Below, piece after piece: positions 1 to 64,000 of a stretch of 64,000 nucleotides of DNA. How positions within the stretch are numbered: the first letter of the stretch is position 1; each line of letters starts with the position of its first letter. This DNA comes from a virus. Its lineage: Duplodnaviria; Heunggongvirae; Uroviricota; Caudoviricetes. Position numbers and translations under genes: made by a program. The stretch is taken from the IMG/VR virus record IMGVR_UViG_3300008262_000026; one strand, written 5' to 3'. Under the pieces are notes generated by a model. It had not been told where the DNA came from. It made no database searches and was given only the letters and a program-made list of their open reading frames with translations.

Positions 1-43
1 GTGCTAAAATGGTCTGATAAAGTTTTAGATGGTATTGATTTGA

Positions 44-280
44 ATGAAAAACTACCCGATGAAGAAAATGACTGAACCAACAGACACAGAAATCCTTGAA
101 TTTCTACTCAATCAGTTCCAATCACATTCTCTTCAAATGAATGGTGAAAGTGATTGGAAATTTATGAGTAGTGGATTTCCTATGAATAGAGCAAAAGGAC
201 AAACCGCAAGAGATGCTGTGATTACTGCTATGAAAAAAGCAAAAGATAGTAAAGAATTCTATGAATGGTTAGAAGAATGA
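44..280 (+). CDS. hypothetical protein (paralog of 8620..8814)
   Basis: Plus-strand ORF. Shares DTEILEFLLNQF.SHSL...GFPMN.AKG.TARDAVI motif with 8620..8814. True start may be the internal ATGACTGAA. Confidence 0.5.
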   Translation: MKNYPMKKMTEPTDTEILEFLLNQFQSHSLQMNGESDWKFMSSGFPMNRAKGQTARDAVITAMKKAKDSKEFYEWLEE

Positions 281-468
281 AAATTACAGAAATGAATAAG
301 AAAGTTATGCCCGAAACATATGAAGTTAGATATTATTTTTCGGGATACATAACTCCAGAAGAAATCCAAGATACTATGCTTTCAAGTTATGGAATGACTT
401 ATGAGAAATTTGGAAAAAATGTTATGGAGGAGTTCAACGAAGCATATAAATTTATGGATTTGGAGTAG
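265..468 (+). CDS. hypothetical protein
   Basis: Plus-strand ORF abutting neighbours. Start uncertain. Confidence 0.4.
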   Translation: MVRRMKITEMNKKVMPETYEVRYYFSGYITPEEIQDTMLSSYGMTYEKFGKNVMEEFNEAYKFMDLE

Positions 469-562
469 TAAAAATGCCCGAGTTTCTAATGCTCTTTATG
501 CTTGTTTATATGGGAGGTTCTATGTTTTTGGGACTACTTGAATACCTTATGGATAGAAAGAA

Positions 563-763
563 ATGACTGAACCACTATCTTACAAACTTGATACAAGTAA
601 AATTCAAACTCTTGAAGATGTGCGAAATATCTTTGAGTGTATGAACTTGGTTTCTAATGCTAATGAAACTCACGAAAAGTCTGAACTTCTCAAACAATAT
701 TTTACTATTCCTTATGTCGCAGAAAGTGTGAAGTTGAATTGGGAGGATTTGAAAAATGACTGA
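563..763 (+). CDS. hypothetical protein
   Basis: Plus-strand ORF. Stop overlaps next start (ATGACTGA). Confidence 0.45.
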   Translation: MTEPLSYKLDTSKIQTLEDVRNIFECMNLVSNANETHEKSELLKQYFTIPYVAESVKLNWEDLKND

Positions 764-923
764 ACAAGAAGAACTTCTCAAAGAGTATCAACAAGAAATT
801 GAGAAATGTTGGGAACTTGCTCAAAAACTTGATTCCCTAAATCCTGACCTTGTTGGTGCCTTTACTGGTTCTCCAAGTGAGAGGATTGAACGACAACTTT
901 ACACTCTTGGTATTTTGAACTGA
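756..923 (+). CDS. small hypothetical protein (paralog of C-terminus of 40501..40767)
   Basis: 55 aa. LNPDLVGAFTGSPSERIERQLYTLGILN is nearly identical to the end of 40501..40767. Confidence 0.5.
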   Translation: MTEQEELLKEYQQEIEKCWELAQKLDSLNPDLVGAFTGSPSERIERQLYTLGILN

Positions 924-924
924 A

Positions 925-1158
925 ATGAAACCAGTAAAAATTACAGCAGAAATCACAGTCACTCCTGAAATGTTTATTGAGTGGTGTGGTCAAGATGATT
1001 ATCTAAAGAATGAAGAAAAGTATAAGGATTATGTTGAAAGTTGGGTTCATTCCAAGTTTAGTTCTTATGGTAAATTTTTTGGAAAATATGATTATTTCAT
1101 TAATAAAACTATACCCGATAATGGAAATGGTTTGAAAATTATTATTCAGGAAGTTTAA
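925..1158 (+). CDS. hypothetical protein
   Basis: Plus-strand ORF, ATGA overlap with upstream stop. Followed by a terminator cassette. Confidence 0.5.
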   Translation: MKPVKITAEITVTPEMFIEWCGQDDYLKNEEKYKDYVESWVHSKFSSYGKFFGKYDYFINKTIPDNGNGLKIIIQEV

Positions 1159-1162
1159 TAGG

Positions 1163-1218
1163 ACACCTGAATAACTGTCACAAGGGCATCCCACAGGTGC
1201 CCTTTTTGGTCTATAATG
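1163..1218 (+). terminator. cassette A1: CACCTGAA-AACTG-CACAAGGGCA hairpin terminator + TATAAT (1212..1217)
   Basis: GC hairpin AAGGGCATCCCACAGGTGCCCTT plus T5, then TATAAT. Confidence 0.6.
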
Positions 1219-1238
1219 ACATTATGCGAAACAAACTA

Positions 1239-1502
1239 ATGGAAACCGAAATCATCAACGGACACAAAGCAGTTGTCCGTCATATCTTCAAACCAGAAGA
1301 AATTAAAGTTGGTTCAAAATGGATTCGTGCTGATGGTTCTGGTGGTATTGTAACAATTGAAGGTGTCAATCAATATGGTTCAATGGAACCTTGGACTGAA
1401 GTTGAGTTCTCTTGGGATTTTGATGGAGAAAAGGTGATTCACGCAAAAGATGCCTTCTCTTTTCAATGTCGTTATCTGTTGATTGTTGAGGATGAAGAAT
1501 GA
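1239..1502 (+). CDS. hypothetical protein
   Basis: ORF after cassette at 1163..1218. Start trimmed to the first ATG downstream of the TATAAT. Confidence 0.45.
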   Translation: METEIINGHKAVVRHIFKPEEIKVGSKWIRADGSGGIVTIEGVNQYGSMEPWTEVEFSWDFDGEKVIHAKDAFSFQCRYLLIVEDEE

Positions 1503-1690
1503 AAATCTATCTGGTTGCTGAAGACTATGATTATGGTCCAGGTTATAATCTGGGGGAAATTCACAAGGCATTCAAATCAAAAGAAAAAGCAGAAGAACTA
1601 GCAAAGAAAATGCTTGATGAGTATAATCAGGAACCTTTCCAAACGGTTTTTGATGTTATCTATGTAATGGAAATGGAGATGGAAGAATGA
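1499..1690 (+). CDS. hypothetical protein
   Basis: ATGA-overlapped plus-strand ORF. Confidence 0.45.
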   Translation: MKIYLVAEDYDYGPGYNLGEIHKAFKSKEKAEELAKKMLDEYNQEPFQTVFDVIYVMEMEMEE

Positions 1691-1965
1691 TTTACCTTTC
1701 ACTGTCACTTAAAAATCCATTCTCAGAAAGATATTCAGTTGTCTATGAGAAATTTGGAAAAACTTGGAATCCTTATAAGTTTTGGGATTTCAGTATTTCC
1801 AAAAATAGTTTTATTTTTGGATTTGCCTTTGACTTTAGCATCAGACAAGACCACGCAGGTTTTGGTTTTGATATTAGCATTTTTGGTTGGGGTATTGACT
1901 ATAGATTTTATGATGACCGACACTGGGATTATAAAATGGTTGCTGGGAGGAATACTAATGATTGA
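1687..1965 (+). CDS. hypothetical protein (F/G/D-rich)
   Basis: Plus-strand ORF. Stop overlaps ATG at 1958. Confidence 0.4.
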   Translation: MIYLSLSLKNPFSERYSVVYEKFGKTWNPYKFWDFSISKNSFIFGFAFDFSIRQDHAGFGFDISIFGWGIDYRFYDDRHWDYKMVAGRNTND

Positions 1966-2134
1966 AGCACTTGAATCTGCTTGGTATGAGGGAAGAGTCT
2001 TTTGTGCCTTTGAAACCCGTGAAGAATGTAAGGATTACATTAAAAAATGCTATCCTAATATTGACCCATTTGATGTTCAACTAAAAACAATGTATGTAAG
2101 TGAATACAAACCTTCTGGATACTTTGACCGATGA
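1958..2134 (+). CDS. hypothetical protein
   Basis: MIEALES... starts in ATGATTGA overlap. N-terminal part of track ORF 1739..2134 is judged spurious. Confidence 0.4.
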   Translation: MIEALESAWYEGRVFCAFETREECKDYIKKCYPNIDPFDVQLKTMYVSEYKPSGYFDR

Positions 2135-2403
2135 AACAACTTAAACTCTTCCAATACGATAAGAAATCTTGGTATGATGAAGAAACCTCCCATACTTGGC
2201 AGTTTGGTATCTTCAAAAACCGCACATTTCTTTGGGTGAATTATGAGAACCCCACTAATCAATTTTGGTCTTCTGGTGGGTATTTTATAACTCTTTCATT
2301 TCTTTCTTGTTCTTTCTTTGGATTAGAATTCAACAACTGCGAACAGTGCCTTAGTTTTCACTTCTTTTCTGAATACTTTGAGGGGTGGGAGGAACAAAAC
2401 TGA
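2131..2403 (+). CDS. hypothetical protein
   Basis: Plus-strand ORF, ATGA overlap. Confidence 0.4.
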   Translation: MKQLKLFQYDKKSWYDEETSHTWQFGIFKNRTFLWVNYENPTNQFWSSGGYFITLSFLSCSFFGLEFNNCEQCLSFHFFSEYFEGWEEQN

Positions 2404-2635
2404 TTATGTCTTGGAAAGGTTATCACGTTTGGAACATTATTGAAAAGGAAACTGGTAGAGGTATGCTGTGTGCATTTCTATCTAGAAAGGAATGTGTTGA
2501 CCTTTGAAACAGGTAGTATGGAAGATGCTGAAGAAAAGTGGAGACTAGATAAGTTTACCTTTGAGCAATCTTTACTATTACGAAGAGAAACTGTTATGGA
2601 ACACTTTCCCCTTGTAGATTTAAATAACTGGGATT

Positions 2636-2878
2636 ATGACATTTGATAAAGACGAATACTACTCTTGGATAGCAGAAAACGACACATACCCAGAGCATTC
2701 ACATAAGTGGATTGTTGAGTTATATACGGGACTTAGTGTAGATTCTTATTTCAGGTCTTTAGGTCCATTTGATACCAAAGAGGATGCACATAAGTTCTCT
2801 CAGCATTATAAGAAGACATATACAAAACGAGGATTTATCTATAGAGCTTCTATCAAACCATTATGTGAGGTATTATGA
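2636..2878 (+). CDS. hypothetical protein
   Basis: Plus-strand ORF. Confidence 0.45.
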   Translation: MTFDKDEYYSWIAENDTYPEHSHKWIVELYTGLSVDSYFRSLGPFDTKEDAHKFSQHYKKTYTKRGFIYRASIKPLCEVL

Positions 2879-3063
2879 CTAAAACAGTAAAGTTCGTATC
2901 AGTCACTCGCACGATTGACCATAAGACACGGATTCATTATTTGGATGCCATTGATGAGGATGGTTTGCATTGGATGGCACAGATGGACCACAAGACAGAA
3001 CCTTTCCTGTGCTTCATTAGAGAATGGAGAAAAGACCCTCAACAACCGAAAATTTATGACTGA
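2875..3063 (+). CDS. hypothetical protein
   Basis: Plus-strand ORF, ATGA overlap. Confidence 0.45.
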   Translation: MTKTVKFVSVTRTIDHKTRIHYLDAIDEDGLHWMAQMDHKTEPFLCFIREWRKDPQQPKIYD

Positions 3064-3256
3064 ACCTGATTACAAAATTGAAGAGTTATTCAACACTAGA
3101 ATTCTGAAAGTTCAGTTCGTCATTTATGCTAGAACATACGATTCTTGGTCATTTGCTGTAGATGACAGATTTGATACTCTTGAGGAAGCAAAAGAAGTTG
3201 TTAGAATTCTGAGAAAATATAAAAAACGAGTATTTCATTATGTGGAGGAAGAATGA
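3056..3256 (+). CDS. hypothetical protein
   Basis: Start moved to ATGACTGAACC, the typical start form in this genome. Confidence 0.45.
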   Translation: MTEPDYKIEELFNTRILKVQFVIYARTYDSWSFAVDDRFDTLEEAKEVVRILRKYKKRVFHYVEEE

Positions 3257-3422
3257 CTGAAGAACAAAATGACAAAGAATAAGGTTGTATTTTATGGTGC
3301 TTGGGTAGTTTGGATTTCTTGTTGCCTATCTCCTGCACTTATTTTCGCATATCTTTTACATCAACAGTATGATTTAGATATAAAAATGTATGAATTGAGA
3401 ACAGAACTTATAGGAGTAAAAA

Positions 3423-3728
3423 ATGACTGACGACGAAATCCTTGAACTAGCAAAACTTGTTGGTGCTATGTGGATACATCTGCCACAACATGAAGAAAAC
3501 ATCAATCATCCAGAATTCGGAAGGCATACCTACATTTACGGAATAGCATACGAAAATGCACAGTATAATAAATGTGTTGCTGCTCTTCTCAAAGAACTTG
3601 TAAGGCAATACTCTACTTCTCTTCCACCAGATTCTGGTATGGATGAGTTTTATGCTAGAATGCATGGTGGAGAATCCGTGATATATGTTGATGATATTTT
3701 GAAAGTGATTAAGGAACTTGAAGGATGA
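3423..3728 (+). CDS. hypothetical protein
   Basis: Plus-strand ORF. Confidence 0.5.
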   Translation: MTDDEILELAKLVGAMWIHLPQHEENINHPEFGRHTYIYGIAYENAQYNKCVAALLKELVRQYSTSLPPDSGMDEFYARMHGGESVIYVDDILKVIKELEG

Positions 3729-3882
3729 ATAAGTATTCTGTGGTGCTTCATAGTGATGTAAGTGATTCTGATGTTTGGTTGAACTTTATTGTGAATACTC
3801 CCATGACACCAAAACAACTTGAAACTTATTATAAGTGTCAGAGTTTATCTATCAGTAAAGTAGATGTTGTGGAATTGAACCG

Positions 3883-4050
3883 ATGACTAAACCACATAAT
3901 GACCCTAAATTGATTAAAGAATTGAGGGAAAGAAGTGGTGCTGGACTTATGAATTGCAAGAAAGCACTATGCTCAACAAATGGAGATATGGAAGAAGCAA
4001 TTAAATGGTTAAATGAGCATCGCAGTTGGTGGGATGGTATTATTTACTGA
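3883..4050 (+). CDS. EF-Ts N-terminal (UBA-like, EF-Tu-binding) domain protein, 55 aa
   Basis: Not in the ORF track (<60 aa). [43 protein letters not shown] matches the EF-Ts N-terminal signature ([25 protein letters not shown]..L). Confidence 0.55.
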
Positions 4051-4057
4051 GGAAAAA

Positions 4058-4261
4058 ATGAATCAAAGAGCACAAAAAATCTGGAAAACCTTCTGTGATG
4101 AAGTAATTCGTCCACCATCAGAAGACCAAAAAGAAGCATTGGCATCAGCAATTCGTATGATTATAGATGAGTATGAAATTTTTATGGACAATGATAGTTT
4201 TGGTAATATGGTAGTAACTTCTAATGAACTTCGTATTCTTGCTGATGAGTTGGACAAATGA
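4058..4261 (+). CDS. hypothetical protein
   Basis: Start trimmed to MNQRAQ. The track's N-terminal extension overlaps the EF-Ts-like ORF. Confidence 0.45.
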   Translation: MNQRAQKIWKTFCDEVIRPPSEDQKEALASAIRMIIDEYEIFMDNDSFGNMVVTSNELRILADELDK

Positions 4262-4446
4262 GTTACCGTTGGATGACACATAAAGACCTTTCTGCTGCAA
4301 TAAGAGCACAGAATATCCTAAATTCAAGAGTAAAACGAGGGGAGATTGAACAACCAACAAAATATTCTTATGTTGTGTGTGGTTGTGGTGAAGAAGGTTG
4401 TGGATTTATTAGTTGTGTAAAAAATGAAAGTCAAAGAACTAATTGA
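4258..4446 (+). CDS. hypothetical protein
   Basis: Plus-strand ORF. Confidence 0.4.
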   Translation: MSYRWMTHKDLSAAIRAQNILNSRVKRGEIEQPTKYSYVVCGCGEEGCGFISCVKNESQRTN

Positions 4447-4660
4447 AGAACTACAAAAGTATCCAGAGGATATGGAAGTAGTTTTGCTTGGTGGTTGTGG
4501 TAGTTATGAACCATCAATAGAGGTAGAAAAAGTTACAGTAACGGTTTATCCAGAAGATATCAATGAAAAAGATGATTTTATGAAATCTTATTTTTCTAAA
4601 GATAGTGATGATTATTGGAGTTTTCGTAGAGTAGACGTGGATGTTATTGTGTTATGGTAA
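4424..4660 (+). CDS. hypothetical protein
   Basis: Plus-strand ORF. Confidence 0.45.
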   Translation: MKVKELIEELQKYPEDMEVVLLGGCGSYEPSIEVEKVTVTVYPEDINEKDDFMKSYFSKDSDDYWSFRRVDVDVIVLW

Positions 4661-4920
4661 TTATGAAACTCACAAGAATGATATTTGATTATTGGCGTTA
4701 TTGGATGTTATTTGATGATAGTGATGTAGAGTGGGTGAATATAAATGGAACAGAAGGTATTTGTTATTATGACGGGTATAATGCTACTTTCTGGTATTTG
4801 TTGAATATTTCATATTATCAAATGAATAACAAACTTTATGCCAAAACTGGATGTAAGGAACCTTATGAAGTTTTGAGTGATTTTGATGAGGACTACTTAT
4901 TGGAGAATGGTTATAAATGA
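4654..4920 (+). CDS. hypothetical protein
   Basis: Plus-strand ORF. Confidence 0.45.
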   Translation: MVIMKLTRMIFDYWRYWMLFDDSDVEWVNINGTEGICYYDGYNATFWYLLNISYYQMNNKLYAKTGCKEPYEVLSDFDEDYLLENGYK

Positions 4921-5147
4921 CCGAACTAACACCAGTGCAACAAGATTTATTAAATCTATTTCAACAAAAAGTTAAAAATTCTATTAAAGAAAGCAAAGTA
5001 GAGTATGACCCTACTACTTTTAGACCAATTAAAAAAATTGTATTAGAGATTGATTTGGAGTTTATGTGTGATAATTCTTTTTATATTTTAAAAGAAAAAT
5101 TATATGAAGTCGTTGGAAAAGTAATATGTGGGATTGAGACCACCTGA
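4917..5147 (+). CDS. hypothetical protein
   Basis: Plus-strand ORF followed by terminator cassette 5141..5196. Confidence 0.45.
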   Translation: MTELTPVQQDLLNLFQQKVKNSIKESKVEYDPTTFRPIKKIVLEIDLEFMCDNSFYILKEKLYEVVGKVICGIETT

Positions 5148-5196
5148 ACAACTGGCACAAGGGCACTGCAGAGGTGCCCTTTTTTGGTCTATAATG
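5141..5196 (+). terminator. cassette A2 (terminator + TATAAT 5190..5195)
   Basis: Same architecture. Confidence 0.6.
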
Positions 5197-5218
5197 ATTT
5201 CATACACACAAAGGACTG

Positions 5219-5419
5219 ATGACTTCTGAAAAAGCAAAACAAATCTATGATGCTTGGGAAAATGAGTATTGCCTACAAAAACATTTCTATGAACACCGTG
5301 CTCTTGCTGCTGCTATCCGTGCTGTTGCTGATAGATTTGCTACTGACTGGGGAGAATTACAACATCCTTATGATGTATTGAATGAGATTGCTAATGAACT
5401 GGAGAACCTAAATGACTGA
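5219..5419 (+). CDS. hypothetical protein (weak similarity to 17956..18180)
   Basis: Shares AAAIRAV/AAALRAV core with 17956..18180. Confidence 0.45.
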   Translation: MTSEKAKQIYDAWENEYCLQKHFYEHRALAAAIRAVADRFATDWGELQHPYDVLNEIANELENLND

Positions 5420-5600
5420 CTCTAAAACTCTAATTCAACGCATCGCAACGGCAATCTCCACTGCCCCTCAAGGTGAAACCTATGAGGACTGCCGCAATAA
5501 TGAGGCAAAGGCAGTTCTTGAAGAGATTGCTAATTGGATGGATGAGTATGAAAAACCTTGGACTACTTCTTCCAGATTTCGTGGGGAGGCAAACAAATGA
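5412..5600 (+). CDS. hypothetical protein (paralog of 42807..42995)
   Basis: IATAISTAP.GETY.D.RNNEAKA.LEE is shared with 42807..42995. Confidence 0.5.
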   Translation: MTDSKTLIQRIATAISTAPQGETYEDCRNNEAKAVLEEIANWMDEYEKPWTTSSRFRGEANK

Positions 5601-5803
5601 CTAAACCAGATTATAAAACTCTTCTCACCACACAATTCACGAAAGACCTTCTTTCTATCTACAAATCTGTTCGGAAAAATCGTAAAAAAATTCGTGAAGA
5701 TTTAGATGACGATTTTTGGACTGAAGATATTGATTGGAGTGTAGTAGAATATTTCATTTATGACCTTGAAGAATTAGCAGAGTATTTGGAAGCAAACAAA
5801 TGA
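5597..5803 (+). CDS. hypothetical protein
   Basis: Start trimmed to ATGACTAAACC. Confidence 0.45.
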   Translation: MTKPDYKTLLTTQFTKDLLSIYKSVRKNRKKIREDLDDDFWTEDIDWSVVEYFIYDLEELAEYLEANK

Positions 5804-6027
5804 AATGTAAAACCTGTAAGCACTGGAAATCCAACCCATTTGGAACTGGAATCTGTAGTGGCATCACATCAGAATTCAAGACAGTTTCACTTCCTTCTGT
5901 GATTGATAAGAAAGGAAACGAACAAAAGAGAAGTAAGTTACTGAAAGTTCGTTCTGGTATTTTTGGTATTGTTGATACTGTAATGACCCCACCGGATTTC
6001 TATTGTAAAAATTGGAGACAAAAATGA
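5800..6027 (+). CDS. hypothetical Cys-rich protein
   Basis: CKTCKHW...C motif, possible zinc ribbon. Confidence 0.45.
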   Translation: MKCKTCKHWKSNPFGTGICSGITSEFKTVSLPSVIDKKGNEQKRSKLLKVRSGIFGIVDTVMTPPDFYCKNWRQK

Positions 6028-6248
6028 AAGATTTTCATGCCCTACTAATAATCATTTTTGCATTTATGCTCCTTACTTTTTCTCTTTTTGTTGCTGACAT
6101 GGCATCAAAAGCATACAACACGCAAAAAGACGGGGAGATGTTTGTGAAAACTTATGAGATGGTGGTAGAATGTCGTAAGAACATTGGGTTCCCATCTGCT
6201 GATAAGATATGTGGTGAGTTGCCCACTTTTGTAAATAAGGTATCTTGA
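6012..6248 (+). CDS. small membrane protein
   Basis: N-terminal hydrophobic helix LLIIIFAFMLLTFSLFV. Confidence 0.45.
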   Translation: METKMKDFHALLIIIFAFMLLTFSLFVADMASKAYNTQKDGEMFVKTYEMVVECRKNIGFPSADKICGELPTFVNKVS

Positions 6249-6255
6249 GGATTTT

Positions 6256-6459
6256 GTGATGGATGATGGAACTTGGATTATTTTTCCACTGCTTTTATTT
6301 CAGTTTGCTTGGACTAGTATGTGGTATAATTATGGAAACTATAATGGAAATAAGGAATCTGTAGATAAGACAACTATTGAGTGTATAGAAAAACCTAATG
6401 TATGCAAAGACCGATACCAGTACATGAAACTTGGAGAAAAATTGGAGAAGAGTAAATGA
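6256..6459 (+). CDS. small single-TM protein (CxxP..CK..YQY.KL family, copy 1)
   Basis: TM helix plus IECIEKPNVCKDRYQYMKL motif shared with 6456..6647 and 7493..7741. Confidence 0.5.
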   Translation: MMDDGTWIIFPLLLFQFAWTSMWYNYGNYNGNKESVDKTTIECIEKPNVCKDRYQYMKLGEKLEKSK

Positions 6460-6647
6460 ATGATGATTATTGGTTTGGGCCCGTATTAGTATTGGCGACT
6501 ATGATTACATTTGGAATGTTTTTATTTGGTTCCAATCACGGATATAATGTAGGAAAAGTAGAAAAAATCAAATACTGTATTGAGAAGCCAGCAGAATGTA
6601 AGTTGGAGTATCAGTATTTGAAGTTAAAAGAGCAGCAAGATAAATAA
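6456..6647 (+). CDS. small single-TM protein (same family, copy 2)
   Basis: YCIEKPAECKLEYQYLKL. Tandem paralog of 6256..6459. Confidence 0.5.
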   Translation: MNDDYWFGPVLVLATMITFGMFLFGSNHGYNVGKVEKIKYCIEKPAECKLEYQYLKLKEQQDK

Positions 6648-6919
6648 TGAATTCTCCATATAAAGTTTTAGATGTGAATTTTAATAATTGGGCAGATGCT
6701 CAAGAATATGCGTGGAAGTTAATATATAAAGATAAAATAGAATACGTTAGTATTTTTATCTGGAATGATTATCGTGGTGAATATGGGCTACTTCAGGAAT
6801 TAGAAATACGTAGGGGGGTGGAGCCAAATCCACACTTCAATACTTGGACATTTGCTCCGTACTTTTGGAGACAAAAAATAAATTCTTCCAAACAATTATC
6901 AGTATACTTAGAGGATTAG
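6647..6919 (+). CDS. hypothetical protein
   Basis: Plus-strand ORF. Confidence 0.45.
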   Translation: MNSPYKVLDVNFNNWADAQEYAWKLIYKDKIEYVSIFIWNDYRGEYGLLQELEIRRGVEPNPHFNTWTFAPYFWRQKINSSKQLSVYLED

Positions 6920-7214
6920 CTATGATTGAAATGCGTATTGTAGAGCACGAAATGGGCGTAAGGTCAGATATTCAGTATCGGTATAAGTATCAACTACCCT
7001 CCGAGTTTATTTCCCCAGATTCAGAAGGGCAGGAATGGGTGTGGAGTGATTGGCAAACTGCACCCTATGTAAATGCTGCAGATATTTGAGATGACTGATT
7101 GTTGGGATTGTATCCACTTAGAAAAGAGAAGGGGTGGATTTCAATATTGCCTACTTAATGGAGGTAGGATAAATGTTGATGCAAACAAAGACCGTTGTGA
7201 TGAATGGGTAGTGG

Positions 7215-7496
7215 TTGAAGAGGACATTGAAAATGACTGAAGATTATGATAACATCAAGAGAATTGCTGAGGAACTACGAACTTGTGCTTGTTCTTGGGA
7301 ACCAAATGCAAAACTTCTTGGTAATGTGAGTGCAAAAGATAGGGATAAGGAGTTATTGAGTATCAATAGTGGGTATGATGAACTGCGAACAGTTTATAAT
7401 GAACTCAAAAAAATCTTTGACAGTGGAATCCGAAGCACAGAAAGTTTTGAAAGTGCCAAAGATTATAACCACATTTATGCTCCTGGAACAAAATGA
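7215..7496 (+). CDS. hypothetical protein
   Basis: Plus-strand ORF. Confidence 0.45.
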   Translation: MKRTLKMTEDYDNIKRIAEELRTCACSWEPNAKLLGNVSAKDRDKELLSINSGYDELRTVYNELKKIFDSGIRSTESFESAKDYNHIYAPGTK

Positions 7497-7741
7497 ATAA
7501 AGACAACGAAGGACTTGCTGTTATTGGACTTGTTGTAGTATGTCTTTATGTTCCATTTTCATTAGTATTTTCTGCCATTGGAATCTATTATATGAATAAT
7601 GTGAATAGATTGATTGACCAAAAAACTGTAGATTACACTATCAATGAGTCCATCAAACTCTGTGTGGGGAATCCCAAGTGGTGTAAGAACAAGTATGAGG
7701 TGATTAAGTTTGATGAGGCACAGGAGAAGAAAGAACGATGA
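7493..7741 (+). CDS. small single-TM protein (same Cys-motif family, copy 3)
   Basis: TM helix plus GNPKWCKNKYEVIKF. Confidence 0.45.
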   Translation: MNKDNEGLAVIGLVVVCLYVPFSLVFSAIGIYYMNNVNRLIDQKTVDYTINESIKLCVGNPKWCKNKYEVIKFDEAQEKKER

Positions 7742-7962
7742 CTGAACGAAACTTTGTAAAAGAACTTTGCTATTCCCGATGTGTTGATATGGAGGATGGG
7801 AATGATACTGAAACCATTTGCTATCACTCTTTGATTTCTATTATTACCGAATTCCATAATAGAATTGAAGAACTTGGAAATCAGGTTGAAAACTTAAAAT
7901 GGGATAAAATTAGAGAACTTGAAAGTCAAATTGAAGACCTGAAATATAGAACTTATGACTGA
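7738..7962 (+). CDS. hypothetical protein
   Basis: Plus-strand ORF. Confidence 0.45.
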   Translation: MTERNFVKELCYSRCVDMEDGNDTETICYHSLISIITEFHNRIEELGNQVENLKWDKIRELESQIEDLKYRTYD

Positions 7963-8164
7963 CATAAGAAATCAACCATTCACAACTGATGCACTCACCA
8001 TTCGGCAACTCAAAGAAATCTTGAGTGTTCTTCCCGATACTAATGAGTATGGTGAGGATTATGAGGTATGGACTGGGGATGGTGGTTCCTTCTCAAATGT
8101 GATAAAATCTGTTTGTGCCTTGAATAAAAGAGAAGATGGTTGTGACATTATTTTGGAGGTATGA
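7955..8164 (+). CDS. hypothetical protein
   Basis: Plus-strand ORF. Confidence 0.45.
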   Translation: MTDIRNQPFTTDALTIRQLKEILSVLPDTNEYGEDYEVWTGDGGSFSNVIKSVCALNKREDGCDIILEV

Positions 8165-8377
8165 AAAATGACTGAACAAGAACACCTTGAATGCGAAATT
8201 CAAGAATATCAAATTGAACTTCAACAACACGAAGAAGCAATAGAACGACTCAAAGTTCGCATTGAACAAAAAGAAAAAGAACTTGAAATAATGCTCTTAA
8301 AGAAACTTTGAATTATTATATCAGACCACCACAAGAATTAGACCCCAAGAATCTTCCGTATTTTGTAGGTAACTGAA

Positions 8378-8623
8378 ATGACTAATCAACAACCCCCTGA
8401 TATTATTGAAATCGGTGGTGTAAAATACCAACGAGTGGAAGAACCAAAACCACCGACACTTTATGATACTTTTATTAAAGAGCACGGAGATTACCCAATG
8501 GGCAGGAAAGATGCTTGTGATATTGTAAGAGGTTGGTTGATTGACCACACCGTAATTGAAACTGAAGATGCCGAAAGGGTTACATTTACTATTCTAAAAG
8601 AACAACTACAAACACCAAAATGA
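8378..8623 (+). CDS. hypothetical protein
   Basis: Plus-strand ORF. Confidence 0.45.
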   Translation: MTNQQPPDIIEIGGVKYQRVEEPKPPTLYDTFIKEHGDYPMGRKDACDIVRGWLIDHTVIETEDAERVTFTILKEQLQTPK

Positions 8624-8814
8624 CTGAACAACCATCAGACACAGAAATCCTTGAATTTCTACTCAATCAATTCAAATCTCATTCTCTCAAGATGGATGGT
8701 GTGAGTGATTGGGTGTTTATCAACACTGGATTTCCTATGAATCACGCAAAAGGAAGAACCGCAAGAGATGCCGTAATTGCCGCAATGAGGAAGCAGAAGA
8801 AAAATGAATCCTAA
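8620..8814 (+). CDS. hypothetical protein (paralog of 44..280)
   Basis: See 44..280. Confidence 0.5.
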   Translation: MTEQPSDTEILEFLLNQFKSHSLKMDGVSDWVFINTGFPMNHAKGRTARDAVIAAMRKQKKNES

Positions 8815-9037
8815 ACAAAGTGGGTATTATTATACTTACTATTATAATATAAGACCTGATGGATATTTCTACAAGTGCATCTACTGGTGTCAAGAAAGGC
8901 AGAAGTGGATTTCTTGGAGAAGTCCCTTCAGTTCTTCCCTACATCACTTTGAGGTTGAAAGATTTGAAGAAGAAACCAGAAGTGATTTTTATAGTGAATG
9001 TTTAGATAAACTTAAAGGAGTCAAAAATGAAATTTGA
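8804..9037 (+). CDS. hypothetical protein
   Basis: Plus-strand ORF. Confidence 0.4.
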   Translation: MNPKQSGYYYTYYYNIRPDGYFYKCIYWCQERQKWISWRSPFSSSLHHFEVERFEEETRSDFYSECLDKLKGVKNEI

Positions 9038-9371
9038 TTATTGTGCAGAAATTCTATCTAAAAACTACTTACCCGCATACCATTTCAGATACACACTAAC
9101 TGAAAATGAAGTAAGAAAATTTCTTCATAAGTATGGATATGATAATAATGATTTTATGTTAGTATTCAGTAATCCAACTGTAGATGATTTTTATAAAATT
9201 TTATCGTCAGTAGAGATTATCAAAGATTCTCTTTCAAGTGATAAAGTTGATTTAGGTATTGACTATAAGAAGAAGTATGAGGAACTTGTAGAACTTCTGG
9301 AACCTCATAAGATTGATGATATGCCACCAGAAACAACACTCAAGATGATTTTACAATATGGGAAACCCTAA
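9027..9371 (+). CDS. hypothetical protein
   Basis: Plus-strand ORF. Confidence 0.45.
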   Translation: MKFDYCAEILSKNYLPAYHFRYTLTENEVRKFLHKYGYDNNDFMLVFSNPTVDDFYKILSSVEIIKDSLSSDKVDLGIDYKKKYEELVELLEPHKIDDMPPETTLKMILQYGKP

Positions 9372-9521
9372 TGGATAAGAAAAAACCATATAAACATAAG
9401 ATAAGGATAGATTCTTCTGGTGCCAGTGAATGGGTAAATATGCTAGAATACTTTATGAGTGATGAAGGAAAGGAAGAACTGAAGAAATTGTCTGAATTTG
9501 CAGAGAGGAATAGGAAAAGAA

Positions 9522-9722
9522 ATGAAAAAAGTTGATTGCAATAACTGTATCAAGTTATGGGATATACTTGACGATATTGACACTGCTAGTGATATAATAA
9601 AACCTACCGATGAAGGTGGTTATCGTAAATTTTATGATTATGTTATGACTAAAGTAAATGATAGATTCTCAATCATTAGCAGTGATGGGTACTCATTGTT
9701 TTATGGACAGTCCAATGACTAA
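9522..9722 (+). CDS. hypothetical protein
   Basis: Start trimmed to MKKVDCNNC. Confidence 0.4.
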   Translation: MKKVDCNNCIKLWDILDDIDTASDIIKPTDEGGYRKFYDYVMTKVNDRFSIISSDGYSLFYGQSND

Positions 9723-9990
9723 CAGAAATCAATGCTTACAGGTTACTCTATTTTATGGTGATGTGGTGAATGAGTTTGATAAACTCTTAACCGATTTGAG
9801 GCACTCTTATATCAAAGAAAGGTTCCATTCTTTTGTTCATGGGCAATGTTATAAATTCATCATTATAGAATATAAAGAGCAAGAAGCAATTTCCTCATTT
9901 CTTTCTCACAGAGAAGATGTTCTCACAAACCGAATCATCACTTTGACTGATGAACAAGTAAGTGTCCTAATTAGTTTATTTTTAAAATGA
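9715..9990 (+). CDS. hypothetical protein
   Basis: Start trimmed to ATGACTAAC overlapping the upstream stop. Confidence 0.4.
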   Translation: MTNRNQCLQVTLFYGDVVNEFDKLLTDLRHSYIKERFHSFVHGQCYKFIIIEYKEQEAISSFLSHREDVLTNRIITLTDEQVSVLISLFLK

Positions 9991-10565
9991 AGCAATTCAA
10001 CATCAATGAAACCGTAAAACTTCACCAACCAAACTGGTATGAAGTTGATGTAGATAAACTCTCTAAAGCAACAATGAAAGATGTAGCACATCTTCTTGCT
10101 TCTTTGCGAGTTTCTGAAACTTATGATTATTTTGAGGCAGTCAAACCATTCCTCAAAATCCCAGAGAAATCTAAAACTCTAGAAGAAATCCAGCAAGAAC
10201 TGGATGAGAAGTTTGAGAAACTCTTAGCAACAACTAAGAAGGAATTTGCTGTATCTAAACAAAGGGCAGAGTACGATTTTGACAAAAAGTTTTATAGAAT
10301 AAATGAGAACTTTAAGTATATAAAACAATGGGGTCGTCTTCCATACATTACTTTAGACTCAACTGTACCTCCTCAAATGAATGGTGCTTATTTTGTATCA
10401 ACGGGTTCTGCACAACAATGGACAACTGAATTTAGATTTGGAAAAGGTAATGTTGGTTATTACTGTATTGAACCAGATGTGAAGTTTCATATGAGTAAGA
10501 AACCGAATTTTATTGTGAGATTCTTTATGAATAAGTGTCTTGGGTTCAAGTGGAGGGATGTATGA
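9987..10565 (+). CDS. hypothetical protein (192 aa)
   Basis: Plus-strand ORF. Confidence 0.5.
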   Translation: MKQFNINETVKLHQPNWYEVDVDKLSKATMKDVAHLLASLRVSETYDYFEAVKPFLKIPEKSKTLEEIQQELDEKFEKLLATTKKEFAVSKQRAEYDFDKKFYRINENFKYIKQWGRLPYITLDSTVPPQMNGAYFVSTGSAQQWTTEFRFGKGNVGYYCIEPDVKFHMSKKPNFIVRFFMNKCLGFKWRDV

Positions 10566-10735
10566 TTAAACTGACTTACGAAGAATGGGAACCAGAGTAT
10601 ATTAGAACACACTGTAGTGTCACAGAAGAAGAAATTGAAAAGTTTAAAGACCAATATTATGGTGGTTTGAATACTTATGATGAGTTTAAACAAATTCTAA
10701 AAGAAGAATATGAGAGGTATCTGAAAGATGACTAA
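10562..10735 (+). CDS. hypothetical protein
   Basis: Start trimmed to MIKLTYEE. Confidence 0.4.
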   Translation: MIKLTYEEWEPEYIRTHCSVTEEEIEKFKDQYYGGLNTYDEFKQILKEEYERYLKDD

Positions 10736-10961
10736 CCCAAATCCAGAATGTCCCAGGGAAGACTGTAGATTTACTCAAAGTTTTGGAATGACAACTTGTG
10801 TTTATTATCCACCAGTTTATGATAAGAATGGAGTGAATATTAATCCTGATGGAAACACAACAACTTTTGAGGTTTATTGTGGTTCTTGTGGTAAAACGTG
10901 GGTAGGTAGAACTCGTTTGGGCAAAACGACTTATGAGGAAGTAAAGAATGACTCAAATTGA
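10728..10961 (+). CDS. hypothetical zinc-ribbon protein
   Basis: CPREDC ... CGSCGK four-Cys arrangement. Confidence 0.45.
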   Translation: MTNPNPECPREDCRFTQSFGMTTCVYYPPVYDKNGVNINPDGNTTTFEVYCGSCGKTWVGRTRLGKTTYEEVKNDSN

Positions 10962-11133
10962 AATAGGTTCCAAATGGAAACATAAGGACTCTGATGATAC
11001 CTATGTTGCAATAAAACAATATTCTCATAGAGTTGTTCTTAAGCACGAATTGTCTGGAATAGTTGTAAGAGTTAGTGTGGGGCATCTGAATCCTGATGGT
11101 TTTGCTGAATATGAGAGGATGAAAAATGACTGA
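10948..11133 (+). CDS. hypothetical protein
   Basis: Plus-strand ORF. Confidence 0.45.
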   Translation: MTQIEIGSKWKHKDSDDTYVAIKQYSHRVVLKHELSGIVVRVSVGHLNPDGFAEYERMKND

Positions 11134-11320
11134 AACTTGGTATGTTCTTTATGGTGGAACCAGTGTAGATGGAAGAGGTCCGGGAATTTATGTTGGAAGA
11201 ACCACCGACGAAAAGGTAGCACTGGAACACTACCATAAGTGTAGGAAAGACCCTTATAGCACTGGATATGTGCTGGTTTATATGGACGACAAAGCATACA
11301 GAATGTATATTTCAGAATGA
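11126..11320 (+). CDS. hypothetical protein
   Basis: Plus-strand ORF. Confidence 0.45.
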   Translation: MTETWYVLYGGTSVDGRGPGIYVGRTTDEKVALEHYHKCRKDPYSTGYVLVYMDDKAYRMYISE

Positions 11321-11321
11321 T

Positions 11322-11747
11322 ATGACGAATCCACTAATTCAGAAGTTCTATGAGTTGCATCCAGAGAAGAAGCAAACTCCAAAAGTCATAAAAGCAGAAA
11401 ACTTTAAAGTAGAAATAAAACCAAAGGTTCAATACGAACTTGATAAGAAGTTTTCAGAGCAACTTAACGATTTGCAAGTTAAATTTGCCGAACAAGTTAA
11501 ATTTGCTGGATATTCAAACCCATCAGTTGCAACAGCACCATATAATCCAAGTGCAAACACAAAAGCATCAACAAGTATCAAATCTTATGATGTGAATAGT
11601 GTTTCCGATTCGTTTTTTCAAGTTGCAGAAAAAATCAAAGATGGAACAGCAAAAGTAACCAGTATGAATATGGAATATGATAATGTTGGTGGTAGTTTTA
11701 TGGCAGGACAAAGAATAACCTTTGAGGTTTATGTTTATGAATTCTGA
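11322..11747 (+). CDS. hypothetical protein
   Basis: Start trimmed to MTNPLIQKF. Confidence 0.45.
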   Translation: MTNPLIQKFYELHPEKKQTPKVIKAENFKVEIKPKVQYELDKKFSEQLNDLQVKFAEQVKFAGYSNPSVATAPYNPSANTKASTSIKSYDVNSVSDSFFQVAEKIKDGTAKVTSMNMEYDNVGGSFMAGQRITFEVYVYEF

Positions 11748-11888
11748 AGAACTTATCAAAAAAATTGAGAATATCTTACAAGGCAAGTCACTTGAAGAAT
11801 ACTTGAGGGAGAATATCGTAACTCAAGAAGAAAGGGATTATATTGATAGGGTATTATTAAAATCAATCTATGAGAAGTTTGGTGAGGA

Positions 11889-11943
11889 CACCTGAAGAAC
11901 TGGCACAAGGGCATCCCACAGGTGCCCTTTTTGCCTTATAATA
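11889..11943 (+). terminator. cassette A3 (terminator + TATAAT 11937..11942)
   Basis: Same architecture. Confidence 0.6.
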
Positions 11944-12132
11944 ACTGCATACACACAAACACATTATGGAAGCAAAAGTTACTAAAACTCTAACTTTGGT
12001 TTTGAGTGAATCTGATTGTAAAGAATTGAGAAATCAATTGGTAGAAATTGATGAACTTTGGAATCTTGAAGCAGCAGAGTTGAAGGAGTATTATAAAGGG
12101 TCTACTCTTGGTAAATTGTGGGAACATCTAAA

Positions 12133-12175
12133 CACTTTCTAAACTGGCACAAGAACACCACTTACGTATGAACTG
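12133..12175 (+). promoter_or_regulatory. hybrid element: ACTGGCACAAG (cassette-A core) fused to ...CGTATGAACTGATG (motif-B-like 3' end)
   Basis: CACTTTCTAAACTGGCACAAGAACACCACTTACGTATGAACTGATGACT precedes ORF 12176. Confidence 0.35.
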
Positions 12176-12466
12176 ATGACTACTGTTTATCTTTTGTTTT
12201 ACGACCCTGATACTGGTTCTAGAGAAGAATGGAACTACAACTATACTCCTTGTGAGTCGTTTTCAAATCCCGAAGACCGTGAAAAGCGAATTGAATATTT
12301 GAAAACTTCTAAGAACGATGATGGTGACAGTTGCGAATATGAGTTTCTAAGGTATGATATTGAAACTATGACTTCCAATCAACTTCAAAATCCACCTGAA
12401 TTCAATGTAAGCCCAAGAGGTGAATGGACTTATTCACATGAATATCTACAAGACGAGGACACTTGA
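12176..12466 (+). CDS. hypothetical acidic protein
   Basis: Plus-strand ORF between hybrid motif 12133..12175 and cassette 12459..12515. Confidence 0.5.
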   Translation: MTTVYLLFYDPDTGSREEWNYNYTPCESFSNPEDREKRIEYLKTSKNDDGDSCEYEFLRYDIETMTSNQLQNPPEFNVSPRGEWTYSHEYLQDEDT

Positions 12467-12515
12467 ACAACTGGCACAAGGGCACTTCACAGGTGTCCTT
12501 TTTTGCAGTATAATG
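12459..12515 (+). terminator. cassette A4 (terminator + TATAAT 12509..12514)
   Basis: Same architecture with GU-containing stem. Confidence 0.55.
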
Positions 12516-12535
12516 ACCTTATCAGATACACTCTT

Positions 12536-12757
12536 ATGGAAACTGTAGTTTTATTGTTAGAAGGTCCTGATGGTAGGAGTTATACTGCAACTAATTTTTA
12601 TAAAGATTCTTGGGTTGTTAGGAGATTTTTAGATATGAGACCATCTGATTGGTGGATAAGTAATAGTTTCAGACAATGTGGTGTTTGTAATACATATACT
12701 TCTGAATTATTAGAAGAAACATTTACTATCTTGGCAGAAAGAAGGATTTTGCTATGA
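12536..12757 (+). CDS. hypothetical protein
   Basis: Start trimmed to the ATG downstream of the TATAAT at 12509. Confidence 0.4.
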   Translation: METVVLLLEGPDGRSYTATNFYKDSWVVRRFLDMRPSDWWISNSFRQCGVCNTYTSELLEETFTILAERRILL

Positions 12758-12918
12758 CTGAAGACCAAAAAGAAGTTGCAAGATACTTGATGGAAGAACT
12801 GCGGCATCTTGCTCATAAGGAAGAACTAGAACAAAAATATTATGATTATGGACTTGATGACTTGCTCAATGCTACTGCTGATTTCCTTGAGGTGATGGTA
12901 AATGAAAATTCTAATTGA
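12754..12918 (+). CDS. hypothetical protein (54 aa)
   Basis: ATGACTGAA start. Not in track. Confidence 0.4.
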   Translation: MTEDQKEVARYLMEELRHLAHKEELEQKYYDYGLDDLLNATADFLEVMVNENSN

Positions 12919-13075
12919 ACAAGATTCCACAGGAACTGGAAGGTTTTGGTGGGACCTTAATACTGGTCCAGAGCACATTGACCGTTATTGTGGATTTGCT
13001 GATACTTTAGGTGAAGCATTTGAGGAAGTTGTAAAAAGCAACACTCTTAATGCCACTCGTTACTTTGGTGAATAA
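12902..13075 (+). CDS. hypothetical protein (57 aa)
   Basis: MKILIEQDST... Not in track. Confidence 0.4.
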   Translation: MKILIEQDSTGTGRFWWDLNTGPEHIDRYCGFADTLGEAFEEVVKSNTLNATRYFGE

Positions 13076-13076
13076 A

Positions 13077-13697
13077 ATGAAAAATAAAGAAATTGAACAA
13101 GTAAAACAAGAAATCAAAGTTTTGCAATCAAAACTTGCGTTGCTGGAAGAAATGGAAAAGTATAAGAGTCCAGCAGAGGAAGCATATAAAGAGTGGATGG
13201 GTAAGTATCCTCCAACGGATGAAAGTGTTGATAATACTGATGATATAAGGTGGAGAGCATTTCAAATGGGTTGGATGAAAGCACAGCAAACTTATGAGGT
13301 AGGAGAGTATCAACCAACACCACAAACTCCAGAGCAAGTTGAAGAAGGACTAAAACAAGCATTCAGAGAAGCAAAAGAATCTGAAGGGTGGCAAGACACA
13401 CAAAAAAAGATTGAGGGATTTATTTCTATTGAAGAACTTGATTGTATAAGGTTGCGACTTGGGAAAACCTTAGAAGATGTGATTAGGGAATGGACTACTA
13501 TTTTCAATATTCGGGGTGATATGGATAGAACCACTATGATTCAAGATTTGTGCAATAAAATATATGGATGGTTGCCTGCCGAACAAAATAGTAAAGGAAC
13601 ACAAAGGATAGAAACTGAAATTGCTGTTGATTCTCATAATGAACTTCTAAACAAAATCAAATCAAAGATTTATAGTAATGAAGGACATTCTAATTAA
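13077..13697 (+). CDS. hypothetical coiled-coil protein
   Basis: Start trimmed to MKNKEIEQVKQEIKVLQSKLALLEE. Confidence 0.5.
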   Translation: MKNKEIEQVKQEIKVLQSKLALLEEMEKYKSPAEEAYKEWMGKYPPTDESVDNTDDIRWRAFQMGWMKAQQTYEVGEYQPTPQTPEQVEEGLKQAFREAKESEGWQDTQKKIEGFISIEELDCIRLRLGKTLEDVIREWTTIFNIRGDMDRTTMIQDLCNKIYGWLPAEQNSKGTQRIETEIAVDSHNELLNKIKSKIYSNEGHSN

Positions 13698-14082
13698 ACT
13701 CAAACCACTTCAATGGGTTCCTCCATCACAAACATTGGAGGAATTCTATTTTGGTGTATGTCCTACTCCAGCCATCACATCTAAGAGATTCAAGTATCTC
13801 AAGAGTATTGATTCTCCTTATGTTGATATCTACTCTGATTATGATACTTATGCGACTGCTGTTTCTCAACACGACTCCATACACTACTTGACAGGATATG
13901 GATTTGATAGGTATGATGAAAGTAAGATTGCACACATAGAAGCATCATTCAATTTGAGTGATTATCCAATTACAAAGGGAAACCTTGATTACTATAGAAA
14001 CCGAATCAAGTTTCAGATACCCAAAGGACTTGGTAGGAAAGTAATTCTTGAAACCGCAGAAAACCTTAGAGATTTATACTAA
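13678..14082 (+). CDS. hypothetical protein
   Basis: Plus-strand ORF. Confidence 0.45.
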   Translation: MKDILIKLKPLQWVPPSQTLEEFYFGVCPTPAITSKRFKYLKSIDSPYVDIYSDYDTYATAVSQHDSIHYLTGYGFDRYDESKIAHIEASFNLSDYPITKGNLDYYRNRIKFQIPKGLGRKVILETAENLRDLY

Positions 14083-14100
14083 ACAACACAAGAGGAACCT

Positions 14101-14469
14101 ATGACTTACGACAAACAACTTGCAGAAGAACTTTACGAAGGACTCAAAGACCTTCAGGATTATATCAATTATTATAATATTCCACTTCCATTAGTTGAGA
14201 AATATAGTAATCTCATTCATAGATATGAAGAACAAAAAGACAGGGGAACTGGAAGAACCACTACACTTTATATGCAAGCAATTGCAAATGCACTTGCGAA
14301 TCCCGGAAAGGAAGTGGAGTTTATTGACCATTTTCCAGTGACTTGTAATGTTAGTCGCCACGCAAGTAACATAACAAGTATTATTGAAAAACTTGGATAT
14401 AATATTTCTGTATCAATCAATTCTAAAAAAGTAATTCTCTGTAATACCTTTCGTGGAGTTGGAAGGTGA
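14101..14469 (+). CDS. hypothetical protein
   Basis: Plus-strand ORF. Confidence 0.5.
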   Translation: MTYDKQLAEELYEGLKDLQDYINYYNIPLPLVEKYSNLIHRYEEQKDRGTGRTTTLYMQAIANALANPGKEVEFIDHFPVTCNVSRHASNITSIIEKLGYNISVSINSKKVILCNTFRGVGR

Positions 14470-14852
14470 CTGATAATCAAAATGTAAGACCAGAAGTAAT
14501 CAAAAATGCTCTGGAGTTTATTGATGAGTATTCTGGTGCTTTGAAAGAACTTGCTGACATTGAACGCACTGAACGCGAACAAAGAAGTAATCGTATTCTT
14601 CAACGATACAATGATTACTACAATCTTGAATGTGCTTCTCTTCCTCACGGCACACCTATTACACCAGAGCATCAGCAAATGATTACACTTCAATGTATGA
14701 TTGATGCGTTGAGGTGTGAGAATCTCAATCGGGAATATAACCAGATTGATATTGTTGATATTGAGGACTTGATTGAACGATTGGATAAACAAGCAACTGC
14801 ATTTCTGAAAAAAGTTAGAGAGTTCAAAGACAGTGCTGATGGGGTAGCATAA
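14466..14852 (+). CDS. hypothetical protein
   Basis: Plus-strand ORF followed by cassette 14863..14910. Confidence 0.5.
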   Translation: MTDNQNVRPEVIKNALEFIDEYSGALKELADIERTEREQRSNRILQRYNDYYNLECASLPHGTPITPEHQQMITLQCMIDALRCENLNREYNQIDIVDIEDLIERLDKQATAFLKKVREFKDSADGVA

Positions 14853-14862
14853 GGACAGATAA

Positions 14863-14910
14863 AGAACTGGCACAAGGGCATCCCATAGGTGCCCTTTTTG
14901 GTCTATAATA
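14863..14910 (+). terminator. cassette A5 (terminator + TATAAT 14904..14909)
   Basis: Same architecture. Confidence 0.6.
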
Positions 14911-14932
14911 CTCTTATACACAAAGAACTCAA

Positions 14933-15457
14933 ATGACTATTGACCTTTCAAAATACATCGGACAAGAAGTTGTGGGAACTCTTGCCGATGAAACTAAAAT
15001 TATTGGCACTATTAAATTTATCAATGAATGGGAATCATATCCTTATTCCATAAGTGGATGGTTCTTTAATAAAAAAGGGAAGGGTTATACTAGATCTCAA
15101 ATCACATCAATCACACCAATCAACCCAACTATGAACGGCATTGCACAATGTAGTCCCAACATTAATCTTTCAGATTTTGAAGGTCAGAAAGTTTATTTTA
15201 AGTGTGTGAATGATAATGAGATGTTTGGAACGGTGGTTAAATCTCTTTCTTCAAACAGATGTTATGTCAATATTCCCTGTGGTGGTAGTTTTATAACGTC
15301 TGACCTTCAAGAAATCTACGGTGAAGGTGCCTACGAAATCAAAACCAAATCAACCTTTGATGAACCCTCTGACTCTGCAGTAGAAAAAGCAAAGGAAGCA
15401 ATCAAAGACCTCACAGAGGAACAAATCGCAAAACTTCTTCACAGTTTGAAAAAATGA
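14933..15457 (+). CDS. hypothetical protein
   Basis: Plus-strand ORF. Confidence 0.5.
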   Translation: MTIDLSKYIGQEVVGTLADETKIIGTIKFINEWESYPYSISGWFFNKKGKGYTRSQITSITPINPTMNGIAQCSPNINLSDFEGQKVYFKCVNDNEMFGTVVKSLSSNRCYVNIPCGGSFITSDLQEIYGEGAYEIKTKSTFDEPSDSAVEKAKEAIKDLTEEQIAKLLHSLKK

Positions 15458-15888
15458 CCAAACTTTTTATCTACAATCCAACTCACCCAGATGCCAAATC
15501 TAATGGCATTATTGAGTATGATATTCTCTGTGCTACTATGCGTCTGACTGGAGAAGATAAAGGTCTTGTTCGGTTTGTCTATGATACTAATGGTTGGTAT
15601 TGGCATATTGATGATATTGACAAACAATATGTTGATGGTGGAGGAGCACTGAGTAAGATTGAAAATGCTTTTGCTGCCGAAGAAGGAACTGAGTTTGTGG
15701 GATGGAAAAGGACTAAACAATATCGTCTCACGAAAGAGGAAATCAACTCATTTGTGATTGGAAAAAAAGAAAAGGTAGAAGGTGGAACAATGACATATTA
15801 TAAAGTATTTGTTCCTTGTGGTGTGGCAAGAGTTCTTCCTTCATATGTTTCTGGTAACAAACAAAATTGCGGAATTCTCAACAAATGA
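15454..15888 (+). CDS. hypothetical protein
   Basis: Plus-strand ORF. Confidence 0.5.
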   Translation: MTKLFIYNPTHPDAKSNGIIEYDILCATMRLTGEDKGLVRFVYDTNGWYWHIDDIDKQYVDGGGALSKIENAFAAEEGTEFVGWKRTKQYRLTKEEINSFVIGKKEKVEGGTMTYYKVFVPCGVARVLPSYVSGNKQNCGILNK

Positions 15889-16154
15889 CTAAACTTTGTA
15901 AGGACTGTGTGTATTATAAGCACTATGACAGTTCAATGAATACTAATGGGTGGTTGGATGAATGCACTTGCCCAGCACTGAAAAAGAAACCAAATCCCGT
16001 AACTGGAGAAGTTGCTAAAACATATTGCAGTTCTGAAAGGGATTATGATAGGCGTTGTGGTCAGAATGGTAGGTATTGGAAATCAAAAGATGCACCAGAA
16101 CCAGAACCAAACATTAAGGATTCTTGGTTGAATAAAATTTTTAATATTTTTTGA
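15885..16154 (+). CDS. hypothetical Cys-rich protein
   Basis: Start trimmed to MTKLCKDCVYY. Confidence 0.45.
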   Translation: MTKLCKDCVYYKHYDSSMNTNGWLDECTCPALKKKPNPVTGEVAKTYCSSERDYDRRCGQNGRYWKSKDAPEPEPNIKDSWLNKIFNIF

Positions 16155-16435
16155 TTAGTAGGTATTGGGAAATGACTGACAAATTTACGATTGAAGACCT
16201 TTTTGATTATGTGTGTAGATACATTGCCTCTGCTTCTTCAAGTGATGAGATTACAGATACTCATAAACGATATGCGATTCTAATCTTTACTGGATTTCAA
16301 GAGTATGTTCTTGACCATTGGCAGGGTGAAGATAATGCAGATGATGCTTGGGTAGATATGAAAGACCTTGACTTTGCTGATTTTGTTTCTAAAAAACTTG
16401 ATGAAATTGAGCAAAAAACAAATGAATCTTCTTGA
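16151..16435 (+). CDS. hypothetical protein
   Basis: Plus-strand ORF. Confidence 0.45.
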   Translation: MISRYWEMTDKFTIEDLFDYVCRYIASASSSDEITDTHKRYAILIFTGFQEYVLDHWQGEDNADDAWVDMKDLDFADFVSKKLDEIEQKTNESS

Positions 16436-16619
16436 GCAACAGTGGAACTTTGATAAGTGTTGGTGTAACGAATGCTGTAAGAAAGAAACTGGATTTTATA
16501 ATATGGCACGAATGGTACTTTGTCCCGAATGCGGTAATAAAAGATGCCCAAGAGCAACCAATCATATGCTAGAATGCACTGGTAGCAACGAACCCAATCA
16601 GGAAGGGAGTATTTACTAA
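16422..16619 (+). CDS. hypothetical zinc-binding protein
   Basis: CWCNECC...CPECGNKRCP. Start trimmed. Confidence 0.45.
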   Translation: MNLLEQQWNFDKCWCNECCKKETGFYNMARMVLCPECGNKRCPRATNHMLECTGSNEPNQEGSIY

Positions 16620-16813
16620 TGAATAAAAAACTTCAACAGTTCTGGATTAGGCGACATATGTGGAGTTGGTGTTTTGATTGTTGGTTTAAACTAATGTATC
16701 CACATATTTTCTACGCTCAACTTGGCGGATATGATAAATTTGATACAGAAGATGATAATTGGTGGTTTTGGATGTATTTGAACAACTTTAATGGAGATTT
16801 GGAGGAAAGATGA
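16619..16813 (+). CDS. hypothetical protein
   Basis: Plus-strand ORF. Confidence 0.4.
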   Translation: MNKKLQQFWIRRHMWSWCFDCWFKLMYPHIFYAQLGGYDKFDTEDDNWWFWMYLNNFNGDLEER

Positions 16814-17025
16814 AAAACTTTCTTCTCACCTTATGGTATAGATACAAGGAATGGAGATATGAACGCAAGTGTATCAAATACTTTGGAGCAAAACCAGAAA
16901 AGATTTACCTACCAGCAGAAGATTATGATTTTCTTGTGAAGAAACTACAAGAACCACCTGACCCAGAAGCAATGAAAAGAATGAAAGAACTGCTTGAACG
17001 AACTTCACCTTGGGAAACAAAATGA
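16810..17025 (+). CDS. hypothetical protein
   Basis: Plus-strand ORF. Confidence 0.45.
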   Translation: MKNFLLTLWYRYKEWRYERKCIKYFGAKPEKIYLPAEDYDFLVKKLQEPPDPEAMKRMKELLERTSPWETK

Positions 17026-17207
17026 AAAAACAAGATCTCAAAGAACTTCTTACTCCAGAGTTTCTATCAACTCTTCGTATTGCGGTAGAGTGTTGTAATT
17101 GGGATGTTGATATGGTTGAAACTATGAACTTTTGCTATTGGTGCTATGAAATGGTAGATTTGCCCCTGCCAGAATTTGATATGAGTTTTGAAATGGAGGA
17201 AGAATGA
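17022..17207 (+). CDS. hypothetical protein
   Basis: Start trimmed. Confidence 0.4.
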   Translation: MKKQDLKELLTPEFLSTLRIAVECCNWDVDMVETMNFCYWCYEMVDLPLPEFDMSFEMEEE

Positions 17208-17526
17208 AATACAACACCACAATGATTTTAGATGGTAAAACTATTGATGTGATGATTGAAGCAAATACACTTCAAGAGGCAAAGATTCTGATTAAACAAA
17301 AATACAAGAACTCTCAAGTAATTGGAGTTTGTGTAATTCCCCCTTATAAAAATGACTAAAACTATGGAATTTACTCCCGAAGAACAGAAAGTCATTTTCA
17401 ATGCAGTTAGGCAATATCAAATGAATAAAGTTTCCTTGAATGGAAATCAGTATAAGGTATGTGAGGAGATTCTAAACAAGATTTTCCCTCAAGTTTATAC
17501 TCAAAAACAAGAACAACCCACTTAAA

Positions 17527-17922
17527 ATGTTTAGCAAGAAAGTATTATCCACTGACAAGGCAAAAACCACACTTAACTGGTGGGAATATTGGATTGGTCA
17601 CTGTATTGCAACAGGTTTTCAATCTATGCGACTTGCTTTCATTAACTGGACACATTTGATGTGGTTTGAGGAAGAACAGAAGAACTATGCTCTTCTGAAA
17701 GATGATGACCCACTGGAGCAGTGTATCTTATACTTTTGGGATTCTCTTGAAGATGAAACATACCCCAAAGAGTTTCTTGAAGAACTAATGCAAATGGCAG
17801 ATGATGTTCAAACTGGTAAAGTAAAGACAGTTCCATTCACTCAAGATATGATGAATGAGATTATGGACTTGGTGGGTGACACTTTGGAAACCGGCACAGA
17901 GGACTGTCAGGATTGTGATTGA
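17527..17922 (+). CDS. hypothetical protein
   Basis: Plus-strand ORF. Confidence 0.5.
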   Translation: MFSKKVLSTDKAKTTLNWWEYWIGHCIATGFQSMRLAFINWTHLMWFEEEQKNYALLKDDDPLEQCILYFWDSLEDETYPKEFLEELMQMADDVQTGKVKTVPFTQDMMNEIMDLVGDTLETGTEDCQDCD

Positions 17923-17955
17923 TGCATTATAATATTTACATATGAATGAGATTTT

Positions 17956-18180
17956 ATGACTGAACTTTCTCCAGCAGCACAAGCAGTAATGGATGCTTGG
18001 TGGAATGATTCAAAAGACAATCGTTCTGGTATTGCTGCTGCTCTCCGTGCTGTTGTAAATCAAATTGAGGTGATTCCACTTTACAGAAATCCTGTGGATG
18101 CTGCAGTTCATCACACTCAAATGAAAATCCAAAAACAACTTATTTCTATTGCCGACGAACTTGATGGAACCAATGAATAA
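17956..18180 (+). CDS. hypothetical protein
   Basis: Plus-strand ORF. Related to 5219..5419. Confidence 0.45.
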   Translation: MTELSPAAQAVMDAWWNDSKDNRSGIAAALRAVVNQIEVIPLYRNPVDAAVHHTQMKIQKQLISIADELDGTNE

Positions 18181-18376
18181 CATCACAGAAACAGAAGAAA
18201 TCTTTGAGGAATGGTTCAATGAACTGGAAGGATTCTCTTATCGTTCCGAACGATTCTGGGATGATTTCTATTATGCCTCAAGGTCTGGTGATACAAAATC
18301 TATGACCAAGTGGTTGAAAACTGCCTTTCAGGTAGGTTATGATGCCGCACAAAAATCTTATGGAGGAACTCAATGA
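18149..18376 (+). CDS. hypothetical protein
   Basis: Plus-strand ORF. True start probably the internal MNNITE. Confidence 0.4.
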   Translation: MPTNLMEPMNNITETEEIFEEWFNELEGFSYRSERFWDDFYYASRSGDTKSMTKWLKTAFQVGYDAAQKSYGGTQ

Positions 18377-18687
18377 TTGAAACTTTGATTGCTGGTCTTA
18401 CTTGTGGAATTGCTACATTCTATGGAATGGGTGATGGATTTCACGGACAAACTACTGCCAATGGAGAACGATTTGATGCTTACCGTTGGACTGCGGCCCA
18501 TCCCCATCTTGCAATGGGAACAAAGATTCGTGTAACAAATCAAGATAATGGAAAACAGGTAATCGTGCGAGTAAATGATAGGGGTCCGTATTCTCACGCA
18601 AATATTGACCTTTCCTATGCTGCATTTGCTCACATTGCATCCACAAGTAAAGGAAATGCCACTGTTTGTTGGAGAGTTGTTGGATGA
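18373..18687 (+). CDS. RlpA-like double-psi beta-barrel (DPBB) protein
   Basis: TANGERFD...AAH..L..GT.IRVTN..NGK.V.VRVNDRGPY...IDLS.AAF matches the RlpA/expansin-like DPBB signature. Confidence 0.6.
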   Translation: MIETLIAGLTCGIATFYGMGDGFHGQTTANGERFDAYRWTAAHPHLAMGTKIRVTNQDNGKQVIVRVNDRGPYSHANIDLSYAAFAHIASTSKGNATVCWRVVG

Positions 18688-19013
18688 TTGATACTTCTTT
18701 GTTCCCTTATGAAACTTTCCCAGTAAGGCTAGAAGTTACTCAAGAGAATAGAATCTGTTGGTTTAAGGATAAGGTGGACCTACAGAAGCATATAGACAGA
18801 TATAAACTGGACAAAAGAAAAATTAAGGTATTCTATCGCGATGAAAAATCCACTGAGCCTAGTAAAACAGACAAGAAAACGGTACGACAAAGAACTCCAA
18901 AAAACAGTGCTGGAAGTGCAAATACAGGTAGGAAACGCACCAAAAGCGTGGATAAACCTAGAAACACTGCTGGAACTCCAAAAGCAAAACCAAAACCAAG
19001 AAAACCAAAATGA
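18684..19013 (+). CDS. hypothetical protein with highly basic C-terminal tail
   Basis: C-terminus PKNSAGSANTGRKRTKSVDKPRNTAGTPKAKPKPRKPK. Confidence 0.45.
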   Translation: MIDTSLFPYETFPVRLEVTQENRICWFKDKVDLQKHIDRYKLDKRKIKVFYRDEKSTEPSKTDKKTVRQRTPKNSAGSANTGRKRTKSVDKPRNTAGTPKAKPKPRKPK

Positions 19014-19154
19014 CTAAAAAGGAAAAACTTACCTTAGCCTTGACTCATTTGGATGATATGACTAAACTGGTAGAGGGAAATTTGTGGGAAGGATTTCTTT
19101 CTTCTCATATTATTCCTATTAGGTTTGAAATAATCCGACAATTGCAATTGGAGA

Positions 19155-19376
19155 ATGTTGATGAGTGAGTATAACTGGATTGATGATAGTTTTCGTATTG
19201 AAAAAAAGAAATGGGGAACCTATCAATCCTTTGACAAAGAAGGCAATGGTATCATTACATCGCTCACAGAAGAGCAATGTATTTTTTCCACTCGTCATTA
19301 CTTGAAGAGTAAATTTGAGAATAAGATTGATGAAACCGTGACAAAATACGACGGTAAAATGAGTTATCAACTCTAA
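19155..19376 (+). CDS. hypothetical protein
   Basis: Plus-strand ORF. Confidence 0.45.
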   Translation: MLMSEYNWIDDSFRIEKKKWGTYQSFDKEGNGIITSLTEEQCIFSTRHYLKSKFENKIDETVTKYDGKMSYQL

Positions 19377-19400
19377 ATACGAAAAGAAAAAGCATTTTAG

Positions 19401-19610
19401 ATGGAAAACTTTAGAATAGGCGATAAGGTAATCTATACTGGTTCTGACAGTGACCAAGTAAGATTTGGTTCTAATGATGACCCAACAAAAGTTCTAATTA
19501 CAGGAGACACCTATCAAATTGAAAAAGTAGAAGTCCATAGTTGGCACACTAAGTTACATCTTAGAGGAATAAAAGGTAAATTTAACTCTGTATCATTTGA
19601 AAAATTATGA
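19401..19610 (+). CDS. hypothetical protein
   Basis: Plus-strand ORF. Confidence 0.45.
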   Translation: MENFRIGDKVIYTGSDSDQVRFGSNDDPTKVLITGDTYQIEKVEVHSWHTKLHLRGIKGKFNSVSFEKL

Positions 19611-20051
19611 CTAAACGCACTTATACAACTAAATCTGGAACCACCTTTGAATGGGAAGAAACCAAAGAGGTCTTAAAGGCAATCAAAGAACTTCACAATG
19701 AAACTAAAAATGACACCAAATCAAAAACTGTGGAGTGATGTTTTTCGTTGTGCCGTAGAAAGGTCTAATCTTTACTTTAAAGAAAAAGACTTAGATAGGC
19801 AAAAACGGGAACATACTACAGTTGTTCTTTCTCTGCAAAAAGGTGAACAATTCTGGAGGCATATTCTATGAATTATCACGTTTATGACGAAACTACTCCC
19901 TGGTGTGCTTGGTTGCAATACTGCGAAATATGTTATCAACTGAATGTTCCAAGGCAACCAAGTGTTACCCGATTTATGATCTATAGAAATTATCTTAAGG
20001 AGGTAGGAGTTCTCTGATTTTTGAAATAAATACTCAAATTGAGAGGACAAA

Positions 20052-20222
20052 ATGTATAAAGAACTAAACGAATATGAAAAAGCACTTGCTAATTTTGCAG
20101 ACCGTGCGGGAATTATTGCTGGACTTGAAATCTCAGGTAAAATGTCTCAGGAAGAGGCACATCAGCAAATTAAAGAACTTTACAAAAACCTCAAGCACCT
20201 CAGAAAGCAAGAGAAAGTGTAG
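20052..20222 (+). CDS. hypothetical protein (56 aa), possibly the 5' part of a frameshifted gene continuing in the +1 frame to 20340
   Basis: MYKELNEYEKALANF... in frame 0 stops at TAG 20220. A zinc-ribbon segment (KCSKCK...CKICSK) begins exactly there in the +1 frame. Confidence 0.35.
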   Translation: MYKELNEYEKALANFADRAGIIAGLEISGKMSQEEAHQQIKELYKNLKHLRKQEKV

Positions 20223-20332
20223 TAAATGTAAAGTTGAGAAACCACTTGATAACGACCACTTTGAAGAGGTAAAATCCTTTAAAAGTGGTTTTTCTTACTA
20301 TTGTAAAATTTGTTCTAAACCCAAGAGACGTG

Positions 20333-20863
20333 ATGACTGATTTTGATTATAAAAAGTATTCTTTAGAGAACTTGGAAAATTGGATTTCCGATGCCATTCT
20401 GTCTGCAGAAGCATCTCCTGAGGAAATTTATGAAACCATTGTGAATGCAGTAAGGCAAGAGTATGATTATTTTAATTATCATACGACAAGAACTTATGAA
20501 CTTCTCTCTCTTCTGAATGGTAACAAGGTAACTGATGTTCTAGCATTAGATGGAGTGCAAATAGACCCTGCAGGAAATAATGTTGGTGTCTGCGATAGTG
20601 ATAATCTTTCTGATTATTGCAAGCAATCGTGGAATAGTTTTTGGCAAGAAGATGAATATAGTATTCGCGAAGAAGAATACTACAACAAACCAAATTCTAC
20701 ACCAAGTAAATGGATTCTTCCTGTAGAAATTGATGATGCAAGTGGAGAAAGTTTCATCACTCTTCCCAATGACCTACTAGATAAACTTGAATGGAAGGAA
20801 AGTGATGTTCTGGAGTATCTTGACAATCAAGATGGTTCCTTTACACTTAAGAAAGTACAATGA
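20333..20863 (+). CDS. hypothetical protein (177 aa)
   Basis: Start trimmed to MTDFDYKKY (ATGACTGA overlap). Confidence 0.5.
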   Translation: MTDFDYKKYSLENLENWISDAILSAEASPEEIYETIVNAVRQEYDYFNYHTTRTYELLSLLNGNKVTDVLALDGVQIDPAGNNVGVCDSDNLSDYCKQSWNSFWQEDEYSIREEEYYNKPNSTPSKWILPVEIDDASGESFITLPNDLLDKLEWKESDVLEYLDNQDGSFTLKKVQ

Positions 20864-21045
20864 CTTCTAAAATACAGACTGCTGGTGCATATAACGAGCA
20901 CGATGGATACTCTTTCATCATCAGTTTTGATAATAATCGTTGTATGACTCTGGAAGGCCTTACAAAAGAAGATATTTACGAAATCGCATCTTGTGCTCTT
21001 TGTATGCTTCCTGAGGAGGATTACCGAACTTTGTTAAATTCCTAA
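20860..21045 (+). CDS. hypothetical protein
   Basis: Plus-strand ORF. Confidence 0.45.
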   Translation: MTSKIQTAGAYNEHDGYSFIISFDNNRCMTLEGLTKEDIYEIASCALCMLPEEDYRTLLNS

Positions 21046-21081
21046 ACTCTGATAAAATACTATAACCTACACAAAAACAAA

Positions 21082-21309
21082 ATGGCACTCTCTGAAAAAC
21101 TGACCGAAGAACTTCTTGAAGTTAAAAGTCATCTTCGCAATGCTCTTAAGATTTCTGCAGTAAATGAGAAATCTTTTGTATCAAAGCAACTTGCAGATAT
21201 TCTGTTTGCTATTGATACTCTTGAAAAGACTGAAAATCTTATGGATAAACTTGAGAATCGCAAACCAGGCGATAGTGGTATCTTTGGAAGCTTTTTCACT
21301 GATATGTGA
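21082..21309 (+). CDS. hypothetical protein
   Basis: Plus-strand ORF. Confidence 0.45.
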   Translation: MALSEKLTEELLEVKSHLRNALKISAVNEKSFVSKQLADILFAIDTLEKTENLMDKLENRKPGDSGIFGSFFTDM

Positions 21310-21573
21310 TATTAAGCAACATTGCGACAACCTAAAGACATTCTTAAGAACAGGGGTTTTTCGCATAGATATGTTAGGATTTAAAGATATTTCACATTAA
21401 TATATGACATTTTCAAGAAAAAACAACAGCGAACTCACACAAGATGAGTGGAAAGAAATGGTTGATTTGAAAAATGCCATTGACTATAATATCACACAAG
21501 TTCATCCTGACAAGCAGGAACAGTTCACTGAGTATCTTGTAAGAAGTCTAAAAGAACGAGGTGGTTGAAAATT

Positions 21574-21608
21574 ACTGGGCCCCTCAAAGTGCATCAGTAA
21601 TGTAAGCA
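21574..21608 (+). promoter_or_regulatory. motif B copy 1 (ACTGGGCCC-N4-AAAGTGCATCAGTAATGTAAG)
   Basis: 35-bp conserved element. ATG followed directly by TAA in this copy. Confidence 0.6.
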
Positions 21609-21791
21609 ACGAACATACTGACTAACTCTTGTGCTTGAACTAATCGCTTCTGCTCTGATTGCATCTTCAAACCGCTCAGAAGATGCGAATAAATTCTGTG
21701 CCTATGTTGTAGGTATTCCATACGCATCAGATAACTTCAGTGATGAAGAGTGGAATCGATTTGTCTATTGCCGAGAAACCCTGAAAACTAA

Positions 21792-22109
21792 TTGATTATG
21801 AAATTCTCTGACCTACAATTCAAACCACACCCCAACTATCCAGACACTGGTATTCAAGCAATCCACTACTTTGATAATGGATATGGTGTAAGTGTAGTGC
21901 GTTTTACCACTGAATTTGGTGGTTCTTATGGTGCTGATGTGGGACTCTATGAGGTAGCAATCCTCAAACGATATGTCCAAAAAGGATATGGTGCAGACCT
22001 TGATTGGGAATGGGAAATCTGCTATGATACTCCAATCACTGATGATGTTCTCGGGTGGCAATCCGAAGAAGAAGTTGAAGTCCTACTCTATGAGGTTGAA
22101 AATCTTTAA
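21792..22109 (+). CDS. hypothetical protein
   Basis: Plus-strand ORF. Confidence 0.5.
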   Translation: MIMKFSDLQFKPHPNYPDTGIQAIHYFDNGYGVSVVRFTTEFGGSYGADVGLYEVAILKRYVQKGYGADLDWEWEICYDTPITDDVLGWQSEEEVEVLLYEVENL

Positions 22110-22111
22110 TT

Positions 22112-22639
22112 ATGGCACAATTTAATGTTGGTGATATTGTCACCAAAATCTATGGTAAAAAGCCTGGTGAGGTTACTTACGCTTCTGGTGGATACTATAC
22201 TTGTAGGTATCTTCACTCCAGACAAACTTTTTATGCTTACGAGCGAGATCTAAAACTTTACGAAGAGGAAACTGAAATGACCACTGATACTAAAACTCTC
22301 TACTCCTTTACGATTGATGGTGAGAACCGTTGTCGTTATGGCACTCACATTGGCACCAACAGTCAGAACCAATATCTGATTGAAGAAAAGGGCACTGGTG
22401 CTATTCATGTCTTTGATAAGAAAGACCTGGAAGAAGTGGTTCCTTATACTTTCAGTGCCTCTATCAACGGCAAGGAAACTCATTACATCGGCACTCCTGA
22501 TGTTCTGAAGAAAGGTGATGTGCTGCTTCACACTGGTTCTACCACTCCTCAGGTTGCTGTTGTGACTGGTGTGGATACTAAGAACAAAGGTGCCCGTGCC
22601 AAATTCAAGGGTGCCAAGATCGTCACTGAGGCAATCTGA
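22112..22639 (+). CDS. hypothetical protein (175 aa)
   Basis: Plus-strand ORF followed by cassette 22640..22688. Confidence 0.5.
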   Translation: MAQFNVGDIVTKIYGKKPGEVTYASGGYYTCRYLHSRQTFYAYERDLKLYEEETEMTTDTKTLYSFTIDGENRCRYGTHIGTNSQNQYLIEEKGTGAIHVFDKKDLEEVVPYTFSASINGKETHYIGTPDVLKKGDVLLHTGSTTPQVAVVTGVDTKNKGARAKFKGAKIVTEAI

Positions 22640-22688
22640 AAACTGGCACAAGGGCATCCCACTGGTGCCCTTTGATGCCTTATAATAA
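22640..22688 (+). terminator. cassette A6 (terminator + TATAAT 22681..22686)
   Basis: Same architecture, interrupted T-run. Confidence 0.5.
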
Positions 22689-22709
22689 TCAAGTAAACAA
22701 CGAAACCCA

Positions 22710-23027
22710 ATGAAACCTATTCTTGCTATTTTCGGTGGTGTGATTGGTGTAGGTGCCCTGACATGGGGACTCACCTATCATGAACTGATCTTCACTGGAT
22801 TCTTTGCTCCTAAGTTTGAGAATGTTCGTAGGAACACTTTTGAGCAATCCAAATCCTTCCGAACTGGTGCTGTTCAAGAACTTCAGAACATGCAGTTTGA
22901 ATACATCAAAGCATCACCTGAACATAAGAAAGCACTTGCTGATGTGATTCGGCATCGTGCCGTTGAAGTTCCTGCTGATGCCATGCCTTCCGATCTTCAG
23001 TCCTTTATTTCTAATCTTCCTCAGTGA
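22710..23027 (+). CDS. membrane-anchored hypothetical protein
   Basis: N-terminal TM helix ILAIFGGVIGVGALTWGL. Confidence 0.5.
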   Translation: MKPILAIFGGVIGVGALTWGLTYHELIFTGFFAPKFENVRRNTFEQSKSFRTGAVQELQNMQFEYIKASPEHKKALADVIRHRAVEVPADAMPSDLQSFISNLPQ

Positions 23028-23032
23028 TTCTG

Positions 23033-23572
23033 ATGACTACTAACTATCCTGAATTTATTGCTTTTCCTAAAATTCCCCGCCTTCATAAGGAATGCGTGGT
23101 TACTGAAAAGATTGATGGAACTAATGGCATTATCTACATCACTGATGATGGAGATATGTTTATTGGAAGTCGCAATCGTTGGTTGAGTGCAGAATCCGAT
23201 AACTTTGGTTTTCATCGTTGGGCATCTGAAAATAAAGATGAACTGATGAAACTTGGTTTTGGTCGTCATCATGGAGAGTGGTGGGGTAGTGGCATTCAAC
23301 GAGGATACAATCTCCCTAAAGGTGAGAAGAGGTTTTCTCTGTTCAATGTGAATATCTGGAATTATGAAAACATTCCTGCCTGTTGCCATGTGGTTCCAAC
23401 TCTTTATACTGGAGAGTTTAGCACTAATGCAATTGATGATGTAATGTATAATCTTGAAACTAATGGTTCTGTTGCTTCTGAAGGTTTTATGAATCCTGAA
23501 GGTGTGATGATTTACCATTCTGCTGCTAATCATTATTTCAAGGCACCTTTTGATAAAAATCATAAGGGTTGA
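23033..23572 (+). CDS. ATP-dependent RNA ligase (PF09414/Rnl-like nucleotidyltransferase)
   Basis: Motif I KIDGTN, motif IV EGFMNPEGVMIY, motif V KAPFDK. ATG start chosen over the track's GTG. Confidence 0.6.
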   Translation: MTTNYPEFIAFPKIPRLHKECVVTEKIDGTNGIIYITDDGDMFIGSRNRWLSAESDNFGFHRWASENKDELMKLGFGRHHGEWWGSGIQRGYNLPKGEKRFSLFNVNIWNYENIPACCHVVPTLYTGEFSTNAIDDVMYNLETNGSVASEGFMNPEGVMIYHSAANHYFKAPFDKNHKG

Positions 23573-23633
23573 GGACACTTTCTAAACTGGCACAAGACCC
23601 TTCCCATTCTCAGCAAATCTACCCTATACTAAC
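23571..23633 (+). promoter_or_regulatory. cassette A7, degenerate (ACTGGCACAAG core, TATACT 23625..23630, no clean hairpin)
   Basis: Shares CACTTTCTAAACTGGCACAAG with the 25881 and 12133 copies. Confidence 0.35.
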
Positions 23634-23651
23634 TTCAGTTCAAACAAACAA

Positions 23652-24137
23652 ATGAAAACTATCGTTTCTGTTGCCGCACTTGCTATTCTTGGTCTTACCC
23701 TGACTGGTTGTGAAATTGAAGCGGATTCTGATGATACTCAACGTTCTCAACAAGAACGTATTCTGAAAGAGGCAACTTCGCAAACTGGTATGCCTGCTAT
23801 CAAGAACTTCCGTGAGCGTAAGTTGCTGAAGCAGATTATTGAAATGCGTGATCAGGATGGTGTTGTGACCTACACTTACACTCTTCCCGAAACTACTGGT
23901 GTTCCCGTGTTTCTGTGTAATTCTATTGGATATGGTATTCCTGCTGCTACACAATATACCAATCCTGAGAAGTATGAATACACTGGCACGACTCTTCCTC
24001 AGGCAGATCCTAATGGTTTGTTCTCTCCTGATAGTGCTGATGGCACTTGGGTGATGTGTTCTGATCCCAGTGGTAGTGGCAAGACCCGTCCTGTTTATGT
24101 TGAACCCCGTATTATTGTTTCTCCTTTCAAACTGTGA
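23652..24137 (+). CDS. lipoprotein
   Basis: Signal peptide plus lipobox LTLTGC. Confidence 0.6.
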   Translation: MKTIVSVAALAILGLTLTGCEIEADSDDTQRSQQERILKEATSQTGMPAIKNFRERKLLKQIIEMRDQDGVVTYTYTLPETTGVPVFLCNSIGYGIPAATQYTNPEKYEYTGTTLPQADPNGLFSPDSADGTWVMCSDPSGSGKTRPVYVEPRIIVSPFKL

Positions 24138-24331
24138 TGAACTCCAAAGGATTTACTCTTGTTGAACTGATGATTGCCGTTGCTATTCTTGGCATTCTTG
24201 CTGCTATTGGTATCGGTGCAATCTCAGGCAATTCTTTTATTCAAACCAAAGATTCTTGCCTGAATGCTGGTGGCAAATGGTCTGAGGGCATTCAATACGG
24301 TCGTGTGACTCAACTCTGTACTTATAACTGA
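24137..24331 (+). CDS. type IV pilin-like (prepilin N-terminal methylation motif) protein
   Basis: MNSKGFTLVELMIAVAILGILAAIGIG has the class III signal with G|F and E5. ATG start chosen over the track's GTG. Confidence 0.6.
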   Translation: MNSKGFTLVELMIAVAILGILAAIGIGAISGNSFIQTKDSCLNAGGKWSEGIQYGRVTQLCTYN

Positions 24332-24333
24332 TT

Positions 24334-24633
24334 ATGTCTCCTAAAAATTCTATTGGTAAGGAAAAGGCAATTCAACTCTACAACACCAACTGGTGGGAAG
24401 GACTTTCTTATGAAGAGATTGCTGAATTTCAACTTTTCACTTCTGAACTCTGTTGCCCCTTTGATGTATTTCACGAAGCAGTTGAGAAGTCACTGGGTCG
24501 TCCTGTATTCACTCACGAATTTGGATTGAACTATCAGGGTATTTGTAATGAGTTTCTTGGAGAAAAAGAATCTCCTACAACGGATGAAATTCTGAATCTG
24601 ATTCCTCAAGAAAAACTTATTGTTATCAAATAA
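24334..24633 (+). CDS. hypothetical protein
   Basis: Plus-strand ORF. Confidence 0.45.
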   Translation: MSPKNSIGKEKAIQLYNTNWWEGLSYEEIAEFQLFTSELCCPFDVFHEAVEKSLGRPVFTHEFGLNYQGICNEFLGEKESPTTDEILNLIPQEKLIVIK

Positions 24634-24872
24634 TGGACGAAGATACTAAACAATTTCTGAAGTTTGCCGGCATTTGTGCTGGCATTACCACTGTTTCAAT
24701 GCTGATTCTTGTAGGTGCCGGTTATACATTTGAGGCGATTGAAGACTCCATTAAATTCAATCGTTATCAAGATGCGATGAAAGAGTACCGACAATGTGCC
24801 CAAAAGTACCAAGATTCCCTATCTGTGAGACTTTATTGTGGCGATGAACCTTCCTCTACTATGATGCTATGA
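24633..24872 (+). CDS. membrane protein
   Basis: TM helix ICAGITTVSMLILVGAG. Confidence 0.45.
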   Translation: MDEDTKQFLKFAGICAGITTVSMLILVGAGYTFEAIEDSIKFNRYQDAMKEYRQCAQKYQDSLSVRLYCGDEPSSTMML

Positions 24873-25060
24873 TTGGACGCATTCTTGGTACAGGAATCGG
24901 AATACTTCTGATTCTCCTTGTGCTTCTTGCAAGAGGTATTCCTGTCTTGTTCTTTATCAAGATGCTGCCTCTTGTTCTGATTCTTATTCTGGGAGCAGCA
25001 TTTGTCTATGCTGGTCTCACTTCTGACTGATTGTTCTTTACTCAACTAACTTAAATTATT

Positions 25061-25882
25061 ATGTCTCTCGCAAAAGTTGCTATCGGTGGTGGTGCAGTTG
25101 TTCTTGCCCTTGTGCTCACTGCTGGTCAATTCACCACTATCAACACTGGTGAAAATGGCCTCTACACTGATTTCCAAGGTAAGGTGAAGAATGAGATTCT
25201 CACTCCTGGAATCAAGTATGATGGTCTGGGTTCTATCAAGGTATTCAATACCCGTAAGATTACTGTTCAATCTAACGACCTGACTCCTAAGACCAAAGAC
25301 AACACCATTATGAAAGATATGGATGTTGTGGTTACTTACAGTCTGTCTCCTACCAGTCTGTATGAGTTCTACACTGGTTATGATATTACTAATCACTCTC
25401 TGAGTCAGAATGGTCAGATTGAACTGATGGCAAGTTTCATCAAGCGTCTGATTACTTCTGCTGTGAATCAATCGGTTGATGAATATCCTGCTCTGGAAGT
25501 GAACAGCAGTCTGGATAAAATTCAGGAAACTATCAAACAGAACCTGAATATTGCTCTGGAGAAGAACAATCTTGCTGGTAAGATTGATATTGAATCTGTG
25601 GTGGTTGTAAAGGCAGACCTGCCCGAACAACTGGTTGATTCTGTGAATCGTGTGGTTGCTGCTCAATCTGACTACAAGGAACAGGAAGTGAAGACTCGCA
25701 CTGCTCAACTGAAAGCAGAACAAAACAAGGCACTTGCTTCTACTGTGACCAACCAATCTCTGGAGTATCAACGTAACGAAATTCTCAAGGCAGCATTTGA
25801 GAATGGTAGCATTCAGAAGATGGTGATTATCAATGGTGCTAAGATGGACTTCCTCCCTGGTGGTTTCTCTGACGGTAAGTGA
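25061..25882 (+). CDS. SPFH/band-7 (prohibitin/HflC-like) protein
   Basis: N-terminal TM helix followed by an SPFH-type domain (TTINTGENGL..., long coiled-coil tail). Confidence 0.7.
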   Translation: MSLAKVAIGGGAVVLALVLTAGQFTTINTGENGLYTDFQGKVKNEILTPGIKYDGLGSIKVFNTRKITVQSNDLTPKTKDNTIMKDMDVVVTYSLSPTSLYEFYTGYDITNHSLSQNGQIELMASFIKRLITSAVNQSVDEYPALEVNSSLDKIQETIKQNLNIALEKNNLAGKIDIESVVVVKADLPEQLVDSVNRVVAAQSDYKEQEVKTRTAQLKAEQNKALASTVTNQSLEYQRNEILKAAFENGSIQKMVIINGAKMDFLPGGFSDGK

Positions 25883-25940
25883 CACTTTCTAAACTGTCAC
25901 AAGGGCATCCTACAGGTGCCCTTTTCTGCTTTATAATACT
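25881..25940 (+). terminator. cassette A8 (terminator + TATAAT 25932..25937)
   Basis: Same architecture. Confidence 0.6.
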
Positions 25941-25960
25941 CTCATAAGCAAAGGGTTCAA

Positions 25961-26692
25961 ATGTTCCAATTCGCAGAAGTCGGTGGTGCAGTTCGGGATA
26001 AGTTCCTGGGACTGGATTCCAAAGACGTTGATTTTGTTGCTGTTCCTGAAAATGCTGATACCTTTCTGAATGCAGATGCCGCATTTATGTTTCTCTGCAC
26101 TCACCTGAAAGAACAGGGGTTCAAAGTATTTCTGGAAACTCCTGAATTCTTTACTGTTCGGGCACAAGTTCCTGATGGTCATCCACTGAAAGAACGCACT
26201 AATGTTGCTGATTTTGTGCTTGCCCGTAAGGATGGTCCCAGCAGTGATGGTCGCCGCCCTGACTTTGTTCTGCCCGGAACCCTGATGGATGACCTGCAGA
26301 GACGGGATTTTACCGTCAATGCGATGGCAATTCTGAATGGGGAACTGGTGGATCCATTCGGGGGCAGGAACGATCTGGAGGAGGGTCTGCTGCGGTTTGT
26401 GGGTGATCCTACCCAACGCATCGCAGAGGACGGTCTGAGGGTCATGAGGGCACTGAGGTTCTTTGTAACTAAAGGGTTTAATATGGATGCCGATACTTGG
26501 GATGCAATCAACAGTGATTTTGCTGCTGAAATGCTGACCAAAGTATCTGTAGATCGTATCCGTGAGGAACTGGAAAAAATGTTCTTTACGAATACTCTGT
26601 GGAGTCTGAAAGTTCTGGATGATTTGAATACCGAAGTTCGCAAGGCAATCTTCCGTGATGGCCTGCGTCTGATGCCCACTCTGAAAAAGTAA
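25961..26692 (+). CDS. nucleotidyltransferase, poly(A) polymerase/CCA-adding enzyme head-domain family
   Basis: GGAVRD...DVDF (GGxVRD plus DxD) signature of class II tRNA nucleotidyltransferases. Only 243 aa. Confidence 0.6.
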   Translation: MFQFAEVGGAVRDKFLGLDSKDVDFVAVPENADTFLNADAAFMFLCTHLKEQGFKVFLETPEFFTVRAQVPDGHPLKERTNVADFVLARKDGPSSDGRRPDFVLPGTLMDDLQRRDFTVNAMAILNGELVDPFGGRNDLEEGLLRFVGDPTQRIAEDGLRVMRALRFFVTKGFNMDADTWDAINSDFAAEMLTKVSVDRIREELEKMFFTNTLWSLKVLDDLNTEVRKAIFRDGLRLMPTLKK

Positions 26693-26765
26693 ATTATGAT
26701 TAACCTTCTAAAAATCGCATTCATTGCTTATATTGCAGTTGCTATCTACGGTCAGGGTATTAAAG

Positions 26766-27314
26766 ATGGAAAAAGAGAATGTAACAGACCTCAGGAAGCA
26801 CCTGTTGCAACGACACCTAAACCTTGAACTACATCGTCCATTTTTAGATGAAGAACTCAACATCGCCACTTTTTATTGTTGGAACCTATCAGGACAACTG
26901 GTAGGATACCAGCAATACAACCCAAATGGTGATAAGAAAATCTTCAACTCTAAACTGGAGGGCAAATACTACACCTACAGAAACAAGAATCACCAAACAG
27001 TAGTTGTATGGGGCACTGAGAGTCTCTATCAGTCAGATGGTGTTGTCTATCTGACTGAAGGAATCTTTGATGCTGCCCGTATGACAAATGTGGGACAATC
27101 TGCTCTTGCTGCTATGGCAAATAATCCACCAAAGGATTATAGAAACTGGTTGCAAATGCTAAATCGTCCTGTGGTTGCTGTTTGTGATAATGATGATGCA
27201 GGAAAAAAACTTGCCAAGTTCGGGCATTATGTAGAAGTGGTGCCTGATGGTAAAGATTTGGGTGATGCTCCTGATGATTATGTTAGGTATCTACTCAACA
27301 AGTATGCCACCTGA
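26766..27314 (+). CDS. Toprim domain protein
   Basis: LTEGIFDA ... VCDNDDAG ... (Toprim E and DxD motifs). Start trimmed to MEKENV. Confidence 0.5.
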   Translation: MEKENVTDLRKHLLQRHLNLELHRPFLDEELNIATFYCWNLSGQLVGYQQYNPNGDKKIFNSKLEGKYYTYRNKNHQTVVVWGTESLYQSDGVVYLTEGIFDAARMTNVGQSALAAMANNPPKDYRNWLQMLNRPVVAVCDNDDAGKKLAKFGHYVEVVPDGKDLGDAPDDYVRYLLNKYAT

Positions 27315-27364
27315 ACAACTGGCACACTGAGGCACCCAGAACGTTCTGGGTGCCTTTATAGTAA
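27308..27364 (+). terminator. cassette A9: perfect 24-bp palindrome GGCACCCAGAACGTTCTGGGTGCC + TTTATAGT
   Basis: CACCTGAACAACTGGCACA lead-in, 12-bp perfect stem. Confidence 0.55.
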
Positions 27365-27385
27365 CAAGATAATCAACCACACATC

Positions 27386-27724
27386 ATGAAACTCTATCCT
27401 GTTAAGATTGTCTACATCACAATGGTTGCTGCAGTCAATGAAGATTTCGCATATCGTTATGTGAAAGAGGATCCAAATGTGATTGTTGTAGATTCAGATC
27501 CAGATCAAATTGTAGTTCGACCTGCAATTCAAAAGGAAAAGGATATTCCATCAGAATGGAATGGAGCACTTCCTTATGGTGACAATGAAAAGGAAATGAC
27601 TTGCAATCAGATTGTGAGAATGAGTAGCAAAAGCGTTTTCATTGATAGTCTGAGTGAAGCAGAGAAGAACAAGATTCTTCATAAATTCACTGCCGAAGAA
27701 CTTGCCGAATTTCTGTATAAGTGA
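27386..27724 (+). CDS. hypothetical protein
   Basis: Plus-strand ORF after cassette 27308..27364. Confidence 0.45.
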   Translation: MKLYPVKIVYITMVAAVNEDFAYRYVKEDPNVIVVDSDPDQIVVRPAIQKEKDIPSEWNGALPYGDNEKEMTCNQIVRMSSKSVFIDSLSEAEKNKILHKFTAEELAEFLYK

Positions 27725-27882
27725 AATGTCTGAACTCACATTCCTGATTGATGAAGCAGTGAAGAGTATGGAAAAACATGAAGGAATTCGCTCTGCACTG
27801 TATTTGAGAGCAGCACACGATTATATTCACAATATCCAGTCAATTACTCTTGAGGTTTGTCTAGAAAATTATGTGCCAGTGA

Positions 27883-27937
27883 CACCTGAATAACTGACAC
27901 AAGGCACTTGACAGACAAAATCAAATGCCTTATACTA
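27883..27937 (+). terminator. cassette A10 (variant hairpin + TATACT 27931..27936)
   Basis: CACCTGAATAACTGACACAAGGCA lead-in. Confidence 0.45.
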
Positions 27938-28000
27938 AATAAACAAACAAAGATAAGGCAGCAACTTACTGCACTAAACCGTTAATTTAGACACGCAAAA

Positions 28001-28040
28001 AACTTATCTTGTCTAAAAGTTGATACAGCATTAAAAACTG
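28001..28040 (+). promoter_or_regulatory. copy of the TTATCTTGT...GATACAGCA module in the 5' leader/promoter region of the TROVE gene
   Basis: ACTTATCTTGTCTAAAAGTTGATACAGCATTAAAAAC resembles GGTTATCTTGTAAAAGATACAGACAGCAATT from the tRNA-like inserts. GGTTAACC palindrome follows at about 28055..28075. Confidence 0.4.
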
Positions 28041-28092
28041 TTTCCATCTTTTAGGTTAACCGACATTAACCAATCAACTTGAGGAAATTACT

Positions 28093-36260: not shown

Positions 36261-37502
36261 ACCAAACAAATGCAATTCAAACTTCGTCCTCACCAACAAC
36301 GCGGCATTGATGCTATGTCTAAGCATAGCAAAGGTCAACTAATCGTCCCCACAGGTGGCGGCAAGACCCTTAAGATGATTTACGATGCTGTGCGTGAGTT
36401 CTCTCAAGAAACTCCTCAGACTATTGTAGTTGTCGCTCCTCGCATTCTGCTTGCTGAGCAACTGTCTGCTGAGTTCCTGGAGTTTATCACTAACGCTAAG
36501 GTTTTCCACGTCCATAGTGGAGAGACGCATCACCAATCTTCTACTCGTCCTGATACTATTGCGGAATGGGTTGATGCTCACTCTGACCGTCACAAACTGA
36601 TTGTAACCACCTATCACTCTCTGCGTCGTCTTGTTGATGCTGAGGTTGATGTGGATACCATCTACTTTGACGAGGCACACAATAGCGTTCAGCGTCACTT
36701 TTTCGCTGCAGTTGAGCATTTTTCTTACGATGCAAAGCGTTCCTACTTCTTTACTGCAACTCCTAAGCACAGCGTCACTGCCGGCAAACCCGGAATGAAT
36801 GATGTTGATGTTTATGGTCAGGTCATCTGTAAGGTTCCTGCCCCTGAACTTGTGAGTGGTGGTTATATTGTTCCGCCTAAAGTCATCGTCAAGCAACTGC
36901 CTATGGTGACTGGTAAGCAGACCAACTATGACCGAGATGCTGCAAATCTTCTGGAAACCATTGATGAGAACTCTGTGGGTAAAATCCTGATTTGTGCTAA
37001 GGCAACCAAGCAGATTGTCTCTCTGATTGCAGAAACCGATTTCTGCTCTGAACTCAATCAGCGCGGTTATTCTTGGATGTATATTACTGCCAAGACGGGT
37101 GCGGTGATTGACGGTAAGAAAGTCAATCGTGAGGTGTTCTTTGATACTCTCAGTGCCTGGAGTAAGGATAACGACAAAAAGTTCGTCATTCTTCACCACT
37201 CCATTCTCAGCGAAGGTATCAACGTTTCTGGTCTTGAGGCAGTTCTGTTTATGCGGAATATGGACTTCATTGGAATCTCCCAAACTATCGGTCGGGTGAT
37301 TCGTCTGCACCACGATGATGCTCGCGAACTTGCCTCTGGTAATATCCAACCGGGTGCTCTGGAAACTTATACCAAGTCCTTTGGTCTGGTTTGTATTCCT
37401 GTCTATAGTTCGGTTGGTGTTGCTACTGCTCGCTCTGTTCAGGCAGTTGTTGATACCATCTTTGAGAAGGGAGAACCTGCCATCAGTGTGGTGCGGCGCT
37501 GA
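36255..37502 (+). CDS. SF2 DEAD/DEAH-box helicase (ResIII-type N-domain)
   Basis: LRPHQQ, Walker A PTGGGKT, DEAH FDEAHN, TATP, QTIGRVIR. Start lies inside motif B copy 36226..36260. Confidence 0.75.
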   Translation: MSTKQMQFKLRPHQQRGIDAMSKHSKGQLIVPTGGGKTLKMIYDAVREFSQETPQTIVVVAPRILLAEQLSAEFLEFITNAKVFHVHSGETHHQSSTRPDTIAEWVDAHSDRHKLIVTTYHSLRRLVDAEVDVDTIYFDEAHNSVQRHFFAAVEHFSYDAKRSYFFTATPKHSVTAGKPGMNDVDVYGQVICKVPAPELVSGGYIVPPKVIVKQLPMVTGKQTNYDRDAANLLETIDENSVGKILICAKATKQIVSLIAETDFCSELNQRGYSWMYITAKTGAVIDGKKVNREVFFDTLSAWSKDNDKKFVILHHSILSEGINVSGLEAVLFMRNMDFIGISQTIGRVIRLHHDDARELASGNIQPGALETYTKSFGLVCIPVYSSVGVATARSVQAVVDTIFEKGEPAISVVRR

Positions 37503-37515
37503 GTCGCATCCTAAG

Positions 37516-37549
37516 ACCCCTGTATCCATCAGGGGTCAAACCCCGATTT
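37516..37549 (+). terminator. hairpin terminator after helicase gene (GACCCCTG-tatccat-CAGGGGTC + U-tract)
   Basis: 8-bp GC-rich stem followed by AAACCCCGATTTTT. Confidence 0.5.
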
Positions 37550-37621
37550 TTCTGCAATTCTATTGCAAGGGTGTCATAGGTCATTCTTCGCAAGCAAATC
37601 GACAATTTTTTGAAAAGTGTA

Positions 37622-38284
37622 ATGATTGACTTTGATGTTTACGGTCTTGAGTCTCTTGTGTGGGTATATGCAACGCAAGAAGGTATCATTACTCCCAATA
37701 CTTGGGAGAAAATCATCAGCAAATCTGTGTATGGTGAACACATACCAGGAGATATTTTTATGGCAGATGGGATGAAAAATCAGTTTGGATTGAACATAAA
37801 ATCACTTCTAAAATCTTTCACGAAAGGTGACATACAAACCTGTAGTTTTGTTCAGTGTCGTTGTCCTTTAGATGAAAATGAAAACATTGGAGAAGGTGTA
37901 ATTAAGACTCTTGTTGAAAAAAGAGAGGAAAGTTTTAAGGAGTTTAATCTTGACACTATGCTTGATGTAATTATTCTCCATAATCGTTCTGACAATGATT
38001 ACAATGTTAGGGTATTTGTTGAAAAGCAAGATGAGTATGAAAATCTAAATCTTATTTGGGATGATTCTCGTGCTTATCTTAATCCAGATAGGTCAAAAAA
38101 TAACTGGAAGAAGACCTGGAAAATAAAAAGAGTTTCTGGTAATGCAAGTGCATTTCAAACTTGCGTATATGTGAAAAAGACTTTTGATGCCAACAAGTGC
38201 GTTGCCAATTTTACTGTCAAATGCTATGATAACTATGAGGTCTCTATCCAAGAAGCAAAAGAAAAGTATGATAAAGTACAGTAA
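37622..38284 (+). CDS. hypothetical protein
   Basis: Between helicase and methyltransferase. Start trimmed. Confidence 0.45.
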   Translation: MIDFDVYGLESLVWVYATQEGIITPNTWEKIISKSVYGEHIPGDIFMADGMKNQFGLNIKSLLKSFTKGDIQTCSFVQCRCPLDENENIGEGVIKTLVEKREESFKEFNLDTMLDVIILHNRSDNDYNVRVFVEKQDEYENLNLIWDDSRAYLNPDRSKNNWKKTWKIKRVSGNASAFQTCVYVKKTFDANKCVANFTVKCYDNYEVSIQEAKEKYDKVQ

Positions 38285-39083
38285 AGAAAATATAGATTTG
38301 TACTTGCAGGATTGTATTGAGTGGATGGGAAGTTTAGATGATAATAGTGTTGATATGACTCTAACATCCCCACCTTATGATAATATCAGAAATTACAATG
38401 GTTATTCTTTTGACTTTCAATCTATAGCAAAAGAATTGTATCGCATCACTAAAGATGGTGGAGTTGTAGTTTGGAATGTTGCTGACCAAACTATCAATGG
38501 TAGTGAAACTGGAACTTCTATGAAACAAGCACTGTATTTTGTGGAGTGTGGTTTTAAGTTGCACGATACTATGATTTACTTAAAAAAGAACCCAATGCCA
38601 AGTAGTGGTAAGAGGTATCATCAATCTTGGGAATATATTTTTTGCTTTAGTAAAGGAACGCCAAACACATTTAATCCGATTGAGGTTGAGTGTAAGTACG
38701 GAAATCTAAAGGCAAATCAAAAGTATCGTGGAAAGGATGGTGAAAAAAAATATAAAGTTACGAAAAGAAACGCTTTCTCAAAAGTAAGAAATGTTTTCGA
38801 GTATGTTATAGGTGGTGGTCATACCACAAAAGATAAGATAGCATTTGAACATCCTGCAATAATGCCTGAAAAACTTGCAGAAGATCAAATTAAAACTTGG
38901 ACAAATGAAGGTGATTTGGTTATTGACCCCTTTGCTGGTTCTGGAACTACTGCAAAAATGGCATATTTGAATAATAGGATATTTTCTGGTTGCGAGATTA
39001 GTGAAGAATACTGTAAGATTTTCATAAAACGTTTGGAAGAACACATTACTAAAAATGTAAATGTTCTTGAGTTTATTGTATGA
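38268..39083 (+). CDS. DNA methyltransferase, beta-class (SPPY motif IV, N4C or N6A)
   Basis: DMTLTSPPYDN then LVIDPFAGSGTTAKMA. Start trimmed to MIKYSKENIDLYLQDC. Confidence 0.7.
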   Translation: MIKYSKENIDLYLQDCIEWMGSLDDNSVDMTLTSPPYDNIRNYNGYSFDFQSIAKELYRITKDGGVVVWNVADQTINGSETGTSMKQALYFVECGFKLHDTMIYLKKNPMPSSGKRYHQSWEYIFCFSKGTPNTFNPIEVECKYGNLKANQKYRGKDGEKKYKVTKRNAFSKVRNVFEYVIGGGHTTKDKIAFEHPAIMPEKLAEDQIKTWTNEGDLVIDPFAGSGTTAKMAYLNNRIFSGCEISEEYCKIFIKRLEEHITKNVNVLEFIV

Positions 39084-39268
39084 AAGAAGGATTCAGTGTA
39101 GGTAAGGGTGACGAAGTATATGCAGCGATTCCTTATGGAAACGCAGGATACCTTATCATCCATCAGGGGCAGCAACTTGAGAAACTTTGTAGAACCGAAA
39201 GTTCTGCTAGAAAGTATATTAACGATTGTAAGAAAGGCAAAAGTGTAGCACAGTTGCCTGTTGATTGA
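39080..39268 (+). CDS. hypothetical protein
   Basis: Plus-strand ORF. Confidence 0.45.
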   Translation: MKEGFSVGKGDEVYAAIPYGNAGYLIIHQGQQLEKLCRTESSARKYINDCKKGKSVAQLPVD

Positions 39269-39303
39269 AACTGGGCCCCTTAAAGTGCAGTAGTAGTATG
39301 AAC
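39269..39303 (+). promoter_or_regulatory. motif B copy 7
   Basis: Contains the ATG of a 41-aa basic ORF (39298..39423). Confidence 0.6.
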
Positions 39304-39425
39304 ACACCTAACTGGAAACACAACTCTGGTAAATGTAAGAAAACCAAGGGTATGTGCAAGGGCAAAATCAAATCCCGCAAACAGTCTCTTCAATCACTTA
39401 AACTGAAACTGAACATTAACTGATT

Positions 39426-39617
39426 ATGACTGACTTCTCACAAAAACGATTCGTAGATATTGGTCAAACACTCTATATTGAGTGGTTGAAAACTATGACT
39501 AATGCTCAAGCTGCAACTGAACAAGAACGACGGGAAGTTCTTAAGTTCGGTGCTGAACTTGCATTTGAGGCAGCAGAAGAGTTTGCCAAAGTATTCCGCA
39601 ATCAAGAGGACAACTGA
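39426..39617 (+). CDS. hypothetical protein
   Basis: Plus-strand ORF. Confidence 0.45.
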   Translation: MTDFSQKRFVDIGQTLYIEWLKTMTNAQAATEQERREVLKFGAELAFEAAEEFAKVFRNQEDN

Positions 39618-39618
39618 A

Positions 39619-39804
39619 ATGATTTCCAACGAACTTCTCAATCAACTTCAAGAACTTACTCAATCTGCTAATCTTCTTCCTTCTGTTGAGAGTGCTATTC
39701 ACAATCTTATGGAGAGTGCTCGTCAAGAAGGATATAGTGATGGTTTTGATGAAGGTATGTATCAAGAGAGTTATATCAATTCTATGACTTATCCTGGAGA
39801 ATGA
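39619..39804 (+). CDS. hypothetical protein
   Basis: Start trimmed to MISNELL. Confidence 0.4.
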   Translation: MISNELLNQLQELTQSANLLPSVESAIHNLMESARQEGYSDGFDEGMYQESYINSMTYPGE

Positions 39805-40013
39805 CCGAAATGACCACTAATAAAGAACTACTGAATAAGATTCTGACTGGTATTGCCCAGAAGAACTTTACTGACTTTGAAACATTGGAAATCCGTAAGA
39901 GTGATGACCTTGACTATCACGTTGTTTCTGTGTGGGAAATTCGTAACGCATTAGAAGATGCTTTTATTGCTGGTATGACAACTGGTGCTAGTCTTAATCT
40001 AAAGGATAACTGA
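39801..40013 (+). CDS. hypothetical protein
   Basis: Plus-strand ORF. Confidence 0.45.
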   Translation: MTEMTTNKELLNKILTGIAQKNFTDFETLEIRKSDDLDYHVVSVWEIRNALEDAFIAGMTTGASLNLKDN

Positions 40014-40014
40014 A

Positions 40015-40338
40015 ATGACTATTCAAGCAACTGAACTTCTCCAACTGTTTGCCAAAGCAAATAAACTTGGTCTGACTGTTGAGGTTAATGAAGATAAAGA
40101 TGGGGATTATGTAGTCCGTATCTTTGAAATGTATTCTCCCCGAGACTTTGATGAGTATGTAGTCATCACTCAAACAGGTGAGAAAACTTGGAATAAAGGA
40201 AATCCTCTTGATTATGTGATGGAAACTCTTGATAGAAAACTGGATGAACAAGAACAAAAGAGAATCAAAGCAGAAAAACGCAAAGAACTGATTGCTCGTC
40301 TAACTCCAGAAGAACGCGAACTCCTTGACCTGAAATGA
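40015..40338 (+). CDS. hypothetical protein
   Basis: Plus-strand ORF. Confidence 0.45.
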   Translation: MTIQATELLQLFAKANKLGLTVEVNEDKDGDYVVRIFEMYSPRDFDEYVVITQTGEKTWNKGNPLDYVMETLDRKLDEQEQKRIKAEKRKELIARLTPEERELLDLK

Positions 40339-40500
40339 TTAACGACTGGTTTTTTCACGAACAAACTGAAGAGTATCAAAGATGCTGGAGATTACTTTCA
40401 AAGGACGGTAATCATCCCGAATTGGATTATAATGAACTAATTCATACGATTGTAGAACTTTATACTAAAATTGATGACCTTGAGGCACGATTGAATAAAG

Positions 40501-40767
40501 ATGACTAAAGATGTTTTTGTTCCTTCCAATGGTATGCGTGTTGGAGATTCATTGAATATTATCTGTACTGGTAGAAAACAAATGACTGAACAAGAAGAAC
40601 AACTACTTAAAGAGGACTACAAAGAACTTGAAGAAGAAGTTGAAAAGTGCTTTGACCTTGCACAACGACTTGATGCTCTAAATCCTGAACTTGCTGGTGC
40701 TTTTACTGGTTCTCCAAGTCAAAGGATTGAACGACAACTTTATGCTCTTGGTATTTTGAATAACTGA
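40501..40767 (+). CDS. hypothetical protein (C-terminus paralogous to 756..923)
   Basis: See 756..923. Confidence 0.5.
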   Translation: MTKDVFVPSNGMRVGDSLNIICTGRKQMTEQEEQLLKEDYKELEEEVEKCFDLAQRLDALNPELAGAFTGSPSQRIERQLYALGILNN

Positions 40768-40769
40768 TT

Positions 40770-40997
40770 ATGACTAACAAAACTCAGACAGTAAAAGTTG
40801 ATTCCATCACTAATGAGATTTCAATTCTCAATGAAGAGGGTAGGGTCATCTTTACGATTGGTATTCTTGATGGACATACTATTGAGGTTCGTGGGGGTAA
40901 TGTAGTAAAAGATAAAGGAGTTCTTTATAACGAAAACCTCAACGTAATTCCTTGGTCTACTAATGTGGTTGTGATAAGCAAACTGAGGTATGAGTGA
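40770..40997 (+). CDS. hypothetical protein
   Basis: Plus-strand ORF. Confidence 0.45.
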   Translation: MTNKTQTVKVDSITNEISILNEEGRVIFTIGILDGHTIEVRGGNVVKDKGVLYNENLNVIPWSTNVVVISKLRYE

Positions 40998-41202
40998 AAT
41001 GACCACCACAATCACTAAAGAACAACTGGATCAACTCTGGAATGCTATTGAATACACACGGGGAACAATCGGTCATCTGCCTCAACAATCAATAGAGAAA
41101 CCTGATTGGGTGCTCATTCATAAAGGTAGGGCACATCAATCTAGGGCATTTTTGACTCAGGCAAAAGACCTTGTAAATCAACTCAAAGGAGAACTGAAAT
41201 GA
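40990..41202 (+). CDS. hypothetical protein
   Basis: Plus-strand ORF. Confidence 0.45.
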   Translation: MSEMTTTITKEQLDQLWNAIEYTRGTIGHLPQQSIEKPDWVLIHKGRAHQSRAFLTQAKDLVNQLKGELK

Positions 41203-41396
41203 AAATCGTAGCACACACTCCCCGTGGAGTCTTTAAAAGCACAGATAAAGAATACAACCAAGAAGATTACTTGAATCTCTGCAATCTTCTGTCTCAAGTT
41301 ACACATATGAGTTACTTTAGTTTGGATACTGATACTGGAAGCATTTACCTTCCTAAGGAAATGATTCAGCGTTCTGTGTTTGTGATTGAAATGTAA
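41199..41396 (+). CDS. hypothetical protein
   Basis: Plus-strand ORF. Confidence 0.45.
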   Translation: MKIVAHTPRGVFKSTDKEYNQEDYLNLCNLLSQVTHMSYFSLDTDTGSIYLPKEMIQRSVFVIEM

Positions 41397-41430
41397 CTGG
41401 GCCCCTGAAAGTGCATCAGTAGTATGAACA
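41395..41430 (+). promoter_or_regulatory. motif B copy 8
   Basis: Contains the ATG of a 44-aa ORF (41424..41558). Confidence 0.6.
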
Positions 41431-41559
41431 CTCAACCAAAATCACAATCTTCCTGGATTGATGAACTTATCCGATGGGAAAATGCTCATCCAGAGTATAA
41501 ACCATTCAGAGAAGATGAGGATTCCCAACGTCGCCAAAACACCAAAGAAAACTACTGAA

Positions 41560-41838
41560 ATGTCTGAATTCATTTGCATCACTTTTGGTCCTTCGGAAAA
41601 TGTTGACCGTTTTGGTTGGTGGAATCGTAAGGAGCGGTTTCCTACTCAACGTCAAGCAGAAAAGTGTGGTCTTGACCAACTCTGTATTGCTGGAACTTTC
41701 GGATATGTTGTGATTGAGGAGGGTAAAGATTTCTGGAAAGTTGTAGATGAACTGGGCGCACCTGAACACGCTGTTTCCATCACTGCAAATCATTTCACCT
41801 ATTCTGTTCAACGTTCTCCCAAACTGCAACTTGTATGA
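41560..41838 (+). CDS. hypothetical protein
   Basis: Start trimmed. A 44-aa ORF (41424..41558) starting in motif B precedes it. Confidence 0.45.
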   Translation: MSEFICITFGPSENVDRFGWWNRKERFPTQRQAEKCGLDQLCIAGTFGYVVIEEGKDFWKVVDELGAPEHAVSITANHFTYSVQRSPKLQLV

Positions 41839-42000
41839 AGAAGTATCGCGTTGTACTTGAATACTGGGTTCCTAATGAAGATGGAAACCTTTGGGAAGTC
41901 AAGTTTGTCTCTTCTCGCTCGTCTTGCGGCAAGATTGCAGATGATTTTCTATCCCAAGACCGTCAAAACCTTATTCGCGGCGTTGAAGTCGCTCCCGCAA

Positions 42001-42174
42001 ATGTCTAATAAACTGATTGAAACTGAATACCACTTCATTGATGAAGAACTGTATAATCAAGTTCTCCAAGAAGCATCTGTGGAAGGTGTATCCATTGACT
42101 ACTACTTGATGGAGTTCACTGAGGTCTCCGGTCCACGACTTGTTTATGATGGAGAAAAGTGGATTGAGGACTGA
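42001..42174 (+). CDS. hypothetical protein
   Basis: Start trimmed. The track's N-extension overlaps ORF 41836..42009. Confidence 0.4.
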   Translation: MSNKLIETEYHFIDEELYNQVLQEASVEGVSIDYYLMEFTEVSGPRLVYDGEKWIED

Positions 42175-42303
42175 AATGCAAGTGTATAACGTCTGCAGCA
42201 ATCTCCAGACCAAGCAACTGGAATGGGTCTGTAATCCTATCACACAGGATTCTCAACCTGCCTGGAAGATTGCTACCATCTGTCGTAAAAGTTCTCCTCA
42301 AAA

Positions 42304-42573
42304 ATGACTTACTCTAACCTCTCCAAGATTAAACCACAACTTAGAACTTCTGGTCGCGTTTCTGGGAACTTCGGAAAATCAAAGGTTAAGGCAGGTTCTA
42401 CACTCAAAGACCTTGGAGTAACTGAGGCAAAGGTAGTCAAATGTGCGACACAGAAAGAATATCTGAGTCGTCTTTATACTGCATTTGATACTACCACTGA
42501 CCCCAAACTTCGCCAGTTTCTTTACACTGAAATCAAGAAGATTCATATTCAACACGGAACTTGGAGGGACTGA
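42304..42573 (+). CDS. hypothetical protein
   Basis: Plus-strand ORF. Confidence 0.45.
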   Translation: MTYSNLSKIKPQLRTSGRVSGNFGKSKVKAGSTLKDLGVTEAKVVKCATQKEYLSRLYTAFDTTTDPKLRQFLYTEIKKIHIQHGTWRD

Positions 42574-42577
42574 TAAC

Positions 42578-42612
42578 AACTGGGCCCGTCAAAGTGCATC
42601 AGTAGTATGAAC
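42578..42612 (+). promoter_or_regulatory. motif B copy 9
   Basis: Canonical copy. Confidence 0.6.
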
Positions 42613-42806
42613 GACACGACCTTTCCTGCCTGATGTATATTCTCAACGAAAACGCAAAGAATGACCCTGCAGTGCAACTTGCAATGCAGAACTATACCAA
42701 ACAAATTGCTGCTCAGCATCAGTATCAGCAGCAAGTTCGGGACGGTAAGATTAAACCCGAACCGATTAAAGTCTGGAACATTTCTGACCGCGACTGATTA
42801 CTCAAA

Positions 42807-42995
42807 ATGACTAAAACTCTGTTGCAATGTATCGCAACTGCAATCTCCACAGCACCAGCGGGAGAAACTTATGCAGACACAAGGAATAATGAGGCAAAAG
42901 CAGCACTTGAAGAAGTTCTTAAGTGCTTGAAAGAAGTCCCCAATCCAAATGCAAATAGGTCTGCAATCAATAGGATTGAAATGGAATTGATGTAA
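42807..42995 (+). CDS. hypothetical protein (paralog of 5412..5600)
   Basis: See 5412..5600. Confidence 0.5.
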   Translation: MTKTLLQCIATAISTAPAGETYADTRNNEAKAALEEVLKCLKEVPNPNANRSAINRIEMELM

Positions 42996-43055
42996 TAAAA
43001 GACCAACACTTCTCAACTGATTCTCTCTCACTAAACTCTCACTTCTCTCAAAACA

Positions 43056-43289
43056 ATGGAACTCACTTCTCAACAACTGCAACAACTGATTGAAACCTAC
43101 GCTGAGCAAGTCGTAGAAGGAATGGATATTGATTGTCTGGTTCAGTTTGCATACGAAACCATTGTGGAGAATATGTCCAATATGGGACAAGAAGCAGTCC
43201 TTGATAACATTGAAGGTTACTGGGATACTGATGAAATTGAAAGTGTGATTGAATCTGTAGGTGCTGACCCTAAAGAGGTTCTTAACTGA
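43056..43289 (+). CDS. hypothetical acidic protein
   Basis: Plus-strand ORF. Confidence 0.45.
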   Translation: MELTSQQLQQLIETYAEQVVEGMDIDCLVQFAYETIVENMSNMGQEAVLDNIEGYWDTDEIESVIESVGADPKEVLN

Positions 43290-43323
43290 ACTGGGCCCGT
43301 GAAAGTGTATCAGTAGTATGACC
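43288..43323 (+). promoter_or_regulatory. motif B copy 10
   Basis: Canonical copy. Confidence 0.6.
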
Positions 43324-43492
43324 ACCCACGATTCCCAACAATGACTCAAACTAACGGAATGGTTCGGATTGCTGTTTATTTCAATCAAGACCTGAATGAT
43401 GATGAGGTGATGAAGTTTGTGGATAATCTACTCCACGAACACCCTAATGTTGCTGACTACGAATACGACCACTTTCCTATCCAGAACTGATT

Positions 43493-43774
43493 ATGTACCG
43501 CACACTTTCTGAACTTCGCAACAGCGTCAATCGCCTGATTGAGCAACAAGGTGAGAACGCACCCTGCGCTGCATTTGTATTCACCAAAGAGGATGTGTTC
43601 TTCTATCCTACTGGTGATGATGGATTTGAGAACCTGGATGAACAAGTGCATCTGAATGATGATGATACTTGTGAGGTTCTAAATGAACTTGGTTCGTGTG
43701 ATTATATGTACGAACAAGTTTTTGAGATTATTGACGATGAAGTCCGCCGAGTTCGTAACAAGCAAGCAGTATGA
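43493..43774 (+). CDS. hypothetical protein
   Basis: Plus-strand ORF. Confidence 0.45.
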   Translation: MYRTLSELRNSVNRLIEQQGENAPCAAFVFTKEDVFFYPTGDDGFENLDEQVHLNDDDTCEVLNELGSCDYMYEQVFEIIDDEVRRVRNKQAV

Positions 43775-43918
43775 AATACGAAGTTAAACTCTATCAAGGG
43801 GGCAAAGTGTTCATTGAGGAAGTGTATGCTAGCACACCGAAAGATGCCCGCGAAACTGCACTCATTCGCAACCCAACTTGCAAGGTAGTTGGAGTGAATG
43901 CAAAGTTTAACTGATAAC

Positions 43919-43953
43919 AACTGGGCCCGTGAAAGTGCATCAGTAGTGTAAGG
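43919..43953 (+). promoter_or_regulatory. motif B copy 11 (GTGTAAG variant)
   Basis: Variant copy. Confidence 0.6.
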
Positions 43954-43964
43954 GCAATCCTCAA

Positions 43965-44192
43965 ATGACCGACCAACAACAAATCACTGACGCATTTATG
44001 AGGGACTTTGAGGAACTCCTGCGTCGTTATAACGCTGACTTCACTGTTACTGAGGAATCGCGTGGTCCATATTGTTACGAAGCAGTCGCTGAAATTTGCT
44101 TCAATGGAGTCTATGATAGTGAAGGAAATACAGTAAGACCTTATATTGACTTCACATTGCCCAACTACATCAATCCCAATCAAACTAACTGA
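43965..44192 (+). CDS. hypothetical protein
   Basis: Plus-strand ORF. Confidence 0.45.
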   Translation: MTDQQQITDAFMRDFEELLRRYNADFTVTEESRGPYCYEAVAEICFNGVYDSEGNTVRPYIDFTLPNYINPNQTN

Positions 44193-44193
44193 A

Positions 44194-44478
44194 ATGAGAA
44201 CTATCACCGTTGCTCCAATTTCTTTCGCTAAGGCAAACGAAAGGACTAACGAACTTTGCGAGAAGATTAACTATCTTTATCGTGATGGTCTTAGCACCAA
44301 ACAGATTGCAAAGGAACTGAATCTTTCTGCCTCTAATGTTCGCCGTTATTACTACGGTGTGCATAACTGTGCCCAGGCACATTATCACTGGAAAAATGCC
44401 TTCAATGCAAATAAGGCAGTTGGTTATATCCAAACCGCACTGAATCAAGTTCGTGTTGGTGCTTGCGTTTCTATCTGA
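44194..44478 (+). CDS. small helix-turn-helix DNA-binding protein (sigma-70 region-4/LuxR-like HTH)
   Basis: LSTKQIAKELNLSASNVRRYYYG is a typical HTH. Start trimmed to MRTITV. Confidence 0.5.
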   Translation: MRTITVAPISFAKANERTNELCEKINYLYRDGLSTKQIAKELNLSASNVRRYYYGVHNCAQAHYHWKNAFNANKAVGYIQTALNQVRVGACVSI

Positions 44479-44656
44479 TTTACACTCAAAAGAACAATGA
44501 CTTCCACTACTTTCTATCAAAAGTATCCTGAATATCTCTACCAAGATTGTATGTCTTGGATGGATTTCTACAACTATATGCTGAGTCTTTCTTGGGTTCA
44601 AGATGATGAAGCACTCAAGCAATCCTATCAAAACGAGTTCAATCAGCACAAGGTTT

Positions 44657-44899
44657 ATGACGTTTGATTTCATTGATTATGTCCTGGATTTCTATGGTTC
44701 AGGCGGCATCTATGATATGGGTGCCACAAGGGAACAGGTAAAAGAAGCAACTCAAAAACATATTGAAACTGCTAACTTTCCCTTTGATGGTGATACGATT
44801 GACCGAGAGGCAGTGAGAGATATTCTGATTAAAGAATACGGTCTGATTTTTCCTAAGTCCAATGGCACGAAGAAAAACACTCACATTCAAGTCTCCTGA
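44657..44899 (+). CDS. hypothetical protein
   Basis: Start trimmed. Confidence 0.4.
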   Translation: MTFDFIDYVLDFYGSGGIYDMGATREQVKEATQKHIETANFPFDGDTIDREAVRDILIKEYGLIFPKSNGTKKNTHIQVS

Positions 44900-45013
44900 C
44901 AAAGTGAAACTGATTGCCCTTATCTTCATCGTTTTCTTTACATTCTCTCCAGCAGTTCGTAACAGCACTGCAAGCGTACTTCATACCACTGCTGATCTTA
45001 TCTCTCCTGAACA

Positions 45014-45226
45014 ATGACTCTTTCCGCTAAAACAGTTCTGAATCTTGCTGCTGCTCTTACGCCAGAAGTTATAGATTACATTAACAACGACGAGCGATGG
45101 GTTGAACTAATGATGGAGGTGATTCCTGATGCACTTGAGAGTAAAATTGGGAAACTTGATTGCGACCTGATGATGGAACTTTCTATGTGCATTATGGATA
45201 GGATTTACCTGAAAACTAGCACCTGA
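45014..45226 (+). CDS. hypothetical protein
   Basis: Plus-strand ORF. Confidence 0.45.
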   Translation: MTLSAKTVLNLAAALTPEVIDYINNDERWVELMMEVIPDALESKIGKLDCDLMMELSMCIMDRIYLKTST

Positions 45227-45244
45227 TTATATCAACGAGGAAGG

Positions 45245-45360
45245 GAGTTTTGCCTCGCTTAAGTAAATAAAGTGACTTCCGCAGAGTGTAGATAATTCCA
45301 GAAGGATGTGGTTGTATATGAGAGGGGACTGGTAATCTCCTCTTTTTTATACTTTGTGAT
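45245..45360 (+). ncRNA. conserved ~115-nt non-coding element copy 1, ending in terminator hairpin with loop ACTGGTAAT (candidate sRNA)
   Basis: GGAAGGGAGTTTTGCCTCGCTTAAGTAAATAAAGTGACTTCCGCAGAGTGTAGATAATTCC...GAGAGGGGACTGGTAATCTCCTCTTTTTT. Confidence 0.4.
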
Positions 45361-45521
45361 TTTTCGGAGATTTCATCCTAGCACACCTCCCATAGTACCT
45401 GAACGCAGAATCACCGATTTTTTGGAAAACAGACCCCAGTGATACCAAGGGTTCTCAGCGGGTCTCACCTGAGACTGCCTGCCCATACCAGCATCCGCAG
45501 CAGAATCCCAAGAATGATAAT

Positions 45522-45556
45522 AACTGGGCCCGTGAAAGTGCATCAGTAGTATGAGC
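45522..45556 (+). promoter_or_regulatory. motif B copy 12
   Basis: Contains the ATG of a 56-aa ORF (45551..45721). Confidence 0.6.
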
Positions 45557-46064
45557 GGAACCCAAATGTTTCACATCTACCAAACTCAACCTGACGGTAG
45601 TGTAGAACTACTGTATGAGACTTACGATGAAGAAGCGGCAGAGAATGAGGTTGAACGAATCAACTCTAATCTGCAACGTGCGGGTATTCCATCGTGGGTC
45701 AGCTGCGCACACTATTCCTGATGATTGACTTTATTGCTATCTCGTTTTTCTCTTTTCCTATTGCATTATCATTTGCATTGGAAAACGATTCAAGTAAAGA
45801 AAATGGCAATGCAGTATTTCTTTGTTCTTCATTTTACTTAGTTTATCTCATACTTATTGCCATTTTCTTTAACCATTAAAAATGACTCAAAACGATTATA
45901 CTGACTACATTCAAGAGAAAGGTTATACTCTTGCTGAATGTAAGCGTCCATCCTATCCTCAGGTTCCCGAAGATATGCGGGACATTTACAAAACTTATGA
46001 AGAGTATCGTGCTGCTCTTCACGACTTTCTCAACGGAAACTGAACCTCTTACTTAACACACAAA

Positions 46065-46490
46065 ATGGTTACTCTGACTTCTAACTATAAGCAATCTCTG
46101 CAACCTGAAACTATAGAGAAGATTGAAAAACTCATTGAAGATTCCTATGATTATGTCCTGGAGGATATTCTGGACTTCATTGATACTCATAGTGAGAGTG
46201 ATTTTATGACCTACTATGAGGAATACTACGATAAAGTAGAAGAATTCGGTATGGATGTTGTAGAAGATTTCATCAGCGAATTCTACATTGATTCTTTGGA
46301 CAGTGTTGGAGAAGCTTATCGTGGAAACTATTACTCTGCGGGTGATTTTGCAGAATCTTATTGTGAAGAAATGGGATACGATATTCCTGATTTCATTGTA
46401 GTTAATTGGGAAGAAACTTTCAGTCGTAATCTATGCTATGATTTCGTTTATACTGAAAGCAATGGTAATGTATTCTGCAAGAATTGGTGA
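46065..46490 (+). CDS. hypothetical acidic protein
   Basis: Plus-strand ORF. Confidence 0.5.
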   Translation: MVTLTSNYKQSLQPETIEKIEKLIEDSYDYVLEDILDFIDTHSESDFMTYYEEYYDKVEEFGMDVVEDFISEFYIDSLDSVGEAYRGNYYSAGDFAESYCEEMGYDIPDFIVVNWEETFSRNLCYDFVYTESNGNVFCKNW

Positions 46491-46494
46491 GTAT

Positions 46495-46529
46495 AACTGG
46501 GCCCGCGAAAGTGCATCAGTAGTATGACG
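46495..46529 (+). promoter_or_regulatory. motif B copy 13
   Basis: Contains the start codon of ligase 46524. Confidence 0.6.
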
Positions 46530-47450
46530 ACCAAACAAATGCAAAACATTCATATTGACCATCCAGAAGATTGTATCCTGACGGGCAATCTGTCGGTTCT
46601 TGATTGGTTTTATGATGCTGATTCTAGCATCAGTGTGAAACTTGATGGTGCCCCGGCATTAGTGTGGGGAACTAACCCGCAGAATGGTAAGTTTTTTGTC
46701 TGCACGAAAGCAGCATTTAACAAGCAAAAGATTCGCCTTTGCTATAATGAAGATGATGTTTTCCAGCACTTTGGTCATCAGCATCGCGTAGCACAAATCC
46801 TCATTTTCTGCCTGGACTTCCTGCCTCGCACTAAACAAGTGCTGCAAGGTGATTGGATTGGTTTTGGTAAGGGTTTGGATACCTTTACTCCCAACACGAT
46901 TACCTATAAGTTTCCTGAGGTAATTCGTCAAGAGATTATCATTGCTCCGCACACGATTTACAGTGGTGCTGATGATATTCGTGAGATGACTGCTGCTCCT
47001 CTGACTAGCAAACTCATCAGCACTAAGGATTGTCTTTTCGTGCAACCTGAGGTGTCGCTGAATCCTCATCGTGAAGATTTGGAAGAGGTGTGTAACTTTG
47101 CTAGGCAAATGAGTACGCTGTGTGAGTTTGTGAGCGAAAAGAAAGCATCACAAATCAAAAAAGAGATTAACGCTTGCATCCGTGAGCAAAGGGACGTTTG
47201 TGAGTATGAAATCGCAGAAAAATGCGATTGTGATAAGAACCTGATTCGTTTGTGGAAACTGGTTGCATCTATCAAGATGGATTTGTTCCTGTTCATTGAT
47301 AGTAGCACGGACATTCGCTGCGAGATTGAAGGTAAGTTCAGCGACCACGAAGGTTATGTTATCGTGAATCAATTTGGAATGATGAAAGTGGTTGACCGTG
47401 AGACTTTCTCTTGTGCAAACTTTACGATTGCAAAAAACTGGGCAAAGTGA
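46524..47450 (+). CDS. ATP-dependent polynucleotide ligase family protein (Rnl1-like, second ligase)
   Basis: Motif I VKLDGAP, motif IV DHEGYVIV, motif V MMKVVDR. Start inside motif B copy. Confidence 0.5.
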   Translation: MTTKQMQNIHIDHPEDCILTGNLSVLDWFYDADSSISVKLDGAPALVWGTNPQNGKFFVCTKAAFNKQKIRLCYNEDDVFQHFGHQHRVAQILIFCLDFLPRTKQVLQGDWIGFGKGLDTFTPNTITYKFPEVIRQEIIIAPHTIYSGADDIREMTAAPLTSKLISTKDCLFVQPEVSLNPHREDLEEVCNFARQMSTLCEFVSEKKASQIKKEINACIREQRDVCEYEIAEKCDCDKNLIRLWKLVASIKMDLFLFIDSSTDIRCEIEGKFSDHEGYVIVNQFGMMKVVDRETFSCANFTIAKNWAK

Positions 47451-47454
47451 CTAT

Positions 47455-47489
47455 AACTGGGCCCGTGAAAGTGCATCAGTAGTATGAGC
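47455..47489 (+). promoter_or_regulatory. motif B copy 14
   Basis: Contains start of 47484. Confidence 0.6.
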
Positions 47490-47807
47490 AACACCGTTAC
47501 GATGGACCTTTCCACTGTAGACCAGCAAATCCGCATCCTTGATTCACTCAATGAGATTGCGTATATGAAGGTGAGTTCTTCTAATCTTGGTGGGACTACT
47601 TCATACTTCCTGCATATCTCACTGGACAAAAAAGAGGACTGGGTGAATAACATTTTTCACAACAGTCGCTATGCTATTTTTGCACTTCAATCCGGTAAGA
47701 TTGAACTGATTGCGAAACACTATCAAATGCCTAAGTTTCGTAAGTGCAATATCAAATCTGCTGCCCAAGTTGCGGAAAAGATTGCATCCTACTGCATTAA
47801 CAACTGA
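47484..47807 (+). CDS. hypothetical protein
   Basis: Starts in motif B. Confidence 0.45.
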   Translation: MSNTVTMDLSTVDQQIRILDSLNEIAYMKVSSSNLGGTTSYFLHISLDKKEDWVNNIFHNSRYAIFALQSGKIELIAKHYQMPKFRKCNIKSAAQVAEKIASYCINN

Positions 47808-47812
47808 TTATT

Positions 47813-48037
47813 ATGACTGACGCACAAAAGATTGAGTTTATTGTTAAGTTGCTGCAAGAGACAGCAAATAAAACTCACTGCAAAGATGGTGACGATTATG
47901 AAGATTATGACTCTGCGGATGAATGGTACAATCCAGCAGATAATGGTAATTTTGATGATGCTTTTGCAGATGGAGAAATCTGTGGAGAAATAGAATATGC
48001 CCGTACTATTCTTGCAAAGATTCAAGAACTGAACTAA
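47813..48037 (+). CDS. hypothetical acidic protein
   Basis: Plus-strand ORF. Confidence 0.45.
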   Translation: MTDAQKIEFIVKLLQETANKTHCKDGDDYEDYDSADEWYNPADNGNFDDAFADGEICGEIEYARTILAKIQELN

Positions 48038-48067
48038 CAACTGATTCACACTTAGCATTGAACACAA

Positions 48068-48391
48068 ATGACTAATCAAGGCAAACAATGTGAAAGGTGT
48101 GGTAAAGGCACCTACGAAATCGCTGACTTGAATGATGAAATTCACGGTGAACTTCATTGTAACAACTGCGGGCACTTTAGTAAACTTAATTCTACACCCA
48201 AAACGAAAGAAATCAAGTCCGTCATTGTAACACGTTCCATTGAGTATTCTCCCGAAGCATATCTTGAATGTTGCAAAGAAGATGATGAAGAACCCACACA
48301 AGAAGGTTTCATTGAATTCATCCAAGATTGGATTTATGATGACTTTAGGTGTGGTAACACTGCACAAGAAATCACCACTCTGAACTACTAA
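48068..48391 (+). CDS. hypothetical zinc-ribbon protein
   Basis: CERCGKG...CNNCGHF. Confidence 0.45.
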   Translation: MTNQGKQCERCGKGTYEIADLNDEIHGELHCNNCGHFSKLNSTPKTKEIKSVIVTRSIEYSPEAYLECCKEDDEEPTQEGFIEFIQDWIYDDFRCGNTAQEITTLNY

Positions 48392-48579
48392 TGGAAACTG
48401 CATTCGTCACGCCTAAGTCTAAGAAAGCAAAGAACAGGTTTGCTAATCTTATGGAGTCAAATCCTGAATGTTTCGTAGAACAAGACAAGGGAAATCGTTT
48501 CTTTCTGTGTTCTGCAAATAGCAAATACTTTTTCTGGGTTGACCTGAACAATGACCCAAATTGGCAAGTGGAGTTCTGA
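48391..48579 (+). CDS. hypothetical protein
   Basis: Plus-strand ORF. Confidence 0.4.
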   Translation: METAFVTPKSKKAKNRFANLMESNPECFVEQDKGNRFFLCSANSKYFFWVDLNNDPNWQVEF

Positions 48580-48731
48580 ATCAAAATGAATATGACACCC
48601 AAACTGTATGTTTTCGGCAACTATGATACAGGTGAAATGGTATCAGTAACCGCATCTTGTCTCACTGCCGCAACTGCAAAACTTCGTGATGATTATGAAT
48701 ATCACAACTTCTACGTTGAGTCACTGACTAC

Positions 48732-48766
48732 AACTGGGCCCGTGAAAGTGCATCAGTAGTATGACC
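48732..48766 (+). promoter_or_regulatory. motif B copy 15
   Basis: Contains start of 48761. The upstream ORF reads into the motif and stops at its TGA. Confidence 0.6.
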
Positions 48767-49102
48767 CCCAATCGCTTTCCAATGAACTTCAACGACATTC
48801 ACGATAGCATCAATCTTGCGTCCAAACTTGCCAAGGACAACTATGATGCTCGCAACGGTATCATTGACCGTCTGAATGAGACTGTTGTTGTTGATGTTCG
48901 TTCCCGTGCATCATATATTGCTGGTGAATGTTCGTACTATTTTCCGCTGCACAATCAGAACGGCGATAAGATTAACGAGGTCAAACTCTATTGTCGTTGT
49001 TCTCCCACTGTCAAAGGAGGAATTCGTTATTCCTATAAATTGAATGGTAAGGTCATTCCTCGTCATAAAATTGCCCAACGAATGAGTGATTTGGGAGTCT
49101 AA
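48761..49102 (+). CDS. hypothetical protein
   Basis: Starts in motif B. Confidence 0.45.
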   Translation: MTPNRFPMNFNDIHDSINLASKLAKDNYDARNGIIDRLNETVVVDVRSRASYIAGECSYYFPLHNQNGDKINEVKLYCRCSPTVKGGIRYSYKLNGKVIPRHKIAQRMSDLGV

Positions 49103-49256
49103 AACTTCTATGTCAAATGAACACTCACACCTCCTACTCAATGCCTAGTTTTTCAACCAGAGTTCTTGCCTTTCTGAATACTCTTACTGATGAACAGTTA
49201 GATGATTTCAGTGACGATGACATTATGCAACACATTCTAAATCAAGAGGAAAACCA

Positions 49257-49565
49257 GTGAAAAAGTATCAAGAACTGGAACAAAAGATTCGTGAACTTCA
49301 ACAAGAAGTAAATCGCCTGAAAGAAGAAGAAAAAGAGAACAAGATTCCTGATCTTTTTAATCTTGAACCCACACTTGAAGTTCTAAAGAATCCAAGGAAG
49401 AATTATGGTCGGTTGATTTTATCTTTTGAATGGGTTCTTACTCCTCAAGGTCATACGCATTGGGGAAACCTTTGCAGCGGAAACAAACCACTGACCGACC
49501 AGGATATTATTCAACTTCAAAAGTGGGTGATTCTTTACTATCAACAACAACAGAAATCCAAATGA
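49257..49565 (+). CDS. hypothetical coiled-coil protein (tandem paralog 1)
   Basis: MKKYQELEQKIRELQQEV...DQDIIQLQKWVILYYQQ. Confidence 0.5.
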   Translation: MKKYQELEQKIRELQQEVNRLKEEEKENKIPDLFNLEPTLEVLKNPRKNYGRLILSFEWVLTPQGHTHWGNLCSGNKPLTDQDIIQLQKWVILYYQQQQKSK

Positions 49566-49855
49566 AAAAGTATCAACAACTAGAAGAGAAAATCAAAGAA
49601 CTTCAACAAGAAGTAGAGCGTCTGAAAGAAGAAGAAAAAGAGAATAAACTTCCTGATTATTTCAAGATTGAAAAAGTTCTTGAGTTTCTAGAAGATACCA
49701 GTAAAGTTTGGTTGATTGATGAATGTTTTACTTGGGAATCTACTCCTCAAGGTGATGACTACTGGTGCGAACTTAGTGAGGAACTACGCCCAGTGAATGA
49801 CCAGGATATTATTCAACTCCAGAAGTGGGTGATTCTGTATTATCAACAGAACTGA
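49564..49855 (+). CDS. hypothetical coiled-coil protein (tandem paralog 2)
   Basis: MKKYQQLEEKIKELQQEV...DQDIIQLQKWVILYYQQN. The track's 49430 start is a read-through extension. Confidence 0.5.
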
Positions 49856-49861
49856 AAATGA

Positions 49862-49975
49862 GGAAGAAGTTTGCCTCAATTCACAAACAAAAGTGACTTC
49901 GTAGAGTGTGAATAATTCAATAGGATAGGTGATTGGGTGTATGAAGCAAGGACTGGTAATCCTTGCTTTTTTTAT
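49862..49975 (+). ncRNA. conserved ~115-nt non-coding element copy 2 (candidate sRNA)
   Basis: GGAAGAAGTTTGCCTCAATTCACAAACAAAAGTGACTTCGTAGAGTGTGAATAATTC...GCAAGGACTGGTAATCCTTGCTTTTTTT. Stem covaries with copy 1 and the loop is identical. Confidence 0.4.
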
Positions 49976-50289
49976 TGCTTATGAAAGATAAAAGGTATTA
50001 AAAACAATTAAAAAGCCATTTTTAAATATAAACGTGTAATTAAGCTGTGTGATACTTATTATGATTAAAGGGTGATTTTGATAAGAATTCGTATCAAATA
50101 GGGTTGGTCATTTAATACACTCAGAACCCTTAATAATCCATTTAAATCCTTCTAGACCCCTTAGTATTCTCATTTAAATCCAGCCAGGTCTTGTGATCTT
50201 AGCGAGCGTACCATAAGAAACGCAATTTGTCAAGGGATAACCACCGCCGCGAGATTTTGAAATCCTCATAAGGGACTCACAAAAGTATC

Positions 50290-50300
50290 AGAGGTGCTTA
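50290..50300 (+). promoter_or_regulatory. T4-type late promoter box TATAAATA
   Basis: CTTATAAATACTCC upstream of ORF 50317. Confidence 0.35.
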
Positions 50301-50316
50301 TAAATACTCCACGAAC

Positions 50317-50547
50317 TTGACAGAATCCTCAAGTTGTCGTACAGTAGCTACACGCACTAATTGGAGCAAAGTTCAGATGGTTTCGTCTTACGCACTGGCA
50401 CAAAAGAAGAAAGTTCGTGTAACCCTGGAACTCAATGTGTTTCAGGATTTTGATGCAAAACAGATTGATTTTGAAAAACTGTTTGAATTGGAACCTGCCG
50501 AAAGTGTGCAGGTCTACGTTGAGGATTTCTCTGAGAATCCTTGGTGA
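50317..50547 (+). CDS. hypothetical protein
   Basis: Preceded by exact TATAAATA at about 50293. Start may be the internal MVSSYA. Confidence 0.4.
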   Translation: MTESSSCRTVATRTNWSKVQMVSSYALAQKKKVRVTLELNVFQDFDAKQIDFEKLFELEPAESVQVYVEDFSENPW

Positions 50548-50558
50548 TTTCTATAACG

Positions 50559-50636
50559 CTCTGAGACCCCTGTAGAATCGCCTACAAGGGGCATCTGAAC
50601 CCTTGGATATACTTTGGGATACCCAAGGGTTTTTTA
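50559..50636 (+). terminator. two consecutive hairpins (GACCCCTGTAG.../...CTACAAGGGG and CCCTTGGATAT...ATACCCAAGGG + T6)
   Basis: Second hairpin is followed by TTTTTT. The first shares the GACCCCTGTA arm with the 37516 hairpin. Confidence 0.5.
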
Positions 50637-50665
50637 TATGAAATGAAGAGTTCCAGAGTGACTAC

Positions 50666-50700
50666 AACTGGGCCCGTGAAAGTGCATCAGTAGTATGAAC
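50666..50700 (+). promoter_or_regulatory. motif B copy 16
   Basis: Contains start of 50695. Confidence 0.6.
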
Positions 50701-51105
50701 ACTCCCCAAACCACGATGGAGATTCTTCAATATACTCAAGCACTCTGCGAATCGCTTGAGGTTGATTATCGTCTCTACTGTACAAGGTCTCACCGTCATT
50801 GTGTTGAGCGCAATCAAGATGCACACTATCACAATAAGTGTCTGCAGGAGATTGCGAATGGTACTTATACCTTCACCACTACCTTTGAGATAGTTGAAGG
50901 TCGCAAGTATTACAAGGTTGTGATGCTTACTTCTGGGAATCGGAGTGTTCATTGCTTTGTGAACAAGACGACTGGTGATGTATTGAAATCTGCCTCCTGG
51001 AATGCACCTGCAAAGGGAGTCAGATACAATCTTCTGAATAAAGAATCGCGGGAGAATTGCTACCGCTATGCAGACTGGAGTGGTCGCTATCTTTACCTTC
51101 GTTGA
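50695..51105 (+). CDS. hypothetical protein
   Basis: Starts in motif B. Confidence 0.5.
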   Translation: MNTPQTTMEILQYTQALCESLEVDYRLYCTRSHRHCVERNQDAHYHNKCLQEIANGTYTFTTTFEIVEGRKYYKVVMLTSGNRSVHCFVNKTTGDVLKSASWNAPAKGVRYNLLNKESRENCYRYADWSGRYLYLR

Positions 51106-51145
51106 GTTCATCTTTCTTTTCAATTCACCTTACTTGATTAAAACA

Positions 51146-51469
51146 ATGTTTGAACAATCCTTCCCCCCTGCTGATGCTATGGTCAATCAACTCTCCAAGA
51201 TTGAGTATAAGAAGCATTGGCAACAGTTTGTGACATTTACTCTGACTGTGTTTGCTATTGTAACTGTTCTGGCACAAGATGCATACAAGCGTGTGACTGA
51301 ATGGTATCAGAATGGCGGCAAAGAGCAACTGATTTCTTATGCTCACCGTTCCGCACTGTTTATCAATAAGCATACAGGTCTTGGTAATAAGTTCTATGCT
51401 GCACTGGTTTCTGTACATAATCGGATTGAACTTTCCGCGCATCAGGTAGATGATGCTTTGAGTGCCTGA
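51146..51469 (+). CDS. hypothetical protein
   Basis: Start trimmed. Confidence 0.4.
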   Translation: MFEQSFPPADAMVNQLSKIEYKKHWQQFVTFTLTVFAIVTVLAQDAYKRVTEWYQNGGKEQLISYAHRSALFINKHTGLGNKFYAALVSVHNRIELSAHQVDDALSA

Positions 51470-51491
51470 GTATAACTTATTCTTCACAATC

Positions 51492-51662
51492 ATGACTGAA
51501 AAAGAAATTCAAATTCGGGCACAAGTTCTTCCTCTGATTGATAGTCTGGCATCCAATTTGTTTGATGATGGACAGGCAATCTATGGGCGCAAGTTGGATA
51601 GAATTCTCATGAAGCTTGAGAGTATTCTAAATGAGACTTCCGACCAGTCTAAACCATTCTGA
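51492..51662 (+). CDS. hypothetical protein
   Basis: Start trimmed to MTEKEIQ. Confidence 0.4.
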   Translation: MTEKEIQIRAQVLPLIDSLASNLFDDGQAIYGRKLDRILMKLESILNETSDQSKPF

Positions 51663-51678
51663 ATGAGTGCCTGAGTTA

Positions 51679-51713
51679 AACTGGGCCCCTCAAACTGCAT
51701 CAGTAGTATAAGC
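51679..51713 (+). promoter_or_regulatory. motif B copy 17 (TATAAGC variant)
   Basis: Variant copy. Confidence 0.6.
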
Positions 51714-51897
51714 ACAACCGACACAAACAAATGGCAACCCTGAGCACTGAAAAGACCTATACTCTGATTCTTTCTGAGGATGAAATTCGGATGATTTTCT
51801 CTTCGGTTGAGAATGCTCTGGAGTCCAATCTGTTCTCTATGCAATATGAAAAGATTGCCAAGGATTTTGCAGAGGAAATTGCCCCTGAACTGATCTG

Positions 51898-51932
51898 AAC
51901 TGGGCCCCTTAAAGTGCATCAGTAGTATAAGC
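51898..51932 (+). promoter_or_regulatory. motif B copy 18 (TATAAGC variant)
   Basis: Variant copy. Confidence 0.6.
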
Positions 51933-51956
51933 ACAACCCCATCGCTACTTTCCCCA

Positions 51957-52268
51957 ATGCGTAAGATTGAAACCCTGATGAACTCTGCCATTCAGAATGA
52001 GCAGAACTGGTCTCAAGATAACACCACTGTTACTACTCTGAATGGTGTATCTTCTGTCCGTCTGCATGGCAATCTGATTGCTGATATTGGTGATACCTGG
52101 ATTCGTCTTTTTGACGGTGGGTATAAATCTAAAACCACCAAAAGCCGACTGAATGCTATTCTTGCAGTTCACGGCAATGGTGATAAAGTTTACCAGAAGA
52201 ACTTCAACTGGTACGTTGAAACTAACGGCACTGAAGTTCCCTTCTCCAATGGTCTCACTCTTCGCTGA
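51957..52268 (+). CDS. hypothetical protein
   Basis: Downstream of motif B 51898..51932. Confidence 0.45.
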   Translation: MRKIETLMNSAIQNEQNWSQDNTTVTTLNGVSSVRLHGNLIADIGDTWIRLFDGGYKSKTTKSRLNAILAVHGNGDKVYQKNFNWYVETNGTEVPFSNGLTLR

Positions 52269-52276
52269 GTGACTAC

Positions 52277-52311
52277 AACTGGGCCCCTCAAAGTGCATCA
52301 GTAGTATGAAC
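52277..52311 (+). promoter_or_regulatory. motif B copy 19
   Basis: Contains start of 52306. Confidence 0.6.
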
Positions 52312-52542
52312 ACCGATTCTCAAATGAACTTCGATTTCGTTAAGTCTGCCTCCGCTGCTGGTCTTAATCACCAGTGGAATCTTGTCTCTCATTATGTACT
52401 GCACAAGTCCAACTATCCCGGAATGACTGTTAGCGAAACCATCGCGTTCCGTGATGCACTTAAGGTTGAACTTGACGACCGTTGGGAGAATGGAGACAAG
52501 CAAGCTTTTGAGGAAATGATTGCACGAACCTTCGGTCGCTGA
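52306..52542 (+). CDS. hypothetical protein
   Basis: Starts in motif B. Confidence 0.45.
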   Translation: MNTDSQMNFDFVKSASAAGLNHQWNLVSHYVLHKSNYPGMTVSETIAFRDALKVELDDRWENGDKQAFEEMIARTFGR

Positions 52543-52546
52543 GTGA

Positions 52547-52580
52547 AACTGGGCCCGTCAAACTGCATCTATAGTGTAGG
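52547..52580 (+). promoter_or_regulatory. motif B copy 20 (CTATAGTGTAGG variant)
   Basis: Variant copy. Confidence 0.55.
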
Positions 52581-52617
52581 GGCACAATTCCCACCACAAT
52601 TCTTTACTCTAACTCTC

Positions 52618-52830
52618 ATGTTTGATTTTGATCAGTTTCTCAAGGATCTTCTCTCTGAAGGTTTTGTCTGGTCTGATGATTATCTGGTCAAGAAAGATAA
52701 CAACGGTGTCGTTCATACCTATACTCCCAACGAGAATGATTGTTCCTATTTGCATCAACAATTCCGTTGCATTGTAGGTGTAGGAAATGAGTTGATCGGT
52801 AGCAATCGCATTGTCTGCACTTTCTCCTGA
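52618..52830 (+). CDS. hypothetical protein
   Basis: ATG start chosen over the track's GTG lying inside motif B. Confidence 0.4.
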   Translation: MFDFDQFLKDLLSEGFVWSDDYLVKKDNNGVVHTYTPNENDCSYLHQQFRCIVGVGNELIGSNRIVCTFS

Positions 52831-52864
52831 TTCCTTTACACTTACTCCAGGGGTTCTAAGACAT

Positions 52865-52899
52865 AACTGGGCCCCCGAAAGTGCATCAGTAGTATAAGG
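52865..52899 (+). promoter_or_regulatory. motif B copy 21
   Basis: TATAAGG variant. Confidence 0.6.
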
Positions 52900-52914
52900 A
52901 CAAACGAAACCAAG

Positions 52915-53106
52915 ATGATCACCGAATCCTACATCTCTGCTCTCTACTGGTTCGCCTACAGTGTTGTTAACCTTGCAGAGCAGTTTAACATTAAGCACTC
53001 AATGGGTGACTGGTTCAACTTCGAAATCGGTGCAGATGTGTTTCACGATGATATCTGCCGTGCCCTTGCTGTTGATACTGAATCCAAGCAAGTCTACGGG
53101 TTCTGA
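52915..53106 (+). CDS. hypothetical protein
   Basis: Downstream of motif B. Confidence 0.45.
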   Translation: MITESYISALYWFAYSVVNLAEQFNIKHSMGDWFNFEIGADVFHDDICRALAVDTESKQVYGF

Positions 53107-53148
53107 TACCCAATCCGTTTCCCACTAACTAACACTTTTCTTCCCCCA

Positions 53149-53394
53149 ATGACTAACACCTACCAGACCAATCTGACCGACCGCACCTATAACGGTTGGA
53201 CCAACTATGAGACCTGGAATGTTGCTCTCTGGATTGGCAATGATGAGGGTCTGTATAACCTTGCCCGTGAGTGTGGTGATTATCAAACCTTCCTGAATGA
53301 GGTCGGTGTGGGATACTCTACTCCTGACGGTGTGAAGTTTGCCGATCCGAAAGTTAACGTGATTGAGATTAACTCTGACGTGTTTGATTTCTGA
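53149..53394 (+). CDS. hypothetical protein
   Basis: Plus-strand ORF. Confidence 0.45.
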   Translation: MTNTYQTNLTDRTYNGWTNYETWNVALWIGNDEGLYNLARECGDYQTFLNEVGVGYSTPDGVKFADPKVNVIEINSDVFDF

Positions 53395-53430
53395 GTGGCC
53401 AGTTACACTTAAGAGTTCCCAGTTAACAAC

Positions 53431-53465
53431 AACTGGGCCCGTCAAAGTGCATCAGTAGTATGACG
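53431..53465 (+). promoter_or_regulatory. motif B copy 22
   Basis: Contains start of 53460. Confidence 0.6.
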
Positions 53466-53657
53466 AACGATACCAAGATGACCCAAGAGCAAGCACAAAC
53501 CATCAACAACTTTTTCACGGTTGATGAGTGGGATGCCATCTATTCTGCAATGGGTGATTATGCTAACTACGGTGATGATGAGTCTGACGTTGCTGATAGT
53601 GTCCGCCTGAAGATTGCCAAGTTGGTTGCACTGACTGAGCACAACATTTCCATCTGA
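53460..53657 (+). CDS. hypothetical protein
   Basis: Starts in motif B. Confidence 0.45.
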   Translation: MTNDTKMTQEQAQTINNFFTVDEWDAIYSAMGDYANYGDDESDVADSVRLKIAKLVALTEHNISI

Positions 53658-54248
53658 ATCACACAAACTCTTCGCTCCTTAGTTAACACTCCAATGCACA
53701 ACGTCACTGCCTCTCGTTATACCTTTGATGAGATTGTCCAGCAATGCTTTGATGCTATCAATCGCATTCCCACAGTGAGCACCAGCAGCGACGACAGTTT
53801 CTATAACGAACTCCTGCAATTTGAGGAGTATCGTCATCTTATCGGTCTCGCACAGTAAGCATACACAAGGGGAATGAGATGCGCCCCTATTAAAGACACT
53901 CACACTCCAAACAGTTTCTTACACTTTTCTTCCTATGTCTCGCGACCTTGCTATTGCCATTCTCCGCAGCAATCAAGTTGCCACTGGCACTCAGCTTCTG
54001 GAGGTTCTTGATGTTATCGCATCTGACGTTGCAGAAGCAAATGCCGCACAAGAAACTGACGCTAACTGATACAAACTCTCTGTTCTTTATTCACACTAAC
54101 TGACTTCATTATGACCAAGCAAGTTCTTATCTCTCTGCTTAAGCAAGGTAACACTGGCACTGAGATTCTGTCCATTCTGGATGCAATCGCTGAGGACAAT
54201 TCCACTGAGGGTTACAATAGCGAACCCACTGCAGATGTGATTGCTTTC

Positions 54249-54281
54249 TGATAGTCTGGGGGCAGAGGGTTTGACACTCTC
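54249..54281 (+). repeat. GC-rich hairpin GGGGGCAGAG-ggtttgacac-TCTCTGCCTCC
   Basis: 10-bp stem in otherwise AT-rich DNA. Start of 400-nt non-coding region. Confidence 0.4.
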
Positions 54282-54654
54282 TGCCTCCTTATGTTATGAT
54301 TGGTGATGTAGTGATTCGGCAGTGTTTTATGCCGCGTTCCTTATGCCGCCGCGCGGCGTTAACGCCCCGTATAAGAATTTGGGTCCTTCCTAACCTACAG
54401 AGGTGACAAATCGACCTCTAAATATCGTTCTCTTAAAAATTTTCCGCAAGTACTTGAAGAATGAAAAACGCCCGCAGAAAAACCCCATATTGGAATTTCT
54501 GGAAGGTTGTCTTTGCAGGATGGTTAATTCGCTATCCTGATAAAATTTTCAGATTTATCGGAGTGCCCCTTGGAATTCTGATAGTGATGATATATAATGC
54601 GGTTACGAAATAAAAAAGTAATAAAAAAATTTTCGGAAAAATTTTTGAGACCCT

Positions 54655-54846
54655 ATGGAAAAAATATATCACATATATGCAAAGAATAAGTGCATTTATC
54701 ACTGTTTATCAGAGGATAAATTCTCTGAGACCTGGGAGATGCTGCACAGAATGATTGAGTTTATTGATATGAATATTTCTAAGGAAGATTTGCAGTATGA
54801 GGAAGTTATCACACACAGAGAGGTAATTCTAAATTCCTCTCATTGA
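54655..54846 (+). CDS. hypothetical protein
   Basis: First ORF after the long structured non-coding region. Confidence 0.4.
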   Translation: MEKIYHIYAKNKCIYHCLSEDKFSETWEMLHRMIEFIDMNISKEDLQYEEVITHREVILNSSH

Positions 54847-54896
54847 CAAGTGCATATATAGACTGTTAAAATTGAGTTTGAAGGTTATTTTAACTT

Positions 54897-55664
54897 ATGG
54901 CAAAAGGATTTACTGTAAAAGCTGCGGCACCAAAACCCAAAGAACAAGAATGGGATATTGATGCAATTAAAGAAAGAATGAGAGGGAAGAGCATCGTCTT
55001 CTGTTTACCTGGAAGAGGATGTTCATTTATTTTCCTCAAGGCATTTGTACAACTCTGTTTTGACTTAGTTCAGAATGGAATGAGTATTCAGATTTCTCAA
55101 GATTACTCTTCTATGGTTAACTTCGCACGATGCAAAGTTCTTGGTGCAAATGTTCTTCGTGGTCCCAATCAGATTCCTTGGGACGGAAAACTTGAATATG
55201 ATTATCAACTTTGGATTGACTCTGACATTGTTTTTGATTCAACCAAATTCTGGCAACTCTGTGATGTTGCTTTCCCAGAAGAAGGAGAGGAGCGTGAAAT
55301 TGTCGCAGGTTGGTATGCAACTGAAGACGGTCACACAACCTCTGTCGCGCACTGGTTGGAAGAAGACGACTTCCGCAAGAATGGTGGAGTCATGAATCAC
55401 GAAACTGTTGAGAGTATCTCAAAGCGTCGCAAACCCTTCACTGTTGACTATACAGGTTTTGGTTGGGTAATGATTAAGAAAGGTGTCTTTGAGAACCTTG
55501 AGTACCCTTGGTTTGCTCCAAAGATGCAAGTATTTGAATCTGGAGCAGTTCAGGATATGTGCGGCGAAGATGTCTCATTCTGTCTTGATGCAAAGGAAAA
55601 AGGTTTTGAAATTTGGTGTGACCCACGGATTCGGGTGGGACATGAGAAAACTCGTATTATTTGA
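54897..55664 (+). CDS. putative glycosyltransferase-like protein (DxD motif)
   Basis: WIDSDIVF DxD-type motif and overall GT-like pattern. Weak call. Confidence 0.35.
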   Translation: MAKGFTVKAAAPKPKEQEWDIDAIKERMRGKSIVFCLPGRGCSFIFLKAFVQLCFDLVQNGMSIQISQDYSSMVNFARCKVLGANVLRGPNQIPWDGKLEYDYQLWIDSDIVFDSTKFWQLCDVAFPEEGEEREIVAGWYATEDGHTTSVAHWLEEDDFRKNGGVMNHETVESISKRRKPFTVDYTGFGWVMIKKGVFENLEYPWFAPKMQVFESGAVQDMCGEDVSFCLDAKEKGFEIWCDPRIRVGHEKTRII

Positions 55665-55688
55665 TTGAAATTAAGGAGGTAACTTAAA

Positions 55689-55829
55689 ATGGCTAAAGGT
55701 GGATTGAACAAGACTGTATTTGAAGCAGGAGCTCCTAAGAAAACTCGTCAGGGACGTTCTTCTCGTACATTACTAAGCGCAACGTCTCGTAATGGAAGAA
55801 AGAAGAGATATCGCGGTCAAGGAAAGTAA
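55689..55829 (+). CDS. small very basic protein (46 aa)
   Basis: Strong SD AAGGAGG 8 nt upstream. R/K-rich. Confidence 0.45.
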   Translation: MAKGGLNKTVFEAGAPKKTRQGRSSRTLLSATSRNGRKKRYRGQGK

Positions 55830-55835
55830 TTCATT

Positions 55836-56054
55836 ATGATTCAACTAAACCCACCCATTCCTCTTGTGACCCCAAAAGGTAATGGGTGGGCATTTTTTTG
55901 TATTGATCGTTCTCAAGAGCACGATTTGGAGTGGGTCGTATTTATAGATAATACAGGAGAATGTTGGACTTTTAAGAATTCGCAAATTCGCATTCAAAAG
56001 AATTACACTCTAAACAGAAATAATATTCCAAGTCTCGGGATAGAAACCCCGTAA
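55836..56054 (+). CDS. hypothetical protein
   Basis: Plus-strand ORF. Confidence 0.4.
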   Translation: MIQLNPPIPLVTPKGNGWAFFCIDRSQEHDLEWVVFIDNTGECWTFKNSQIRIQKNYTLNRNNIPSLGIETP

Positions 56055-56277
56055 AAAGTTCTGATTTTCTATAAATCAGGAGAAAAAAATGACTCAAAAA
56101 ATGCTTAGAGAAATTTCAAATGACGATTTAACTCCCAAAAAGCACAACTTTATTCTTCAAAACGAAATACATTCCAAAATTCGTAATGATAATGATTATG
56201 ATGATTGGGAGTATGGTACAGAACCACTTTATGAGGTAAAAAACCTTAATAAATAAGATAGATTTGTTAAGGTTTTT

Positions 56278-56679
56278 ATGCCTTTAGAACGGGTAAGTAA
56301 AGGTTTCAAAGATCTGAGTATGACATTTCAGGTCAACCCAATTAACTATGATCTCATTGCTCTGAAAAACGAGACTGCAATTGCCCGTTCTATCCGCAAT
56401 TTGGTGCTTACATATCCTGGCGAAAGATTTTTCAATCAAAATCTGGGTTCAAAAGTTAGTCGGTCTCTTTTTGAGAATATTGATGATATTTCTTCATCAA
56501 TCATCAAAGACGAAATTGAAAATACTATTCGAAACTATGAACCTAGGGTAAATTTAATCGAAGTAATAGTTAGTCCAAACTACGATAGTAATGAATTTAA
56601 CGTTACAATCAACTATCGCATCGTAGGAATTGACGTTCTTCCTCAACAATTATCATTTGCACTACAGCCAACAAGATAA
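56278..56679 (+). CDS. 25: baseplate wedge protein gp25 (lysozyme-like)
   Basis: Size and the RNYEPR motif are shared with T4 gp25. Position is immediately 5' of gp6. Confidence 0.75.
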   Translation: MPLERVSKGFKDLSMTFQVNPINYDLIALKNETAIARSIRNLVLTYPGERFFNQNLGSKVSRSLFENIDDISSSIIKDEIENTIRNYEPRVNLIEVIVSPNYDSNEFNVTINYRIVGIDVLPQQLSFALQPTR

Positions 56680-58590
56680 ATGGCATTAGTTAATTTTACT
56701 AATTTAGACTTCGACCAAATAAGATCCTCAATTCGCGAGTACTTAAGAGCGAATTCAAATTTTACTGACTATGACTTTGAAGGATCAAATCTCTCAACAC
56801 TCATTGACGTTTTAGCATATAATACCTACATTTCCTCATACAATGCTAATATGATTAGCAATGAGGTTTTTATTGATAGTGCAACTCTCAGGGAAAATGT
56901 AGTCTCTTTGGCAAGGAATATTGGATATGTTCCCCATTCTCGCTCCTCTTCAAAGGCAAATATTTCATTTTTTGTAGATACAACTGGATTTTCGACTAAT
57001 CCTCTTACCCTAACTCTTAAATCCGGGGTTGTTTGTACAACCAATACAACTTTTGGTAATCAAAGTTTTTCCTTCATAATTCCGCAAGATATAACAATTC
57101 CCATAGTGAATGGAATTGCTTTATTTGAAAACATAAACATTTTTGAAGGAACATTCGTAGTTAATAATTTCACGGTAGATGCAAATAACCCAAATCAAAG
57201 ATTTATCTTAGACAATCCAAATATTGACATAGATTCTATTAATGTTTTTGTCAGAGATACTCAATCAAGTACTATTAGAAGATCCTTCAAATTATCAAAA
57301 AATCTTTTTCAGATTAATTCAGAATCAAGTGTTTTCTTCATTCAGGAAATTGAAGATCAGAGATATGAATTAATTTTTGGTGATGGAATTTTTGGGAAAA
57401 AACTTGAGAATTTAAATTATATTGAAATCTCTTATACTATCACAAATGGGCCGGCGGCTGATGGGGTATCATCATTTTCATTTAATGGTCGTATTGTTGA
57501 TAATAACAATAGAGTTATCACGTCTGGCATTTCTCTAATCACAACAAATTCTTCCTCACAAAATGGAAGAGAAATAGAATCAGTAGAGTCTATTAAAAAG
57601 TATGCTCCAAGAAAATATTCTGCGCAAAATAGAGCTGTAACAGCAACTGATTATGAGACAATCATTCCGACAATCTATCCCGAGGCAGAATCTATATCTG
57701 TTTTTGGTGGAGAAGATTTAAGTCCTCCAAAATACGGAAAAGTTTTTATTAGTATAAAACCAATTAATGGACCTTTTGTTTCCAATCAGGTTAAAGATAA
57801 CATTATAAACTCTTTGCGAAGGTATGCTGTTGCGGGAATAGTACCTGAAATTATTGATCTAAAATATCTCTACATCGAATCCAACACCACTGCATATTAT
57901 AATTCGAATTCTACATCCGATCCCAATTACCTAAAGGATATTATTCTAACGAATATAAAGAATTATGCGAATTCAAAAGAACTTAACAAGTATGGAGCAA
58001 GATTTAAGTATAGTAAATATTTAAAAATCATAGACGATACTAATACTGCAATCACTTCAAATATAACCAAAATAGTAATACGACGCGATTTGAGGGCAGA
58101 AGTGAATAAATTTGCCGACTATGAGATTTGTTATGGTAACGAATTTCATATTAAAAATTATTCTGGATATAATATTAAGTCTTCTGGTTTCAATGTATCA
58201 GGAATAAATGATACTCTTTATTTGTCTGACATTCCTAATAGTGATGGATTAACCGGAAGTATTTTCTTCTTTAAATTACAATCATCCAATACTCCAATAA
58301 TTGTAAGAAAAAATGTCGGAAAAATTGACTACAAAAAAGGAGAAATAAACCTGTACCCAATAAATATAACTTCTACGGCAAAATCATCATATTCGTTCCC
58401 TATAATTCAAATTTCAGCAGTTCCAAAGTCAAATGATGTGATCGGATTGCAAGATTTATATTTACAACTAGATATTAATAATAGTTCGTTAAATATGTTA
58501 TCTGATGAAATTTCTTCTGGTTCAGATATATCTGGATCAACCTATAAGTTTACATCAAGCTACACTAACGGAGACCTTGTAAGAATATAA
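56680..58590 (+). CDS. 6: baseplate wedge protein gp6
   Basis: 636 aa. N-terminus MALVNFTNLDFDQIRSSIREYL...LIDVLAYNTYI is typical of T4-like/cyanomyovirus gp6. Synteny with gp25. Confidence 0.7.
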   Translation: MALVNFTNLDFDQIRSSIREYLRANSNFTDYDFEGSNLSTLIDVLAYNTYISSYNANMISNEVFIDSATLRENVVSLARNIGYVPHSRSSSKANISFFVDTTGFSTNPLTLTLKSGVVCTTNTTFGNQSFSFIIPQDITIPIVNGIALFENINIFEGTFVVNNFTVDANNPNQRFILDNPNIDIDSINVFVRDTQSSTIRRSFKLSKNLFQINSESSVFFIQEIEDQRYELIFGDGIFGKKLENLNYIEISYTITNGPAADGVSSFSFNGRIVDNNNRVITSGISLITTNSSSQNGREIESVESIKKYAPRKYSAQNRAVTATDYETIIPTIYPEAESISVFGGEDLSPPKYGKVFISIKPINGPFVSNQVKDNIINSLRRYAVAGIVPEIIDLKYLYIESNTTAYYNSNSTSDPNYLKDIILTNIKNYANSKELNKYGARFKYSKYLKIIDDTNTAITSNITKIVIRRDLRAEVNKFADYEICYGNEFHIKNYSGYNIKSSGFNVSGINDTLYLSDIPNSDGLTGSIFFFKLQSSNTPIIVRKNVGKIDYKKGEINLYPINITSTAKSSYSFPIIQISAVPKSNDVIGLQDLYLQLDINNSSLNMLSDEISSGSDISGSTYKFTSSYTNGDLVRI

Positions 58591-58594
58591 TAAA

Positions 58595-61500
58595 ATGACA
58601 GAAACCAGAATCAAAATCAGTTCTATTGTTGAAAATCAACTTCCACAGTTTGTTAGAGAGGAATTTCCTCTTGTTTCTGAATTTTTATCACAATATTATA
58701 TTTCATTAGAAAGTCAAAGTGGAGTAAATGATTTACTTCAAAATATAGACCAATATATTAAAGTAGATCAATTAACCAATTTAATAGACTATACAGTTTT
58801 AACTTCAGATGTAACATATTTTGATTCTACTATAAACGTAATTTCAACCTCTGGATTTCCTGATGAATATGGTTTATTGCTAATTGATTCCGAAATCATC
58901 ACATACACATCAAAAACTTCTACAACATTTGAAGGATGTGTTCGTGGATTTAGTGGTACTACTTCATATGAAATAAAAGATGAATTCGTATTCACAGAAA
59001 CAGAAGTACAAGAGCATAGTTTTATTGTAAACGGTGCCCCAAATAAGGTTACAAACTTAAGTATTCTTTTTCTTAAGGAATTTTTAAATAAAGTTAAAAA
59101 ACAAATCACACCTGGGTTTGATGATAGGGAGTTATATTCGGATCTAGATGAAAGATTGTTCATAAAGCAATCAATAGATTTTTACTCATCAAAAGGTACT
59201 GATAATTCCTTTAAGATTTTATTCGGTGCATTATACGGACAGAATGTTGAGGTAATAAGGCCAAGAGATTATTTGATTCAACCATCAGATGCTCAATATA
59301 GAATTACATCAGATTTGGTTGTAGAATCTATTGAAGGAAATCCTGAAGATATTGTAAATAGAACTCTATACCAAGACCAAACATCATTTATAAGCTCCGC
59401 GCAAGGAACTATTACAAAAGTAGAGAGAATTAGAAGAGATTCTAAAGATTATTATGTCATTAGTTTGGACTCTGATTATAACAAAGATATTGGTTCTGTT
59501 GGGTCTATTTTTGGGAAATTTACTATTCACCCAAAAACAAAACTAATTTCTAATATAGTATCTGGATCAACTACTTTAGAAGTTGATTCTACGGTTGCAT
59601 TTCCACAGAATAACGGAAACCTTATCATTGATCTTGAAAATGGGACTTCGTTATTTGTAACGTATAAGTCAAAGAACTTAAATCAATTTTTAGGTTGTTC
59701 TGGAATTTCTCAAGATATTTTAGCATCCACAGAAGTAAAATCGGATTCCTTTGCATATGGCAATTCTTCTGATGGAATTGTCAAGATTAGAATTTTGGGT
59801 GTTCTGTCTGAACTAGAATTACCAACGGACACTAAATTATATTCAAAGGGAGATACTGTAAAAATAAAAACTTTGGGTATAGATTTAAATGACTATAAAT
59901 CTAATAATTGGTTTTTCAATATTCCAGTAAAGTATGACGTAAAATCTATACACTTACTTGATATCTCAGATAAATCTTACAAAGTTGATTTATATTATAC
60001 ACATTCTCTTAGAGTAGGGGACTATGTAACATTAATCTCATCAACTGGAAGAGAGCAATCTGGTTATGTAGTATCATTTAATAATGAAAAGTCATTTAGT
60101 ATTCAATTTGGATCAGAAAATCTAGCATTAGATGTAAATTTAAGTTATATTGCTAGAAAAAACCTATCAAAGGTCTCTTCGGATAATTATCCATCAGTAA
60201 ATCAATATATTTCAAACGTACAGAATGTATATTATAGTAACAATAAGTCATTATATGTAACTTCCCCCTCTCTTCCCACATATTTGAATAGAAATATAAG
60301 TGTAAGCGATAGATCTATAACATTTAGTGGGTCTTTTGATGGGGAAATTCTGGATTTTGGATCTCCTCATGGATTTTATACCGGGGATTCTATTGTATAC
60401 AAACCAACAACAAATAATACATTAGGAATTTCTACCGGAGTTTATTTCGCAAAGAAAGAAAGTGAAACTAAATTAAAACTGGCAAGAAGTAGAAGTAATA
60501 TTTTTACTAATAATTTTATCACAGTAAGCGGCATAGTAACAAATGCAAAATTTGAATTAACAGATTTTACATATGGAGATTTAAGCACACAATTATTAGA
60601 ATCCCAAAAATTAATCAGAAAAATTTCAGAACCAGAAACTGATAGTAATGTTTATGAAACTATCCCTGGACTGACTGGAATTTTTGTAAATGGAGTTGAA
60701 CTACTTAACTACAAATCAAAAGATAATGTTTATTATGGTCCTATAGAAAATATTATTCCTATAGCACCTGGATCTGGGTACGACGTAATTAATCCACCAA
60801 TATTATCAATAATAGATCCTGTGGGGGCAGGGGCGAGTGGATATTGCTCAGTAATTGGCAGCCTTAACAGAATTGATATTATAGATGCCGGATTTGATTA
60901 CGTCGAACAACCTACAATTGAGATTGTTGGGGGAAATGGGTACGGGGCATCGGCAAAGGCAAATTTAATTTCATTTGACCATACTTCAAGTTTCAATTCT
61001 CAGGGGTCTGCAAAATTAGTCGAATTAAATCCAATTAACACCATCGGATTCTCCGATTATCATAAATTTAGGGATCTTGAGGAGGTTGTTTATATAACTG
61101 ATTCTCAAATTGCTTTGGGAGGATTATTCGAAAATTCGACTTATTTTGTTTCTGTTCAGGATGCATACAATATTAAATTGCACAAATCCTTTTATGATGC
61201 AAGTGTTGGTATTAATACTGTAGAATTAACTTCGTATGGAGTCGGAAATCATACATTTAAATCTAGAAATAAGAAGAAAAAAATTGGATCTATTACTGTA
61301 CAAGATGCGGGGATAGGATATCAGAATAAATTAACTTCTACTGAAATAAGTGGTATTAGTACAACATCAGATATAATTACAATATCTAATCATGGATACA
61401 ATAGCGGAGAAATAGTTGTATATAACGCAACATTGTCCCCGATAGGAGGATTATCCTCCTCCACTTCATATTATGTAACTAGAATTAACAGTGACCAATT

Positions 61501-64000
61501 TAAATTGTCCCAAATTGGAATTAATACGCTTGGGATTTCTACTACATTCTATTATGAATCAAAGCAATATGTAGATTTAACCTCTGTGGGCGCTGGAGTT
61601 CATAAATTTAACTATCCAGAAATTAAAGTATCTGTTAGTGGGAGAATTGGAGTTTCTACAATTTCAAATCAAAATTTTGGTGCCATAATCCAACCAGTTT
61701 TCAGTGGCGAAATACAATCAGTATTTGTAGAATCTGGTGGTGAAAAGTATGGGTCCGAAGACATTTTAAATTACAATAGACAACCTCTTTTTGAATTGAA
61801 TTCTGGTTCGGGAATTCAATTAAAACCAATTATTTCCCAAGGCAAAATTGTTGATGTATTAATCAACAGTTCTGGAAGTGGTTATAATTCGGTGCCAAAT
61901 ATTGAGATAATTGGTGATGGTATAGGTGCTTCATTAACACCTATTTTCTCAAATGGGTCTCTATCCGAAATTAAAATTATCAATGGAGGAATAGGTTATA
62001 ATCCTTCAAATACATATATTACAGTAACATCATCCGGATATGGTGCAAAATTTGAAGCACAAATTAAACCTTGGAAGATTAATTTAGTAGAAAGATTGAT
62101 CCAAAATTCCCAAATACCAGATGATGATGGAATTCTAACCTCTGGATTAAATGGCGATTATGGTCTCGAATATACTCATGCATATTCGCCCAGAAATTTA
62201 AGATCCTCGGTGCAGGCATCTTTCTTTAAAGAGGGGGAAAAACTATATGTGCCAGATTTGCAGTTATTTAATAATAAAGAACAATTATCATATGCACATT
62301 CTCCAATTATTGGATGGGCATATGACGGAAACCCAATATATGGACCATATGGGTATTCATCAAAACTTGGAGGATCCGTTAAGGCTGTAAGAACTGGATA
62401 TAAATTATCAGACTCAGTAACTGAAGATAGACCAAAAACTTCTTTATATCCTAAAGGATTCTTTGTTGAAGATTATGTTTATGTGGGTAATGGTGATTTG
62501 GATGAGCATAATGGAAGATTCTGCATTACTCCAGAATATCCAAATGGTATCTATGCATACTTCTCTACTATTAATGGGGATTATGTAGAATCTTCGGGTA
62601 TGTTTATGAACTATAGACGCCCAATTTTCCCTTATGTGTTGGGAAATTCTTACAAATCAAAACCAATCGAATTTAATTTCAATAGGGAATCAAATCAAGA
62701 TCATATTGATATAAATCAAACGGACTGGAGAAGAAATACTAAACCATATGGTATTTTGGATAATCCAAATTCGTATGAATTTCTTTTAAATCCAAATAAT
62801 ATTAAACTCCAAAATTCAACCATAAAATCAGTATCTACAGGATCTATAGATTTTATAAAAATCATTTCCCCCGGAAATGATTACAAAGTAAATAATAAAA
62901 TAAATTTTGATTCTTTACCCTATAGTGATAGTGATAGTGCTAGGGCTAAAGTTTCTTTAATCTCCGGAAAATTAATATCCCAAATTAGCGTAGGAACTTC
63001 TATATTTGATGATGTTAAATTTTATCCAAGCGATAAGGAATTTATTGGATTTACATCTGTCCCCCATAATTATTCAAATAATGATCTAATCACTATCACT
63101 GGCGAATATGATTATCAAAAATCTGCCAATATAAGTGTATCTAACAATACACTCACAATAACTTCAGGTGTAGGATCAGCCCAATATACGGGTTTAGTAA
63201 CTTACTTTTCAGTTTCTGGTAATTTAAATTATCCAAATATTGGAGAAAATGATATTTATCAAATAGGAAATGAGCAAGTAAAGATCTTAAATGTTGATGC
63301 ACAGTCTTCCAGAATAAGAGTACTTCGTAACCAAAATAATACCTCAGGAATAGTAACATACACTGCGGGTTCTATTTTAAAAGAAAATCCTAGAAAATTT
63401 AAAGTCAATTTTGGTATTTCCACTTCATATAATTATGAAATTAATAGGGAATTCTATTTTGACCCTAAAGAATCTGTGGGATTGGGAACAACATCAGGCG
63501 TAGGAATTGTAAGCACCATTTACTTTTCTAACCCAGGCGTAGGAATTACTCAAAGTACTATTCCAACACAATCAATTTATATTAGGAATCACAATTTAAA
63601 TACTGGAGATTCTGTAATTTATTCTGCAAATGGAGGATCAAGAATTTCCGTATCAACTAATGGATATTCTAGTTTCCAACTTACAGATAACTCTATTGTC
63701 TATGTCGCTAAAATTACAAATGATTTGATTGGATTATCGACAAATAAAATTAGTATTGGTTCAACGGGAACTTTTGTTTCTGCTGGATCTACTCCAAGTA
63801 ATATTTTATATTTTACTTCAGTTGGATCGGGAAATACTCACAGTTTCAAAACAAATTATACAAATACATTAACGGGACAAATTTCCAAAAATGTTGTTAC
63901 TGTTTCTACGGCAGAAACTCACGGACTTTCATTGCGGGATGAAGTTTTTATTGACGTAAAATCTGGACTTTCCACAACATTTGTGGTTAAGTATGATGAC
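58595..64000 (+). CDS. giant structural (baseplate wedge gp7-like) protein, 5' portion (1801 codons open to window end)
   Basis: Uninterrupted plus-strand frame from ATG 58595 to the window end. Follows gp6 as gp7 does in T4-like and cyanomyovirus genomes. Confidence 0.55.
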   Translation, partial: MTETRIKISSIVENQLPQFVREEFPLVSEFLSQYYISLESQSGVNDLLQNIDQYIKVDQLTNLIDYTVLTSDVTYFDSTINVISTSGFPDEYGLLLIDSEIITYTSKTSTTFEGCVRGFSGTTSYEIKDEFVFTETEVQEHSFIVNGAPNKVTNLSILFLKEFLNKVKKQITPGFDDRELYSDLDERLFIKQSIDFYSSKGTDNSFKILFGALYGQNVEVIRPRDYLIQPSDAQYRITSDLVVESIEGNPEDIVNRTLYQDQTSFISSAQGTITKVERIRRDSKDYYVISLDSDYNKDIGSVGSIFGKFTIHPKTKLISNIVSGSTTLEVDSTVAFPQNNGNLIIDLENGTSLFVTYKSKNLNQFLGCSGISQDILASTEVKSDSFAYGNSSDGIVKIRILGVLSELELPTDTKLYSKGDTVKIKTLGIDLNDYKSNNWFFNIPVKYDVKSIHLLDISDKSYKVDLYYTHSLRVGDYVTLISSTGREQSGYVVSFNNEKSFSIQFGSENLALDVNLSYIARKNLSKVSSDNYPSVNQYISNVQNVYYSNNKSLYVTSPSLPTYLNRNISVSDRSITFSGSFDGEILDFGSPHGFYTGDSIVYKPTTNNTLGISTGVYFAKKESETKLKLARSRSNIFTNNFITVSGIVTNAKFELTDFTYGDLSTQLLESQKLIRKISEPETDSNVYETIPGLTGIFVNGVELLNYKSKDNVYYGPIENIIPIAPGSGYDVINPPILSIIDPVGAGASGYCSVIGSLNRIDIIDAGFDYVEQPTIEIVGGNGYGASAKANLISFDHTSSFNSQGSAKLVELNPINTIGFSDYHKFRDLEEVVYITDSQIALGGLFENSTYFVSVQDAYNIKLHKSFYDASVGINTVELTSYGVGNHTFKSRNKKKKIGSITVQDAGIGYQNKLTSTEISGISTTSDIITISNHGYNSGEIVVYNATLSPIGGLSSSTSYYVTRINSDQFKLSQIGINTLGISTTFYYESKQYVDLTSVGAGVHKFNYPEIKVSVSGRIGVSTISNQNFGAIIQPVFSGEIQSVFVESGGEKYGSEDILNYNRQPLFELNSGSGIQLKPIISQGKIVDVLINSSGSGYNSVPNIEIIGDGIGASLTPIFSNGSLSEIKIINGGIGYNPSNTYITVTSSGYGAKFEAQIKPWKINLVERLIQNSQIPDDDGILTSGLNGDYGLEYTHAYSPRNLRSSVQASFFKEGEKLYVPDLQLFNNKEQLSYAHSPIIGWAYDGNPIYGPYGYSSKLGGSVKAVRTGYKLSDSVTEDRPKTSLYPKGFFVEDYVYVGNGDLDEHNGRFCITPEYPNGIYAYFSTINGDYVESSGMFMNYRRPIFPYVLGNSYKSKPIEFNFNRESNQDHIDINQTDWRRNTKPYGILDNPNSYEFLLNPNNIKLQNSTIKSVSTGSIDFIKIISPGNDYKVNNKINFDSLPYSDSDSARAKVSLISGKLISQISVGTSIFDDVKFYPSDKEFIGFTSVPHNYSNNDLITITGEYDYQKSANISVSNNTLTITSGVGSAQYTGLVTYFSVSGNLNYPNIGENDIYQIGNEQVKILNVDAQSSRIRVLRNQNNTSGIVTYTAGSILKENPRKFKVNFGISTSYNYEINREFYFDPKESVGLGTTSGVGIVSTIYFSNPGVGITQSTIPTQSIYIRNHNLNTGDSVIYSANGGSRISVSTNGYSSFQLTDNSIVYVAKITNDLIGLSTNKISIGSTGTFVSAGSTPSNILYFTSVGSGNTHSFKTNYTNTLTGQISKNVVTVSTAETHGLSLRDEVFIDVKSGLSTTFVVKYDD

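Follow-up and report, generated by a model that had tools for sequence, protein, structure and literature searches.

Two tandem RNA modules, A (27949-28011) and B (28016-28081), make up the 5′ leader (~27943-28092) of a gene for a protein with a predicted Ro60-like fold in a viral sequence of 64 kb (the window, meaning the whole stretch of DNA analysed), and covariance models establish, from sequence, that both belong to the module family of a noncoding RNA cluster lying 3′ of the same gene. The leader is very probably a transcribed, RNA-level module pair, and our best reading, offered tentatively and by analogy with Y RNAs, is that Y-RNA-like modules are fused to the Ro-like protein's own mRNA, where they might mediate translational feedback.

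Setting of the locus

The window has the appearance of a T4-like cyanophage, its nearest records being Synechococcus phages B3 and B23 (Kyanoviridae); these two alone matched in a megablast search against phages, at 71% nucleotide identity and over the Ro-like gene alone. The leader occupies a 199-nt gap between the end of an upstream ORF (27893) and a 488-aa ORF (28093-29559), which is followed 3′ by a 775-nt non-coding stretch. The locus is flanked by a Toprim/primase-like ORF (26724-27314, + strand) and an N6/N4 DNA methylase ORF (30865-31593, + strand). A further ORF (25961-26692, + strand), 1.4 kb 5′ of the Ro-like gene, is a homologue of CCA-adding tRNA nucleotidyltransferase (Pfam PolyA_pol head and RNA-binding domain, PHROG 24229); the window holds no canonical tRNA, its tRNA-like RNAs lack an encoded CCA, and YrlA of M. 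smegmatis receives CCA (PMC4201824). In one related phage contig (L005, 2511-2804) ARAGORN calls a permuted tmRNA (tag ANKIVAFSRQTALV*) just 5′ of the leader.

A protein with a predicted Ro60-like fold

28093..29559, + strand: gene for the 488-aa protein, DUF2828 and DUF7788, Ro60-like fold of helical ring and vWA (Pfam; PHROG 850; AF2/Foldseek)

The original prediction named this a TROVE gene, a name that is right at the level of fold, because the AF2 model matches Ro60 chains over its whole length, but not at that of domain assignment, where Pfam gives DUF2828 and DUF7788. No Pfam TROVE domain was found even at E<=10, either in the window protein or in three distant homologues, and a PDB sequence search with the 488-aa protein returned no relative; the label of PHROG 850 is "RNA-binding protein". 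The model, built on a 40-sequence alignment to which homologues of ~40% identity had been added by profile search, reached a pLDDT of 77.5 and a pTM of 0.70. In a Foldseek search of the PDB its only full-length matches were the Ro60 chains 9nf8_A and 2i91_B (E 4e-6 and 3e-5, TM 0.51-0.54), all other structural matches being confined to the vWA part, and an earlier, weaker AF2 model from a shallow alignment (pLDDT 56) already ranked Ro60 and Rsr first. As modelled, the 488-aa protein has the architecture of Ro60, an alpha-helical ring with a C-terminal vWA domain. Literature searches gave nothing relevant for "DUF2828" and nothing specific for cyanophage with Ro60 or tRNA-like, and neither the CAGCAA module nor DUF2828 as a Ro analogue is described in the searchable literature; Burroughs & Aravind 2016 may treat the family, and a prior description there is possible.

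Two split-helix modules in the leader

Two covariance models were used for the searches, which covered the whole 64-kb window on both strands with filters off: R1, built from 37 cluster spacers of related loci with the leaders left out (9-bp helix, six covarying pairs), and R2, built from 39 distinct tRNA-insert hairpins of the window and 38 related viral loci. The leader and its surroundings comprise the following features.

27908..27936, + strand: sigma70-like promoter TTGACA-17-TATACT (11/12 matches; predicted TSS ~27943)
27949..28011, + strand: leader module A (R1 30.8 bits, E 1e-4; RNAalifold and pair counts in 17 leaders; MFE fold)
27950-57 / 28003-10, + strand: module A helix P1, AAGATAAG (27950-57) pairing with CTTATCTT (28003-10)
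27959-64, + strand: CAGCAA, separated from the P1 5′ strand by one G
27974-78 / 27986-90, + strand: module A inner hairpin P2, CTAAA/TTTAG, closed by TGC 27970-72 / GCA 27995-97
27997-28002, + strand: module A A-run before the P1 3′ strand
27996..28033, + strand: junction of the A 3′ strand with the B 5′ strand and CAGCA (R2 21.7 bits, E 0.0014, two non-canonical pairs)
28016..28081, + strand: leader module B (R1 20.6 bits, E 0.024; MFE fold)
28017-24 / 28073-80, + strand: module B helix P3, AAGTTGAT (28017-24) pairing with ATCAACTT (28073-80)
28026-30, + strand: CAGCA, separated from the P3 5′ strand by one A
28025-28 / 28038-41, + strand: module B hairpin P3a, ACAG/CTGT
28054-59 / 28066-71, + strand: module B hairpin P4, GGTTAA/TTAACC (6 bp, MFE fold)
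28081..28086, + strand: Shine-Dalgarno (SD) sequence GAGGAA, 7 nt before ATG 28093

Each module has an 8-bp helix with CAGCA(A) after its 5′ strand and conserved outer pairs AAG.../...CTTG. The segment originally flagged, 28001-28040, consists of the 3′ strand of A, a 6-nt linker and the 5′ strand of B with its CAGCA, and is read as the A/B junction because P1 and P3 are the conserved helices and each 5′ strand leads into CAGCA(A). The module string quoted for it is present, with coordinates about one base off (28002-28038 in fact), but its description as one homologous hairpin copy gives way to two half-modules, given that two of the seven R2 pairs are non-canonical and that P1 and P3 covary in 17 leaders. 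The palindrome and the good SD that had been noticed alongside are both there, as P4 and GAGGAA. The P3 3′ strand, ending at 28080, directly adjoins the start of the SD at 28081, which opens with the conserved G found after the module helix (G is invariant in column 71 of A3), and the helix-SD junction AACTTGGAG is invariant across the 17 leaders.

RNAalifold on the 17 distinct leaders returned exactly P1 and P3, with compensatory changes at three pairs and one broken cell; P3 covaries from G-C to A-U among the related leaders. In the upstream regions of related loci the variable base of CTNATCTT changes with upstream AGATNAG (A/T, C/G, G/C), and AAGTTRAT changes with ATYAACTT just 5′ of the SD. 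Over P1, P3 and P2 in the 17 leaders, 95.1% of cells pair and eight pairs have changed on both sides, a value reached by 0/500 shuffles, while a slid partner left 19-42% paired; since the related leaders share ancestry, these represent few independent covariation events within a close clade. The single-sequence MFE fold of the window leader recovers P1, P2, P3, P3a and P4.

Three other pairings were set aside. A self-contained leader hairpin (TTATC/GATA) was discarded because the variable base of CTNATCTT covaries with upstream AGATNAG and not with downstream GTTGAT, and because the R2 parse also needs two non-canonical pairs. Anti-SD pairing of the A-B linker (UCU/CUC with GGAG in the MFE fold) was dropped because the linker is not conserved (GTAATA in L002, L005 and L012), and a CAGC pairing with CUGC further 3′, seen in the window MFE fold, is not conserved in other leaders. 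In L006 (2936-2990) the leader holds a single hybrid module, with the A 5′ strand AAGATGAT, the B 3′ strand ATCAACTT and one A-A mismatch, which looks like a recombination deletion between the two CAGCAAT repeats.

Kinship of the leader with the downstream cluster

29570..29605, + strand: G5/C5 hairpin (29570-76 / 29589-95) and promoter-like TTGACA-17-TAAAAT (29577-29605), conserved in related loci
29612..29665, + strand: split-helix spacer S1, TAGATGATT-CAGCAAT...AATCATCTA (R1 61.5 bits)
29670..29786, + strand: tRNA-like RNA with hairpin module 29698-29734 replacing the anticodon loop (Rfam tRNA 45 bits; R2 48.7 bits)
29811..29895, + strand: degenerate tRNA-like RNA with hairpin module 29829-29863 (by sequence; R2 30.4 bits)
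29898..30015, + strand: tRNA-like RNA with hairpin module 29926-29962 (Rfam tRNA 46.2 bits; R2 46 bits)
30016..30070, + strand: split-helix spacer S2 (R1 64.3 bits)
30077..30157, + strand: split-helix module enclosing a T-arm, YrlA-like topology (R1 24.4 bits, E 0.003)
30162..30274, + strand: tRNA-like RNA with hairpin module 30194-30229 (Rfam tRNA 54.6 bits; R2 42.9 bits)

Behind a single promoter-like site (29577-29605) the cluster holds seven modules, which does not fit the five transcription units initially proposed: S1 and S2 are spacers whose helix is 9-10 bp long, one module is a split helix enclosing a T-arm, and four are hairpins within tRNA-like RNAs. Their geometry is uniform, an A-rich run entering one strand and the other strand exiting into CAGCAA(U), with (U/A)AGAU/AUCU(A/U)G at the far end of the helix; the hairpin form is the module circularly permuted, in place of the tRNA-like anticodon loop. 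The 7-bp stem of the insert hairpins covaries (five pairs with double changes; 0/500 shuffles reach the observed score), and the T-arm module shares its helix, AAGATAAG/CTTATCTT, exactly with leader module A.

Outside the cluster, R1 matched nothing in the 64 kb except A and B; the motif of the noncoding RNAs does occur in the gene's 5′ region. Module B scores just 20.6 bits in the window, where CAGCAUU stands in place of CAGCAAU, and up to 48.8 bits in related leaders. The R2 match at 27996-28033 ranks fifth, after the four inserts, and is the best outside the cluster; at that E value the likeness of leader to tRNA insert, as first claimed, is not due to chance. A further R2 match, a pseudo-hairpin at 30055-30094, falls where two split modules of the cluster stand in tandem, which shows how such junctions can mimic the hairpin form. 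The 105 R1 matches in 30 related loci all lie on the gene strand, with A and B in nearly all the close loci, and CAGCA occurs nine times, on the + strand only, against 0.98 expected in the 885 nt of the two non-coding stretches (ninefold, P ~1e-6).

Rfam finds three "tRNAs" in the 775-nt stretch, each with 43-60 extra bases at the anticodon region, and ARAGORN finds no tRNA anywhere in the 64 kb; between 27000 and 31000, Rfam 15 yielded nothing except tRNA, whether at the gathering threshold or at E<=10, and no match to a Y RNA model. The degenerate tRNA-like RNA (29811-29895), missed by Rfam, has an acceptor stem GGGGAAG/CTTCTCC and a T arm without a D arm. The first tRNA-like RNA has an SD-like purine tract, GGGAGGAGG (29749-29757), in its variable region, and this tract is kept in L007, L010 and L016 (GGGAGGAGGAAG). 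Around the insert of the third, a direct repeat CTAAAAA (30193-30199 and 30234-30240) resembles an insertion or splice junction; the idea of tRNA inserts as introns was set aside, other inserts having neither a CTAAAAA-type repeat nor a restorable anticodon stem. A related contig, L018, carries 21 canonical tRNAs and one spacer module only, after an aberrant tRNA-like RNA; there (184-331) the aberrant 92-nt RNA, uncalled by ARAGORN, precedes a perfect spacer module (R1 60 bits). This array rules out the S modules as general tRNA spacers: since its 21 canonical tRNAs are not separated by modules, spacer modules go with odd tRNA-like RNAs and not with general tRNA processing.

Linkage of motif and gene in phages and bacteria

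The association of motif and gene is kept down to ~40% protein identity, in phages and bacteria. Among phages, homologues of ~40% identity have upstream modules in L031, L033, L034, L037 and L039; these distant phages place one or two modules 0-20 nt 5′ of the SD, with helices that are entirely different yet complementary (AAGGTTCT...AGAACCTTGGAG in L039; AGATTAC...GTAATCT in L033 and L034), and in L039 the helix-SD junction recurs with a different helix (AGAACCTTGGAG). L035 has two modules just downstream instead.

A protein search for the family gave >7000 clusters and matched at least 575 bacterial genomes. Among 79 loci from Clostridia and other bacteria, 64 carry CAGCAA with a helix of 7 bp or more within 250 nt upstream on the coding strand, as against 0/79 on the reverse strand and 4/316 coding control windows. 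The 127 bacterial modules have 78 distinct helices, occur up to three in tandem and keep the ends AAG...CTTG(T), the last often enclosing a full tRNA-like domain (Rfam: tRNA). In the neighbourhood of the gene at 80 bacterial loci, RtcB follows directly in 40, a WYL protein precedes in 29, and a 311-aa ORF, which has no Pfam match, precedes in 43. The order WYL-domain protein, 311-aa ORF, one to three CAGCAA modules, DUF2828 protein, RtcB ligase was recorded in L116, L096 and 38 others (L040-L119). Such WYL-modules-DUF2828-RtcB loci closely parallel the rsr-Y RNA-rtcB repair operon (PMC7790460, PMC4201824); by tblastn, an RtcB homologue is absent from the window and the viral loci, in contrast to the bacterial ones.

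Promoter-like sites and an RNA-level element

The promoter-like site at 27908-27936 ends 14 nt 5′ of module A, so A and B are predicted to be transcribed; similar sites stand 12-19 nt before the first module in L002, L005, L006, L012, L022 and L024, and elsewhere the promoter-like site is replaced by a tRNA-Val with a hairpin 5′ of the leader. No promoter- or terminator-like site was found between module A and the ATG in the window. The window promoter (27898-27936) is bracketed by AAGGCA...TGCCTT. The G5/C5 hairpin directly after the stop codon of the Ro-like gene holds the cluster promoter's -35 hexamer in its loop, and this hairpin may be a terminator or stabiliser of the upstream mRNA that overlaps the next promoter.

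The original prediction had entertained, as an alternative, a DNA-level promoter or operator common to the transcription units. The module arms are inverted repeats, and covariation alone cannot separate RNA helices from DNA palindromes; yet the arms are 43-55 nt apart, include G-U pairs and occur on a single strand throughout (the 105 R1 matches in related loci as well as the bacterial modules), and some module copies are embedded in tRNA-like genes. The modules lie downstream of promoter-like sites, the sole overlap being a weak 9/12 match at 30255-30282, and contain no -35/-10 hexamers or compact palindrome of a kind active as DNA. We regard a DNA operator as barely credible; covariation with some G-U pairs, restriction to the coding strand and position downstream of a promoter-like site support the leader motif as a very probable RNA-level element.

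Possible mechanism and rival explanations

From the analogy with Y RNA stems and the linkage of gene and motif across phyla, we infer that the motif is a candidate RNA ligand of the protein, as Y RNA stems are for Ro60. On this analogy the Ro-like protein probably binds the modules, and its binding could regulate translation, a step about which we are more doubtful than confident. Newly made Ro-like protein would bind the module copies on its own mRNA; an occupied module B, within the 30S footprint at -13 to -20, would block initiation; and the outcome would be negative translational feedback through mimicry of the partner RNAs. Because free cluster RNAs would compete for the protein, its synthesis would follow the supply of unbound modules. 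In bacteria and some phage clades a gap of 10-30 nt separates the last module from the SD, so direct SD occlusion would be clade-specific at best.

The main rival to feedback is that the leader modules are further Y-like small RNA genes on the promoter of the protein gene, co-transcribed, excised and acting in trans with the protein, with no effect on translation. We consider this unlikely, although several observations fit it. A position upstream of the gene would ensure co-expression, as with the Y RNAs encoded 5′ of rsr: in M. smegmatis and D. radiodurans they are released by cleavage of a shared precursor, Yrn1 and Yrn2 of D. radiodurans coming from a polycistronic precursor upstream of rsr (PMC4201824), so the upstream position can be explained without feedback and the leader modules may be just two more co-expressed small RNAs. 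The bacterial arrangement, with one to three tandem modules before the gene, often around a complete tRNA-like domain, and a 10-30 nt gap to the SD, points the same way, as do the many phage loci in which the leader directly follows tRNA-Val and would accordingly be part of a processed transcript. Against it, the B helix runs straight into the SD in 17/17 leaders, such that excision of B would leave an mRNA starting at the SD, and the window leader modules have no tRNA-like domain for the recruitment of RNase P or RNase Z. Processing of this kind and feedback are not exclusive of each other and can coexist.

In a weaker rival the modules are structural elements for processing or stability and go unread by the Ro-like protein, serving either as a 5′-terminal helix that shields the transcript from 5′-end-dependent RNases or as a spacer fold that presents the tRNA-like RNAs to RNase P/Z or to a dedicated, CAGCAA-recognising endonuclease; the two versions together we hold to be decidedly improbable. 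Split modules do stand at both predicted transcript 5′ ends (27950, where the -10 ends at 27936, and 29612, where it ends at 29605) and exactly between tRNA-like units, but the canonical tRNA arrays of the same phages have no modules, the motif also occurs as a hairpin inside tRNA-like RNAs, where it cannot be a spacer, and it tracks the DUF2828 gene across phyla, while the single-stranded CAGCAA, which is invariant, and the AAG/CTTG ends point to a specific reader.

Potential significance

Animals, a few bacteria and mycobacteriophages are known to have Ro60-Y RNA particles; to our knowledge there is no account of how the amount of Ro is adjusted to that of Y RNA. The DUF2828/DUF7788 family ranges from cyanophages to the WYL-...-RtcB operons of Clostridia and other bacteria. 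At its broadest, and with a probability that we put low, the helix with CAGCAA would be a previously undescribed, very widespread Y-like RNA class partnered with the DUF2828/DUF7788 family of Ro60 fold, and the SD-fused copy in the cyanophage clade a Y-RNA-mimic operator. If so, this would be the first Ro-family protein to govern its translation by means of a partner-RNA copy in cis; a large DUF family would gain a likely function, as a Ro-like RNA chaperone or RNA-repair scaffold, together with a candidate RNA ligand; and a new RNA motif, occurring in three topologies and matched by no Rfam model, would be established. The same reading would offer a compact test system for Ro-RNA feedback, consisting of a 150-nt leader, one protein and one conserved hexamer, and would bear on the purpose of anticodon-less phage tRNA-like arrays.

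Comparison with known systems

The cluster RNAs resemble tRNA genes (RF00005) in their acceptor, D and T arms, with scores of 45-55 bits; in contrast to tRNA genes, they have 43-60 nt in place of the anticodon loop, are rejected by ARAGORN and encode no CCA, and the leader modules are without any tRNA-like part.

The nearest counterparts are the Ro60/Rsr-Y RNA RNPs, including bacterial and phage YrlA/YrlB (Chen et al. 2014, PMC4201824) and the Salmonella rsr-yrlBA-rtcBA RNA-repair operon (PMC7790460). Shared with these are a gene for a ring and vWA protein beside small RNAs on the same strand, RNAs in which a terminal stem is joined to tRNA-like D and T arms, more than one RNA per locus, often 5′ of the gene and in polycistronic precursors, and, in bacteria, an RtcB neighbour. 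A stem formed by the two ends of the RNA is found in the predicted fold of leader P1 and P3 and of the 9-bp spacer-module helix. A tRNA-like domain in at least one RNA per locus is likewise present, with three Rfam tRNA matches and the T-arm module in the cluster; it is absent from both window leader modules and present in upstream modules of Clostridia loci. The differences begin with the protein, which belongs to Pfam DUF2828/DUF7788 and not TROVE. The known Ro-binding sequences, on the 5′ strand, are GGUCCGA in animals and GNCGAAN0-1G in YrlA/YrlB (PMC4201824), whereas the element here is a helix with CAGCAA(U/C); neither sequence occurs in the leader, and the single GNCGAA of the cluster is in the acceptor stem of a tRNA-like RNA. 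Because the motif differs, the analogy with Ro cannot borrow known binding data. The RNAs match no Rfam family other than tRNA. Their module, unlike Y RNAs, takes any of three topologies: a plain split helix, one wrapped around a T-arm or tRNA-like domain, or a hairpin occupying the anticodon position of an otherwise normal cloverleaf. This phage clade also differs in having one copy fused to the SD of the protein's gene. By analogy, the present system would work like Ro60-Y RNA yet falls outside the known families by its lack of a Pfam TROVE domain and of their Ro-binding motifs.

Autoregulation through ligand mimicry is represented by the E. coli thrS operator, which mimics the anticodon arm of tRNA-Thr, by the operators of ribosomal proteins L1, S8 and S15, and by the MS2 coat protein hairpin. 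The present case differs from these operators in its two tandem sites and in a presumed ligand that is deduced from gene neighbourhood. Likeness of the leader to the presumed primary RNA ligand was found with R1 and R2, trained on cluster modules only. In common with the operators, a copy of that presumed ligand lies in the gene's own 5′ leader, beside or overlapping the ribosome-binding site, which here the site abuts, and the layout is the one expected for competition between partner RNA and mRNA.

What the first reader, a model, noticed from the sequence alone, without database searches (positions are those of the whole stretch)
45245..49975. Two copies of a conserved ~115-nt non-coding element ending in a covarying terminator hairpin with invariant loop ACUGGUAAU
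45245..45360 and 49862..49975 are alignable over their length (...AAAGTGACTTC(C/G)...AGAGTGT(A/G)(G)ATAATTC...GGACTGGTAATC...T6-7). The terminal stems differ (GAGAGGGG/CTCCTCTT against GCAAGG/CCTTGC) while the 9-nt loop is identical. That is classical evidence for a functional RNA structure. Neither copy overlaps a plausible ORF. Each is followed by further non-coding sequence. The loop again contains ACTGG, which is shared with both promoter-like families.
Basis: seen in the sequence. Interest (0 to 1): 0.6.

Follow-up and report, generated by a model that had tools for sequence, protein, structure and literature searches.

The report
New phage RNA: pseudoknot plus terminator
The two repeats are real copies of a previously undescribed, about 115-nucleotide structured RNA found only in uncultivated relatives of T4-like cyanophages; it sits right after the last gene of an early operon, folds into a covariation-supported helix (probably a pseudoknot) and ends in a classical transcription terminator whose loop always keeps the letters UGGU, but what it binds or regulates is still unknown.

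Summary
Observation confirmed. A covariance model finds exactly two copies in the window, 45236-45349 and 49859-49973 (E about 1e-16). It finds 71 distinct homologues in viral and metagenome contigs, one per locus. It finds none in Rfam 15, in four cultured relatives tested at the syntenic locus (S-SM2, Bellamy, SynMITS9220M01, P-TIM68), or by exact-pattern scan of 185,579 prokaryote genomes. The window is a T4-like myovirus of the cyanophage kind.

The element has four parts:
- A nearly invariant GAGG/CCUC stem.
- A crossing helix GGGAGU/ACUUCC, kept in every member through at least 8 sequence types.
- A linker with an almost invariant AGAUAAU and a G/U-rich stretch.
- An intrinsic terminator with 29 different stems.

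The "invariant 9-nt loop" holds only for part of the family; only UGGU is universal. The element is non-coding. It starts 3-17 nt after the stop codon of at least 19 unrelated small genes, and no conserved promoter lies upstream. Copy B is the ancestral, syntenic copy.

Best reading: a structured RNA module at the 3' end of an operon. It terminates transcription and probably survives as a stable RNA that binds an unknown partner. Riboswitch-like attenuation found no support, because no conserved antiterminator exists. This is a new RNA family of a known general kind.

The parts
45236..45349 (+). Copy A of the element, whole (second, non-syntenic copy)
   Evidence: Covariance model R1, 95.9 bits, E 1.4e-16, full model length. 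It starts 9 nt after the stop codon of ORF 45014-45226.
45236..45257 (+). Copy A, stem P1: CGAGG (45236-45240) pairs with CCUCG (45253-45257). The loop between them holds the 5' strand of the second helix.
   Evidence: Read from the sequence. In the family GAGG/CCUC is nearly invariant, with one A-U to U-A double change and a variable outer pair (helix 1). The pairing is inferred.
45243..45280 (+). Copy A, helix P2: GGGAGU (45243-45248) pairs with ACUUCC (45275-45280). It crosses P1, giving an H-type pseudoknot if P1 forms. An A-rich loop with invariant AAAGUG lies in between.
   Evidence: RNAalifold predicts this helix. It is kept in 62 of 62 parsed sequences through 15 strand combinations. 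99.5% of cells are paired and 4 of 6 pairs have double changes.
45290..45296 (+). Copy A, AGAUAAU block in the linker (AGAUAAU in most members, GAAUAAU in a few including copy B)
   Evidence: ATAAT invariant and AG 90% or more conserved in the 63-sequence alignment; AGATAA invariant in the 16-sequence seed. No covarying partner was found.
45305..45319 (+). Copy A, G/U-rich stretch (GGAUGUGGUUGUAUA). The family consensus is GGUGGUUGGGUGUAUA.
   Evidence: Alignments. Extra hairpins are inserted inside this stretch in L132, L170 and L206, so it is probably exposed.
45320..45348 (+). Copy A, intrinsic terminator: stem GAGAGGGGA / UCUCCUCUU, loop CUGGUAA (45329-45335), T-run 45343-45348
   Evidence: Terminator scan. 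Fold energy -13.5 kcal/mol. All 8 modelled stem pairs covary in the family.
49859..49973 (+). Copy B of the element, whole (the syntenic, ancestral position)
   Evidence: Model R1, 101.1 bits, E 1.4e-17. It starts 3 nt after the stop of ORF 49562-49855. The downstream region is homologous to that of most other members.
49859..49878 (+). Copy B, stem P1: UGAGG (49859-49863) pairs with CCUCA (49874-49878)
   Evidence: Sequence; also predicted by the single-sequence fold.
49866..49900 (+). Copy B, helix P2: GAAGU (49866-49870) pairs with ACUUC (49896-49900). This is the 5-bp version; both strands are one nucleotide shorter than in copy A.
   Evidence: model alignment.
49910..49916 (+). Copy B, GAAUAAU block (variant of AGAUAAU)
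49927..49942 (+). Copy B, G/U-rich stretch AGGUGAUUGGGUGUAU
   Evidence: Its best duplex within the promoter-family leaders is with the leader of gene 48761 (-22.1 kcal/mol); this may be chance.
49943..49973 (+). Copy B, intrinsic terminator: stem GAAGCAAGGA / UCCUUGCUUU, loop CUGGUAA (49953-49959), T-run 49967-49973
   Evidence: fold energy -13.2 kcal/mol, z -2.25.
45014..45226 (+). Upstream gene of copy A (70 aa, PHROG 37859/3438, unknown function). It is the last gene of the unit that starts at the promoter-like motif 43919.
49257..49855 (+). Two tandem paralogous genes upstream of copy B (49257-49565 and 49562-49855). They are the last genes of the unit that starts at the promoter-like motif 48732.
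   Evidence: (305-nt direct repeat).
49974..50628 (+). Conserved region downstream of copy B. It holds an AT-rich block, lineage-specific repeats, ATAAATA, a TTGACA-N17-TACAGT promoter (50317-50345), the 57-aa gene 50377-50547 (PHROG 12516) and a terminator at 50612-50628.
   Evidence: It is context, not shown to be part of the RNA.

Best explanation
The element is a structured RNA module transcribed as the 3' end of an early-gene operon of a T4-like (cyanophage-type) myovirus.

Shown:
- It is non-coding and strand-specific.
- It is conserved in at least 71 distinct uncultivated phage sequences.
- It has one strongly covarying helix, GGGAGU/ACUUCC.
- It ends in a canonical intrinsic terminator (a G+C-rich hairpin of 7-10 bp plus U6-8), so host-type RNA polymerase is expected to stop there. 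In the syntenic copy B this stop lies just before a conserved intergenic region that carries a strong sigma-70-type promoter.

Inferred:
- The invariant GAGG/CCUC stem combines with the covarying helix into an H-type pseudoknot, with an A-rich third loop, at the extreme 5' edge of the element.
- With a pseudoknot at one end and a terminator hairpin at the other, the ~115-nt piece should resist exonucleases. It would then persist after the coding part of the mRNA decays, as a 3'-UTR-derived small RNA.
- The sequence-invariant, apparently unpaired parts contact a trans-acting partner, either a protein or an RNA, that is not yet identified. These parts are AAAGUG, AGAUAAU, the G/U-rich GGUGGUUGG stretch and the UGGU terminator loop.
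For: Family and specificity:
- Two copies in the window at E about 1e-16 to 1e-17, nothing else above noise.
- 95 hits, 71 distinct, one per locus.
- No Rfam family matches.
- Absent from the four cultured relatives tested and from an exact-pattern scan of prokaryote genomes.

RNA-level structure:
- 97.7% of cells paired against 86.8% in shuffles. 14 of 19 pairs have double changes. 0 of 500 shuffles reach the observed values, and slid controls give 54-72%.
- The 5' helix is kept through GGGAGU/ACUUCC, GGAGU/ACUCU, GAUGU/ACAUC, GGGGU/ACCCU, GUGGU/ACCAU, GAGGU/ACCUU and GAAGU/ACUUC. This includes a joint one-nucleotide shortening of both strands.
- G-U pairs are frequent, for example 42 sequences at one pair. 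They would be C-A on the other strand, so the structure belongs to the + strand RNA.

Non-coding.

Terminator: (29 different 5' arms, mean -15 kcal/mol, T5-7 within the model's cut; U6-8 in the full sequences).

Selection on the loop: UGGU is present in every full-length member examined, although those members were found with patterns that do not include the loop.

3'-UTR position without its own promoter:
- The element starts 3-17 nt after the stop of at least 19 unrelated ORF families.
- There is no information peak upstream.

Both copies are maintained. A and B are 70% identical to each other, and each is closer (74-76%) to copies in other phages.

Extra hairpins are inserted at two fixed places, before GAGG and inside the G/U stretch. 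This fits a modular RNA with exposed segments.
Against: - No expression data exist. Neither termination, nor a stable 115-nt species, nor any partner has been observed.
- The pseudoknot rests on one well-supported helix plus a stem that almost never varies: one compensatory change in 70 sequences.
- The covariation alignment was fitted to the model for two of the three helices.
- A test for complementarity between the G/U stretch and translation start regions gave only a weak signal, largely explained by composition. ACCA/CCAA is not enriched upstream of start codons. No RNA target is therefore identified.
- Terminators with the same ACUGGUAAU loop but without the 5' domain exist in other viral contigs. 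The loop may therefore serve termination itself rather than a partner specific to this element.
Confidence: 0.45

Rival explanations
1. It is only a cis-acting end-of-operon signal. On this view it is an efficient terminator and insulator combined with a 3' stabiliser for the upstream mRNA. The pseudoknot and the conserved blocks improve termination or block ribonucleases, and there is no trans-acting role.
For: - Canonical terminator.
- It always lies directly after a stop codon and has no promoter.
- Copy B sits just before a promoter-rich conserved intergenic hub that would need insulation from read-through.
- The same terminator loop also occurs without the 5' domain in other viral contigs.
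Against: - A plain hairpin is enough for termination and 3' protection. About 75 nt of strongly conserved sequence upstream, with invariant unpaired blocks, is more than that role needs.
- The cultured relatives tested, which share the downstream hub and the 57-aa gene, have no model match in the same 6-kb region.
- Usually one copy per locus at a fixed position, not at the end of every operon.
Confidence: 0.25
2. It is a regulated terminator, either riboswitch-like or protein-dependent attenuation or antitermination. The pseudoknot domain senses a ligand or factor and decides whether RNA polymerase reads through into the downstream region.
For: - The architecture is the standard one for transcriptional riboswitches: an H-type pseudoknot with an A-rich third loop, then a linker, then an intrinsic terminator. 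The preQ1-I riboswitch is built this way (own knowledge).
- Loops and P1 are invariant while P2 covaries, which suggests a conserved tertiary core.
Against: - No conserved alternative (antiterminator) pairing exists. Complementarity between the P1 3' strand and the terminator 5' arm is no better than for shuffled arms (4.52 against 4.12 contiguous pairs). A mutual-information scan found no long-range covariation beyond the known helices.
- No gene follows directly. The next gene has its own sigma-70-type promoter.
- No Rfam riboswitch model matches, even at E up to 10 on the isolated element.
Confidence: 0.15
3. The 3' half is a separate small RNA gene. AGATAAT would act as a -10 box with AAAGTG upstream. 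It would drive a ~50-nt RNA consisting of the G/U-rich 5' end and the terminator hairpin.
For: - AGATAAT is a 5-of-6 match to TATAAT, is almost invariant and has no pairing partner.
- AAAGTG also occurs in the 22-copy promoter-like family of this phage.
- A shortened version, TAGAGTAGTAAT followed by GGGTAG and the same hairpin, occurs without the 5' domain in L135 and L177.
Against: - No -35 element at a workable distance. Spacing from AAAGTG to the -10 is 14-16 nt here, against 6 nt in the promoter family.
- The stretch between them (ACUUCC) covaries with GGGAGU upstream. This is an RNA-level constraint and implies transcription from further upstream.
- The consensus promoter scan does not call a promoter ending at that box in copy A.
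Confidence: 0.1
4. It is a DNA-level element, for example part of a replication origin or a cluster of protein-binding sites, next to the AT-rich and repeat-bearing region downstream.
For: An AT-rich block and lineage-specific direct or inverted repeats follow copy B and its homologues. That layout resembles origin or operator regions. T4 oriE combines a small untranslated RNA with iterons (own knowledge, not checked here).
Against: - Compensatory changes with many G-U pairs are strand-specific and have no meaning for duplex DNA.
- Copy A has a different downstream sequence.
- The hairpin plus U-run is a standard RNA terminator.
Confidence: 0.05

Closest known systems
Intrinsic (Rho-independent) transcription terminators
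   Same: The last 30 nt are a G+C-rich hairpin of 7-10 bp followed directly by U6-8. They run in the same direction as the upstream gene, and the stems covary freely.
   Different: Ordinary terminators have no conserved loop and no 75-nt conserved structured leader. Here UGGU in the loop and the two G-C pairs below it are kept across 29 stem variants.
3'-UTR-derived bacterial small RNAs that share the terminator of the upstream mRNA (e.g. CpxQ, SroC; own knowledge)
   Same: - Position immediately after a stop codon.
- No promoter of its own.
- The terminator forms the 3' end.
- Conserved unpaired segments lie in the middle.
   Different: No processing site, target or chaperone is known here. 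The upstream genes are unrelated between phages, so the RNA is not tied to one mRNA. It is phage-encoded.
preQ1-I riboswitch (Rfam RF00522) and other small H-type pseudoknot riboswitches
   Same: - Same topology: a 5-bp P1, a second helix formed by the P1 loop with a downstream strand, an A-rich connecting loop, and then an intrinsic terminator.
- P1 even reads AGAGG/CCUCU, as in the Bacillus subtilis aptamer (own knowledge).
   Different: - No match to the Rfam model, even at E up to 10.
- P2 is 5-6 bp instead of 3-4 bp.
- About 45 nt separate the pseudoknot from the terminator.
- No conserved antiterminator.
- Not upstream of queuosine genes or of any directly following gene.
Pseudoknot operator of T4 gene 32 mRNA (own knowledge; reviewed in PMC3014915, which I did not read in detail)
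   Same: An H-type pseudoknot in a T4-like phage mRNA, followed by an A/U-rich, apparently unstructured stretch that could nucleate protein binding.
   Different: The T4 operator lies in the 5' leader of gene 32 and controls its translation. This element lies after a stop codon, ends in a terminator and precedes no gene.
Lambda nut boxA/boxB type elements (own knowledge)
   Same: A conserved linear block plus a hairpin whose loop is conserved while the stem covaries. That is the signature of a hairpin read by a protein.
   Different: In nut sites the hairpin is not itself a terminator, and the element lies upstream of the terminators it overrides. No boxA-like sequence was looked for specifically.

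Membership tests
Intrinsic terminator | G+C-rich stem-loop directly followed by a run of at least 5 U | tested here: met
   One search gives stems of 9 and 10 pairs with T6 and T7. The family folds average -15.2 kcal/mol and most members have at least T5-6.
Intrinsic terminator | Lies at the 3' end of a transcription unit, in the same direction as the gene | tested here: met
   The start of the element lies 3-17 nt after a same-strand stop codon in most of 81 instances.
Intrinsic terminator | Actually stops RNA polymerase | not testable with these tools
   Needs Term-seq or in vitro transcription.
H-type RNA pseudoknot | Second helix formed between the loop of the first hairpin and a downstream strand, supported by covariation | tested here: met
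   GGGAGU/ACUUCC: 99.5% of cells paired and 4 of 6 pairs with double changes. 15 strand combinations all pair.
H-type RNA pseudoknot | First helix (GAGG/CCUC) really forms together with the second | tested here: inconclusive
   Three of 5 pairs never vary. There is one A-U to U-A double change, in L144. The outer pair varies, with 19 of 60 unpaired. The loop lengths (2, 3 and about 17 nt) are sterically compatible, by inference.
Any Rfam 15 family (including preQ1-I, T-box, tRNA, Y RNA/YrlA, small ribozymes) | Match to the family covariance model at or near the gathering score | tested here: not met
   No hit at gathering thresholds. At E up to 10 only weak terminator-driven hits appear, such as L20 leader at 21 bits against 58.7 required.
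Transcriptional riboswitch / attenuator | Conserved alternative pairing (antiterminator) that competes with the terminator | tested here: not met
   P1 3' strand against terminator 5' arm: 4.52 contiguous pairs, compared with 4.12 for shuffled arms. No other long-range covariation.
Transcriptional riboswitch / attenuator | Controls a gene that follows directly | tested here: not met
   Between 100 and 700 nt of non-coding DNA follow. The next conserved gene has its own TTGACA-N17-TAnAnT promoter.
Stand-alone small RNA gene | Own promoter upstream of the conserved 5' edge | tested here: not met
   43 non-redundant upstream regions aligned at GAGG show no conserved motif. There is only A/T richness from stop codons.
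3'-UTR-derived small RNA | Shares the terminator of the upstream mRNA and begins just after its stop codon | tested here: met
   (position); the transcript itself was not observed.
3'-UTR-derived small RNA | Accumulates as a discrete processed RNA and acts on targets through a conserved seed | not testable with these tools
   The complementarity test to start regions was weak: mean z -1.54 over 54 loci, mostly a composition effect.
Protein-coding small ORF | An open frame conserved across homologues | tested here: not met
   65 of 68 members have stops in all three frames, and block spacing is not kept modulo 3.

The most novel reading that the evidence does not exclude
The element is a phage-made regulatory RNA released from the 3' end of an early operon. 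Its 5' pseudoknot stalls 5'-to-3' decay in the way exonuclease-resistant viral RNAs do. Its repeated UGG motifs, in the GGUGGUUGG stretch and the UGGU loop, capture a specific partner. That partner could be C/A-rich leaders of the phage's own early mRNAs, the CCA ends of tRNA or of the tRNA-like RNAs encoded 15 kb upstream, or a host RNA-binding protein. Capture would time the shut-off of early expression. A riboswitch sensing an unknown ligand is a second reading that is not excluded.
Probability: 0.15. Interest if true: 0.75.

Novelty: new member of a known kind. Interest (0 to 1): 0.55.

Why it matters
Few structured RNAs are known from T4-like cyanophages beyond tRNAs, a handful of riboswitch-like motifs and one antisense RNA. 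This family is well supported by covariation and is absent from Rfam 15. It is confined to an uncultivated, apparently freshwater or estuarine branch related to S-SM2, Bellamy and P-TIM68.

It combines three things:
- A probable pseudoknot.
- Invariant unpaired blocks.
- A terminator whose loop is under selection, which ordinary terminators do not show.

It therefore gives a concrete, testable candidate for RNA-based control at the boundary between early transcription units. It also gives a covariance model that can be used to annotate such phages in metagenomes. It does not by itself change a concept, because its function remains to be found.

Tried and rejected
1. Known RNA family. Rfam was searched at gathering thresholds on the whole window, at E up to 10 on 44.9-50.4 kb, and on one isolated consensus-like member. 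Only terminator-driven noise came back.

2. Close relatives among 50,697 deposited phages.
   - No DNA match for the region or for the consensus element.
   - Cultured phages that share the downstream 57-aa gene (S-SM2, Bellamy, SynMITS9220M01, P-TIM68) have no significant model hit in a 6-kb locus centred on that gene.

3. Host or prophage copies. The pattern scan of 185,579 prokaryote genomes gave three chance matches, with weak model scores.

4. Small peptide. The TTG-initiated frame after GAGG has variable length and frame, and stops occur in all frames.

5. Own promoter upstream. None is conserved.

6. Link between the loop's ACTGG and the 22-copy promoter-like family. The loop varies at those positions. 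The promoter motif, by a strict pattern, is present in only 22 of 110 element-bearing loci.

7. Ribosome-coupled mechanisms (read-through, frameshift, unfolding by a terminating ribosome). The distance from the stop codon varies from 3 to 41 nt, and a 26-nt hairpin can be inserted between them. The upstream genes are also unrelated to each other.

8. Antiterminator pairing. No excess was found.

9. A central helix between AUAAU and the stretch before the terminator. Single-sequence folds predict it in some members, but the 3' partner is not conserved and no covariation appears.

10. Pairing of the G/U stretch with a site in the downstream conserved region. The AACCACC seen in the window is not present in most other loci.

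11. Pairing with translation start regions.
    - Leaders of the promoter family pair better than background, at -12.3 against -9.4 kcal/mol. Reversed seeds, however, give -10.6.
    - Across 54 loci the mean z is only -1.54.
    - ACCA/CCAA is not enriched before start codons.

12. tRNA anticodon-loop or D-loop mimicry, and T-box-like UGGN-NCCA pairing. These are resemblances from memory only. No T-loop partner or other tRNA-like feature was seen by eye, and no Rfam tRNA or T-box hit appeared.

13. Literature. Two full-text searches, two papers opened.
    - The S-CREM1 paper reports only Rfam hits of other families.
    - The survey of 10,006 viral candidate RNAs may contain this motif, but its supplements are not held.

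Full report
**What is in the window**

The three shared blocks are AAAGTGACTTC, AGAGTGTRRATAATTC and GGACTGGTAATC. Each occurs exactly twice in the 64 kb, at the two sites. Both copies end in the two strongest terminator-like hairpins of the 43-53 kb region. Their stems differ and their loops are the same, as reported.

The window belongs to a T4-like myovirus of the cyanophage kind:
- It encodes a gp6-type baseplate wedge protein (56680-58590), about 58-61% identical to those of Synechococcus phages B23, S-SM2 and Bellamy and of Prochlorococcus phage P-TIM68.
- No deposited phage is close at the DNA level.
- Genes run on the + strand.
- A 22-copy promoter-like motif (AACTGGGCCCNNNAAAGTGCATCAGTAGTAT) punctuates 21.5-53.5 kb.
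- Each copy of the element closes a run of small genes that starts at one of these motifs, 43919 for copy A and 48732 for copy B.

**Is it more than chance, and how widespread is it?**

Exact-pattern scans of IMG/VR and of JGI metagenome contigs brought in about 110 loci that carry the element. The patterns were taken from different parts of the element. A covariance model built from 16 of them gave these results:
- In the window it finds exactly two sites, 49859-49973 (101.1 bits) and 45236-45349 (95.9 bits). The next hit scores 12.8 bits.
- In 100 sources it finds 95 sites, 71 distinct, one per locus.
- Rfam 15 has no matching family at any threshold tried.
- The consensus finds nothing among 50,697 deposited phages.
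- A specific pattern finds only chance matches in 185,579 prokaryote genomes.
- The model finds nothing in 6-kb loci centred on the shared 57-aa gene in S-SM2, Bellamy, SynMITS9220M01 and P-TIM68, which cover the syntenic position.

The family is therefore real, phage-specific and so far confined to uncultivated relatives.

**Anatomy**

The consensus reads AGAGGAAGGGAGUUUGCCUCU, then N8, then GUAAACAAAGUGACUUCCGUAGAGUAUAGAUAAUUYC, then N8-12, then GGUGGUUGGGUGUAUA, then a stem, a loop and the returning stem, and finally U6-8.

Three helices were examined on the model-guided alignment, with the first written in as a pseudoknot:
- **(i) GGGAGU with ACUUCC.** 99.5% of cells are paired and four of six pairs show changes on both sides. 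Parsing the sequences by anchors shows 15 strand combinations, all complementary. They include GAUGU/ACAUC, GGGGU/ACCCU, GUGGU/ACCAU and GAGGU/ACCUU, and a joint loss of one nucleotide on both strands. RNAalifold predicts this helix on its own.
- **(ii) The terminator stem.** All eight modelled pairs covary, and 29 different 5' arms occur.
- **(iii) GAGG with CCUC.** This stem encloses the 5' strand of helix (i), so the two would form an H-type pseudoknot. It is almost invariant. There is one A-U to U-A double change (L144) and a variable outer pair. It is plausible but not proven.

Overall, 97.7% of cells pair, against 86.8% in column shuffles and 54-72% when partners are slid. No shuffle out of 500 reaches the observed values. 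The caveat is that the alignment was fitted to helices (i) and (ii).

Frequent G-U pairs make the structure specific to the + strand RNA. A mutual-information scan adds one local covariation: the base before and the base after GUA, C...G or U...A, in 98% of sequences. It finds nothing long-range.

The middle of the element has no supported helix. It does hold an almost invariant AGAUAAU and a G/U-rich stretch. Extra hairpins are inserted into that stretch in three lineages.

**The loop**

The loop ACUGGUAAU is identical in the two copies. The searches that did not use the loop return several variants: CUGGUAA (25 distinct members), AGUGGUUA (14), GUGGUG (11), CUGGUUA (8) and AUUGGUAAC, among others. 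Only UGGU and the two G-C pairs beneath it are universal. This is still unusual for a terminator and argues for selection on the loop. It removes the supposed link to the promoter families through ACTGG.

Terminators with the ACUGGUAAU loop but without the 5' domain occur in a few other viral contigs, directly after unrelated genes.

**Coding potential and context**

- In 65 of 68 distinct members, stops occur in all three frames. The conserved blocks shift frame relative to each other.
- The element starts 3-17 nt (up to 41 nt) after the stop codon of a same-strand ORF. These ORFs fall into at least 19 unrelated families.
- Upstream sequences aligned at GAGG show no conserved promoter.
- Between 100 and 700 nt without a convincing gene follow. 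In about 70 loci this region is homologous. In order, it holds:
  - an AT-rich block;
  - lineage-specific direct or inverted repeats;
  - an ATAAATA motif;
  - a TTGACA-N17-TAnAnT promoter;
  - a 57-aa gene of PHROG 12516.
- Copy B of the window (gene at 50377-50547) sits in this syntenic place. Copy A has a different downstream sequence.
- The two copies are only 70% identical, and each is nearer to copies in other phages. Both are therefore old and maintained.

**How it most likely works**

- *Shown:* a non-coding, strand-specific, structured RNA element at the end of an operon, ending in a canonical intrinsic terminator.
- *Inferred:* it is transcribed from the operon's promoter and stops host-type RNA polymerase before the next, promoter-rich region. 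It is then protected at both ends, by the pseudoknot at the exact 5' edge of conservation and by the terminator hairpin at the 3' end. It would therefore persist as a ~115-nt RNA. Its invariant unpaired blocks and UGGU loop would bind a partner.

I give this 0.45.

**Rivals**

- Plain terminator and stabiliser with no trans role: 0.25.
- Regulated terminator or riboswitch: 0.15. It is weakened by the lack of any conserved antiterminator and of a directly following gene.
- Separate ~50-nt RNA driven from AGATAAT: 0.10. It is weakened by the RNA-level covariation that spans the putative promoter spacer.
- DNA-level element: 0.05. It is contradicted by strand-specific compensatory changes.

**Search for a target**

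- The G/U stretch pairs somewhat better with the C/A-rich leaders of the promoter family than with background windows. Reversed seeds do nearly as well.
- Across 54 loci the mean z against dinucleotide shuffles is -1.54.
- ACCA/CCAA is not enriched before start codons.
- The best single duplex is copy B with the leader of gene 48761, the first gene of its own operon, at -22.1 kcal/mol. It is among the top sites of the window but could be chance.

**Comparison with known systems**

The 3' part is a member of the intrinsic terminators by every sequence criterion. The whole element works like a 3'-UTR-derived small RNA in its position, and like small pseudoknot riboswitches in its architecture. 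It fails the membership tests for any Rfam family and for a riboswitch expression platform.

It is best filed as a new RNA family of a known general kind: a phage non-coding RNA or terminator-linked motif.

Interest is moderate (0.55). It is a solid new motif with an unusual conserved terminator loop, and its function is open.

Noticed in passing
window 28093-30274 (+ strand): A 488-aa DUF2828/DUF7788 protein (PHROG 850 'RNA-binding protein'; Ro/TROVE-like is my reading from memory, untested) is followed at once by three tRNA-like RNAs, at 29670-29786, 29898-30015 and 30162-30274. Each has acceptor, D and T arms. Each carries a 43-60-nt insert at the anticodon stem-loop (within the loop in one, replacing most of the arm in two). 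They match Rfam tRNA at 45-55 bits, but ARAGORN does not call them. They look like YrlA-type Y RNAs or intron-bearing tRNAs. A CCA-adding enzyme gene lies at 25961-26692.
   Followed up: partly
window 21573-53453, 22 sites on the + strand: The promoter-like family AACTGGGCCCNNNAAAGTGCATCAGTAGTAT has 22 sites. In many sites the ATG of the next gene lies only about 13-25 nt after the TAGTAT box. Leaders would therefore be very short and C/A-rich, with no Shine-Dalgarno sequence. By a strict pattern, the motif occurs in only 22 of 110 loci that carry the element.
   Followed up: partly
window 49974-50628: A conserved intergenic hub lies after copy B. It holds an AT-rich block and then repeats that differ by lineage: GTGATA... 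in this phage, TTCTCAATAAG/TTATTGAGAA or TGTGGAAAAGTA x3 in others. An ATAAATA motif follows (T4-late-promoter-like by memory; not tested), then a TTGACA-N17-TACAGT promoter (50317-50345), then a 57-aa gene (50377-50547, PHROG 12516) shared with S-SM2, Bellamy and P-TIM68, and finally a terminator at 50612-50628. It could be an operator or origin-like control region.
   Followed up: partly
window 49236-49855: Two tandem paralogous genes (49257-49565 and 49562-49855) were created by a ~305-nt direct repeat that is 74-88% identical over its matching stretches. Both match PHROG 16354 weakly.
   Followed up: no
loci L185, L238, L251, L264 (before the element); L132, L206 (inside it): A short G+C-rich palindromic hairpin, GCGCTTGCGC with variable flanks, is inserted at different places in different phages. 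In some it lies between the stop codon and GAGG. In others it lies inside the G/U-rich stretch. This suggests a small mobile or recurrently arising hairpin.
   Followed up: no
loci L135/L165/L177, L121, L169: Terminator hairpins with the same GGACUGGUAAUC top occur directly after unrelated genes in other viral contigs, without the 5' pseudoknot domain. The loop motif may therefore have a role in termination or RNA stability beyond this family.
   Followed up: partly
element columns 51 and 55 of alignment A4 (window 45280/45284 and 49900/49904): The base before and the base after the conserved GUA, just 3' of the second helix, covary as C...G or U...A in 98% of sequences. The same 5' base also pairs with a G in the helix. 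A base triple or a local turn is possible.
   Followed up: no
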